Shown one piece after another: positions 1-64,000 of a stretch of DNA of 64,000 bases. The position numbers and the translations under genes were made by a program. The DNA is from Mobula hypostoma. Taxonomy: Eukaryota. The notes beneath the pieces were generated by a model. That model saw nothing but the letters and a program-made list of their open reading frames with translations. It made no database searches and was not told the DNA's origin. The stretch's first letter is position 1. Every line of letters begins with the position of its first letter. The stretch is taken from positions 23,870,001 through 23,934,000 of the forward strand of contig NC_086116.1 in the NCBI RefSeq assembly GCF_963921235.1. Reading direction: 5' to 3'.

Positions 1-204
1 ATCCAGTATGTGGCTTACATGAAATGAGAAACAAAAGTTTTGAACATGGCTGCTCCAATAGCACAGCATTTTCAGAGATTTACCAGCTTTGATACAGGAA
101 TGGAATAGGCCGGTAATGCCTTTCTCACCATTCTCCCACATTGCATGTGATACTTAAAACTAACTTTAAGATCTAGAATTAAACAAATTGTCACATGAAG
201 AGCA

Positions 205-590
205 TCTCATTCAGAAGAATGAGGGGCGACCTAATTGAAACCTATGAAATGGTGAAAGGCTTTGATAGAGTGGCTACTTCCTTTGGAGGGAGTTTCCAAG
301 ACCAGAAGACTCAGAATAGAGGGGAACCTTTTAGAATGGAGATTAAGAGGAATTTCTTTAGCCAGAGAGAACTGAATCTGTGGAATTTGTTGCCTGTGGA
401 GGCCAAGCTTTATTTATACTTAAGGCAGATGTTGGTAGATTCTTGATTGGTCAGGGCACGAAAAGGGATACAGGGAGAAGGCAGGAAATTGGAGTTGAGA
501 GGAAAAATGGATCAGCCATGGTGCAATGGCATTGCAGACTCCATGGGCTAAATGGCAAAATTCTGCTCCTGTATCTTATGGCCTATGTCT
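205..590 (+). mobile_element. CR1/L2-type LINE 3' fragment
   Basis: Encodes FRRMRGDLIETY..(N)FFSQR..NLWNLLP, the C-terminal LINE ORF2 motif, followed by the typical 3' tail; similar to copies at 37267-37790 and 54660-55200. Confidence 0.8.
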
Positions 591-1779
591 TATCACATCC
601 TTCATTGTACTGGAACTATTATGTCTCACCTTTATAGTCATTTAAACTACCTTTATTACATTTTCAGTTGTTAACAGGACGCAAAGGTCTCATAACACAC
701 AGAAGCTCTACACATTAGCAGATTCATCAGGGGCATATGTTTGCCCTAGAAGACAATCAGAACAAACAAAGCAAAGAAACTTGTTAAGGGGGGAGAAAAA
801 ACAAAGCACTTCTGAAGGTTCAATGCAGCAACTTCAATCAGCAAATGCAAGATGCACGTGAAAGGGCTTCCCATAAGAATTAATCTACTGTAGCTCTGGC
901 AGATTTTGTAAGTGAAACAAATTAAACAGCATCGAAAAATCTCAAGTCTGCAAATAAAACATGGCTCAAGGATCAGCAAGAATTGCTGTTCCAAATGTAA
1001 ACTTGCATAAAACATATTTAATGAAGAGATTTGCAGTACAGAATTCAAAACAAAACAAAATCTGATTAAGGGTATTTTTCATGGTACTTTGAATATGTAT
1101 TTATTAGACATCAATAAATGTAAACAGACTGCTACCAAAGCAAAGGTTACTACCTCACATCCATAGTCTCTATAACCGGTTAATTTCTAGAAATTACCAC
1201 TTTAAAATGCTTAACTTTTTGTAGGTTTTTTTGTAGCATTTATTTACACACACACCCATCATAAAAGATTCAGCTTTCAAGTTCAATAATGCAGTGTTAC
1301 TTCTAATAATAACCACGGGGTAAATTGGATTATTATCACACACCAGCCTGATGTAACTTATTTACTTGGTTTCACTTGATAATGGTCAAGGGAAATATAA
1401 TTAACATTATCAATCAATTGTCAAATGAGCTCTCGTGAGATATAAATGTACAAAATACTTCCAATGTAATGAGGCAACTGACTAAATTATTGATGAAATT
1501 GTCAGCAAAATAATTACCATTTCACAACAAAAATTTTTACTAACTGTAAAATAAAGAGAAAGGAGCTATACTTCACTACAGTATTTAACATTAAAAAAAT
1601 TCATTAGTTTCAAAAGAAAATCAGAATAAAATTTTATGCAAGATTTATTTGATACTTTCCCCGAATAGACATCTTTCATCTTTAGATCTGGTTAACTGGA
1701 CTCAAAATTAATGATTTTTTTCTTGAGAATTTTCCACACTTATCAAGCCATATATTTATTTAAATGGCTGATTTTTTAA

Positions 1780-2211
1780 AGAAATCTTTGCAGGAAGAAG
1801 TAGATAAACCTTTAATGATTAGCAAATCAAAACAAATGCATACACTGCAATTCTCTGCAGTAAAGGGAGGCAATGAGTCAAGCTGTCATTCAGTGAATGC
1901 CGCCCACAATTACTTCACGCTGCCATACCATTCTGAGAGAGCTAAATCTCAATGTGATCTCCAGAGACACAAGGCTGCAGTATGCTACTTTGATGAGATA
2001 TTTTCAGAAGCTTATTGATTTCTTGGTTTATAGAAGCAACAGCAGCCTACTGAAATCCACTCATTGTATACGTTAAAACAATAATAGTCGAAGCAAATCT
2101 TGCTCAAAGCATTAGACCCAAAGCAATCGTGAAACTCTTCACTATATTCTGCTAGCAAAGGATCAATTCTAAATGGCCCACATACAGATTTGGTTTTGGT
2201 TTCCAGCCAAG
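1780..2211 (+). promoter_or_regulatory. Candidate GPR22 5' non-coding exon / promoter region
   Basis: Non-repetitive block ending in a strong donor CCAAG|GTAAGA (2211/2212), upstream of the GPR22 acceptor at 7370-7371; the 5' boundary is a guess. Confidence 0.3.
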
Positions 2212-5200
2212 GTAAGATTTGTTCATTTTTCTAGTAATTAGTTGTTTTATTAATTTTGTTATAACAATTTTAATGAAATTCTGAAAAATAATTTACTTTT
2301 CCTTATTTGAAATAAAAAGCATTTTAATACATTTATTCATAATATATCTAGAAATACTAATTTTATTACTGTGCAGTGAATGGCTTCCCATAAATCAAGG
2401 ACACATGCAAAACGTTCAGAAAAAGTGAAACAAACTGAATCTAAATCGTCAGTTTTAGCTGCTCTTTGAATTGACAAACATTGCAGCATTTTTCTATTAT
2501 GCATTTTACTTTATACATAATTAATTTCTATATAAACATACTTCAATTAGTTCTAAATTTATTTGAATACATTATCTGTAGCTGGAATGTGAAGCCATTT
2601 TGTGCTTTAAATTGATTACAGAGGTCAGAACTAAATACAAATCAACCCTCACTAGCTCTGAAGAACTAGCTCTGTCCAATACAATTTACTGGGAACAAGC
2701 AATTCAGAAGCAGTAAATATGATTTGTCCAGGTCTGCTTTCTCGCTCATCTTTAAAGGCAATCTGAAAATTATTCAGTAGGTCTCAATATGAATCAAGTC
2801 ATCAAATGATTCTGGCAGAAATTCAAAGATCACATCTTTGATGCCACGTATGAGCCACTATTTATTCTAAGCAAACTGAATTTCAATTCACACAATAAAA
2901 GCGAGGAGCTTGCTTAAACTGCCCCACGATTTAAAATAACATGTTAATTCTGAAATTATGATGAAACCTAATTCAATCTGAAAAGATTTACCATCTAGTC
3001 TGATCTCTGGTCTAATAGTAAAAAGGCATCAAGAATAGTATCATCCACACTGCTGCTTTACCAAATGCCCCTTGAGGTGCTATTTAAAAATGACAACAGT
3101 TGAAAAGCACTAAAAGTGTAGAAATCAAAATGCAATCAACATTTCTGATAAAGGGTCATCAATCTGAAATGTTAACAGTATTTCTCTTTCTATCATTTTT
3201 AATTCAAATGGTTTATTCAAACAGTTTACATAATTTTGTTGACATTGCTTACATTTCAAACACAAAAATTAATCATGCACCTTGTTATTTAACTTCCCTT
3301 TGAATTTCATTAGAGGAAAAACAAAATGTATATGGAGCACTGAAGAACAGTATAGGAAAACAATTTTACCTATTAATGCAAGAAACAAATAGCAAAGAAG
3401 GTGCTAAAATATATTGAAACTGCTCAGACTGTAAGTCAAGTATATAGCTCTTCCATGTCCTCCACTATATTAATACCACAAATCTTGTCAGATCTAGTCA
3501 TTGTTTGGTGTTTCTCTGGTGTGAATCTTACTTGCCACTTACCAGTCAATGCCCAAAATATTATCTAGGTTTTGCTGCATGCAGTTATGAATCGCTTCAT
3601 TTGCTGAGGAGTTGCAAAACAAATTGAAGATGGTATTGAACACTGTGTAGTCATCTTCAAGGACCTTTCCTTCACAAGGTCAGACGAAGCAACTGAGAAT
3701 GGTTGGCCCTAAGATACTGTTCTATTATGCCCAGGTCTGGGAAATTAATCTCTAATAACTACAACCATCTTCCTTTGTGTGAGGTATGATCCAAACACTG
3801 ACAGGATCTTGAGCCAATTGATCCAAGGAAAACCCAAACTATGTGGCACTATATACTATGCCCAACAGACGGCAGAATCATTCTCTCTTTAAACATTTAA
3901 CACCAATATTCCCTTCTACTTATCCTTTTGTGTTTTACTTTTTCCATGTTGCTTATATGATAAATACAACCACATACACTAAAATGTGGCATATTTACTT
4001 TATAAAGCATCAAAATCCCAAGGAACAGTTTACATTGAAAATGTAGCTATTTAACACTCATCATTTAACTAGCCAAATAAAGATGCAGTGTGAATTCCCT
4101 TTCTGGAGATATTACAGATGCAGTACCTAATATTACAGAATAAACGTTAGCTCTAATCAATTCCTGATTTGAAACTGTCTACTGCATTGATAGTGATGCA
4201 GGCAGTGTCTTGTTTTGCCTATTTAATAATCATGCATTTGTGAAGGGGAACTTCGTTACATATCAAATCCAGTCGAAGAAACAACCAGGATTTACTATTT
4301 GGTATTTACTTATAACAAACACATCATACTAAATCTGATACTTTTCATCAACTCCGGTTCAATCAAAAACCGGTTAAATAACTGAATAGTAAATCTGTGA
4401 AGAATCTATGTTTATTTAGAAATAATTACACAAATGCAATCCTCATGGCAAATAAAGGTCCATTCTACTAAATCTGTAAATAGATTTTCACTTTAAAAAA
4501 CAACTTTTACACTTACAGTGCAATAAATTAGTGGATTTTTGTGATCAGGAAAGTGTACATTAGCCAATACTGACAAATTTTATTGTAATCATTTCTTTTT
4601 TGTTTTAAGAACTGAAACATTGTATTCTGAATTATATGAAAATATCATAACCTATGGAGCAAACACAATTATACTACTTTGTTTAGTCATTTGGATATAC
4701 ACAGAAACAAGAACACTCATCGATCAGCACTAAAAGGGGTCACTGTAGCATTATATATGGAAACATTATTAATAGGCTGTTGTGCTGTGTACAAGGTGGG
4801 AAGCACTGCCCGCCTGCTACTGTGAGTTGTTGATCCAGAAGGTGACGAGAGACTCCAGAAGGCTCAACTCCTTGTGGACACTGCTGAAATAAAATAGTCC
4901 TAAGGCTTTGTGTAGAATGAGCCACTTAGATGATGTTTAGAGGCTGCCAGTGAGAGCTGACTTTGTGCAGACTGGAGTGAAGCAATGTGAAAGATGCAGG
5001 CTCAGGGTTTCATCCTGGCCAGCATGGACTGTGCTGATGTTTGGTAGAATTGCCCAGGCCAACAGTCTCTCTCATCACCTTACTATTGGATAACACTGAA
5101 GGCCTAGAGTTTGCTTTGTGGTAACAAGGTCAATGGTCAATAATCGCCACTGAGCTAGTTACCAAGGCAAATTTTTGCACTGAGGTAAACTGGCCAACCG

Positions 5201-5378
5201 AGGGGAAGAGAACAGCTTCCATCACATTCATGAAAACCAAAAGGATAGAGCTAGCTTCTCAGTACAGAGAACAGCCAGTGCTAGTCTCCAGCTCTCATCA
5301 TGCCTACCATAATAATGGCCTAAGTCCACTGTCCAGTGACTCCTCCAGGACACAGCAGTCACCCAAACCACCCCATTC

Positions 5379-6027
5379 CAACCTTCATAGGCATCCTGTG
5401 TACACCGCTTCGATGTGCTTTGGTCCACACCAATCTATGCAGCAAAGTGAAATATGAGCAATCAGCAAAGGCTCATCTGGAAGAGCAGCCTACAGCGCAA
5501 GCAGATATCTTTTTCTCTTAAAAAGAAAAAATGCCAGCAAGTACTAATCAGTGAATTTCGATTCCAGAATCATGAGGACTAGAACAAATTAGTGCTGTGG
5601 GTAGGCACCAAGCGTAATGCCAACAAACACAAACAGCTGTCAAGAAAAGTTACTTCTTTTTCATGCATAGATTTTCCAAACTCTGGTTCTGAATAAAGAA
5701 TACAAGCAGTTGTAACTATTCATCCTCTCACTCCTGTTTCAACAGTAAACAAAACCATTGTAGATCATTTACTTAATACTGTAGCCACTTTGCTGTATTA
5801 ACTCTACATCCCTTGATTCCTTCAATACCAAAAAACAGCTCTCAATCATATCCAAAGATCAACAGCAAGCTAGGTGAAGAAACTTCTTCTCATCTGCCTG
5901 AAATATCCACCCTCTTCCAGGTGAGCCCTTGCTGATTGCTCATATTCCAGCAAGGTGATCACTTTGCTGTACAGGTCAGTGTGGACCAAAGCACTGAAGC
6001 CGTGTACACAGGGTGCTTACGAGGTTG
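5379..6027. repeat. ~110-bp inverted repeat (5379-5485 / 5912-6027) with ~425-bp spacer
   Basis: GTGTACAC..GTGCTTTGGTCCACAC..CAGCAAAGTGA..AATATGAGCAATCAGCAA.GGCTCA.CTGGAAGAG is matched by its reverse complement, with scattered mismatches and one ~10-nt indel. Confidence 0.8.
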
Positions 6028-7420
6028 TAATTTGTAGTTCTACACACCCAAGCCAGGGGAAAAAAAAACAGCTCTGCATTCTTCTAAACTCTATATTATT
6101 GGCCAAGTCTACTTACTTTCCTTTTCATACAAAATCTCAAAATCCCAGGAATCAACCTGATAAATTTTCACTGTACTCCTTTTACTGCAAATAGATCTTT
6201 CCTAAATTTGATACACCATACCCCTACACAATATGTCCATTCAAATCAATGGACCTACTGATCTCAAGCAATTGCAAGGGTTGCAACACTTGTCCTATTA
6301 CTTCTTCCCTTCCCTTCACTGAAGGACCCAAACCTGCAATTCTTCTCATTTCTCAGTTAGTGTACTGAATTTGCCGTTCATAATGTAGTCTGCTGTACAG
6401 TGGAAAGATGAAGCTGCAGGGGTGACTCAAAGCTCCCCTTTGCTTTTCACCTGAATTTTTCATCCTCCTCCATCTCTGACTGACGACTATGACCTCCTGC
6501 AAGGTCATAATAAAGCCCAATTTAAGCCTGAGGGATAGCACCTCATCTGCTATCTAGACACATTATAATCTTCAGGACTCAATGCTGTATTCTTTGATTT
6601 CAGGAAATCAGCTTTCTTTACCTATATCAAAACTGGCCATTCTCTGCTGCAGGTCATCCCACCATAACATTCACTCAATTTTTCTCTCTTCATTACCACA
6701 TTATCACAATCTGACCTTCTGGATGCATGCTAGATGCTGTATTTAATTACTTTTACATTCCTTTGTTTGTATTCTCTCTAACTGATCTTACATTGGAGCT
6801 TTTGTTCACTTTCTCTCTCTCTACCAGTTTTCATTAACCCATCAAATAGTATCAACTTGTCACTGTCACAGATCACTATTCACATTCTTGTCTCACTCGC
6901 TTTGCAATTTAAAACATTTTTCTTTCCTAATTCTGATGATCCAAACCCTTAACTGTTTCTCTTTTCGCAGACAACCTTTTCCAGCCATTTTTGTTTTAAT
7001 TACTCTTCCCGATGTAACCGAGTACTCAATCTGACTGCAAGTCGCCCAGTGCTCATGCTGAAGAAGTCTAGTATGCTCCTACTGCACCGTGGACTTCATT
7101 GAGTGCACAGCAGCTGAGTATAAGCTAGAATTCAATAGAACATTGAACTGCTACATTTGCATAGGAGTTATATAATTACAAGAAATTCTGGGCAGCAAAC
7201 ACAAAAAAAACCTTCAGCAAGACTGCTTGAAATTTTGTGATTTGGAAACAAAATCGATAAAGGCTGCATGTGTAGAGTGAAATTACAAAAAAAAGGAAAT
7301 ATTTTTGTAATCAATTTATTTGCTAGTTTAAAAAAAAAAGTAGAATTTAATATTCTTGTTTACATTTTCAGGACTGATCATCTGCAAAGAATCTGTTTCC
7401 TTTCCACTATACAAGCCGCC

Positions 7421-8578
7421 ATGCAATCGGAAATTAATCTGACAGTTAGTGATGAGATACATCATATTGATGATTACCCATCAAGTTTTCAAGCATTTCT
7501 TACTGGATTTTTGATACTGGAAATTGTGTTGGGACTCAGCAGCAATTTGACAGTACTGGGACTTTACTGTATGAAGTCAAACCTTATTAATTCAGTCAGT
7601 AATATTATCACTATGAACTTGCATATACTGGATGCTGTAATATGTGTTGGATGCATTCCCCTTACAGTAATTGTCACTCTCCTTTCATTAGAGGAAAGAG
7701 CTTTGATCTGTAATTTTCATGAAGCTTGCATTTCTTTTACTAGTGTAGCAACATCAGCAAATGTCCTTGCAATCACTTTGGATCGTTACGATATTTCTGT
7801 GAAGCCAGCAAATCGGATTTTGACAATGGGAAGAGCAATAACATTATTAACAACAGTATGGATTGCATCCTTTTCTGCATTTACGATCCCTTTCATTGAA
7901 GTCAATTTCTTTAATCTACACAATGATGAAAGCACCTGGCAAAATAAAACAATCTTATGTTTTAGTGTTAATGAATATCGCAATGACTTGGGAATATATT
8001 ACCATCTCTTAATTCAGATTCCCATCTTTTCTTTCACTGCTATTGCAATGTTGATAACCTACAGCAAAATTCTCCAAGCCTTGAACATCAAAATAGGTTC
8101 CAGATTTTCAACCAGGCAGAACAAAAGAAAAAGAAAGACAAATATTCCACTAAGTATACAACATGAAAATACTGATCAATCAGAAAATAGAAGACATAAC
8201 ATCAAACTAGGAGTAAGAACTTCAGTTTCTGTAATAATCGCTCTAAGAAGAGTTGTCAAGCAGCATCGAGAAAGGCGGGAAAGACAAAAAAGGGTTTTCC
8301 GCATGTCTCTTTTAATTATTTCAACGTTTCTCATTTGTTGGACACCACTGTCAATTTTAAATACTGTTATAATATGTAAAGGTTTAAGTGAGGGCATGGT
8401 AAAATTAAGACTCTGCTTTCTAATTCTTGCTTATGGCACAACTATATTCCATCCTTTACTATATGCATTTGCACGACAGAAATTCCAAAAAGTCCTCAGG
8501 AGTAAAATGAAGAAGAGAGTGGTCTCAGTTGTTGAGGCTGATCCATTCCCTAAAGATGCAGCAATTCACAACTCCTAG
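7421..8578 (+). CDS. GPR22: G protein-coupled receptor 22 (385 aa from the MQSE start), nested antisense in COG5 intron 6
   Basis: Class A 7TM protein with SNLTVL..YCMKSNLINSVSNIITMNLH, TLDRYDISVKPANRILTMGRA, RERRERQKRVFRMSLLIISTF, CWTP and FHPLLYAF, matching GPR22; splice acceptor TTTTCAG at 7365-7371; GCCGCCATG Kozak at 7415-7423. Confidence 0.95.
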   Translation: MQSEINLTVSDEIHHIDDYPSSFQAFLTGFLILEIVLGLSSNLTVLGLYCMKSNLINSVSNIITMNLHILDAVICVGCIPLTVIVTLLSLEERALICNFHEACISFTSVATSANVLAITLDRYDISVKPANRILTMGRAITLLTTVWIASFSAFTIPFIEVNFFNLHNDESTWQNKTILCFSVNEYRNDLGIYYHLLIQIPIFSFTAIAMLITYSKILQALNIKIGSRFSTRQNKRKRKTNIPLSIQHENTDQSENRRHNIKLGVRTSVSVIIALRRVVKQHRERRERQKRVFRMSLLIISTFLICWTPLSILNTVIICKGLSEGMVKLRLCFLILAYGTTIFHPLLYAFARQKFQKVLRSKMKKRVVSVVEADPFPKDAAIHNS

Positions 8579-9027
8579 CTAGACCACAAGAAAAACAATA
8601 AAAATACCCTCCTTCAGATATTAAAAATAACAAGTATGAACCAACAACTTTTGATCAGAATATGAAAACAAGCTGTTTTAGTTGGAAAGATCTGTAAAAT
8701 GGTTAATAGTATATATATCTCGACCCATAATTAAAATACCAAGGTTATTTGAAAATCAAATAATATTCCTGACTTGTAAATATCACTTAATTATAATTGT
8801 GCATCATGTAACTAGTACAAATGTTGTAAAGCTGATTATTCCAGTCAACTTATTTCACCTGTCGCTTCATACCATTATGAATTAAATCATTTAGACTATA
8901 ATATTTTTCATTGTGATTCATTGTCAAATTCTATCTTGAAAAAAACATTGAGAATCTAAAGCTAGCAAGAGGAATGGTTTAAAGCAAGAAAACAAAACAA
9001 AGAACAATTCCAAAAGTAATCTTCCAG

Positions 9028-9380
9028 TCAGCACAATGGTGCAGCTAACAGAGCTGTTGCCTCAGCATCAGAGACCCAGGTGCAATCCTCATGTTAGATG
9101 TATATTCCCCTGTGATATCATAGGTTTTGTGTGGATATTCATGTTTCCTTCCACATTCCAAGGACTGCTGGTTGGTAGGTTAATTGGTCCATGTAAATTC
9201 CACCTAGTATTTAGGTAAGTGGTAGAGTCTGTGGGTACTTGATGAAAATGTGGGGAGAATAGGACATGGGATTTATGCAGGAATAGTGAAGCGGAGTAGT
9301 GAAGTGAATCACAGGAATAGTAATGGTTGGCATGAACTCAGCAGGCTAAAGAATCTATTCCCATGTTGTATCTCTCTATG
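9028..9380 (+). mobile_element. HE1/V-SINE-like tRNA-derived SINE (degenerate)
   Basis: tRNA-like head, central ..TTTCCTTCCACATTCCAAGG..GTAGGTTAATTGG..TGTAAATT core and LINE-like tail; related to 53020-53290. Confidence 0.6.
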
Positions 9381-9829
9381 ATTTAGGCTCAGCAGAGTTT
9401 ATTTTAGGAATCATTGCAGTTATTAATAACCCTGCTTTCCAGTTAGTGGCTCACAAGATGAAATTCCATTCCTCTGCATTATCTTTAATATATGAAATTT
9501 AAAGATTACAATAAGTTTTTCCAAAGGGAAAATTGCTCTCAATTAATATGAATTTTGAGCGCCTTTATCAGATTAAATGATCATACTTCTTGGTACAGTT
9601 TACATAATCTTGACTTGGACAAAATGATTGTGGTGTTTTTCTACATCAAAGTAAATGTGTTTCATAAACTGGAAGCTCTTCTTTTGAAGTATTAGGAAGG
9701 CATATAAGATATGAAATATTTAAAGCTATATCTGAAAGAGTGAGAGAGGGGTTCTCTATCAAAGATCCTGTAAACTTCATCATTGTAAATCATAGAATAT
9801 GACAGTTTCACACATTACAAACTAGGACA

Positions 9830-10580
9830 ACACCAAAACAGGCCACGGTGTCTATGCCGAACATAAAGTCAAATTAAATTATTCCCATCTGGCTGCCCCT
9901 AATCCATATCCTCCCATTCCTTGCATGTTCATGTGCCTGCTTAAATTTCTCTAAAAAAGTCACTAATGTATCTGCCTCCATCATGCCCTCGAGCAACTCT
10001 TTATGCAAATAATTTGCCTCCAATATCTTCCTAAACTTCTCCCTCTTACCTTAAAGCTATGCCCTCTAGGATATGACATTCCTAGATAAAAAGATTTATG
10101 GCATCATAAATTTTATAAACTTCTATCAGATCTCGCTTCAGCCTCCAACACTCAAGAGAAAACAATCCCAAGTTTGTCCAATCTCTGCTTATGGATAATA
10201 TTGTTTAATTCAGCCAACATCCTAGTAAGTATCTTCTGTACATTCTCAAAACCTCTACATCCTTACTGAAATGTAGCAACTAGAAATGTACACAAGACTC
10301 CGAATGCAACCTAACCAACGTTTTATTTAGCTGCAACATTACTTCCTGACTCTTCTACTGAGCACTCGACTGATAAAGGCAGGTCTGCCATATTCCTTCT
10401 GTATCATTCTTTTGAAATGTAGCCACTTCCAGAGAGCTTGCAACCAAGATCTCTTTTTGCAACAATGTTCCAAAGGGTCCTGCCATTTACTGTATAATTT
10501 CTTTTTACATTTGACCTCCAAAGTGCAACACCCACACTTGCCTGGATTACCCCCTATCTATTTTTCCACCCACACCTCCA
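9830..10580 (-). mobile_element. Degenerate CR1/L2 LINE 3' fragment
   Basis: Reverse-strand similarity to the LINE ORF2 3' region seen elsewhere in the window; boundaries approximate. Confidence 0.6.
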
Positions 10581-10959
10581 ACGATCTACATCCTGCTGGA
10601 AATGAGAAAAGAAAGGCAAGCTAGATCATGCCATGTAATAATCAACATATTGCCTAAACCTCCTGTTGTTGGGCTAACTTGTTCTCTTAATGCATGGTTC
10701 TTATTCCCTTATGATAGAGGACAAGGCCTGTAACATTGAATAAATGCCAGTTGTCACAGCAAGAACATAAATACTCTTCCCTCACTATTTCCTTCTAAAC
10801 TCTTTGGCTATTAACACCACTTGATTTTCCTAATATCCAACTACACTGGGGATATTTACGAGAGCCATTAAAACATTCTTGGGGCATGGGAGAAAATCTG
10901 AAATGCTCAGTTTCCACCCATATGTCCACGGGGAGAAAATGCACATTCTATACAGACAG

Positions 10960-11500
10960 AAACTAAGGTTGATTGACAAGGAGACAGGTGGGGGAGGAAA
11001 GGTTGGAGAGAGCAACAGAGGCTACGATTGATAAATGGAAGGCATCAGATTATGGAATCTTGAGAAGAAAGGAGGGTGAAGAGAGGAAACAAGTAAGGAA
11101 GGGTGGTCAGTATATTAGCATAGTGATAGAAAGGGGACAGGAGAGCAAGCGGTAGGGATGTGTGGATGATGTAACAGATGGAATAGGTGGGGAAGGGGAA
11201 AGAAACTGATTCCTTGGGGGTAGGGGAAAGGAGATATGTTATTGGAGAGGACTTGAAAAGGGGGGTTATTTGAGAGGACCTGGAAAGACCAGAAAGGAAG
11301 AGAATGTGATAGAGTGAAAGGTTACCTGAAGCTGAAGCACTTAATGTTCATACTTTCATGTGTATTGCCTTGCCTTAGCAATGGAAGAAGCCACGGACAT
11401 ACAGGTTGGTATGGGAGTAGAAAGAAGAATTAAAATGGCTGGCAACTGGGAGCTCCGTATTAGCATTACAGACACAGTGCAGACACTGGGCAAGGCCTGG
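10960..11500 (-). mobile_element. Degenerate Penelope-like fragment
   Basis: Purine-rich tract followed by GAAGCCACGGACA..GGTATGGGAGTAG..GAATTAAAATGGCTGGCAACTGGGAG, similar to 18170-18290. Confidence 0.5.
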
Positions 11501-13649
11501 CTTGGGCTTGATTTTAAAAACCATCATGCATGCAATGAATTCTTACCAAGCACAACACAATTCCCAATGTACTAATTTGTATATAATATGGGTGAACTCC
11601 GAGGTACTTTTTATCATTACAGTAGTGACCCCAGCAGAACTCATATTTGAACCATAAAATCTGAGATTTAATCACTAAGGTCAACAGGTACTGCCTCACT
11701 CATGAACTCCCTTTAGAACTTGCACAGTGTATTGAGAAACAAAGTCATACATGACCTCAAATAAATTAATAATTTAATGCAAGATCCATAGTGTTTATAA
11801 ACCAGAAATACAGAAACATTCACACTTGGATTAAAAAAAAATAACTTTGAATTTTGAACTTTGAATATCAGAAACAGGAGTAAGCCAATCTGCTCCTCAA
11901 TTCTGCTCAGCTATTCAATATGATCACAGCTGAAGCAATTTTGTCTCAACACAGATTTCCAAGTTCTTCTTCCATGTCCATTAACTCCTTTCTTATTCAA
12001 GTATGTCAAATTCCTGCCTGAATACATTCAGTGACCCCCATCTCTACAGCTCTCTGGAGAATGACTATTAAAAGCAAAGCAAACTCTGCAGAATGTCAGT
12101 AACCTGAAATATGAAAGGAAGCACTAGCAATAATTTTCATCAGTGGGGAGAAAAATAAGTTAATTAGATAATCTCTCAAATTTAATGGAATGGTTTTCTT
12201 TTGAGAAGCTGTGAAGGCTATGCTACTTATTACTTGTTGTTTGAGAACATGACCAATAAATCATATCAATTAAATAGAGTATTTTCCACAAAGAGTGAGG
12301 AGAGAGATTCCCTCCTAATTTGAAACGTTACTATTGAAGCATCCAATTTTCCCATAGCTTTCCGAAGTCAGCAAATAAAAGTAAAGAGCTGCTTTGGATT
12401 ATATTACTTGGGATAATATCAAAAATGTCATTACTCAAGAACAACAGTCACTGTTTTGAAATAAATGCTGTTGTCAGTCAAGGGACCAACTACAGAATTT
12501 ATTCAGATCTAAAATGTAAACAAAGCCGGTGCAATAGTGATTCTATACACTTCACCTACGAGTCCAATACAGGTAGATACCTCAATATAAAGTATAAATA
12601 CATTTATTATTGTCACATGTACTGAAGTACAGTGAAAAACTGTTCTTACATACTATTCACACAAATCAATTCATTGCAACAGTACATTGAAATATAACAA
12701 GGGGAAAAAAATAACAAAAATCAGAATAAAATGTTACAGTTCTGGTGTTACTGTGCAGGGAAACAATAAGGCACAAAGGTATAACAAGGTAGATTGAGGG
12801 GTCAAGAGACTATCTTATCACACTGTGGAAAAAAATCCAATTGAGTCACTGAAATACAATTGTATCTGTCTATTCAAGAAATATGAAATACTGCACAGTT
12901 CAAAGAAAAGCTGGTTGTTCTCCAAATATCTTGGCCAACATTCTTTAGTAACAAAGTTGGCTGGCAAGATATTTGATTTCTGTTGATAGGTAAAATGTCA
13001 GCATACAATGACATTAATCTTTTCTTCATGATAACTATTTTGTGATGATATTATAATGATGCAAAAAAAATACCATATTACAAGTATATTTACTAATTAA
13101 AACTTCCCACAATCCCATTTGCTTTGATTTTTAATCTAGATTTCACCTAAGATTATTTTGATGTAATTCATAAGAAATAGGAGGCAGGGTGGGGAAAGAC
13201 TGCTATAGACATAATGCAGTTCAACCAGATTCGCAATACTTATCAAATAAATAAATTGGACTTTGCAATCAGCAAAAAATGTTAATCTGGTCCTTCACCT
13301 GTCTGATCAGTTCTTATGAGAGTTAAGATATGCACTTCTCTCTCTTTACTGGCATATAGTTGTTGTTTAAAATATATATATCATCAGGAGGCAACATTTG
13401 GGAGTCAAGAGAATAAATTTTCTCTTCATTCTTATGTGACTAAAATCATAATTTATAGACACAATAAAACACATGTGATAAGAATTTGTGAAATTCCAAG
13501 TATCAGTTACATAGGATTAGTTCATTTTGAGGAATAATGGCACAAAATTAAGGTTTGTAGTCTATAATAGACTGGAAAGCTTCTTCCACTGACTATCACT
13601 CTCTACTCCTGATCCATAATTTGTAATTTTATTGCTTAATTGGTCATAA

Positions 13650-14250
13650 AAGCAGCAGCAAGCCATTTGGCTGCCGTATCTGATCTATTAAGCAACATCA
13701 CATTCTCGCACTGACCCCAAATCTCTGGATTCTTTCAATATCCAAAATTCTATTGATAAATCTTTTGTGTACTTGGCCATTGAGCCAACATGGCCCTCTT
13801 GTGTGGAAGATTCCCAAAATACACTATCCTCTGAGTGAAGAATTATTTTTCTCTCAACTTAGTTCCAAAGTGCCAACCTGATAAGTAGATTTTGCACATC
13901 ACAGCCAGAAGAGAAATCAATTCCATAACTACCCTAAAAAGCAACCAAAGAATTTTGTGTTTTACTAAGGTGATGCAAGATTTATCTCTATTCTCCTAGA
14001 GTATTGGCCCAGCCTGCTTTATCTCTCCTCAGATGACAAATGCACCATCATATGATCACTCTGGTAAACCTACATTGCACTCTTTCCATTCCAACTAGGT
14101 CTCTTCTTGGGCTAGAAGCCAATCCTGTATACAATGCTCTAGACCACAGCAGGACCCAAAAAGCAATTTTTACCCAATCCTCTTGCAACATTCTTTGCCT
14201 TCCTAATTGCTTGAACTTTAGTAACTCATGAACAGGTTCTCCCTGTCCAC
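13650..14250 (-). mobile_element. Degenerate CR1/L2 LINE fragment
   Basis: Minus-strand ORF ends ..RRDLVGMERVQCRFTRVI, the LINE ORF2 'LERVQRRFT' motif. Confidence 0.6.
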
Positions 14251-14879
14251 CTTCCAAACTTGATAATTGGACATTTCATAAACAGCCTTGCTTTGGTGAT
14301 CATCTACTTAGTCATTTTTGCGGTCTTTGCTAAGCGGGGGCATGATAAAATAAGTGTTGGGGGGGTGGTTTAAATATTATCTCATAGCCATCGTGCTGGA
14401 ACGTTACAATATCTCTCTGCGGATGGAGAGCTGAAATGGCTAAATAGGGAATTGATATTTCTTATCTGTTTTACAGTTCACAACTTAGTGGAATTTCCAT
14501 TTCAAAAACATCCACTGATGGAATCTGAGAGAAAAGGATAAAATTTAACTAATAATGTTCTGGAGCTATAGGTACTTTGCTCTGGTATTTAGATTGGTTA
14601 TTCGGTTTTGTAAATTGCCCCTAGCTTTTGGGCAAGTGGTAGAATCTGGGGGAAGATGAGAATACAACATGGAATTAAAGTAGAATAAACATATCAAGTG
14701 CTGGTAGTCAAGGGTGGACTTGACAGGATAAAGAGATTGTATCATGTAGAATGATTTTCTAACTCCATTATCAACCATGTACAGATACACTATGTAGAAA
14801 CTGCAATCAGTCATTGCTTTTAGATTAATATTTCATTCAAAACAAAACCTACTTACAAAAATGGCACAGCTAGTCATTT

Positions 14880-15198
14880 AAATAAAATAAAGATATCCGT
14901 TAGTCTTGTGAGACCATGGATCTGTGCCTGGAAAGTCTTCACTCTCCAGGGCGCAGGCCTGGGCAAGGTTGTATGGAAGACCGGCAGTTGCCCATGCTGC
15001 AAATCTCCCCTCTCCATGACACCAATGTTGTCCAATGGAAGGGCAAGGGCCAATACAGCTTGGCACCAGTGTCGTCGCAGAGCACTGTGTGGTTAAGTGC
15101 CTTGCCCAAGGACACAACACGCTGTCTCGGCTGGGGTTCAAACTCATGACCTTCAGGTCGCTAGTCAAATGCCTTAACCACATGGCCACGTGCCCACA
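14880..15198 (-). mobile_element. tRNA-derived SINE with ~10-bp TSD
   Basis: Minus strand starts GTGGGCACGTGGCCATGTGGTTAAGGC (A box) ... GAGTTTGAACCCC (B box) ... GTGTCCTTGGGCAAGGCACTTAAC; TSD CTAGTCATTT (14870-14879) / CTAGTTATTT (15199-15208). Confidence 0.8.
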
Positions 15199-15667
15199 CT
15201 AGTTATTTGGAATAATGTTATTTTGCTACATCTGTCACAAATGCTTCCTCTGGGAAAAGGTAAAACCACCTCAAAAGAAAGTCAAAACTATCTTTGGCAA
15301 ACAGCCATATTCTGATTTTAGCTGGACAAATACATATTGAGAAAGAGGATGTCTTTGGCCAATGCGCTTAAAAGTTTCAGTTCCAGAAAGGAGCACATAT
15401 AGCCAAAAGCCTAACAGCTGAAAAATAAGGCTTGTCGATATGTAATACATTAATGTATCAATACTTTAAAATCTACACATTACTACTTCCAGATACAAAT
15501 TTTAAAAATCTTACTTTCCCCACTTAATGCACAGAAACTGATATGTCTAACGAAAATGAATTAAGTTACTGCTCAAACTAGAACAATAAAGTCTCCATGA
15601 AATAGACTGCATTATGGTACAAAATACATCACGTCATACAGGAAAGAAACATCATAAGATTTATTCA

Positions 15668-15793
<126 letters not shown>

Positions 15794-16199
15794 CTAAGTG
15801 AAATTTTAAAATATTAATTTACTTGGAAGCAAGAGTCATTAACCATGCCGATTCTGTATTAATTAAGCTAGAAGGATTTAATATTTAAATGCTTAAATGA
15901 TCTCATGTTAGTAATTATAGTTTAATTTAAATAATAAACAATTTTAAATATGTTAGTCATGCTTAATTCCAAAAAGCAATATGCAAAACTGAAGAATTTT
16001 TAAGGGAAAATATTTAAAATAAGAGCACTGTTAGTCCGCTACAACACTTAATTATAAATTTCATGTAGGAAAACGTTTTTTTAAATTCATTACTGTCTCC
16101 ACATCAGTAATTAACACTTTTTAAAATCCTACCATGTACATTTAAGAGTGTAAACATATGAAAATGCTAAAGATACAACTTAAATTCATTGCATTGACA

Positions 16200-16890
16200 G
16201 TGAAGATAATACAAGGCATGTCCTAGCTGACAACTAAAGCAGGCATACCTCAAGCTTAACCCACTGTTCTACTCTCTCTACACGCAAGTCTGAGTGGCAA
16301 GGCATCACTCAAATGCTAGCTATATATTTGCTGATGACAGCACCACAGTTGCTGGCAGAATCACAGATAGCAATGAAAGCATATAGGAACGAGACAGAGA
16401 TCAGCAAATTGAGTGATGTGATGACAACCTTACACTCACACAGTTGTGCCATGAGGAACATTCTGACTGGTTGCATCACCACCTAGTATGAAGGCTCCAA
16501 AGCACAGGTTCACAAGGGGCTGCAGTAGACTTGGCCAGCTCTGTCAGAAGCACAAAGCTCTCCACCATTGAGAGCATCTTTAAAAGGTGGTTCTTCTAGA
16601 AGGCAGCATTCATTATTTAGGACCCTCACCATCTGTGAACTGTCCTCTTCTCATTACCACCATCAAGGAGGATATAGGAGCCTTAAGAACCACACTCAAT
16701 GTTTTTGAAATCTCTGTCATCAAATTTCTGAACTGTCCACGAAGACGTGAACACTATCTCACTATTCCTTGTTGCACTATTTATCTATTTTAACATAATT
16801 TTATTAATTTAGTAATTTTAATGTCTTGCACTGGACTATGTGCCAAAATAACAAATTTCATGATATATGCCAGTGATAATCAACCTGATG
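16200..16890 (+). mobile_element. Degenerate Rex1/Babar LINE 3' fragment
   Basis: ..P.LFSLYT..., FADDST.VG motif (TTTGCTGATGACAGCACC), ILTGCITT motif and Rex1-like 3' UTR. Confidence 0.6.
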
Positions 16891-17625
16891 CTCAGAACTT
16901 GCTTTCCACTGGTCACAGCGAGTCAGATTGCTCTACTTTACAATCACGATTGATCCAATTTCTATTTGCATCTATCACAAGCACAAGGTGACATCTTTGA
17001 TTTTGTATATTAACTTTCACTGAAGTCAGAAATAGAACAATCTGCCTTTCAATGTTGTTATTTATGTTAATCTCTTTTTTTTCCATATTTCTCCTCACAT
17101 TCTCATCAACTCTTTTAGAGATTCTGCCATTCACCTACATGCTGGAAGTAAATTACAGTGGCCAGTTAAGCAATCAATCCCCACACCTATGGGACCTGAG
17201 AGGAAAATCGAACCGTCCAGAAGAAACCCAATCGATCACGGAGAGAACATACAAACCCTACTCAAACAGGATTGACCCTGGGTCTCTGATGCTGAGGCCT
17301 AATACTGCTCACAATACTCCTAATGTGGTCTTATAAAGCCACAGCACTACATCTTCATGATTTTATATTCAAATCCTCTCAAAATGTATGCTAACACTTC
17401 ACTTGCCTTCCTTACTACTGACTTAACCTACAAGTAAATTTTTAGGAAAACCTCCACTTTTACACCTTTAGAAGCTTACACCCTTGTCTAAAAGGGAGGA
17501 ACAGGGCTTGTTCTGCTGAGCATGCGGAGCGTGCTATGTTAGTACTGGAATATGTAGCAAGACTTGCAGCTGCCCCCAGCACATCCTCTGTGTGTTGGCT
17601 GTTTATGCAGACCACACACTTCACT

Positions 17626-18837
17626 CAAACGTGAGGAAATCTGCAGATCTGGAAATTCAAGCAACACACACAATACTGGTGAACGCAGCAGGCCAGGCAG
17701 CATCTATAGGAAGAGGTACAGTCGACGTTTTGGGCCGAGACCCTTCATCAGGACTAACTGAAAGAAGAGATAGTAAGAGATTTGAAAGTGGGAGGGGGAG
17801 GGGGAGATCCGAAATGATAGAAGACAGGAGGGGGAGGGATGGAGCTAAGAGCTGGAAAGTTGATTGGCAAAAGGGATACAAGGCTCGAGAAGGGAGAAGA
17901 TCATGGGACGGGAGGCCTAGGGGGAAAGAAAGGGGGAGGGGAGCACCAGAGATCAATATAGTGAGAGGGACAGAGGGAAAAAGAGAGAGAAAGAAAGGGG
18001 AAAAAAAAGTAAAAATAATAAATAAATAAATAAGGGATGGGGTAAGAAGGGGAGGAGGGGCATTAACGGAAGTTAGAGAAGTCGATGTTCATGCCATCAG
18101 GTTGGAGGCTACCCAGATGGAATATAAGGTGTTGTTCCTCCAACCTGAGCATGGCTTCATCTTTACAGTAGAGGAGGCCATGGATGGACATATCAGAATG
18201 GGAACGGCACGTGGAATTAAAATGTGTGGCCGCTGGGAGATCCTGCTTTCTCTGACGGACAGAGCGCAGGTGTTCAGTGAAACGGTCTCCCAGTCTGCGT
18301 CGGGTCTTGCCAATATATAGAAGGCCACATCGGAAGCACCGGACGCAGTATATCATACCAGCTGACTCACAGATGAAGTGTCGCCTCACCTGGAAGGACT
18401 GTCTGGGGCCCTGAATGGTGGTGAGGGAAGAAGTGTAAGGGCATGTGTAGCACTTGTTCCGCTTACAAGGATAAGTGCCAGAAGGGAGATTGGTGGGAAG
18501 GGATGGGGGGGGGGATGAATGGACAAGGGAGTCGTGTAGGGAGTGATCCCTACAGAAAGCAGAAATGGTGGGGGGGGGAGGGAAAGATGTGCTTGGTGGT
18601 GGGATCCTGTTGGAGGTGGCAGAAGTTACAGAGAATTATACATTGGACCTGGAGGCTAGTGGGGTGGTAGGTGAGGACAAGGGGAACCCTATCCCTAGTG
18701 GGGTGGCGGGAGGATGGGGTGAGCAGATGTGCGTGAAATGGGAGAGATGCGTTTGAGAGCAGAGTTGATGGTGGAGGAAAGGAAGCCCCTTTCTTTAAAA
18801 AAGGAAGACATCTCCTTCGTCCTGGAATGAAAAGCCA
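17626..18837 (-). mobile_element. Penelope-like element 3' part with GIY-YIG endonuclease
   Basis: ORF 18063-18389 IYCVRCFRCGLLYIGKTRRRLGDRFTEH...HFN...RLEEQHLIFHLGSLQPDGMN is the Penelope GIY-YIG signature; upstream RVPLVLTYHP motif; pseudo-LTR-like 3' tail. Confidence 0.9.
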
Positions 18838-18840
18838 CAA

Positions 18841-19056
18841 TCAGTACCCCATTCCTGCCTTCCCCCCATATTCCTTGACTCCACTATCATTAACAGCTCT
18901 ATCTAACTCTTTCTTGAAAGCATCTAGAGAATTGGCCTCCACTGCCTTCTGAGGCAGAGCATTCCTCAGATCCACAACTCTCTGGGTGAAAAAGTTTTTC
19001 CTCAACTCCGTTCTAAATGGCCTACCCCTTATTCTCAAATTGTGGCCTCTTGTTCT
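18841..19056 (-). mobile_element. CR1/L2 LINE 3' fragment
   Basis: RGRPFRTELRKNFFTQRVVDLRNALP..FKKELD. Confidence 0.8.
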
Positions 19057-19259
19057 GAAGACAAATAAAGAAAATAATCCTGAAATATTTATGGTAACAG
19101 AAATACAAATTCAAATACAAGGACAGTAGACGGGAAATGGAGATTCAACCTAAATTGGAAAATGACTCATTAATCCAGAATCAACAGAATGAAAGAGAAT
19201 ATCACAAAAAGTCAGTAGGGGGCAGCATACTACAAGGATTAGTATGCCTGAAGAGGGCA

Positions 19260-20165
19260 ATAACTTTCAAGATTACTTAATGCCATTTCCTATACACAAG
19301 AGTAAAGAGAATCAAATTAATTGTTACTCTAGATCCAATGCTACACAAAAGATAAAGAACACAATAATAATTTTTAAAATGCAATAAATATAAATACATA
19401 AGATAGTTTCTATACATAGATTGAATGTATGTCCATAAGTGATGCTAGGCTGTACATAAGGTGACGGACGGAAAGTAATAAAGTAGTGGTGGAGTTATTG
19501 GATGGAGGTATTGATCAGCCTTACTGCTTGGGAAAAGTACCTGTTTTTGTGTCTGGTGGTCTGGCGTTGACGCTACATAGCCTCCTCCCTGATAAGGTGT
19601 GGGATAAACAGTCCATGAGCAGGGTGTGTGGGATCCTTTATGTTAATGGCCCTTTACTGGCACCTTTCTGTGTATATGCTCTTGATGGCAGATAGGCTGG
19701 TGCCAGTAATGCACTGGGCAGTTTTGACTACCTGTTATAGAGCCTTCCTGTCCATCACAAAGCAGTTGCCATACCAAGCAACGATGCAGCTTGTTAGGAT
19801 GTAACTCTGCATCTGTGAATTGACATGAGTATGGACGTGCAATGTCCAACTCTCTTCCGCCTCCTCAGCAAGTAGAGGCGTTGATGAGCTTTCATAACTG
19901 TGTAGGATGTGCTTTGAGATGATGAGAGCTGGTGTGCAATGTGTACTCCCAGGAGTTCAAAACTATTTGCAGTTTCTACTACTGTGCAACCCTTGTAAAG
20001 GAGGGTGTGAGTGGTGCGAGTTCTCCTGAAGTTGATAGCCATCTCCGTTGTCTTGTTAACATTAAGGAAGAGGTTATTTGCCTGGCACCAAGCCTCAAGC
20101 TCATCCACCTCCTCTCTGTAAGTCATCTCATTGTTGTTGCTGGTGAGCCCCAAAATAGTTGTGTC
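19260..20165 (-). mobile_element. Rex1/Babar LINE 3' fragment
   Basis: YREEV..L..WCQANNLFLNVNKT.EM..FRR, LGVHI, KAHQRLY.LRR are Rex1-type RT C-terminal motifs. Confidence 0.8.
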
Positions 20166-22379
20166 GTTTAAAAAAAAGGCTTTGTGTTCCTATGTGGTCC
20201 AAATGACTTTATTCACCAGTTAACTGACCACAATGAAAGAATGCATGAAAAAAAAATTCTGATCAATTGCAAACACCACAACCTTGCAAGGTACTTTAAT
20301 AAATTGAAAGCGACTTTTGAATATAACTGCAAGTATTGCAGTGCTTCTGTTCACTGGTAATATTTGAGTGCCAGTGGACACATCTGAATTCCAAACATTT
20401 TAGTAATTTTTCAATTTCAAGCAGAATCACAACCGACTAAATAGCTACAAATAAAAATTCATCAGTAAAATAAATGTCAATCACTACATCACACCAAAGG
20501 ACATATCAGCCTACAGAAATGTGTGGGTTTATGAATATTCCTAAAACTGAAGACAACTATAAATAAAATGAGCTTGTGCTTCTGCAAGAAAAACAATTAT
20601 TTAAAGAAAAACAACTACTCTTTGCAAGTTGACTTTTGAGCTGTAAGATTTTGGTAACTCGATTCATTTCAGAACTTCAAAGTTGCTGGTGAACACAGCA
20701 GGCCAGGCAGCATCTCTTGGAAGGGGTACAGTCGATGTTTCAGGCCGAGACCCTTTGTCAGGACTAACTGAATTTCCAGCATCTGCAGAATTCCTCGTGT
20801 TTTCATTTCAGAACTTAATTTTTTTGAGTTTTCATGAGACATGTACATATTATGAGCAAAAGGAACCAATGAAGGAAAGAACCATGAGAAACTATGTTTC
20901 CATATTGATTAAGTTGGGTTTAAAATGTCTGCCTATTGTTTGCACCAGTTCCTGGTTAAACCAACAGTTTAAATTCTTTAAGATAATTAGAAATTAGAAA
21001 TACCCGCATCCAACATACGCCTCCAAAATATATGTCGTCACTGATGGCAAGATCTAAACAATATTATATTCTTATGGGTATGTGGGTTCTTCCACATTGC
21101 GTGAGGAATAATCTCTATTGGAATCGCAATATCTTTGGCAGGTTTCCTACTTTCAAGGTCAGAACAGTAGAAATTGCATGACATATTTTGAACATTTTGT
21201 TTTGAAAATAACCCTACCAAAAGGCTAGAAAGAAACATTACCTCGAAGGATCCTCAATATACAAAAAATTACTTCTCTCAGGTTAGGCAAATTAAAGTTG
21301 CTTCTGAAGAAAGAGGGAAAATTTAGTGAGTAAGCAGACATCAAAACAGAGCTTGATGGAAGATTTTTTTTTCAGAAAAAGGACTGAGTGTTATGATGAT
21401 ACACCCAGGGAAAATAATGTCTATTTTTGGGCATTGAAAGTGGACACTAGCGGGAAGAGTAGCGGCAGTAAATCAGAGGACACAGGATCAGTTCGCCCTG
21501 AAGTAGCAGCATTCTATAGGATGTATGAGATGATCGTGGCTGACAAGGGAAGTCAAAGACAGCAGAAAAGGAAATGAGGGGGCACACAATATAGCAAAAA
21601 ATAGTGCAAAGCTAGAGGATAGGGAAGCTTTTAAAAACAAACAGAAGGCAATTAAAAAGCAATAAGGAGCAATAAGATCAAATATGAAAGTAAACAAGCC
21701 AACAATATAAATGATAATGCCAGAAGTTTTTTTTCAGATATCTAAGGAACAAAAGGCAGGTAAGAGTGGACATAGGACCACTGGAAAATAACACTTTAAT
21801 GGGGAACAAAGAAATGGCGGATGAACCTAATAAGTATTTTGCTTAAATCTTCAGCCAGAAATTTGATAATGTCAGGGAGCACGAGTGAATGTAGTCCCTA
21901 TTACTTAGAAGTGCTTGGGAAGCAGAAAGGTCTGAAAGTAGGTAAGTCACTTGGACCTAACAGACTACACCCTAAGGTGTGAAAGAGATAGCTGAAGAAA
22001 TTGGGGAAGTATTATATTAATATTTCAAGAATCACTAGATTCTGGACTGGTTCTGGAGGACTAGAAAATTGGAAATGTCACTCCACTCTTTAAGTAGGGA
22101 GGCACAGTAAATTATAGACCAGTTAAGGCTGATTTATACTTCTGCGTCAAATCAATGCCATACGTATGGCGTAGCCGCAAACCCTACACAGAGCCTACGC
22201 GAATCCCTACTCCGTAGCCTGACGCGCACCTCTCCGAAAATGTAACTATGCGTCGCGGCGACGCAGACAACAACTGTGATTGGTCCACTTGGTAGCATCT
22301 CATTTCCTCCTACGCATTTCCAGTTGCATATTCTTCCCCGCCATTTCAGAATTGAGAGAGAAGAACGTAAATTTGGAAA

Positions 22380-23450
22380 ATGGACCAAACTGAGGAGAGG
22401 TTAACGGAGGAAGTCCGAAAATGTGTACATTTGTACGACTCCTCATCACCATATCACAAAGACTGCCAAATGGCATCAAATTCATGGAATGAAATTTCCA
22501 AAAACATGGGTCTGGACATCATGGAATGCACAAAGAGATGGAAAAACTTGAGGGACAAGTACATGCTCGCCCGGAAAAAACTCTCCAAGAGGAGTGGGGA
22601 CCCAGTTGGAAAAAATTACCGGCGTTTTATTTGCCTCTTTCTTGGCTGGCACCATATATTAAGCACCAGGAAAGAGTCAAATTATGACGACGACAAGGTA
22701 AATATAACATGCTCTTTGTATCATAAACCTTTCTGTTGTTGTGTTTAGGTTAGCTAGCAAGCGAGCAGTACTGTCTAGTTGTAAACACGGTATATTCATT
22801 TGCGCAAAGATAATTCTTCAGTGAAAGAGAAATGTAATATGTAATAGGCTTTAATTGTATCTGGCTTGCTCATAAAGCAAACACAATAACCAGTATTCTG
22901 CCAATGTAGGCATATGCCTTTTTCTCGTTTTCATAGCTCTGCCAATCCGTGTACAGACACTGAATGTATATATTACCTGTATGTATGATAACAAAGACTA
23001 ACTTAAACTATTTGCAATTTCTTTCATAATCACAGGATGGAAATGATTCAGCCTCAGGGTTGTCCACCTCCTCAGTTGCTGAGGAAAACCAACCACCAGA
23101 CATTCCATCTTCAAGTACAGAATCATCATCAAGTAGTGAGGCAGCTCCTACGCCCCCCGCGCCAGCTCCTCCGCCCCCCGCGCCAGCTCCTCTGACCCCC
23201 AGTCCAAGGAAAGCACAGAGGAAGAAGAGGAAAGGACATGATGACTGGTTTCAGCAGCAGTTCACCCAGTTGGATGAACATCGGGTGAGACTGCAACAAA
23301 GACTGCTGAACGAAAATGATGAGGTCTCCAGGTTTGTGCAAGCACTGCTGACATGCTGCGGAGGCTGCCGGAGGAGCACAGAGCACAGACAACGTTCGAT
23401 GTCTACAAAATGGTATTTGAGAGGCAGCAGCAGAAACAATAAACAATTGC
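22380..23450 (+). pseudogene. Harbinger MADF/Myb-SANT DNA-binding protein (exons 22380-22697 and 23036-~23450), frameshifted
   Basis: LTEEVRKCVHLYDSSSPYHKD...NSWNEIS...ECTKRWKNLRDKY is a MADF domain; GT-AG intron 22698-23035; Ser/Pro-rich linker and basic RKKRK NLS-like patch. Confidence 0.85.
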
Positions 23451-23611
23451 ATTATCTATTATGTTGTCTTTTTTCATGTAACACTTTGCACCTTGTATAA
23501 TGTTGTGCACGGTACTGCAAATAAATAACAACTTGACTTCATAACAGGTCTTTTTTTTATTCCAACAGCTACATGTTATTTATAGATTCATTTATTTTAT
23601 GTCCTTACAAT

Positions 23612-25119
23612 TTACTGATTAAGTTGGCCACGACACACTATTTTGTTCGGCCATGGCAAAAATCCATCTGGTGATTGAAAGAAGGCTATCAGGTCGTTCT
23701 GTACACCAAGGGCAGCTCTGGTGAAGCAGCGCCTTGAAAGGTAATGAGGATCTAGAGGTTCCAAAAGATTCGTGTCCCCTGCCACCACTCTTCGCCACTC
23801 GCCTGGCTGAGGTGACCCTGTAGCGTCTTAGTCTGCAAAATTAGCAGGGGTGTATCTGCTCACAGGAGTGTTGGCTTCACCAGGTTAGGTGAGGAGGTTG
23901 AGTCGAACGATATAAGCTTTGACAATGTTCACTGCTTTGTCAGGCAGAAATTCTAGTCGGCGACCAAGGATTCTCCACCTTGCCACCAAAGTGCCAAATG
24001 TGTTCTCGATCACCCGCCTGGCTCTGGAGTGACGGTAGTTATACATCTGCTTTTCCATGGTCATATTCATCCCTATTTAGCAAAACATAAAAGATAAAAC
24101 TCAGAGTATTAATAAATAGAAAATTATTATGTGCCAATGTAGCTGTGATCACTACAAACATTTAGGGGAAAATATATATATTAAATCACACAAAGCAAGC
24201 AGGATTACTTAAAATTAAATGAAATTAATTTTCATGGAATTTAATGTCTCTGACATACCTGGAAAGGGTCGCATGAGATTGTTGTGTAGGGAGAACGCAG
24301 CATCACCAACGATTACATGCGGGATTCTGACTCCTGTTCCTGGAAGATTGACTGGTGGGGGCAGGTTCAGTTTGTGTTCAAGCAGCATAGAACCAAATCT
24401 GCTCTCCTTGAAGATGCCCCCGTCACTTTCCCGTCCGTATCCCCCTACATCCACCATGGTAAACCGATATCTGGCATCACAGACAGCCATCAGGACAATG
24501 GAGTGTGCGCCCTTGTAGTTGTAGTCATCGCTCCTGGCATGTGGCGGTGCCTTGATGTTCACATGTTTTCTGTCTATACTGCCGACACAGTTCCGAAAGT
24601 TCCACAGTCGCCAAAAATCAGCTGCAATAGCTTTCCATTGGGCAACTAAAGGGCAGGGAAGGAACTCTGGCTGCAATGCTTTCCATAAAGCTGTACAGAC
24701 CTCCGAAATTATGGAGGACACTGTGCTTGACACCATTTGTAGCTAGCTGCTACAGCCTGTTGACTTGCACTTAAAGCTAGAACTCGAAGGGTGATCGCCA
24801 GTTTCTGAGTAATGTCTATAGGTATACTGTGCGTAAACTGATGCGAAATAAATGGTTGGAGACGATGAACCAAATCATCAAATATACCTACTGATATCCG
24901 AAAATATTTAAAATGCATTTCCTCATCCATGTCTCTCAGTGAATGGACGAGCACAGCAAATTCACCCTCCTTCTGTCTCAATCCGTTCAATGGTCATACA
25001 CACCATTTCTTCCGACGCCTTCTCTCTTTTCTGCATTGCTGTAATTTCAATAAAAGTAATTCTTGTTTGACATTTATAAGCTTCAACTCCAACACGATGC
25101 GCTCAGTTTCCATCACCAT
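23612..25119 (-). pseudogene. Harbinger (HARBI1-like, DDE_Tnp_4) transposase with one intron (24073-24258), disrupted
   Basis: [53 protein letters not shown]|..[25 protein letters not shown]; in-frame stop (WCV*PLN) and frameshifts. Confidence 0.9.
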
Positions 25120-27489
25120 TTTGTTTCAACACGAAGAAACTCAACGCAGTGGCATAGAAACCCCACCGCCAACTAGCGGTTTGGTGGTGAATTGCAGAGT
25201 GACGCAGACACACCAACGCACAAGTATAAATGCTCACAACACACGTAGGCCACTTGCGTAGGTTACGGCGTCGATTAACACAGAAGTATAAATCAGCCTT
25301 TAGCTCGACTTCAGTGGTTGGCAAGTTGACATATTCCATTATTTAGGATGAGGTTTCAGGGTACATAGAAGCACATAATAAAATAGGTCAAAGCCAGCAT
25401 GGTTTCCTTAAAGAAAATATCTGCCTGACAAATCAGTTGGAATTCTTTGAGGAAATATGGTTACTACAGACAACGGAGAGGGAGTAATGTTGTTTACTTG
25501 GATTTTCAGAGGCCTTTGATAAAGCCCAGCATGAGGATGCTGAACAAGAGCTTATAGTATTACAGGAAGGATTCTAGCAAGGGCAGAAGATTAGCTGACT
25601 GGCAAAAGGCAAAAAGATGGGAATAAAGGAGTCCTTTTCTGGTTAGCTGCTGATGACTACTGGTGTTTTAGAGGAGTCGGTGTTGGGTCTGGTACTTTAC
25701 ACATTGTATGTTAATAGTCAAATGACAGAATTACAAACAAAAGAAAATCTGCATAAGCTGGAAATCCAAACAACATTACAAAATTCTGGAGGAACTCAGC
25801 AGGCCAGGCAGCATCTATGGAAAAGAATATATGTTGACGATTTGGGCCAAGACCCTTCATAAGGACTGAAGGAAAAAAAGAGGAGTCAGAGTTAGTAGGT
25901 AGGGGGAGGGGAAGAAGAAGCACAAGGTGATAGGACAAACCGGGAGGAGGAGGGATGAAGTAAAGAGCTGGGAAGTTGATTGGTGAAAGAGATACAGGGC
26001 TGAGAAGGAGGAATTTAATAGGAGAGGACAGAAGGCCATGGAAAGAAAAGGGGAGAGGAGCACTAGAGGGAGGTGATGGGCAGGTCAGGAGATAAGATGC
26101 AACAGCTTTCATTCCAAATCGTACTGCCTTGGCTTGTGCATTACATAGACAGCTACAACACAATATCCATAGCTGACCACGACCAATAGATGACGTCACT
26201 TGATGGGCCAAATGGCCTAATTCTGCTCATGTGTCTAATGTCCCATTGTAGGGGAACCACTGAGTAAAATATTATGTTTTATTTTAGAGATACAGCACAG
26301 TAACAGGCCCTTCTGGACCAACAAGCCCATGCCACCCAGTTATACCCATGCGACCAACTAACCCATTAACTCGAACGTCATTGTAAGGTGGGAGAATACC
26401 GGAGCACCAGGAGAAATACACACAGTCACGGTGAAGAACATATAGACCCCTTACAAACAGCAGCAGACTTGCACATGGGTCGCTGGCACTGTATTACGTT
26501 ACACTAGCAACTGTGCTATCGTGCCGTCTCCAACCCCATCCCCCACCACCTTCACCTCTTCTGGATAACAAAGTGCATTATATACATGTTATGTCTGAAG
26601 TATTACAAATAATTATAATGTCTGCTTTAATAACTGAGAAAGGACTATTAACCAGAGCACCAGAACTCCTTGCTTTCTTCAAAAGGAATTATTTGCTTTC
26701 ACCTGAACACACAATAGATAGAACCACTGTTGAACATTTCATTCAAAATAGAGAGCTTCTTCATCTAGTCCAACAATACTAGGCACTTGAAAAGTCCTCA
26801 GTAGTACAATGCAATCTCGGCTATCTTGCATACTTTTAGACGCTCAATTAATGAGAGAGAGCTTCCACTCAGAAAACTAGCACAGCTGAACAAATGCTGA
26901 AGATGCCTTTGTGAAACAACCTTCTGCAAGCAACTATAATAATGAAGTACAGTAAGGTAGGGATGTTTGATCAGCTGAATTAGATGAAAGCAATATGAAC
27001 ACTAAAATAGTTACAAGTTGTAGTCATTCCTCCAGATGGGCATAAAAGGGATATCTGTCAATAGGACAATAAAGTAGAGTTCAATTCAAACCCAATTTTC
27101 TTCACATGCTTCGTCACTGATTTTCCACTCCACCGTAGGAGTTCAGGTCCATTACAATTTAGCAGATACAGAAGCAGTCATACTCACAAAAAATTAGGTC
27201 CGAAAAAAAACAGGTTAAGTTGCTTAGCAGCAGTCTCAAACAAGGTAGAAAACTTTATCATTGAATGGCAATAACTTTCTTCCAGAAACATCCATCACTC
27301 AGTTGGAATCATACTGAACAAATCAATATAATACTTCAATTACTGGAAATGACAAACTAATCCATTCAAAACCCTGACAGCATTCCACTGCTGAAAATGC
27401 GATATCAATTTCTGAAACTTCGAATCTGAATGGGTACAATTTTCCCTCCTCTTCAAGCAACTTCTGATGACCTCTCTGGTGTTTTACAC

Positions 27490-28732
27490 TAGGGGTCCCC
27501 AACCTTTTTTGCACTGCGGACCGGTTTAATATTGACAATATTCTTGCAGACCGGCCGACCCCGGGGGTGGGGAGGGGGGGTGGTTAGGGTTGTCAACAGA
27601 CAAGAGTAGCAGTCAAATATGTTGTGTTTACCCCGAGAAAGACTACAATGACCATGAAGCCTTGCGCGGGCACCAGTGTGCATGAGTGTACGTGCCGATT
27701 TCTTTCGCTACAAATCGTTTTTGGCAATTCTGTTCGGGTGGGGGGGGGGAGTGTTAATCACGAACGGAATATAGGTGATAAGTGGCTAATACACTCAATT
27801 TCGTTTCTAAAAGGGTTTATCAAACGAATTTAATATTAAACACACAGCGCATATTTTCCTTGCATGAATATAGCGATAAGTCAATTATCGGGGAGGACAG
27901 GGGAGCTTGAAGTAAGTGCTGAACGAACTTCCAGTAGAAGTGGCAGAAGCAGGTTCGATATTATCAATTAAAGAAAAATTAGACAGCTATATGGACAGGA
28001 AAGGAGGGTTATGGGCTGAGTGCAGGTCGGTGGGACTAGGTGAGAGTAGCGTTCCGCACTGACTAGAAGGGCAGAGATGGCTTGTTTCCGTGCTGTAATT
28101 GTTATATGGTTATATAAGTCACTTATAGGTCAATAGCATCATAACATTTCAAGTAACATTTGGATATTAAACACACAGCACATATTTTACCCGTATGAAC
28201 GTATAAAATCATTGCAACACACCAATATCGCTGGGCTGAATCAGTGGGAGCCCTGGGCTTGTTTTCCTGCAACAAGACAGGGCCATCGAGGGGTGATGGG
28301 AGACAGCGATACTCGAAGGGGGTTCCTTATGTCCAGTCTATTCCGCAATTTAGTTTTCGTTGCATTCATTGCAGAAAACTCCGCTTCGCAGAAAAATGTT
28401 GGAAATGGAAGCAACGTTTTCAGTGCTTTCGTGGCTACCTCAGGATATTTAGCCTTGACTTAGATCCAGAATGCCGGCAGAGATGTTAAGTCAAACATAC
28501 TTTTCAGCCCGCCATTATTTACAAACTTGAGGAGTTGATCTCCTTCCTGTGCTGACACGGATGACGCGCGGGTAATGACCTCGCGTGCGTAATGGCTCAA
28601 CAGTGGGCGTGACAGGGAATGAGGAAAAGCGCAACTGACTCATATTGTCAAATCATATCGTTTCCTCGCGGCCCGGTAGCACATGCTTTGCGGCCCGGTA
28701 CCGGTCCGCGGCCCGGTGGTTGGGGACCACTG
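27490..28732 (-). mobile_element. Non-autonomous hAT (Charlie/Buster-like) element
   Basis: Termini TAGGGGTCCCCAACC / GGTTGGGGACCACTG; 8-bp TSD TTTTACAC (27482-27489, 28733-28740); minus strand 28241-~28550 encodes FWI*VKAKYPEVATKALKTLLPFPT..CEA.FS.M..TKTKLRNRLD...KQAQGSH*, a Buster-type hAT C-terminus. Confidence 0.9.
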
Positions 28733-29275
28733 TTTTACACAAATAAACTGAAACAAGGTAATTTCTCTGTTGAGACTTTTTAAAATGCCTTTTCATGGAT
28801 TGCCACAAATATTGTTTCAACCTGGCTGCTCAGAGCCAACAGAAAATAGCTCAGCCAACTGTTTTCCAGTACACGTCACTTATGTACTATGAATAAGGTT
28901 ATGAATTCAAAGGGGAGGAAGAATCAACTTTATATCTACCATTCATTGACATCAGCCAGCAGCTGTGTATGAACAGAAGCTCCACTGCATAACCCTGTTC
29001 AATATTTAGGTTCAGATTTATCACATGTACATTAAAAATATAATGAAAAGCATAGTTTTTGGGTTAGGGGTGCATGTGTATTATTTATCATGTATTGCAT
29101 TATACTGCTGCTGCAAGGTTAACAGATTTCACGATATATGTCAGTGATATTAAAGCTGATATTGATGTAAAACTTAGTGGTGATAAAAATGGCCAAATTT
29201 CCTTTTTGAAAATTTAGTTGGAAATGTTTACTATTCTGATAGCATGCACCAATCTGTCATCGAGTGTGTATATAT

Positions 29276-29280
<5 letters not shown>

Positions 29281-29311
<31 letters not shown>
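29281..29311. repeat. (AC)n microsatellite
   Basis: About 15 perfect AC units. Confidence 0.95.
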
Positions 29312-29315
<4 letters not shown>

Positions 29316-29642
29316 CCTATTTATTTTAAAATTTATCCCAAAATTCTATTACCTTGATTATTTTACTATAATGTGCAAAACTGGCCAATTTCCATCAAGC
29401 ATCATATAAAATGACGGTCAACAAAGAAAAAGCCCCCAAGCCCTGGGGTATCTCGTTCAATACTTATTTCCTAACCTTCACCCAATCTTGTCACCCATTT
29501 GTCATGACTTACACAGTTTTTGAGTAAAACTAATACAACTCAAAAGTTAGTGCATGAATGACAGAAAATCTAAAATTTCATAGAGTTTATGATCAAAGGT
29601 AACTAATCATCTCTTACATAAATTTGTATTTTAGCAATATAC

Positions 29643-29712
29643 CTGCAATCTGGTCAACTGTGCAGTCCGAGCAACAATCTTGTTGTAAGGATCAACAATT
29701 TTTCCTCTGATC
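29643..29712 (-). CDS. COG5: COG5 coding exon 5 ([24 protein letters not shown])
   Basis: 70 nt, AG/GT boundaries, phase consistent. Confidence 0.95.
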
Positions 29713-30954
29713 CTGTTCAAACGAAACAAAATTGGCAAGTAACCAAGTGAGTGAATGAATTGTTGAAATAAAGTTCTGTGCAAAACAGAGTAGTATTACA
29801 AGGCTTTTGTTTCAAATTCTACTGTGACAATACGAAAACTAATATACAACGATGGGCACAGAATTCCAGATTAATGAGAATGAGCATTTATAAGCCAGCT
29901 GACTTTAATAAAACGGATTCAATACAAACAACTGTCTTTTATTAAAACCATCAAATTGCTTAAAAAACACCACAGAAATTTCCATAATCTGCCAAAATAT
30001 AACTTCAGTGCATGATAAGATGTGGTCATAAGCTGCAGAAACAAAGTAAAATTCCTTAAGCATTTATTCCAACTCTTACATACCCCAGCCAAGCAAAAAA
30101 ATTCTCAGATGTAAACTTAGTTGTAACTGCAACTTGTTTAAGTGTTCAGACTTCTACCTCTCTTTGAGCAAAGTGCTTCCCATTTTCTGTACTCAGAAGT
30201 TCTCATCCTAGTTTTCTCATTAAACTATTTGCTTCCCATCTACCGTACAACTTATTTTCAAAATCCCAAGATGTGTGCAAGATACCAAAAGACAGATTCA
30301 TTCATTTTCTCTACACACCATCTACCCAAAGAATCATATTCCTCAAAGAGAGTAAATGGTTTCCTAGCAAATTCCATGAACATTTTCCCCAAAGTAATTC
30401 AAAAATTCCTGATCTATAACCAGTATTTTGACTTGTAGAATTGCACCAGCCTATGATATATTTTAAAGAAAGTAAAATTAATGTTCCTTTTTCATCAGTT
30501 ACTTCATATCATTTTAGTTTCACTGATTCTATTGTATTTCTTTGTTCTGCCGTAATATCCCGCAAGAAAATGAATGTAAGGGTCATATATGGTGACATAT
30601 ATGCACTTTGATAATAAATTTACTTTGATTTATTTAAGTTCCATTACTTCTAGGAACCAGTCACTTCAACTTGTGGTGTATTTAAACACATTATTGTTAA
30701 TCTGTATTTTATTTATCTAACTTTGCTCACCTCCATCAAGTACATGATTGGACGTTAACAAACTATGTAAAATGTCCATATATATTTTGTGACGCCAAAA
30801 TAGGCCAAACCCCATTTTTTTTTAACCAAAAATAAATGATGATGTGTGATACAACATAAATCATGCTAGGTAACAGAAACAGCATTATGCAAGTTATTTC
30901 TAAAACTATAATTTCACATATATAGTTCACTATAATATTATGCTTCCACTGTAC

Positions 30955-31009
30955 CTGTCAACAGTGCACTGAAGAGCAGAAATCCGAGTCTGCATCATCT
31001 GAAGAACTC
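30955..31009 (-). CDS. COG5: COG5 coding exon 4 (GVLQMMQTRISALQCTVDR)
   Basis: 55 nt, AG/GT boundaries, phase consistent. Confidence 0.95.
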
Positions 31010-33693
31010 CTAAGAAGTATTAGAGTCAAATTATTAAAAAAAAGATATAAACCTATAAAACATTTACAAAGAAATAGGCAAGCCAAGCAAAATGTTGTCA
31101 ATTTAAATCTTAAAATATTCTACTGACCCAGTATTCAGGGCATTCTAAAATTTAATATTTCCATTAATGACTAAAAAACTGTGCTTCCGAAGTTCACTTA
31201 TAAATGACCTAGCTTTAAACTACAGTGTGGTTTGCCACAATGGATGAAATAGTTTCTTTATCTCTGGTCCATCAAAACCCTGTAATTTTAAAATAATCTA
31301 ATTTTATCTTTTAACCTCAAATTTAAATTAATTTCACATTATCTTTAAGAACTTAACTCTTTAAAACATGGCATCATTGTAGTAAATCTGAACTGTATCT
31401 AACTGGTGACTGGCACCCAGTGCCCAAAATTGAAGGGCAGTCTGAATGTTTTGTAACCTAAGTTCTTTTTGCAAATGTTTTTACAGCCTTGCGATGAAGA
31501 CATATTCCAATTAACCATTATGACAATGCATACACTTTTAACCTTCATCATATAAATGCCATCAATTAGCACCTGAACAACTTCAAATCTCTCATCATTA
31601 ATAAATATTCTGATTTGTCCTTGTTCATGCAAATAGTCTACAGTCCCCATTGACTTAGTTGCAGGAAGCTCTAAACAAGTTCAGGAGTCAAATGTACAAA
31701 TCATAAATCAATGAAAAGGGCAATTTGGTCCATCATGCTCATTCTGCCTGCAGCATCTAATTTGACAACACTCTACTCCTTCCCATCTTGTTTAACAAGT
31801 TCATCTTTCCAAGAAACGAAAAGAAATCTCCAAATCAGTTTATGGACTCTCAGAATAAAGTACCGTACATCCTGAGAGACAAAGGAGTATTATTAATAAT
31901 ATAGTATTGTCACTCCCAAATCAGAAATTTACTCAACATCTTTCTATGCTGTATGCTTGACAAGAGTATAACAAGTTCTACTCCATTCTGCTGAACTTGT
32001 CAAGAATTCCAAGTGTTTTATGAAACCAAAAAAGATAAGAATTGTAAAATACCACTAAAAGAAAACAAATAGTCAACCACGGAGTGGGTTTTAAATGTAC
32101 CATATTTTATTTTGCTTTTATTTCAGCCATGATTTAATGGCAAAACACACTGAATGGGCCAAATGGCCTAATTCTGCTCCTATGTCTAATTGTCTTTATG
32201 TTTAACTTTAAGCTGCAAGTGACAGAAGATCACATCCTGTGATACAAAAGACAGATGCTCAATTCAGTAATTTTGGCAATTCTACGTTATTTTTAAATGT
32301 CAAAGGTTTTTGGAAAAATATAGCAGACCAATTTTAATTTGTGGGCATTCACAAGCAAAAACAAGGACTTCAAGAATAGCTTAAAAAGAAACTTAAAATC
32401 ATTGCCTTTTAATCAGTTTTTAAAAGGAATCCAAAAATGTTTCTTAATAAAAAACTTAATGGATTTAAACTAAAAAACACAAAATAGATATTGCCAAGGG
32501 AAGCTTCTCATCAGATCTATCTAAAAGGAATTCAGAGTTCAACCTTCAGTCACTTTCTTAAGTAATTCCAAAAACACTCTTACCGTCATTAAATTAGCTA
32601 CAGCTTATCCGTAACAACAGAACCATTTTCAGCTCTGTTACTTCAGTTCAACACAAACATAGAAATATCTGGAAATTAGGAACTCCATTTCAACGTGCAT
32701 CAAGTAACCTTCATTTGCAGTTTTCATTGCATGAAAAATAAAGTGGACAAACCAAATATTCCAGGATTCATACCTTCATAAACAATTGTGCCACACTTTG
32801 GAGTTCTACCAACAGGAGTTAATTATCCATTTAGTTAATTTTCCATTTGTTGGGTTCCTTCTTCAATCCTATTTTGGAAAGCTGGCCACATCGTTCTGAA
32901 ACCTACTGGCAGTTTGCACTGTGCAAGCTAACTACTGCAAAGCTAGATTGTTTGAATGATACAACCCAAACTGGTCAGTGGTTAGGATTAATGTATTGAA
33001 GACCCGGTTTGGGCAGCTCTCTCTATAGAATACATATGTGAAAATTTAAATGTCAGAGACTTGTATTTATACAGTATGCATCATACAGTGGGTGTACTGT
33101 CAATTCTAATAGGTGGCATTCCTCAATTTGATTGCTTCATGTACTAACATAATATTTAGGTACAGTATATGATGTCAAATCACAAAAATATATACACATT
33201 ACTAAATTTACCTCAAAGCAGGCAAGTCCTGTGGAGCTGATTTTTTTATTCATAGTGGAGCCCCACTCACCAGCCAACAACCCAACTCCCACACTCCCTC
33301 CTCACTACCACCTCTTATAATGGCAGAGCTCCACACAAATCTCTCCTTTTTATTGTTGGCTTTTGCCTCACAAGGTTGTCTTAAACAGGACAAAAGCAAA
33401 GGAAGCCCTCTATCCCTGTAATAAAGCTGCACAATCAATCCCTGTCACCACGAATTCTTTTTGTCACACCACATGAAATTATCTGCATATCTGACATCTT
33501 AAGTAATAAAAAGACATGGTTCTTGAAGCCTGTGAATAGTCTGAATTAGTTTCAAGGGACAGTTTGCTGACATTTATAATACAAAATTATTGAAATTGCC
33601 AGATATCTTGTTGAGGTGTGGGGCAGGAAAGAATGGTCGATCTGGTTTGCATAGCTCTCATTGCACTGCAAAGTTTTTTGAAAATACACCTAC

Positions 33694-33751
33694 CTTCCAG
33701 TGACTCTATGCCAGTGGCCTGAGCCAGCAAGTTTTCATGTCTTGCAACAAC
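33694..33751 (-). CDS. COG5: COG5 coding exon 3 (VVARHENLLAQATGIESLE)
   Basis: 58 nt, AG/GT boundaries, phase consistent. Confidence 0.95.
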
Positions 33752-34199
33752 CTGCGAAAACACAATCCCATTAAATATGTTACTCAATTAACATGGTATT
33801 TTATCCTAAGGTGTACTGTATCCTACATTAAACTTAAATTAGCAAGCTAACTCAAACTTAGAGCAAAAAAACTGGCTCTTTAATCAATAAATTTGAGGTC
33901 CAACATGAAAGATTTTTCAAATAATTTTTTTCAAAAGCAATCTGCTTCCTATCTAACCATTCCATGTACCTATATCTTTTACATTGGCACTCATCATAGG
34001 AAATTAAAAGTTAGTCACTCTCAAGCACCAATATTCCTCTTGTTTCATTAATATAGAAACACGCCAAAATATTATGAAATATTTTTCCACCTTTTTTAAA
34101 AACTTTCACTTAAATATTGATATACATGGAAAAAATAAGATGTTTTTATGTTTTAATGTTTTCTCTCCACCTCAGCAGCTCCTTTATTCTACCAGAATT

Positions 34200-34785
34200 C
34201 ACTCATAATAAACCAAATGGTGGGTAATAAAATGGTTGAGTTCACGGCGCTGGCCAGGCGTCAGAGAACACTTCGGGAGTGCAGGGTTATGTGTTTTACT
34301 GGAATGGGGCTGCATGAGGACATACCCGATCAAATCTTTTCCATGGACGGCTTCCAGACCGTTCGGGCTGACCAGAAGTGCACTGAGAGCGGTAAGCGTA
34401 AAGGAGTTGGGTGCTTACTGTTCTGGTTAACAACGGTTGGTGAAATCCGGGTCATATTACGATCGAGGAACGTGTTTGTAGATCGGATATTGAACTTTTT
34501 GCTGTTGGACCCCGGCCATATTCCACCGAGATACAACACTGGGCGTCACAGGAGGTTGGTCCTGCCTGTGGCCATCGAACTTTGCAGCTCCTCCTGTGGA
34601 GGGTCAGACACCCTGAGCCAATAGGCTGGTCCTGGACTTATTTCCATCTGGCATAGCTTCCATTTTGTTGTTTGATTGTTTGTGGTTTTTGTATTGCTAT
34701 ATTTATGCTCTATTCTTGGTTGGTGCGGCTGTAACGAAACCCAATTTCCCTCGGGATCAATACAGTATATCTATCTATCTATCTC
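34200..34785 (+). mobile_element. Internally deleted Rex1/Babar LINE (APE start joined to 3' end) with (CTAT)n tail
   Basis: RECRVMCFT..IPD...DGFQTVRAD..SGKRKG (APE N-terminus), then directly RHRR..LPVAI.L (ORF C-terminus) and the 3' UTR. Confidence 0.7.
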
Positions 34786-35796
34786 ATAGCCTAGTGCATT
34801 CTTTTGTGCAACTTTCCTTGTCTTAGATACATTCCCATCCAAAATATTTGCTGTGCTGCAAACCCAACCCCACCAACTTTACCCAACCAATAATAATCTG
34901 ATACAAAGCTCCAAAAAAGATGTTCCCTTTATCAACCTCAACAGGATTTATGGAACATTTGTACTGCACTATACTAAAAGACACCATTCAAGCCACTGTG
35001 GCTACAGCACCTCGCCAGGTAACTAGGAAGAAATATTAGACTAGACTTTGAGGTCAGCAGAAAGACACCACACTTCAGACTACAATAAACCACACCCATG
35101 AAAATGCTGAAAGAACTGTTGGCAGCCAGCTTTTTGGCTTTCAAAATTCACTAAAACCATTCCAACTATTAACAAATAAATGATTTCAAACTGATGATTA
35201 ACAAATCTATTAAAAAGGTTAAAAGTAAGCAAAAACTATTTTTAAAAATTGTAAAATTAACTAATATTTATTTTGATTCTTGGCAGCTATTCCTCTCCAG
35301 CCAAACAAATGGAGGTGTTCCCACGGTAGAGCTAACCTGCTACAGGTTGTTTGACAGGTTCCCACAGGAAATTACTGGGAAAACGCCATGACTGCACAGT
35401 CCATGGAGAGTACAGAACACAGTATGTAGACTAGTACACCACAGGCCCTTCAGCCCACAATGCTATGCCAAACTGAACAAATTAGCAATCAAATACCCAA
35501 CTAAACTAATCCCTGCTCAACTGAAATTTGGATTATTATCACTGACTTACAGTAGGTCATGAAACTTGCTTTGTGGCAACATTACAGTGCAAAATATTTT
35601 CAAAAGTTACTCTAAATTACAATAAGAAATAAAATAAACAAATAGCCCAAAAGAGGAACTTTAAGGTAGTGCTCATGGGCCATTCAGAAATACGATGGCA
35701 AAGGGGAAGATGCTGTTCCTAAATCTTCAGGCTCCTCCCTGACGGTGGTAATCAGAGGTGGCCATGCCCAAATGGTGACGGCCCTTAATGATGGAT

Positions 35797-36088
35797 CGTG
35801 TGGTGCGTGACCAAGAGGTTAGGGCATTGGGCTCACGATCTGAAGCTCGCGGGTTCGAGTCTCAGCCAAGGCAGCGTGTTGTGCCTTTGATCAAGACACT
35901 TAACCGCCTACTGTTCCAGTCCACCTAGCTGAAAAATGGGTACCGACAAATGCTGGGAGTTAACCTCGCGATAGACTGGCGTCCTATCCGGGGCGGGGGG
36001 GGACAGTCTCCTACTCACAGTCGCTTCACGCCACAGAAACCGGCATAAGCACCGGCTTGATGGGCCACAAGGCTCGGGACAGACTTTA
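35797..36088 (+). mobile_element. tRNA-derived SINE with 12-bp TSD
   Basis: A/B boxes (GTGACCAAGAGGTTAGGGC; GGGTTCGAGTCTC); TSD TTAATGATGGAT at 35785-35796 and 36089-36100. Confidence 0.85.
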
Positions 36089-36118
36089 TTAATGATGGAT
36101 ACCACTTTAATGATGGAG

Positions 36119-36277
36119 CAACACACACAAAATTCTGGAGGAACTCAGCAGGCCAGACAGCATCCAGAAAAAGAGTACAGTCAATGTTTTGGGCCAAAAC
36201 CCCTTCGCCAGTCCTGCCCAAGCATTTTGTGTGTGTTACTCAGATTTCCAGCATCTGCAGATTTTCTTTTGTTTGTG
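36119..36277. mobile_element. Short Penelope-tail-derived palindromic element with 15-bp flanking direct repeat
   Basis: ACACACACAAAATTCTGGAGGAACTCAGCAGGCCAG...GCATTTTGTGTGTGTT; flanked by ACTTTAATGATGGAG at 36104-36118 and 36278-36292. Confidence 0.7.
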
Positions 36278-36519
36278 ACTTTAATGATGGAGTTGGTTGA
36301 GTCCACAACCCTCTGCAGCATCTTTCAATCTTGTGCATTGAAGCCTCCAGGCCAAGCAGTAATGCCACCAGCTAGAATACACTCCATGTACATCTGTAGA
36401 AGTTTACTAGTCTAGGATGACATACCAAATATCCTCAATCTCCTAAAGCCATGAATATGCTTTCTTCATAATTATATCGAAATGCTGGGCCCATGATAGA
36501 TCCTCTGGAGGATTAAGAA

Positions 36520-37790
36520 TGAGGTTAAGAATGGAGGCACATGATAAAATAGGCCAAAGTCAACATGGTTTCCTTAAGGGGGAATCTTGCCTGACAAATC
36601 TGTTAGAATTCTTTGAGGAAATATCAGGCAGGTTAGACAAAGGAGAATCAGTGGATGTTGTTTATTTGGATTTTCAGAAGGCATTTGATAAGGTGCCACA
36701 CCTGAGGGTGCTTAACAAGATAAGAGCCCATTGCATGACAGGAAAACTACTAGAATGGATAGAAGATTGGGTGACTGGCAGAAGGCAAAGTGTTGGAATA
36801 AAGGAAGCCTTTTCTGGTTAGATTCCAGTGACTAGCGGTGTTCCACAGGGGTCAGAGTTGGGACCACTTCTTTTCACATTATATGTCAACAGCTTGAATG
36901 CATTTTGTGGCCTTGTTTGCAGACAATACAAAGGTACAAAAATAGGTGGAGGAGCAGGGAGACTGCAGAAGGACTTGGATTACCAGAATGTACAAAGTAC
37001 CAGATGGAATACAATGTGGAGAAGTGTATGATCATACACTTTGGTAGAAGGAATAAAGGCATGGACTATTTTCTAAACAGGGAGCAAATTCAGAAATGAG
37101 AGGTGCAAAGGGACTTGGGAGTCCTTATGCAAGATTCCCTAAAGGTTAACTTGCAAGCTGTGTCTGTGGTAAGGAAGGTAAATACAATGTAAGCATTCAT
37201 TTCAAAACGACCAGAATATAAAAGCAAAGACTAGTATATTTATAAAGCTTAGGCTTTATAAAAGCATTGGTCAGACCACACTTGGAATATGGTGAGCAGT
37301 TTTGGGCCCCTTATCTAAGAAAAGGCATGCTGGCATTGGAGACAGTTCAAAGGAGGTTCACGAGAAGTATCCTCGAAATAAAACAGTTAACATATGAGGA
37401 ACATTTGATGGTTCTGGGCCTGTACAGGCTGGAGTTTAAAAAAAAGAAGGGTGGATCTCATTGAAACCTATCAAATATTAAAAAGCCTAGAGTGGATATG
37501 GAGAGGATGATTCCTATAGTGGGAGAGTCTAGGACCAGAGGGCTCAGAATAGAGGGACATCACTTTAGAACAGAAGAGGAGGAATTTCTTCAGCCAGAGG
37601 GTGGTGAATCTATGGAATTCATTGCCACGGACAGCTGTGGAGGGCAAGTCATTGGCCATTTTTAAGAAGGGGTTGGTAGGTTCTTGATTAGTAAGTGTGT
37701 CAAAGGTTACGGGGAGAATGGGGTTGAGAGGGATAACAAAATCAGCCATGATGGAATAGCAGAGCAGACTTGATTGGTCAGATACTACTC
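36520..37790 (+). mobile_element. CR1/L2 LINE RT region and 3' end
   Basis: QHGFLKGESCLTNLLEFFE, VYLDFQKAFDKVPH, SGVPQGSELGPLLF, RPHLEY..QFWAP. Confidence 0.9.
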
Positions 37791-38674
37791 CAACTATTTA
37801 CTTTATGTTCTCTGAGCTGTTGATGCCCAGGAACTTGAAGTTATTCACTCGTTCCTCTACTGAACTCTCAATGAGGAGTGGTGTATGTTCTCCCCTTCTT
37901 GAAATCCAAATCAATTCCTTAGTCTTACTGACATTGAGCACAAGGTTGTTGCTGCAATAGCACTCAAACAGCCAATCTATCTCACTCTGTATTCTACCTC
38001 ATTGCCATCTGAGATTCTGCCAACAATAGTGGTGTCACTGGCCATTTGACTTGTGCCTACTCCCAGTCATGGGCATAGACAGAACAGAGCTGTGGGCCAA
38101 ATATGCATCCTTGAAGTTCACCTGTGTTATCTACCAGCGCAGAGATGTTATTCCCAGTCAGTGCTGACTGCGGTCTCCTGCTGAGGAAGTCAAGGGCTTT
38201 CCTTTTTTCAAAACGAACAATTAGCATGATTAAAACTACAATAATTTCCTAATAAATGGAACCTCTGTGTCTGTGAAATGATATACAATCACATGCTGTT
38301 CAAAATACTATTCCTGTGAATTTCCCTATGCTATTTCATAAGTAGCTTCTTGACTTCTGAACTGAAGTAAATGGATACAACAGTAAGCATAACTTTTATC
38401 CAAGCATGTTATAAAGTAACATAAATACATAATGAAGCTCGGTGTACTCCAGTGACATGGATGGCTGTGACAATGGCTCTTCATTTGCATCCTCTGACCA
38501 GCATGCTGGTGATACTAAATCTGAATAGCTACCACTGTTACAAAAGTGATCAATGTTAGGTTGGACATAATGTTAGTTGAGAGAACTATTTCAGTATATT
38601 ATGTTAGGATAACTTAGAAGCACATTTGTTGTTTCTCATATCTTACATCTAGAGAATAACAGAAAAGCTTGTAC

Positions 38675-38814
38675 CTGCACATGAAGCTCTTTATCTAGTT
38701 GACTGATTCCTTGAGAAAGTTTTGCCAACTGTTCAACAATCACCGCTTGATGAATTGATTGAGCTGTGTATGTCTTGACATCAAATTCTTCTTTCAAAAA
38801 GTCTGCATAGCATT
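38675..38814 (-). CDS. COG5: COG5 coding exon 2 ([47 protein letters not shown])
   Basis: 140 nt, AG/GT boundaries; near-identical to the vertebrate COG5 N-terminal domain. Confidence 0.96.
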
Positions 38815-40459
38815 CTAAAATGAAAAGTTGAAGCACTGTTTTCTTTCATTGCCAATAAAATAGAAGTCCACTGATATCATTAGAACAAACCCACCTTCCT
38901 CCATCTATTTCACCACACCCTTCCTTGCTGGGAAAAATAATACTTCTATAAAATACACAATTATTCACTCTGTAATCAATTAGGTAGTTTTGTTTATTTT
39001 TAAAAAAGAAAGAAGACAATAATCTAAAGTAAGAGGAATAGTTTTTTGGTCCCTTGAGCCTGCTCCAAGTCAGTAATATCATGGCACCAATATGTGGTGA
39101 TTCTAAGTGCCGCTCGGATGGGATTCATCAAATATCCCCGTTAAGGACCACTAAAGCTGAAACCCAGTCACAGTTATGGGTACTTCAGTAAGAAGCATCA
39201 TTTTAAGACGTTTACAAAACTCTATCGATACTCAAAATTGGACTGCACGCTTGGGTTGCGACTTCAGTTCCACCTTAAGAAAATGGAAATATGGAGGCCG
39301 AGCTGGTCTGCAAGCACGATTGAAACATGAAGGCCTTTGTCCTCCACTCCCAACTATCTTGCTGGTGCATATACAGTCTCTAGAACATAAAACTGAAGAC
39401 CTCACAGCAAGATTGCTGTTCTAGAGGTACATCAGGGACTGCTGTGTACTTTGCTTTATGGAAACAGGCTGCCCCCTGTCATTTCTGATACAGTGTGCAA
39501 CTCGATGGCGACACCATTCACTGCAAAAACACGACAGCTGACTTTTAAAGGTAGAAGAGTATGCCTTAAGATTAACATTATGCTGCACAATTTTGGCAGC
39601 TCTGTCTTATATAGTGGTCAAATGTTCTTTTTAATATGCCAAGGGAGTTTTCCGCCATCATCCTGGTAGCGGTGTACATGCCACCTCAAGCCAACGTCAG
39701 CAGGCACTGGAGCAGCTGAGCACTGTAATCAGTTGGCATGAAGCAGTACACTCTGATGCTTTTCCTATCATCATGGAGTGTTAAACCAGGTCAGCTTGAA
39801 ATCTCGGAACAACCATCACCAGCATATCACCAGTGGAACTAGAGGAGCCAACACACTTGACCACTGTTACACCACCATAGAGAACACTTACTGTACCATT
39901 CCACACACCCATACACTGAAAAGTCTGATCACTTGGCTGTACTCCTACTCCCAGTGTATAAGGCACAGAATAAAGACCGCAGAACCAGTGGTTAAGACCA
40001 AGAAGATATGGTCAAGAGGGGCAGAGGAGCAATTATAGGACTGCTCTGAGTCGGACTGGACAATATTCCAGGATTAATCTTCAAATCTGAGTGAATATAC
40101 TGCAGTTGTCATCGACTTAATTAAGACCAGTGTGGATGAGTGCGGGTCTTCGAGAACATACTCATACTGGTGATCCTGAACAATACAAGAAGTCCAGGTA
40201 CGACCTAGGGTAGGCTATTTTAAGAGCAATGAAACAATTCCAGTTGAGGTTAGAGATGGAATCGGATGCACATCAGCTCTGGCAGGGGTTGTAGGCCATT
40301 ATTACCTACAAAGCGAAACCTAACATCATGAATGGCTGTGATGCTTCAATCCCAGATGAGCTCAATGTTTTTTTTTGCACACTTTGAAATGGAGAATAAA
40401 ACCAGACCTGTATGAATCCCTGCAGGGTCTGGTGACCCTGTGATCTCTGTTTCGGAGGC

Positions 40460-41013
40460 TGTTATAGAGTGAATTTCTTTGGGTGATGATTTGTTTACAC
40501 TTAAATGACTTTGGCCACCAGACTTCTATTTTAACTGGTTGACAAAGGACTGTGGATTGAGTCCACCACAATGGCCTTCCTAAAAGGTGTGAATACCAGA
40601 TGCCTCGGGCGCCGTAGTTTGATTTGATGCTGTAGTTTTGAAGACAGTATTATCTATCATTATAAATATTAATTGTCTTCTATGTTAGCATGGGAAATGC
40701 CAAATAAATGTACCATAGACATAACTTACATTCCTAAAGGCTGTGGATACCAACTCAGACGTTGGCGTCGGAAGGAAAGGATGGTGTGATATTTTGTATG
40801 TAGCTTCAATAGGAAGCACTGTCTATAACTTTTTAAGTAGCGATTGCCTTTGTGTTTAGCATATAAATATCAAGCCCACATTGAGCTAGCAGACCTTTCT
40901 GCGGAAAGCGTCTCCTTCCATAAAATGCCTGCTGTACCTTGTGTCGCATAAAGAAGCTGCTTTCTATCTACCAGTGACTCTGTCTCTCCGGTAATTTCAT
41001 CCATGCTACAACA
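40460..41013 (+). repeat. 5' LTR
   Basis: TGTTA...ACAACA; TATA-like ATATAAATA at ~40861; homologous to 46716-47262. Confidence 0.93.
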
Positions 41014-41015
41014 TT

Positions 41016-41033
41016 TGGTATCAGAAGTGGGAT
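41016..41033 (+). promoter_or_regulatory. Primer binding site, tRNA-Leu
   Basis: TGGTATCAGAAGTGGGAT, 2 nt after the LTR; one mismatch to the complement of the vertebrate tRNA-Leu 3' end (TGGTGTCAGAAGTGGGAT). Confidence 0.85.
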
Positions 41034-41330
41034 ACCTTCATGACCCGTCGTGTGGCCAGCGTTCCTAACAGTCTTAAATTGGTGAGTATTTTTCTAAAAT
41101 AACACTCACACTTGGATCTGTTCGGTCGGTGGACACACGGGAACATGAGGTATCACGAACGTGGAGAACTGAACTGGTAGATATAAAAGTAGTGTGTGCG
41201 TGTGCATGTGTGTTTATGTACGTGAGGAATCTTTGCATGTTAACTTGGTTAACTTGGTGAGACTTGGACCACCAGTTGCAAAAGGTGGTAACCAATGGTA
41301 CGGTTCGAAACGCCAGAGTAGAAGCGTGTA

Positions 41331-42821
41331 CAGGTGTCCCCCGCTTTTCGAACGTTCACTTTACAAAACCTCACTGTTACAAAAGACCTACATTAGTTCC
41401 CTGTTTTCACTAACAGAAGGTGTTTTCACTGTTACGAAAAAAGGCAGCGCGCGAAAAAAAATATCAGTGCACGCCCTGAGCAGCTGCTCTCCCCCGGATT
41501 CGAAACAGCATTCTCGCTGGCATTGCTTAAACACGTGCCTGTGAGCAGCCATTTGCAAGATGAGTTGTAAGCCTAAAAGAGCTTGTAAAGGTGTTACATT
41601 TAGCGTAAAACTAGACATAATTAAGCGTTTCGATCATGGTGAACGAAGTAAGGACAAAGTGAGTTTGGCTTGTGGAAGTTGACGAAGATGATGTTGAAGA
41701 GGTTTTGGCATCCCATGACCAAGAACTGATAGATGAAGAGCTGATGCAATTGGAAGAGGAAAGGATAACAATCGAAACCGAATGAGTAGTTACAAAGAAC
41801 TGTATGATAGAAAAATGCGTGAGGCTCAGCAGTCAAGCATACCGTACTGTCGTTTTTCAAGCCTTCCACATCAGACGATGAACCTCGACCTTCGACATCA
41901 TGGCAGGAAGAGACAGAAGAAGATAACCTGCCTGCCCTAATGGAAACAGACGATGATGAGATGACACTCCAGTGTCCCACAACTCCAAACCCCAGGCCGC
42001 GGACAGATATTGATTCGCGGAGAATGCAGCGGTAGCCGGGAGGCACTCAGCACATCTCTAAGAAAAAAACCAAACTAAACATGCTAATTAATTAGGTGCC
42101 GCCCGGCACGTAATTGTCAGCCCAGATCAGAGGCGATGCAATCGGCAATCGCCTCTGATCTGGGCCGACAATTACGTGCCGGGAGGCACCTAATTAATTA
42201 GCATGTTTATTTCGGCTTTTTTCTTTAAAGATGTGCTGAGTGCCTCCCGGCTACCGCTGTACCCTTGCATGCTTCGCTGATTGGTATTGATTCGCTGCCC
42301 GGAGGGTGGGGGCCACTGCACCACCCCAACCTCCAACAACTCAGCCTAACACACCATCATCAGTGTGCTCGGTGCTGTCTTCCCGATTCCGGTAAGTGAT
42401 ACTACACTGTACATGCATTATTTCTACTTTATAAAGGCTGTGTATTTTTACGTGTTATTTGGTATGATTTGGCAGCTTCACAGTTTAAAGGTTACTGGAG
42501 AGCGCTTGCGCCGTGTTTTTGCCGAGAGCACTTGCGTGAGATTTTCGCTATGGAGAACAGTTCAGGCAGTGATTGTGGAAAAGTATTTCTACTTTATATA
42601 GGCCGTGTATTTATCATATCATTCCTGCTTTTACTATATGTTACTGTTATTTTAGGTTTTATGTGTTATTTGGCATGATTTGGTAGGTTATTTTTGGGTC
42701 TGTGAACGCTCACAAAATTTTCCCATATAAATAAATGGTAATTGCTTCTTCGCTTTACGATATTCCGGCTTACGAACCTTTTCAAGGGAACGCTCTACCT
42801 TCGGATGGCAGGGGAAACCTG
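41331..42821 (+). mobile_element. Internally deleted Tigger/pogo element, copy 1, inside the provirus leader
   Basis: TA|CAGGTGTCCCCCGC...GGGGAAACCTG termini; retains the CENP-B-type HTH start (KGVTFSVKLDIIKRFDHGERSKD) and the acidic Tigger C-terminal block (EVDEDDVEEVLASHDQELIDEELMQLEE); homologous to 57144-58477. Confidence 0.88.
42027..42259. mobile_element. ~230-bp fold-back MITE nested in Tigger copy 1
   Basis: CAGCGGTAGCCGGGAGGCAC...GTGCCTCCCGGCTACCGCTG with ~110-bp near-perfect arms. Confidence 0.9.
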
Positions 42822-43050
42822 AATACTCGTTCGGGAAGCTGTATTTTAGTGATGTGTTTGCAAGTGTGACACAAGAGAATACAGCGGGCATCATGGGTTC
42901 AGGTACTCAAAAGTGGCAGATTGTGGAATACGTACTCTGCAGTTTAAGTTTGTACTGTTTAACTGCTACCCGTCTATGATATTTTGCGTGGTGTGGGAAT
43001 TAGTATGGAGCTATCTCAGGGGGAGGTTTTACCCAGAGAGATCAACTGGA

Positions 43051-44540
43051 ATGGCACCTATTGAGGTCTGGCAACGTCAGGTTCAGAACCCTGATGATCC
43101 GAGCCAGCCCTTGACCTTGATTATGACTACTCACAAGCCCCGGGAAGAAACAGAGCCTTTTGTCCGAGTTGCCCTCACTTAAAGTTGCCTATGGGAATTC
43201 AGCGTTCTGGTGCAAACTCGAAGAAATGGTTGAAATTCACCAGATGCACCCTAAAGATATACATCTGTTAGTGAAGGCCAAGTGCCCAAGGAATATGTGG
43301 GACAGAATGGCCCAGGGGATGCGGGATGGTACATGGACAACTACCGGGAGCGCCAGTAATGAAGAAAGATATCGCTCTTTTAAAGGGGAAGTGAGGCCGT
43401 GGCTGGGGGGAGGTGAGAGTAGCTGGGGAACGATAATGGCAGTGATTCAAAAAACTGATGAGACAGCCATGGATTATGCAGAGCATAAATATCGAGCATA
43501 TGAGGAGTATTCCAGGTTGGGAAATCCAGGGAGGGACGACCCAGTCTTCCTAAAAATGCTGAAGGAAGGCTTGAGCTCAGCCCACCAGGAAGTTTTAGAT
43601 TTAGGTATAACGGTAGGGTCCACCTACTCTGCGATAGTTTTGTGGGCCAGTGAGACAGACCAAAGAAAAGGCAAGAGAAATTGTAAAGTGGGTATAGTAG
43701 ATGCAGCTGCTGTGATGTCCCGGAAAGTTTGTTTTGCTTGCCAGCAGCCAGGGCACCCAGCAAAGGACTACCATACCACGTATAAGGCAGTGAAGGAGTT
43801 GATATGCTACAGCTGTGGCCTATCAGGACATGGTTGGAGACAGTGTCCAAAAGGCAGGGGGAAAACCCAGGCGAAAGTCACAGCAGACACCCAGTCACTC
43901 ACCCCATCAGCAACCAGTCTGACTGTTGATCAGATAAAAGAGTTAATAACGGTGCCTCTTAAAGCAGAAAAAGATGTGGCAGCGGGCTCCACTGGCAGCA
44001 CTGGTGATTCACAGATGTACACAATGGCATTGTTAAGGGGACGGCAATGCGATATGTTAGTGGACATGGGCATCGGTATCGATAACAGACTCACCCTTAC
44101 CAACAACCGGACAGGCCAGTTATATCAGGGGTATAGGTGGGAAAACAGTAAAAGCAAAAAGAAGTGAATCGCAGATACTAGAAATCGGGGGAGTGCAGCT
44201 TCCAGTGTATTTCTGGGTATGTCCAAACAATGAGGGCACGATCCTTGGAATAGACATCCTAAGGGAAGCAGGAGCTGTTACAGATTCAGGAAAGGCAGAA
44301 ATAATATAGACGAGTCAGGGGCAGCGAACGCATACAACCAACAGAATACACAACCTGCCGAGCATAGGCGCAGCTGCCCCGATCATTAGAGACTGGAGCC
44401 AGGATGGTGTCTATGGGTTACCTTGTCACCCGTACCTAGCTGTGTGGGCTAGAGACAAGCAAGATTGTGAGCAGGTAGAGATAGACCCAGTTAAAATAGA
44501 GGAGGGTCTGTATAAACCACCTAAGCAGGACTCTACACAA
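43051..44540 (+). pseudogene. gag (two CCHC knuckles) + aspartic protease + extreme RT N-terminus, frameshifted
   Basis: CFACQQPGHPAKDY and CYSCGLSGHGWRQC; LVD(M)GASVS..IRGIGG..GTILGIDIL protease; AVWARDKQDC..IDPVKI, after which RT similarity stops; start codon uncertain. Confidence 0.85.
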
Positions 44541-44767
44541 ACTGACACACTGACCGCTGTTCAGGGTATAGGGAAGGAACAAAAACACCAGGGAGACTGT
44601 GGCCACTCCAGAACATAAAGTTTTCCTAGTTCCTCCGAGGGCAGACATTACTGCAAATAAGGAAGCAGGGGAACAAGAGGCAATTAAAATTGCAAGTGTG
44701 CAGAGGAAATGACAGAAGCCAGCTTAGTAAAATTATATGAAGAGGTAGAGGCAGAAGAGAAGGAAAA

Positions 44768-46065
44768 ATGGAGGAGAAAAGGAGCAAAGGAGGGATCAGA
44801 TGGATGCTAGACATAGACGGGGAGGAAAGAGTCACGGTGGCCCCACCCTGTATTAGACAGATACTACTAAAGTTATATCATGGAGCAATGTATCAGGGAA
44901 GGCAGAGCATGATCACAACCCTCTGGCAGGACTGGTGGTGGCCAGCGATGGGCGGGGATGTTGAGAAATTCTGCCACCGTTGTATCATTTGTGCCCAGCA
45001 TAACCCTAGTAAGGGCAGAAAGCTACAGCTGGCAAATCAGCCTTGGCCGAGGGGACCCTGGGAAAACATCCAGATAGACTTCACAGGGTCCCTGCCAAAA
45101 AGCAGGGGGAAATGTTACTGTCTAGTAATCATGGATTACTTCACTCGGTGGGTAGAGGCTTTCCCAACAAGGGACTGCATCTCCTGCACCGCTGCATGGA
45201 TCCTAGTTCAGGAAATCCTCCCAAGGTGGGGAACCCCAGTTCAGGTGGCTTCAGATCAGGGAGCACATTTCACGGGGCAAGTGATAAAGGAAGTGTGCCA
45301 ACTACTAGGGATTTGACAACGGTTCCATGTACCCTACCACCCCCAGTTCAGGGATGGTAGAAAGGATGAAGCGAACAATCAAGAATGCATTAGCCAAAGC
45401 TATAGCTGAGACAGGAAAGACATGGGTGGATGTATTACCAGGAATCTTGATGAGATTGCGCGCAACCCCAAACTGCACTTTGGGTCTCAGCCCCTAAGAA
45501 TTATTGATGGGGTGAGCAATGTGACTCCCTTATGGGGTAATTACGGGTTGCGGGGAGCCTGGGGCTTACAGGGATAGAATGACCCAATATGTGAATGACC
45601 TTTGTAACCAACTTAAGGTATTAAAGAACTGAGCGAAACAACAACAGGGAATCACTGATCAGAAAGAGCCAGAGGGAAAGGGGATAGTTCTTCCACAGCC
45701 CGGCGACCATGTTATTGTGAGGGTGCTGCCAGAAAGGCCGGGGTTTGCCCCCAGGTGGATAGGACCACAGACGGTACTCTTAACCATGATACGTGTGTCT
45801 GCGTATAGACTCGGCGAGGCAGCCAGTGGAAACACTGGACTCAGGTTAAAGCATACAACTCACTCTCTTGTTGCTCCCACAGACAGAGTGGGGAACCAAG
45901 TGTACAGAGTAACCATGTAATTACAGAGAACCTAAGAGAGGAACACCAGCCGGCCATGCCAGACCTGACCACAGCTGATGAAAACATACCCGGAGAAAAT
46001 GCAAGGGCAGAAAACGCTGACAGCATGGCAGAAGACACTGAGAACGTGTTGGAAAACCATGAATA
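44768..46065 (+). pseudogene. Retroviral-type integrase with acidic C-terminal tail, disrupted
   Basis: WWWP..DVEKFCHRCIICAQHN, IQIDFTG, MDYFTRWVEAFPT, SDQGAHFTG, HVPYHPQ..GMVERMKRTIK, PRWIGP, WKHWTQVK. Confidence 0.9.
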
Positions 46066-46703
46066 GCCTGCTAAAGTGTGATGATGATGGTACTCTATAA
46101 AGAAGGCTGGTTGCTGAAGGTAGATGATTAATTTTATAGCATAGTATAGAAATTATTTGGGAAATAGACGGGGAGGGATTTTTGAGCTAAAGCAGAGATG
46201 GCAAGTTCCACCACTTCGAAGGCATTTCAGACTGCACACAGCATCTGAAAGCAGTCACCCCGAGTCTGGGGAGCTTGGCCCTTTTCAGCAGTTGAGCCAG
46301 TGATCAACGGAACAGTTCGGAAGGGGGTGCCACCAGGGAGAGAGGTCCTTGCAGACATTTACATAGAGGCCACCCCAACCCCTTCCTGTACATTGATGAG
46401 AGAGCCTGTCGGTGATCCTGGAAGGAGAGTTTCAGCGACCAGAGGATAAAGGGCTGAAGACAAAGGAATGTGATTAAGATGCAGTCAGCCTGCAGGAACA
46501 TGAAAGGAACTGCATTACTAAAGACTTGGAACAGCCTCTCTGCTTAACATTTGGTAGGTAACGAATAGGTAATGCTAGAATAGATATCGAGGTACATAAA
46601 ATTGGGGGGAATTTTGAGACAGGGCATTTTTGCTGCCCTATTTGATCAGATCCTCCTAGGTTGGCCTTTCCTGATACAAATTTAATTTTTGTCCAGGAAG
46701 GCC

Positions 46704-46715
46704 AAGAGGAGGGAC
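46704..46715 (+). promoter_or_regulatory. Polypurine tract
   Basis: AAGAGGAGGGAC immediately before the 3' LTR. Confidence 0.8.
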
Positions 46716-47262
46716 TGTTAGAGTGAATTTTTTTGGGTAGATGATTTGTTTACACTTTTTGGCCACCCAACTTCTATTTTAACTGTTTGACAAAGGGCTG
46801 TGGATTGAGTCCACCACAATGGGCTTCCTAAAAGGTGTGAATACCAGATGCCTCGGGCGCCGTAGTTTGACTTGATGCTGTAGTTTCAAAGACAGTATTA
46901 TCCATACATTATAAATATTAATTGTCTTCTATGTTAGCACGGGAAATGCCAAATAAATGTACCATAGACTTAACTTACATTCCGAAAGGCTGTGGATACC
47001 AACCCAGACATGTTGGTGTCGGAAGGATGGTGTGATATTTTGTATGTAGCTTCAATAGGAAGCATTGTCTATAACTTTTTAAGCAGCGATTGCCTTTGTG
47101 TTTAGCATATAAATATCGAGCCCACATTGAGCTAGCAGACCTTTCTGCGGAAAGCGTCTCCGTCCGTAAGATGTCTGCTGTATCTTGTTGTGTCAAATAA
47201 AGAAGCTGCTTTGTATCTACCAGTGACTCTGTCTCTCCAGTAATTTCATCCATGCTACAACA
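46716..47262 (+). repeat. 3' LTR
   Basis: TGTTAGAG...ACAACA; AATAAA at ~47196; roughly 25-30 substitutions plus several indels versus the 5' LTR by eye. Confidence 0.93.
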
Positions 47263-49743
47263 GAGGTCAACATCAGAACATCTTTAAAGAAGGTGAACCA
47301 TCTCAAGGCATTAGGCCCTGATGATTTACCTGGTAGGGCACTGAAAATCTGTGCCATCCAACAGGTGGAAGTGTTCAAAGACATCTTCAATCTCTCACTG
47401 CTGCTGTCGGAGATTCCCACCTATTTCAAAAGGGTAACTATCATACCAGTGCCTAAGAAGAGCAGGGTGAGCCATCTCAATGACTATCGTCCAGAGGCAC
47501 TCACATCTACTGCGATGAGGTACTTTGAGAGGTTGGTCATGGCTAGAACCAACTCTTGTCTAAGCAAGGACCTGAATCTGCTGCAATACATCTAAAGCAG
47601 ATGCAATCTCACTGGCTCTCCATTCGGTCTAGGATTACCTGGATAATAGTAATACATACATCAGGCTGCTGCTTATTGACTATAGCTCAGCATTCAACAC
47701 AATCATACCCTCGGTTCTAATCAACAAGCTCCAAAACCTGGTCCTCTATACCTCCCTCTGCAACTTGATTCCTTGACTTCCTCACTGGGATATCACAGTC
47801 AGTGCATATTGGAAATAATATCTCTCCCTTGCTGACAATCAACATTGGCGCATCTCAAGGATGCATGCTTAGCCCACCGCTCCACTTCTCTACACCTACA
47901 ACTGTGTGGCTAGGCACAGCTCAAACACCATCTATAAATTTGCCGATGACCCAACAATTGTTGGCAGAATTTGAAATGGTGATGAGGAGCCATACAAGAG
48001 AGAGAAAGATCAGAGAGTTTTGTGAGAACAACAACCTTGAAATCAGTGAAGGGTACACACATCAGTCCTCATCAAGGGATCAGCAGTGGAAAGGAGTTTG
48101 AGATGACTTGGTACGACCAAATTTCTACATCTACTGTGGACAACATTCAAATTGGTTGTATCACCATCTGGTATGGAGTGGCCATTGCACAACATTAGAA
48201 AAAGCTGCAGAAAGTTGCAAACTCAACCAGTTCCATCATGGACACTATCCTCCGCACCATCCAGGACACCTTCAAAAGGCGATGCATCGAAAAAGCAGCA
48301 TCCCTCATTAAGGACCCCCATCACTCGCGATATGGCCTCTTATCATTACTAGCATCAAGGTAGTGGTACAAGAGACAGAAGACACATACTCAATGTTTCA
48401 GTAACAGGTTCTTTCCCTCAGTCATCAGATTTCTGAATGGACAATGAATCCATGAACACTACCTCATTATTTTCCCCCTCTTATTTTAAACTACTTAATA
48501 TAATTTTTAAAATATATATTATCGTAATTTATTTTTTAATATCCCTACATTTTCCACACATTCAGCTCTTAAATACCTCTATAGTATTTGCTTCCACCAC
48601 CATCCCTAGCAGCTCATTTCCAGGTACCCACCACTCTGTAAAAACTTTTCCCGACATATCTTTGAAGTTACCCCTCTCACCTTAAATGCTTGCTACTGTC
48701 TGAAATGCATGTGTTTGGATATAGTTGCAGGAAAACTCACGTAGTTTGCATTTATACTTACTAATACTAGGCTGCTTTTCTGACTTGCTGGGCATTTCCT
48801 ACATCTCTGCATTTCACAGTTTGTACATGTTCTTTTGTATTCTTTTTATCTTCCCTCATCTGTTTATCATCAAGTTACTCAGCAAGAATTTACCCCAGAG
48901 TAAATTTCACCTCATCCTATTGGGCATATTCATTTTCTCCAATCTGTCCCTTCCCAAATTCTTTTTCAATTTAAAACGAACTTGACTTGTTTCTACCAAT
49001 TCTGACAAAAGATCTTCAATCTGGAAGATTAATCCTTATTTTTCTTTTAAGGAATGCTGTCTGATCTGCTGAGTCTTTCCCACAATTCCTGTTTATATAT
49101 ATATTGTGGATTTCCAAATATCTCAGCTTTTGATTCTCCCTATTCCAGATGAAACACAAAATTCCTTCAGAGGCACAAATCATTGAAACACCACCAGCTT
49201 TACAGATTTGATTAGTTAATAACTTAAAATAATCAAACTTTAAAATGTGAGTTCATTTTGCTACGCATAGCTTCATTTTGTTATTGATGTTTACCTTACA
49301 TTTTCTAAAAGATTTGCCTAGCTTTGCATTGGGTAGACTATCCCTATAGCTGTAAGATCAAGTGACAGCTCTAAGGATGGATTTCTCTCCAATTCAGAAC
49401 CTGCCAGCGCTGGTTGTCTAACAGATGTTAAAATGTTCATAGTTAAAGGTAGTCTCGACATCTCAACTCCAGCAAAGAGAAATGGCACACCGTATGTGCA
49501 ACTCCAAATTCAATTTATTTACACTTATTTCCACAACCAGCTCTAATTCATAGCATCAAGATCAATGGAAATAAAATCATGAGTAGTCAAAAACACAAGA
49601 GTTGATTTTTCTCCAATGACGGATGGAAAATCAGGCGAACTTCAGGAGAAATAAGATATGCTAAAACAGTTCTCGCTGCCCTCAACTGTCTTTCATTAGC
49701 GGCTTTAAATGAACACAATCCCGATCGACCACCAGCCCCTTAC

Positions 49744-49801
49744 CATCCAAAAGCAGCTCTTTCACCGAGTCTTGCCCCAGAGCGGCTCCATTTCCGTCCA
49801 T
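49744..49801 (-). CDS. COG5: COG5 coding exon 1 (MDGNGAALGQDSVKELLLD)
   Basis: ATG at 49801, donor G|GTAAG; 58 nt in phase with exon 2; VKELLLD aligns with VRELLQD of mammalian COG5; in CpG-rich region. Confidence 0.9.
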
Positions 49802-50089
49802 GTTGGCGAACACGCCCACCCGGGCTCGCGCTCAGCATGCCGGGCCCGTGACGCGGCGCCGAGGGCTCGCGCTGCCGTTGGCCGTCACAAAGCAGCTGGC
49901 AACGAAGAGGGCGGGCGCGGGCGCGACATGACCCACTGGAGGTCAGAGGTCAGAGGGTAAAGCCGCGTGTGGTTGATCCAGCGGGTTGAAGAGACAATCC
50001 TTGAAGAAAGGTATCGTGGCGTCAGGTTCTCCACACACCGTTCCCCAAGCTGTTCTGGTTTTGCTCTGCCGACGTTGTGAAGAATATCC
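49802..50089. promoter_or_regulatory. CpG-rich bidirectional promoter/5' UTRs of COG5 and DUS4L
   Basis: GC/CpG-rich island between divergent ATGs; GC box GGGCGGGCGCGGG (~49909-49921); AGGTCAGAGGTCA at 49940-49952. Confidence 0.8.
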
Positions 50090-50199
50090 ATGAACGGGGA
50101 TTGTTTACCCTCTCAATCGTTGCAAAGAAGATGCCTCGTCGATTTGTTTCAGCCTGGCCACGTTGTAAAGATTTGTGCTCCCATGGTGCGATACTCAAA
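50090..50199 (+). CDS. DUS4L: DUS4L first coding exon (MNGDCLPSQSLQRRCLVDLFQPGHVVKICAPMVRYSK)
   Basis: APMVRYSK Dus motif; donor AA|GTGAGT. Confidence 0.92.
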
Positions 50200-50254
50200 G
50201 TGAGTGATGGCAACGATCTAGTAATTTTGAGGCGATTTTTTAAATGACGAAAAC

Positions 50255-50425
50255 CCGAGAAAGATGCTGGAAATCCAAAGCAACACGCACAAAACGCTGG
50301 AGGAACCCAGCAAGTCAGTCACCTTCTATGGAAAAGAATTGGGTCTCGGCCCGGATAGTTAACTGCTTATTCTTTTCCGTGGATGCTGCCTGACCTGCTG
50401 AGTTCCTCCAGCATTTTGTGCGCAT
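50255..50425. repeat. Penelope-tail-derived hairpin element in a short DUS4L intron
   Basis: Arms ~50286-50340 and ~50369-50422 (CGCACAAAACGCTGGAGGAAC.. / ..GTTCCTCCAGCATTTTGTGCG). Confidence 0.75.
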
Positions 50426-50493
50426 TTTATGACGATGCGTTTTGGTTATTGATATGAGATATTTAAGATCACTTCTTCACATTTAACCCTTAG

Positions 50494-50615
50494 GCTGGCA
50501 TTTCGTTCTCTCGTCAGAAGGTATGATTGTGAACTGTGCTTTACACCAATGATCATTGCTTCGGCTTTCCTGAAGTCCGGCAAGGCGAGGGACAGCGAGT
50601 TCACAACAAATTTTG
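50494..50615 (+). CDS. DUS4L: DUS4L coding exon 2 (LAFRSLVRRYDCELCFTPMIIASAFLKSGKARDSEFTTNF)
   Basis: 122 nt, AG/GT boundaries, phase consistent. Confidence 0.95.
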
Positions 50616-51699
50616 GTATGCATATTTCTGATTGCTTCAGTAATATCACAAGATAAGAAAAATAAAATTACACGTACTTGTTCAGTATAGTTCTTGTCTT
50701 CTAAAGCTTGGATTGATTTAGTATCGTTTATGACCTTGGTAATTACAATGTGTTTTAAAAATCGTAAGACGAAATTCAATTGCTGTTATATAATGTGGGA
50801 TCAAAAGTCAATTTGCGCAAGCCAAATAATTACAAACAATGTGATTCGGACAGATTATCGTTTTGGTGATGTTAATTGTACTGTCTTCTAAAAAGTAGTA
50901 CTTTTTTTGGTAAATACGGGACCTCCAGTTGAATGTCATCTAAAAGTCAGTAACTTCAAAAGCATAACATTCCGTATCTCTACATCTAGCTTGTTTTTTT
51001 AGCCTCTTTCTCTGGAGTTCTACTAATTTTGGCACAATTTTCAATTTTTTTCCCTTGTTTTTCTATACTGCAGATATCACACGATCTCACTGCCCAGTCA
51101 ATGTCTGTAGTTATTCCTGTTTGAACTTGCCTTATTCTGTTGCAGAGGCTAGAATATTAGTGGAGAGCTTGCAGCTGTCCAGTGATAAAACCCTAAGAAT
51201 AAGTAGGGCTATGAATGATATGTTTAGATGGTCATTCTTCTCAAAAATCCTTGGAAATTTTAATGGCTAGCAAGGTTTTGTCCCCAACTTTGCCACATGT
51301 TAAAGCTAACACACTTGTTCAACAGCACCTCTGACAATCAGAAACCTTTAAATGTGGAATAATATTTTAATATTAATATTATTAAATTACTTTGAAAGAT
51401 AGCTAAATACATTAATAATTTTTAGATCATTTTTGTTGTTAACATTTGGAACCCTACATTGGTGTAAATTTTGAGAGACAATTCTCCTGTTTAAATGCTA
51501 GGGAATGTAGGAATCTCAGCAAGATTGGATCTATGGGAAGTCCTGCAAAGAAACACATTGACATTTATAGTGCCATTTATCACTTTTTATGCTTGGAGAT
51601 CCCTGTTCCACTAGGTCACATTCGGAATTTATTGCTTAATGTTGACTTGGTTGACATTCTACAGAGAAAATAAATTTCAGAGGTGCCATATTTTGGATG

Positions 51700-51912
51700 C
51701 TGGCAGGTGGAATAGTGGCATCCGCACTGGACTTCGAGGCGTGTTGTCTCGGGTTTGAATCTGACCTGCTTCTTGCACACTTTCCATTCATGCTAGGTTG
51801 AGCGTTGAGCTAGCAATTCAGCCTTGTAAAAAAAAAACAGACGGAAATGTTAGAGAAGTGTCATGGCTGCTGCCCAGTGCACCACGAGATGTGGAAAGGA
51901 ACAACAACAACA
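51700..51912 (+). mobile_element. tRNA-derived SINE with (CAA)n tail and 12-bp TSD
   Basis: B-box-like GGGTTTGAATC; TSD ATATTTTGGATG at 51688-51699 and 51913-51924. Confidence 0.8.
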
Positions 51913-53019
51913 ATATTTTGGATGTAAAATATAAATGGAAACCCTCCCTGCCTGTAGACGTAGATGGAATACATCATGTGCCATAGTTTGAAGAAGAGCT
52001 AAGGGGTGTGTAGTTAACGGCTATTGCTCAACCGACATCACCAAATTGAATTAACTTTTAAGTTGTTGTTTGTTGGATTATGTTATGGAAATTGATTGTT
52101 GCTTTTGCCTATATACAACAGAGGCTATTCTATCCAGAGGTACAAGTGCACAGTTCACTGAAAGTAGTTGCACAAGTAGATAAGTTGGCAAAGAGGGTAT
52201 TTAGTCTGTTGGATTTCAGTCAGGGCATCAATTTTAGGAGTAAAAGCCATATTAATCGTTGGTGAGGCTGCACCTGGAGTGCTGTATAGAATTTTGTTCA
52301 CCCTGTTGTAGGAAAGGCATTGTCAACCTGGAGAGGATGCACAAGAGATTTATTAGGACATGACCTGGACTTCAGGCTCTGAGTAAGAAGGAGAGGTTGT
52401 CCACAATTAGAGCATTCGGGCATTTGGTCTTTGCTGATTTATTATTCCAAACAACCCCATTTTCCTACCTTTTCCCTGAAACCTTTGACACCCTGGCTAA
52501 TCAAGAATTTACACAATGTCCATTTTAAACATACCCACTGACTTGGCCTCCACAACTGTCTGTGGCAATGAATTCCACTGGACCTTCATTTCTTGGGAGT
52601 ATATGAGAATGAGGGGTGATGTCATCGAAGTTTATAACATCATGAGGGGCATGGATAAAATGGATATTCATAATCTTTTTTCCCCAAGGTTGGGGAGTCC
52701 AAAAATAAATGGCATAGATAGAAGACACGAGGGGAGAGATTTAAAAGTGACTTGAGAGGCAGCTTCTTGAGACAGTGGATAGTGAGTACCTGCAATAAGC
52801 TGCCAGAAGAAATGCTCAAGATGGATACAATTGCAACATTTAAGAGGCATTTGGATAAGTACATGAAGGAGAGGGCCAAACATGGGCAAATATAATGAGC
52901 AGAGGGTATATTGTAGTTGATAGTACACCTGTTGGGCCTGTTTCAATGCTGTTTTACTCTGTGACTCTTAATTTCTTAAAAATGATGGCTGTAGGATATT
53001 ATGAATAAACTGAAAGGTG

Positions 53020-53290
53020 GTATAGGTGGCACAGTTAGCACAATTGTTTACAGTATCAGTGACCTGGGTTCAATTCCTGTCAAAGGAGTTTGTATGTTCT
53101 CCCCGTGACTGCGTGTTTCCTCTGGGTGCTGCCGTTTCCTCCCATATTTGAAAGGCATACTGATTGGTAGATTAATTGGTCATTGTAAACTGTCCCTTGA
53201 TTAGGCTGGGATTAAATTGGGGATTGTTGGGTGGCGCAACTTGAAGGGCTGGAAGAGCCTATTCCACGCTGTTATGTCAATAAATAAATA
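53020..53290 (+). mobile_element. HE1/V-SINE-like element
   Basis: GGGTTCAATTCC B box; GGAGTTTGTATGTTCTCCCCGTGACTGCGTG.TTTCC..GGGTGC..CCGTTTCCTCCCA V-domain-like core; (TAAA)n tail. Confidence 0.75.
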
Positions 53291-53923
53291 AATTAAAACT
53301 AAATTTAAATTTTCTCCTTGTGACAAATTGTCACAGATTAGACTGTGCACAGTTTGCAATATGAAAGGTACTTCATTGATAACATTTATGAACATAGGTT
53401 TGCGTAATTTATCGCAGGTGAAGATGTTTACATTTAGTGTAGAGGATAGACATTCAAAGAGTTCTGCATTTTTCTGTTTCATCCAGCAATATTTCCTGCA
53501 ATGCTTTGCACCCAGTAGTCAATGCTTTGGTTTGCTTTGAAAACTATTATTTAGTTAGATCTTACATCTGCCTCGTGCTTTTTACCAGGAGAACTAGCAA
53601 GATATGACACGGGTTTGATGCTCCACTCTCCCTGGATCAGTATGTTGCTGAATGGCAATCAAATATTTGTAGTCTATCTTTGCTCAATGGTATCCTGAAT
53701 TAGCAAAACCCTTGATATTCAGAAATCTAATTAGCAAGTTCTTCAAGAAATGATTTTATTCTGTTTGGTTAATACACTTGATATATTAGTAATTTATAAT
53801 TCTTTGATGACAAGTCCTTTGTGTTTATAAAACTCACTGTATTCTAGGATGAAGTTCTTCAGTATAGGTTACCAACTGAAGGTGAGAGCTCTACTACAGC
53901 AAATCTTGCATTCTGTTTCTCAG

Positions 53924-54041
53924 GTGATCGGCCACTGGTTGTACAGTTTGCTGCTAATTCTTCACAAGATTTAGCTGATGCTGCTCGCATAGTTTCCCCA
54001 TTTGTAGATGGTGTTGATTTGAACTGTGGTTGTCCGCAAAG
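53924..54041 (+). CDS. DUS4L: DUS4L coding exon 3 (DRPLVVQFAANSSQDLADAARIVSPFVDGVDLNCGCPQ)
   Basis: 118 nt; contains the catalytic NCGCP motif; AG/GT boundaries. Confidence 0.96.
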
Positions 54042-54659
54042 GTAAGTTAATTTTAAGATTAATCATTTTGTCATGTTTTCATGATTGGGTAAGAAAATGG
54101 CTAATGCTGTATTATGTGAGAAATTGGGAGGCTCGTTGTTTTGGGAGAAAGAATGGGTTTAAAGGACACAAGATCAGTGCTCCCATTTTTCTCTGTTTCA
54201 TTGAATCAATTTGAAGGAAAGTGCAATATCTCTTTGATACAGAGACTGGAAATCCAGATATAGTTTTACCAAAGCTCCTTTTTCTACTTTGGACCCAATG
54301 CAATGAAGACCAGTATTATTTTTGCGCTCTGCTCTTTATTCATTCATTGTTTAGAATGTAGTCAACATTGCTCCTGAGGAGTTCCAAGATTTAGACTAAG
54401 AATGGTGAAGGAATGGCGGTATATTTCTGAGCCAGGGTAGTGTGTGACTTAGAAAATAAATGCCGGGTCATATGCGCCAGTAGTCATAATCCTCTGGTTA
54501 ATAGAGTTGTGGGTTTGGGAGGTGCTGTTCGAATAGCCTGGCAAGGTAACTGTAATGCATTTTGTAGATGGTACATACATTCGCTTTTGTGTTAATGATT
54601 GAGGAAATTGGTGTTCAGAGTGTATGGTGGGATCACAGTCAAGCAAGTTGCTTTATTTT

Positions 54660-56100
54660 AAGACCATAAGATACAGGAGCAGAAGTAGGCCATTTGGCCC
54701 ATCAAGTCTGCTCCGTCATTCAATCATGGGTTGATCCAATTCTTCCAGTCATCCCTGCTTCCCTGCCTTCTCCGCATACCCTTCGATGCCCTGGCTAATC
54801 AAGAACCTCTGCCTTAAATGCACCCAATGACTTGGCCTCCACAGCCGCTCATGGCAACAAGTTCCACAGATTTACCACCCTCTGACTAAAGTAATTTCTC
54901 CGCATCTATTCTAAATGGACATCCTTCAATCCTGAAGTCGTGCCCGCTTGTCCTATACTCCCCTACCATGGGAAATAACTGCCCTATCTAATCCGTTCAG
55001 GCCTTTTAACATGTGGAATGTTTCTATGAGAGGCCCCCTCATTCTCCTGAACTCCAGGAAATACAGCCCAAGAGCTGCCAGACATTCCTCATACGGTAAC
55101 CCTTTCATTACTGGAATCATTTTCATGAATCTTCTCCGAACCCTCTCCAATGTCAGTATATCCTTTCTAAAATAAGGAGCCCAAAACTGCACACAATACT
55201 CCCGAGTGTGGTCTCACGAGTGCCTTATAGAGCCTCAACATCACATCCCTGCTCTTATATTCTATACCTCTACAAATGAATGCCAACATTGCATTCGCCT
55301 TCTTCACCACCGACTCAACCTGGAGGTTAACCTTTAGGGTATCCTGCACAAGGAGTCCCAAGTCCCTTTGCATCTCTGCATTTTGAATTCTCTCCCCATC
55401 TACATAATAGTCTGCCGGTTTATTTCTTCTACCAAAGTGCATGACCATACACTTTCCAACATTGTATTTCATTTGCCACTTCTTTGCCCATTCCCCTAAA
55501 CTACCTAAGTCTCTGTAGGCTCTCTGTTTCCTCAACACTACCCGCTCCTCCACCTATCTTTGTATCATCGGCAAATTTAGCCACAAATCCATTAATCCCA
55601 TAGTCCAAATCATTGACATACAAATTAATAAGCAGCTGTCCCAACACCGACCCCTGTGGAACTCCACTGGTAACTGGCAGCCAGCCAGAATAGGATCCCT
55701 TTATTTCCACTCTCTGTTTTCTACCGATTGGCCAATGCTCCACCCATGCTAGTAACTTCCCTGTAATTCCATAGGCTCTTATCTTGCTAAGCAGCCTCAT
55801 GTGCAGCACCTTGTCAAAGGCTTTCTGAAAATCCAAGTACACCACATCAACTGCTTCTCCTTTGTCTACCCTGCTTGAAATTTCCTCAAAAAATTGCAGT
55901 AGGTTCGTCAGGCAGGATTTTCCTTTCAGGAAACCATGCTGGCTTTGGCCTATCCTGTCATGTGCCTCCAGGTACTCCATAATCTCATCCCTAACAATCG
56001 ATTTCAACAACTTCCCAACCACTGATGTCAGGCTAACAAGTCTGTAGTTTCCTTTCTGCTGCCTCCTACCTTTAAATAGCAGAGTAACATTTGCAATTTT
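54660..56100 (-). mobile_element. CR1/L2 LINE RT region and 3' end
   Basis: QHGFLKGKSCLTNL, YLDFQKAFDKV, SGVPQGSVLG, KFADDTKIGG. Confidence 0.92.
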
Positions 56101-57143
56101 GTATGCTTTTGATCTTGAGCCTGGTTATATCTCCAGCAATGAGGTAAATGCATAGTATTCTTTTACACTCCTGCCTTGTCTCTACTAGAAAATGAAGGTT
56201 TTGGAATATTAGGAGGTGAATCATTCTCAATTTACCCAGTCATCTTTCTTTTGGCAAAATATGACTCCAACTGTTTAAGTATTTTTCCCTTGATATTCAC
56301 TGGCTTCAGTTTTACCAGGACTACTTAATGCAACATCCGATTAAATGCTATCATGATATCAAGGGCAGTTATTCTCATTTCATCTTTGTAATTCAGCTCT
56401 TTGCTCATTGTTGTATGGGAGCAATTAGATTAGAATCTCAGCTATATCTGGAGCATATAGTTGCAAAAAGGTTTGTGAACCCTTTGCAATTAGCTGGTTT
56501 TCGCAATTAATTACTCATGAAATGTGGTCTGATCTTCATCCAAGTCACAATAATAGACAAACGCAAGCTGTCTAAACTAATAACACACAAACAATTGTAC
56601 TTTTCATGTCTTTATTGAATACGTTGTTTAATCATTCACAGTTCAGACAAGAAAAAGAGTGTGAACCCTTGTATTTAATAACCGATTGAGCCTCTTTTAG
56701 CGGCAATAACCTCCACCAAACGTTTCCTGTAACTGCTGATCAGACTTGCACAACATTGAGGTGGAATTTTAGACCCTTACTCCGCACAAAATTATTTCAG
56801 TTCATCAATATTTCTGAGCTGCCTTGCATGAACAGCCATCTGCAGGTCATGCCACAGCATCTCAACTGTGTTCAGTTCTGGACGCTGACTTGGTCATTCC
56901 AAAACATGAACTTTCTTCTTTTTAAACCATTCTGTTGTTGATTTACTCTTATGTTTTGGATCATTGTCTTGTTGCATCATCCAACTTCTATTAAGCTTCA
57001 GTGACTGAGATTCTGTTAAATGTCTTGATACAGTTTTTGAGTTCATTGTTCCTTCAACAACTACAAGCTGTCTGAGGCAGCAAAGCAGGTCTTAACCATG
57101 ATGGTCTTTCCACCATACTTCACAGTGGTGTTGGTGTGCAGTA

Positions 57144-58477
57144 CAGGTGTCCCCCGCTTTTCGAATGTTCGCTTTACGAAACCTACATTAGTTCCCTGTT
57201 TTTGCTAACAGAAAGTGTTTTCACTGTTACGAAAAAAGGCAGCACGCGATAAAAAAGCAGCGCGCCGCACGCCCTGAGCAGCTGCTCTCCCCCGGATTCA
57301 GAACAGCATTCTCGCTGGCATTGCTTAAACACGTTGCCTGTGAGCAGCTGTTAGCAAGACGAGTTCTAAAGGTATCGGGAAAGCTTAAAAGAGCCCGTAA
57401 AGGTGTTACACTTAGCGTAAAACTAGACATAATTAAGCATTTCCATCGTGGTGAACGAAGTAAGGACAGAGTGAGTTTGGCTTGTGGAAGTTGACGAAGA
57501 TGATGTTGAAGAGATTTTGGCATCCTGTGACCAAGAATTGATAGATGAAGAGCTGATGCAATTGGAAGAGGAAAGGATAACAATCGAAACCGAATGCAGT
57601 AGCGAACGGGCCGCGCACAGATACCGATTCGCGGAGAATACAGCGGTAGCCGGGAAGCACCCAGCACATCTTTAAGAAAAAAGCCAAAATAAACAAGCTA
57701 ACTAATTAAGTGCTGCCCGGCACGTAACTGTCGACCCAGATCAGAGACGATTGCTGACTGTGTCACCTCTGATCTGGGCCGACATTTACATGCTGGGTGG
57801 CACCTAATTAATTAGCATATTTATTTTGGCTTTTTTCTTAAAGATGTGCTGTGTGCCTCCCGGCTACCGCTGTACCCCTGCATGTTTCACGGATCGGTAT
57901 CGGTTCGCTGCCCGGAGGGTGGGGGCCACTGCACCACCCCAATCTCCGACAACTCAGTCTAACACACCATCATCAGTGTGCTCTGCGCTGTCTTCCCGAT
58001 TCCGGTAAGTGATACTACACTGTACATACATTATTTCTACTTTGTAGACTGTGTATTTTTACGTGTTATTTGGAATGATTTGGCAGCTTCATAGCTTAAA
58101 GGTTACTGGAGAGTGTTTCTGCCGAGAGCGCTTGCATGAGATTTTCTGCCGACGACACTTGTGCCGTGATTTGCCAAGAGTGCTTGCATGAGATTTTCGC
58201 TATGTTGGACAGTGCGGCAATGATTGTGGAGAAGTACTGTATTTCTACTTTATATAGGCTGTGTATTTATCATATCGTTCCTGCTTTTACTATATGTTAC
58301 TGTTATTTTAGGTTTTATGTGTTATTTGGCATGATTTGGTAGGTTATTTTTGGGTCTGCGAACGCTCACAAATTTTTCCCATATAAATAAATGGTAATTG
58401 CTTCTTCGCTTTACGACATTCAGGCTTACAAACCATTTCATAGGAACGCTCTACCTTCGGATGGCGGGGGAAACCTG
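57144..58477 (+). mobile_element. Internally deleted Tigger/pogo element, copy 2, inside the Tc1 element
   Basis: TA|CAGGTGTCCCCCGC...GCGGGGGAAACCTG|TA; colinear with 41331-42821. Confidence 0.9.
57641..57872. mobile_element. Fold-back MITE nested in Tigger copy 2
   Basis: TA|CAGCGGTAGCCGGG...CCCGGCTACCGCTG|TA. Confidence 0.88.
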
Positions 58478-59944
58478 TACCCTTTTTCCTCCAAACCATA
58501 GATGTGTGCATTTCTGCCAAAAGTTTCAACTTTTGGCTCACTTGTCCACAGAACATTGTCCCAGAAACGTTGTGGAACATCCAGGTGGTCTTTGCAAACT
58601 TAAGATGTGCAGCAATGTTTTTTTTGGAGAGCAGTGGCTTCCTTCATGGTGTCCTTCCATGAACTTCATTCTTATTCAGTACTTTTCTTATGGTGGGCAC
58701 ATGAAAAAAGACTTGATCAAAGTTCTAGAGATTTCTGGAGGTCTTTTGCTATTACCCTTGGGTTCTTTTTTCACCTCCTTCAGCATTGCAAATTGTGTTC
58801 TTGGTGTGATCTTTACAGAACACCCACTCCTGGGGAGAGTAGCAACAGTACTGAATTTCCTCCATTTGTAGACATTTTCTCTTACCATGGACTGATAACA
58901 CTCAGGTCTTTAGAAATGTTTTGGAAGCCTTTTCCAACTTCATACATCTCTACAGTTCTTCTAAGGTCCTCTGAAAGTTGTTTTGATCGAGGCATGGTGC
59001 ATATAACCAGATCTTTCTTGAGAAAAGCAGGCTGTATCGGACTTTGTATGTGTTTTTTTTTATATAGGGAAGGGCACCTCGACAACCCACGCCTCCAATT
59101 TCATCTCATTGATTGGAACACCTGACTTCAAATAGCTTTTGTAGAAGGCATTACCCCAGAGGTTCACATACTTTTGAATCCTAGTCTGTGATTGTTCTAA
59201 GTGTGTACTCAGTATTGATGAGAGGTTGTATAATTGTTTCTTATTAGTTTAGGCAGATTGTGTTTGTCTAATATTGTAACTTAGATGAAGATTAGGTCAC
59301 ATTTTATGAGCAATTAATGCAGAAAGTCAGGTAACTGCAAAGGATTCACAAACTTTCTAGCAACTTTAGACTTTGCACACTATATCCAGGATTTTGTCTG
59401 GTTTCACAATCTTTGCTATGTCTAGTCTCTTGCTATCACATGGAGTAAATTAAATTGACTAAAGGGTGTTAGTGGGTAATTTGGGTGTAGGAGCCTTTAT
59501 CATTCACTTTCTGGGTGTCACCACCATCATTCCATATAATGTTTGTTTGTCGATTGTCATTCACAAGTTGGATGTGGTAGGACTTCAATTGGCACATTAA
59601 TTGTGAGATCGAATAATTGACCATTGCATGCTGCTTTTGCATGAAGTCCTGTGTTCCAGCTTCACCAAGTTGCTAGCTCACTTTGGATGCACCTAATGCT
59701 GCTTCCTAGCATGACCTTTCTGGTGAGTCAATCATGTGAGTAGATAGATCATACCCATCGGTGAGGCATGATGCTCTTGATGATATGTCAGACTGTTGGT
59801 TAACTAGTCTATTTTACAGTTCTCCATATTTGGATTCTAGGTTGAGATTGATTTTGCCTAATCCATGTTCAAAGCTGAATGGATTGTCCTTTCTATATTT
59901 GCACTGTTTCGATATATTGCAATTGAGTGGATTGTTAGATCAGG

Positions 59945-62900
59945 AGACCATCTGGAAGCAGAATTAGGTCATTTGGCCCATCAAGTCTGCTCCACCTTTG
60001 AATCATGATTGATCCTTTTTTCCCCTTCTCAACCCCACTCCCCAGCCTTCTCCCCTTTGATTCCATGGCCAATCAAGAACCTATCCATCTTGGCCTAAAA
60101 CACAGCCAATGACCTGGCTTCTGCAGCTGCCTGTGGTTACAAATTCCACAAATACACCACCCTCTGGCTAAAGAAATTTCTCTGCACCTCTGTTTTAAAT
60201 GGCCATTCCTCTATCCTGAGGCTGTGCCCTCTTGTCCTAGACTCCCCCACCATGGGAAACATTCTTTCCACATCTACTATGTCTGGTCCTTTCAATATTT
60301 GAAAGGTTTCAATGAGATCCCCATCATCCTTTTAAATTCCAGTGAGTACAGGCCCAGAGCCGTCAAACGTTCCTCATGATAACCCCTTCATTGCCAGAAT
60401 CATCCTTGTCAACCTCCTTTGAACATACTCCAAAGCCAGCACATCTTTTCCTTAATGAGGAGCCCAACACTGTTCACAATACCCAAGGTGAGGCCTCACC
60501 GGTGCCTTGTAAAGCCTCAGCATCACATCCCTGCTCTTATATTCTCGACCTCTTGAAATGAATGCTAAGCTTGCATTTGCCTTCCTCACCACCGACTCAG
60601 CCTGCAAGTTAACCTTTAGGGTGTTCTTTACAAGGACTCCCAAGTCACTTGTAATGTTGAATCAGGTTCTTGGGTCTGACAAGTGATACGGAAAGGTCTT
60701 TCGGCGAATAGGTATATTTAATCATTTATTTACAAACAGTAAAAATTCAACCAAACATGCATGTTCCCCAAGTTACAGACACCACAAAACTGAATATTCA
60801 ATAGATATGCGTACATTCAACAAACATACTTAGTTAAAAGTACATGTAGGGTATATCTTCTCAATCATCTTGTGCATTCTTACCTTAAACAAAGGAAGAA
60901 GAGAGCAAACCCCTTCCATGTGCTATTATATATACCCAGTATATTTGAAACTGGACTCTTGGCATCTAAACAAGGGGAAAAGCAGCAGCAGCTTCTAAGC
61001 TAACCAATCACAACTGAAGCGGCTTTCAACAATCAGAATAAGGCATGCCCCTCAGGACATCCCTTTGCATCTCAGATTTTTGGATTTTCTCCCCTTTTAG
61101 TTAAAGTCTGCCCATTTATTTCTTCTACCAAAGTGCATGGCCATACATTTTCCAACATTTTATTTCATTTGCCATTTTCTTGCTCATTTTCCTAATCTGC
61201 CTAAGTCCTTCTGCAACTTCCCTGTTTCCTCAACACTACCTGCCCCTCCACCAATCTTTTTCATCATCTGCAAACTTGGCAACAAAGCCATCTATTCCAT
61301 CATTTAAATCATTAATATACAGCATAAAAAGAAGCAGTCCCAACATTGACCCCTACGGAACACCACTAGTCACTGGCAGCCAACCAGAAAAGAATCCTTT
61401 TATTCTCACTCTTCTTATTCGCTGCCTCCTACCAATCAGCCAATGTTCTAACCATGCCAGTAACTCTCCTGTAATACAATGAGCTCTACATTTAGTAGGC
61501 AGTCTCATGTGTGGCACCTTGTCAAAGGAATTCTGAAAGTCCAAACTTACAACATCCGCTGCATCCCATTTATCTATCCTACATGTAATCTCACCAAAGA
61601 ATTCCAACAGGCTCATTAGGCAAGATTTTCCTGTAAGGAAACCATACTGAGTTTGGCCGATCTTGTCCTGTGTCACCAAGTACTCTATAACCTCGTTCTT
61701 AACAATTGACTCCCAACATCTTCCCAACCACTGAGATCAGGCTAACTAGTCGATAATTTCCTTCTGCTGCCTTCCTCCTTTCTCAAAGAGTGGAGTGACA
61801 TTTGTAATTTATCATTCCGCTGGAACCATGCCAGAGTCCAATGATTTTTGAAAAATGCCTCCACAATCTCTATCACTTCCTCTTTCAGAGGTAGCCGTTC
61901 ATCTGGTCCGATGACTTGTGCATAGTAACTGCACTCATTTCTCTTCCCTCACACCCTTCAACAGCTAGCACACTGTTGGTGTCTTCCACAATGAAGACTG
62001 ATGCAAAACGCTTATTTTAGTTCATCTGCCATCTCCTTTCCATTATTATTTCTCTGGCCTCATTTTCTAGAGATCCTATATCCATTCTCGTCTCTTTTAT
62101 TGTTATATATTTGAAAAAGATCTTTCTATCCACCTTGATATTGTTTGCTAGTTTGCTTTCATATTTCATCTTTCTCCCCTAATGATTCTTTTAGTTTTCT
62201 GTAGGTTTTTAAAAGCTTACCAATCCTCTATCTTCCTGCTAATTTTTGCTTTGTTGTATGCCCTCTCTTTTGCTTTTACATTAGGTTTGACTTCCCTTAT
62301 CAGCCATGGTTATAGTCTTTTGCCATTTGAGTATTTCTTTGTTTTCCAAATACATCTATCCTGCACCTTCATCATACTTCACAGAAGCTCACACAATTGC
62401 TGCTCTGCTGTCATCCCTGCCAGCATCTCCTTCCAATTTGCTTTGGCCAACTCCTTTCATACCACTGTAATTTCCTTTACTCTGAAATACTGCTACGTCA
62501 GACTTTACTTTCTCCCTATCAGATTTCAAGTTGAACTCAGTCATATTGTGATCACTGCTTCCCAAGGGTATCCTTTACCTTAAGCTCTCTAATCACTTCC
62601 GGTTCATTACTTAACATCCAATCTAGTATAGCTGATCCCCCAGTAGGCTCAACGACAAGCTGCTCTAAAAAGCCATCTTGTAGGCGTTCAACAAATTCAC
62701 TCTCTTGAGATCTGTTACCAACCTGATTTTCCCAATCTACCTGCATATTAAAATCTCCCATGACTATCATAACATTGCCCTTTTAACATGCCTTTTCTAT
62801 TTCCCATTGTAATCTGTAGTCCACATCCCAGCTACTGTTTGGAGGCCTGCAGGGTCCTTTTACCCTTTCGGTTTCTTAACTTAACCCACAAAGGTTCAAC

Positions 62901-63010
62901 ATCTTTCAGTCCTCTGCCTCGTCTTTCTAATAGTTTGATGCCATTCTTTACCAGCAGAACCACCCCATCCCCTCTGCCTACCTTGCTATCCCTCCAATAC
63001 AATGTTCTTC
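59945..63010 (-). mobile_element. Long CR1/L2 LINE (APE to 3' end), interrupted by a solo LTR
   Basis: IVMGDFN..DW, FLEQLVVEPT..AILDW, SLDFQNSFDKVPH, TSGVP, RPHLGYCEQCWAP. Confidence 0.9.
60650..61059 (-). mobile_element. Solo LTR (410 bp), second LTR family
   Basis: TG...CA ends; 5-bp TSD TCACT (60645-60649) / TCCCT (61060-61064) restoring the LINE sequence AAGTCCCTTTGCATC; TATA (~60925-60933) then AATAAA (~60725-60730) on the minus strand. Confidence 0.8.
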
Positions 63011-63822
63011 CAACCAAACAAGTTATCTCTTAATTTATCCAATATTCCTTTCACCATGGCTGATCTTCATTGTTATTTTGGGATGCTAGTGGTGCCTCTA
63101 CATTAAGTGCTGGCCCGTCATTCCTGGAGGTGTGGACAACTTTCCCAGCCTGTCCTGCAATTGCATGCAGTTTTATTTTATTCTTTTGAATTGATCAGAA
63201 TTAGAGTTCCTTTAAGCAATGTACATTGGATAATTCTACTATTCTTTTGAATATTGAATAGTTCTGACTTAACGTATTACCACATCAATGCAGAGAGGCG
63301 TTTTTCTCTAGCTAGGAAATTTACAGTGGCAGGATAATGGTTTTGGGGTAAGTGGTCCATGAATTTGGACAAAGATGAAAAAATCTGAATGTCTTGAAAT
63401 CTTCTGGAGTATTGCAGATTGGCATTCACTGAATGTTTTAATCTCTAATTTAATGAAGCTTTTGTAATTGTATCTTATGAATTGTGGGTAGTGGATGTCA
63501 GACTGGAAAGTGTATGAGATAATTGGCTTTGATCTGATGTAAAGGTAGAAAAATCAAAGGCTCTGTTGTGTAGCTTCCCCATTCTTTGCTTCTGTTAGCA
63601 TTTTAAAATTATGTTGCTGCCAATGTCATTAGTTTTTGCTTAACATTTTAGTTAGAGGTTTCTTTAGTTTTGTACTTAGTATGAAAATCTAAAATGAACT
63701 GCTTTGCTGCAGCGTTTGTCAATTACATTTTTAAAAAAACAATTTGTGGGCCATATATACAGACCACAGTTATTTGGATTATTCGTATCAATATGCTTAA
63801 TATATATATTTCATTTTTTCAG

Positions 63823-63945
63823 GTGGGCAATGGCAGAAGGATATGGTGCTTGCTTAATCAATAAACCAGAATTGGTTCAGGATATGGTGCGTAAAGTTAG
63901 AAATCAAGTGGAATGCCCAGAGTTTTCAGTCTCCATTAAGATAAG
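63823..63945 (+). CDS. DUS4L: DUS4L coding exon 4 (RWAMAEGYGACLINKPELVQDMVRKVRNQVECPEFSVSIKIR)
   Basis: 123 nt, AG/GT boundaries; gene continues beyond the window. Confidence 0.96.
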
Positions 63946-64000
63946 GTAGTTTTGAAAATGCAAATAAATTTGGGTTTAAAATTACTTAGTTATAAACTTG

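What the first reader, a model, noticed from the sequence alone, without database searches (positions are those of the whole stretch)
8560..8665. GPR22 ends with TAG at a conserved Trp codon, in a leaky TAG-CTAG context
Seen: ...CAC AAC TCC TAG CTA GAC CAC AAG AAA AAC AAT AAA reads HNS*LDHKKNNK, and the frame stays open for ~28 more codons to a TGA. Known: mammalian GPR22 reads HNSWIDPKRNKK and continues ~29 aa, so the stop replaces TGG and the next few residues still align. The stop is followed by CTAG, the +4 to +7 context that promotes readthrough in vertebrate genes (best documented for UGA-CUAG; weaker for UAG). UAG could also be recoded to Trp by A-to-I editing. Inference: this is either a lineage-specific C-tail truncation (losing tail phosphorylation and trafficking sites), a recoded stop giving two isoforms, or an assembly error. 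An AATAAA lies at 8597-8602.
Basis: partly seen in the sequence, partly recalled or inferred. Interest (0 to 1): 0.7.

Follow-up and report, generated by a model that had tools for sequence, protein, structure and literature searches.

The report
Old stop codon shortens ray GPR22
In rays the orphan receptor GPR22 ends at a genuine stop codon, shared by three ray orders, that replaced a conserved tryptophan codon. It removes only nine residues relative to sharks, the "leaky" letters after it are leftover coding sequence, and nothing found here shows the stop is read through or edited.

Summary
The GPR22 ORF (7421-8575) ends at TAG 8576-8578, followed by CTAG, and the frame stays open for 28 codons to TGA 8663-8665.

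It is not an assembly error:
- An RNA-like contig from another sample of the same species matches 8200-8896 exactly.
- Annotated GPR22 proteins of Mobula, Hypanus, Hemitrygon and Pristis end at the same ...IHNS.
- Pristis and Narcine DNA both read TCC TAG CTA GAT.

Sharks read TCC TGG CTA GAT (Heptranchias) and stop only nine codons later (WLDLKRNKK*). So CTAG is the old Leu-Asp coding sequence, in place before TGG became TAG. The loss is 9 residues, not 29. The other 20 residues were cut off by an earlier stop that all elasmobranchs sampled share, and a fossil of them remains in the 3'UTR.

The sequence after TAG is not kept as coding. The would-be extensions are 8, 20 and 28 codons in Pristis, Narcine and the window. 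The old TAA was deleted twice independently. The window and Pristis differ there at about the synonymous rate. No RNA structure was found.

Verdict: an ordinary, old C-tail truncation of a receptor that is still under constraint (dN/dS 0.11-0.16). Low-level leak-through or editing is untested.

One curiosity: skates have TAT (Tyr) at this site, one step from TAG, so they may have reverted the stop.

The parts
7421..8578 (+). GPR22 coding sequence (385 codons plus the TAG stop), single coding exon
   Evidence: ORF and translation. Pfam 7tm_1. 99% and 98% identical to the 385-aa GPR22 models of Mobula birostris and Hemitrygon akajei. dN/dS 0.11-0.16 against Pristis and Narcine.
8576..8578 (+). 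TAG stop at the position of the conserved Trp codon (TGG in sharks, TAT in skates)
   Evidence: Alignment A4. TAG is also present in Pristis and Narcine. An independent contig of run X5 matches 8200-8896 with no differences.
8579..8582 (+). CTAG after the stop; the former Leu codon and the first base of the Asp codon (CTA G)
   Evidence: Heptranchias reads TGG CTA GAT, and Pristis and Narcine read TAG CTA GAT.
8579..8602 (+). Eight former tail codons (LDHKKNNK), now the start of the 3'UTR; homologous to shark LDLKRNKK, skate LNPKKNKK and the sawfish untranslated LDPKKNKK
   Evidence: Identity to Pristis is 16/20 (80%), lower than the 88% of the surrounding 3'UTR.
8597..8602 (+). AATAAA. It may correspond to the AATAAA that lies just 3' of the old TAA in shark, skate and sawfish. 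It sits at the junction of a deletion (30 nt net against skate, 26 against Pristis) that removed the old TAA; MAFFT places the junction at 8598/8599, with several bases of ambiguity.
   Evidence: Alignment A4.
8603..8665 (+). Rest of the chance-open frame up to TGA 8663-8665. NTLLQIL matches skate NCLLQIF, a fossil of the bony-vertebrate tail (..KCLAS/..KCLVPQ); the remainder is old 3'UTR.
   Evidence: Three-frame translations, shuffle test of the fossil, chance expectation.
8579..8896 (+). 3'UTR of the expressed transcript
   Evidence: The X5 contig (depth 30.9 in a run of only 89 million letters, so not whole-genome DNA) ends exactly at 8896. No matching X5 contig covers 8897-8978. The UTR is alignable across six elasmobranchs.
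8881..8886 (+). ATTAAA, the likely poly(A) signal in use; it lies 10 nt before the end of the RNA contig
   Evidence: ATTAAA is kept in 4 of 6 species at the aligned place.

Best explanation
This is a real, ancient nonsense substitution (TGG to TAG) in the distal C-terminal tail of GPR22. It was fixed before the torpediniform, rhinopristiform and myliobatiform rays split. TAG is the working stop codon, so the ray receptor is 385 aa and lacks the last nine residues that sharks keep (W-L-D-x-K-R-N-K-K). The sequence after it is 3'UTR. The CTAG that follows is simply the old Leu-Asp coding sequence (CTA GAT) that was already there. It is the second of two serial in-frame nonsense truncations. The first was a TAA at the Val codon after ..KRNKK; all sampled elasmobranchs share it, and it removed the 20-residue end that bony vertebrates keep. 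The receptor core stays under purifying selection, so this is tail shortening and not gene decay. Shown here: the stop, its sharing among species, the ancestry of the context, the lack of frame conservation downstream, and expression of the TAG-bearing transcript. Inferred: that termination at TAG is essentially complete and that losing the basic nonapeptide is tolerated.
For: (1) Five independent assemblies give proteins ending ...IHNS: the window species, Mobula birostris, Hemitrygon akajei, Hypanus sabinus and Pristis pectinata. (2) DNA reads TCC TAG CTA GAT in Pristis and Narcine, TCC TGG CTA GAT in Heptranchias, TCC TGG TCA GAT in Chiloscyllium and CCC TAT TTA AAT in Amblyraja. (3) A 1796-nt contig from another sample and study of the same species covers 8200-8896 with 0 differences and stops 10 nt after ATTAAA. 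(4) Downstream configurations differ among TAG-bearing lineages. Pristis has 8 codons then the old TAA. The window has a deletion (30 nt net against skate, 26 against Pristis) that removed the TAA, giving 28 codons. Narcine has a separate 22-nt deletion, giving 20 codons in the old frame, plus a 1-nt deletion upstream that ends its annotated CDS earlier at ..PKMQ*. (5) Window and Pristis are 94% identical in the last 66 nt of CDS, 80% in the post-TAG codons and 88% in the 3'UTR. The dS for the gene is 0.22, so the post-TAG codons change at about the neutral rate. (6) The whole-gene dN/dS among TAG-bearing rays is 0.11-0.16. (7) The fold of 8480-8700 is no more stable than shuffles (z = 0.02), and no inverted repeat pairs with the site. 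(8) The fossil of the older tail lies in the skate 3'UTR, in frame after TAA: IFNKNEFDQNCLLQ against bichir IFEENEVHQKCLAE. Between 0 and 24 of 20000 shuffles reach the observed score.
Against: TAG-CTAG is identical in three ray orders, and Pristis keeps all 8 old codons and the old TAA unchanged, which could reflect some selection. CUAG after a stop does promote readthrough in vertebrate cells, and UAG is only about 3-fold weaker than UGA in the OPRL1 context (PMC4132726), so some leak is likely. Contigs cannot exclude minor edited or variant RNA. DNA of the other Myliobatiformes (Mobula, Hypanus, Hemitrygon) could not be fetched, so downstream conservation within that order is untested. The Narcine upstream frameshift rests on one assembly and lies beside an A-run.
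Confidence: 0.8

Rival explanations
1. Programmed stop-codon readthrough. TAG-CTAG is a selected leaky stop that yields a major 385-aa receptor and a minor C-terminally extended isoform, as in the opioid receptors OPRL1 and OPRK1.
For: CUAG 3' of the stop is the motif that confers readthrough in OPRL1, OPRK1, AQP4 and MAPK10, and UAG in place of UGA keeps about a third of the activity (PMC4132726). TAG CTA GA is unchanged in the window, Pristis and Narcine. Pristis keeps an intact 8-codon extension ending at the old TAA.
Against: The motif predates the stop (TGG CTA GAT in Heptranchias), so it was not selected for leakiness. The stop is UAG, not the UGA that is invariant in known cases. The extensions differ in length and sequence (8, 20 and 28 codons). 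The extension diverges at about the neutral rate and faster than the flanking UTR. In the Narcine assembly the TAG is out of the CDS frame. Near-cognate decoding of UAG gives Gln, Tyr or Lys, not Trp (PMC4150775). The nearby 3'UTR is conserved too, so Pristis' intact codons are not specific evidence of translation.
Confidence: 0.08
2. A-to-I RNA editing of the middle A (8577) turns UAG into UIG, read as Trp. This would restore the ancestral residue and extend the protein, as at the hepatitis delta virus amber/W site.
For: From general knowledge, UAG is a favoured triplet for ADAR enzymes and editing would recreate exactly the ancestral Trp. GPR22 is a brain and heart gene (PMC11138089 abstract), and these are tissues where editing is common.
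Against: The assembled RNA-like contig reads A at 8577. No double-stranded structure is predicted around the site (z = 0.02), and no inverted repeat within 2.5 kb pairs with it. The downstream frame is not conserved.
Confidence: 0.03
3. Assembly or sequencing error: the true codon is TGG.
For: None was found. It is a single-base difference from the shark codon.
Against: The same protein end is annotated in four other species' assemblies, and TAG is read directly in Pristis and Narcine DNA. An independent sample of the same species gives an identical contig.
Confidence: 0.01

Closest known systems
UGA-CUAG readthrough genes of vertebrates (OPRL1, OPRK1, AQP4, MAPK10, MDH1; Loughran et al. 2014, PMC4132726)
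   Same: A stop codon is followed immediately by CUAG. Two of the known cases are also class A GPCRs whose C-tail is extended. The stop plus motif is identical in several lineages.
   Different: The stop here is UAG, not the invariant UGA. The motif is older than the stop. The extension has no coding conservation, no fixed length and no conserved second stop. No readthrough has been measured.
Lineage-specific loss of a GPCR C-terminal tail (for example the mammalian type I GnRH receptor, which lacks the cytoplasmic tail that non-mammalian receptors have; from general knowledge)
   Same: An otherwise conserved, constrained receptor loses distal tail residues in one clade and stays functional.
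   Different: Only 9 residues are lost here, or 29 counting the earlier elasmobranch step. The cause is visible as point nonsense mutations, with the old codons still legible in the 3'UTR.
Amber/W editing site of hepatitis delta virus (ADAR converts UAG to UIG, read as Trp; from general knowledge)
   Same: The codon change that editing would make, UAG to Trp, is the same.
   Different: No structured RNA substrate and no G in RNA were found here.

Membership tests
GPR22 orthologue (class A orphan GPCR) | Seven-transmembrane rhodopsin-family domain | tested here: met
   Pfam PF00001 covers residues 42-348, E 4.8e-25.
GPR22 orthologue (class A orphan GPCR) | Closest relatives across vertebrates are GPR22, with full-length alignment | tested here: met
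   63-99% identity over 95-100% of the query to proteins named GPR22, from rays to mammals.
GPR22 orthologue (class A orphan GPCR) | Conserved position, nested inside COG5 on the opposite strand | tested here: inconclusive
   This is seen at the orthologous loci of Mobula, Hemitrygon, Hypanus, Pristis, Narcine, Amblyraja, Heptranchias and the chromosome-level Chiloscyllium punctatum assembly. COG5 exons were not searched for in the window itself.
Programmed stop-codon readthrough, UGA-CUAG class | Stop codon is UGA | tested here: not met
   The stop is TAG at 8576-8578. UAG gave about 3-fold less readthrough than UGA in OPRL1.
Programmed stop-codon readthrough, UGA-CUAG class | CUAG immediately 3' of the stop | tested here: met
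   CTAG at 8579-8582, also in Pristis and Narcine. It is already present as coding CTA G after TGG in Heptranchias.
Programmed stop-codon readthrough, UGA-CUAG class | Protein-coding conservation of the extension, with conserved length and second stop | tested here: not met
   Extensions are 8, 20 and 28 codons. The old TAA was deleted independently in the window and Narcine lineages. Window and Pristis are 80% identical there against 88% in the UTR, with gene dS 0.22.
Programmed stop-codon readthrough, UGA-CUAG class | Measured readthrough (reporter, ribosome profiling or peptide) | not testable with these tools
   No ribosome profiling or proteomic data were reachable.
A-to-I recoding site | Double-stranded RNA around the edited A | tested here: not met
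   MFE of 8480-8700 equals that of shuffles (z = 0.02). No inverted repeat arm overlaps the site.
A-to-I recoding site | G in RNA where the same individual's DNA has A | tested here: inconclusive
   The RNA-like contig of run X5 reads A. Contigs drop minor variants and no raw RNA reads were available.

The most novel reading that the evidence does not exclude
The TAG may have been fixed in the common ancestor of all living batoids and later reverted to a sense codon in skates (TAG to TAT, Tyr). That would have re-attached the eight-residue basic tail LNPKKNKK, which had sat intact in the 3'UTR, either untranslated or translated only by leak-through at TAG-CTAG. Tyr is one of the residues that near-cognate tRNAs insert at UAG. 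This would be a documented un-truncation of a receptor by stop-codon reversion. It is made plausible by the very slow decay seen in Pristis, where the eight codons and the old TAA are still unchanged. In all three topologies that the gene tree cannot reject, this costs 2 steps at the codon, against 3 or more for independent origins.
Probability: 0.45. Interest if true: 0.5.

Novelty: new member of a known kind. Interest (0 to 1): 0.3.

Why it matters
The practical value is negative. A tempting recoding candidate (a GPCR, a conserved Trp codon, a CUAG context) turns out to be an ordinary old truncation, because the context is older than the stop and the downstream frame is not conserved.

It also shows that the distal GPR22 motif W-x-D-x-K-R-N-K-K, invariant from sharks to mammals, is dispensable in rays. 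That is a natural deletion experiment for an orphan receptor whose tail function is unknown.

The locus is a clean teaching example of serial nonsense truncation, with both discarded tails still legible in a slowly evolving 3'UTR. It may also hold a case of stop-codon reversion in skates.

Tried and rejected
- **Orthologue DNA not available.** The fetch returned nothing ("file too large") for Mobula birostris, Hemitrygon akajei, Hypanus sabinus, Scyliorhinus torazame and a Logan skate contig. Downstream conservation inside Myliobatiformes is therefore untested.
- **Read laying.** Runs of three related organisms (X12, X17, X19) put no contig on 8200-8940, although they share 10-34% of the stretch's words. 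The tool warns that a filter drops some records, so this is a hole, not an absence. Only the same-species run X5 was informative.
- **Search with the C-terminal 160 aa for partial elasmobranch proteins.** It found none.
- **PDB sequence search.** No solved GPR22 structure was found, so nothing can be said about the tail's structure.
- **RNA structure and inverted repeats around the stop.** Nothing was found.
- **Earlier scan notes.** Nothing relevant turned up.
- **Rejected: the 28-codon open frame as evidence.** It occurs by chance at 19-23% of positions.
- **Rejected: my first reading that the window's deletion is frame-breaking.** It is 26 nt against Pristis but a net 30 nt (in frame) against the skate, the more ancestral-like sequence. 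The argument therefore rests on the differing extension lengths and sequences, not on a frameshift.
- **Rejected: an elasmobranch frameshift as the cause of the earlier truncation.** In skate the fossil is in frame, so that step was a nonsense change at the Val codon.

Full report
**What is there**

The + strand carries an intron-less coding ORF, ATG 7421 to TCC 8573-8575, followed by TAG 8576-8578. It is a rhodopsin-family receptor (Pfam 7tm_1, E 4.8e-25). It matches proteins named GPR22 from rays to mammals at 63-99% identity over 95-100% of its length.

After TAG come CTAG (8579-8582), 28 open codons and TGA 8663-8665. An AATAAA lies at 8597-8602.

**Is it more than chance?**

- The open frame is not. 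In the window's own non-coding DNA, 19-23% of positions are followed by at least 28 stop-free codons.
- TAG followed by CTAG is rare (2 of 271 TAGs), but it has a simple historical cause, given below.

**Is the stop real?**

Yes.

- The database holds 385-aa GPR22 models ending ...AAIHNS for Mobula birostris, Hemitrygon akajei and Hypanus sabinus. A Pristis pectinata model is longer only at its N-terminus and has the same end.
- I fetched orthologous DNA for five species and aligned it (A4). The codons around the site are:

| Species | Codons around the Trp site |
|---|---|
| Heptranchias | TCC TGG CTA GAT CTC AAA AGA AAC AAA AAA TAA |
| Chiloscyllium | TCC TGG TCA GAT CAC AAA AGA AAC AAA AGG TAA |
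| Amblyraja (skate) | CCC TAT TTA AAT CCC AAA AAG AAC AAA AAA TAA |
| Pristis | TCC TAG CTA GAT CCC AAA AAG AAC AAA AAA TAA |
| Narcine | TCC TAG CTA GAT CAC AAA AAA AAG CAA ... |
| Window | TCC TAG CTA GAC CAC AAG AAA AAC AAT AAA ... |

- A 1796-nt contig from a different sample and study of the window's species (run X5) covers 8200-8896 without a single difference. That run has only 89 million letters but gives this locus a depth of 31. It leaves the next 80 bases uncovered, and the contig ends 10 nt after ATTAAA 8881-8886. I therefore read it as mRNA with its 3' end at about 8896. The record itself does not state the library type.

**What the comparison shows**

1. *The leaky context is inherited.* Heptranchias has TGG CTA GAT, so CTA G was the Leu codon and the start of the Asp codon before the Trp codon mutated.
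2. *The loss is small.* Sharks end nine residues after the Trp (WLDLKRNKK*). The further 20 residues of bony vertebrates (VTFEDSE..CLVPQVVTD) are absent from every elasmobranch sampled.
3. *The older tail is still legible.* In the skate, the codons after the TAA read, in frame, IFNKNEFDQNCLLQ. Bichir has IFEENEVHQKCLAE and gar TFEENEVRQKCLAS. Between 0 and 24 of 20000 shuffles reach the observed scores. The tail was therefore cut twice by in-frame nonsense changes, first Val to TAA and then, in rays, Trp to TAG. Part of the window's 28-codon frame (NTLLQIL) is this older fossil.
4. *Nothing downstream of TAG is held as coding.*
   - Pristis keeps 8 codons and the old TAA.
   - The window lineage lost the TAA through a deletion (30 nt net against skate, 26 nt against Pristis).
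   - Narcine lost it through a separate 22-nt deletion. Its assembly also has a 1-nt deletion about 30 nt upstream of the TAG, which ends the annotated CDS at ..PKMQ* and puts the TAG out of frame.
   - The would-be extensions are 8, 20 and 28 codons with unrelated ends.
   - Window and Pristis are 94% identical in the last 66 nt of CDS, 80% in the post-TAG codons and 88% in the 3'UTR. The gene's dS is 0.22. The post-TAG codons therefore change at about the neutral rate, and faster than the UTR around them.
5. *The gene is not decaying.* dN/dS is 0.11-0.16 among TAG-bearing rays.

**Readthrough**

Loughran et al. 2014 (PMC4132726) showed that UGA-CUAG drives efficient readthrough in OPRL1, OPRK1, AQP4 and MAPK10. 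They also showed that UGA-CUA alone gives about 1.5%, and that changing UGA to UAG in OPRL1 lowers readthrough about 3-fold. Some leak at this TAG is therefore plausible; I infer a basal level of roughly a percent or less.

The features that define programmed cases are absent here: an invariant UGA, a coding signature, and a fixed extension length.

Leak-through would not restore Trp. Near-cognate decoding of UAG inserts Gln, Tyr or Lys (Blanchet et al. 2014, PMC4150775).

**Editing**

From general knowledge, UAG is a good ADAR triplet, and editing would recreate Trp. Against this, 8480-8700 folds no better than shuffles (z = 0.02). No inverted repeat pairs with the site. The RNA contig reads A. 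Contigs hide minor variants, so low-level editing remains untested.

**A point worth following**

Skates have TAT at the site. TAT is one step from TAG and two from TGG.

The gene tree groups the window with Pristis (100% support). It cannot order skate, Narcine and that pair (AU 0.15-0.85). In each of the three unrejected topologies, TAG in the batoid ancestor followed by TAG to TAT in skates costs 2 steps, against 3 or more otherwise. If so, skates re-extended the receptor onto a tail that had survived in the UTR. Pristis shows such survival is possible, since its eight codons and TAA are unchanged. This rests on parsimony at one codon and I put it near even odds.

**Limits**

- DNA of the other Myliobatiformes could not be fetched.
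- Relatives' contigs did not lay on the gene.
- The Narcine frameshift rests on one assembly and lies next to an A-run.
- No raw RNA reads, ribosome profiling or proteomics were available.

**Verdict**

The interpretation as a lineage-specific truncation is supported, with the correction that only nine residues are lost at this step. A recoded stop is not supported, and assembly error is excluded.

Noticed in passing
window 8603-8625; L004 3707-3760; L005 3740-3800: The elasmobranch GPR22 3'UTR begins with a legible fossil of the 20-residue tail end that bony vertebrates still translate. In skate it reads, in frame after TAA, IFNKNEFDQNCLLQ against gar TFEENEVRQKCLAS. So an earlier nonsense change at the Val codon shortened the tail in all elasmobranchs sampled. 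Whether chimaeras share it is unknown.
   Followed up: partly
window about 7470-7475: The Myliobatiformes (window species, Mobula, Hypanus, Hemitrygon) lack seven residues of the extracellular N-terminus (..DD|YPSS). Pristis, Narcine, skates and sharks have them (for example DDNAQWTLDYPSS). This is an in-frame 21-nt deletion specific to that order.
   Followed up: partly
window 7391-7393: Sharks start GPR22 ten codons upstream (MCLYPILQVT-MQSE). The window reads ATC TGT at the aligned place (..RICFLSTIQAAMQSE), so that ATG is gone and the ray models start at the second Met. The Pristis model instead adds an upstream exon.
   Followed up: no
window 9143-9260: A very high-copy repeat. Summed contig depth reaches about 100,000 in run X12 and thousands in the small RNA-like runs of four different organisms, with many partial contigs running on into unrelated sequence. 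It is probably a SINE-like element shared among rays.
   Followed up: no
L003 about 3640-3655: Narcine bancroftii GPR22 has a 1-nt deletion (CCCCAAAAATG against CCCCTAAAAATAC in Pristis) that ends its annotated protein at ..PKMQ*, 13 nt before the shared TAG. It lies beside an A-run, so it could be real or an assembly slip.
   Followed up: partly
window 8597-8602; aligned in L002, L004, L005: An AATAAA just 3' of the old TAA is present in shark, skate and sawfish, and the window has one at 8597-8602 that may correspond to it. If used as a proximal poly(A) signal, it would give an mRNA ending before TGA 8663. The RNA contig runs on to 8896, so at least the distal site is used.
   Followed up: no
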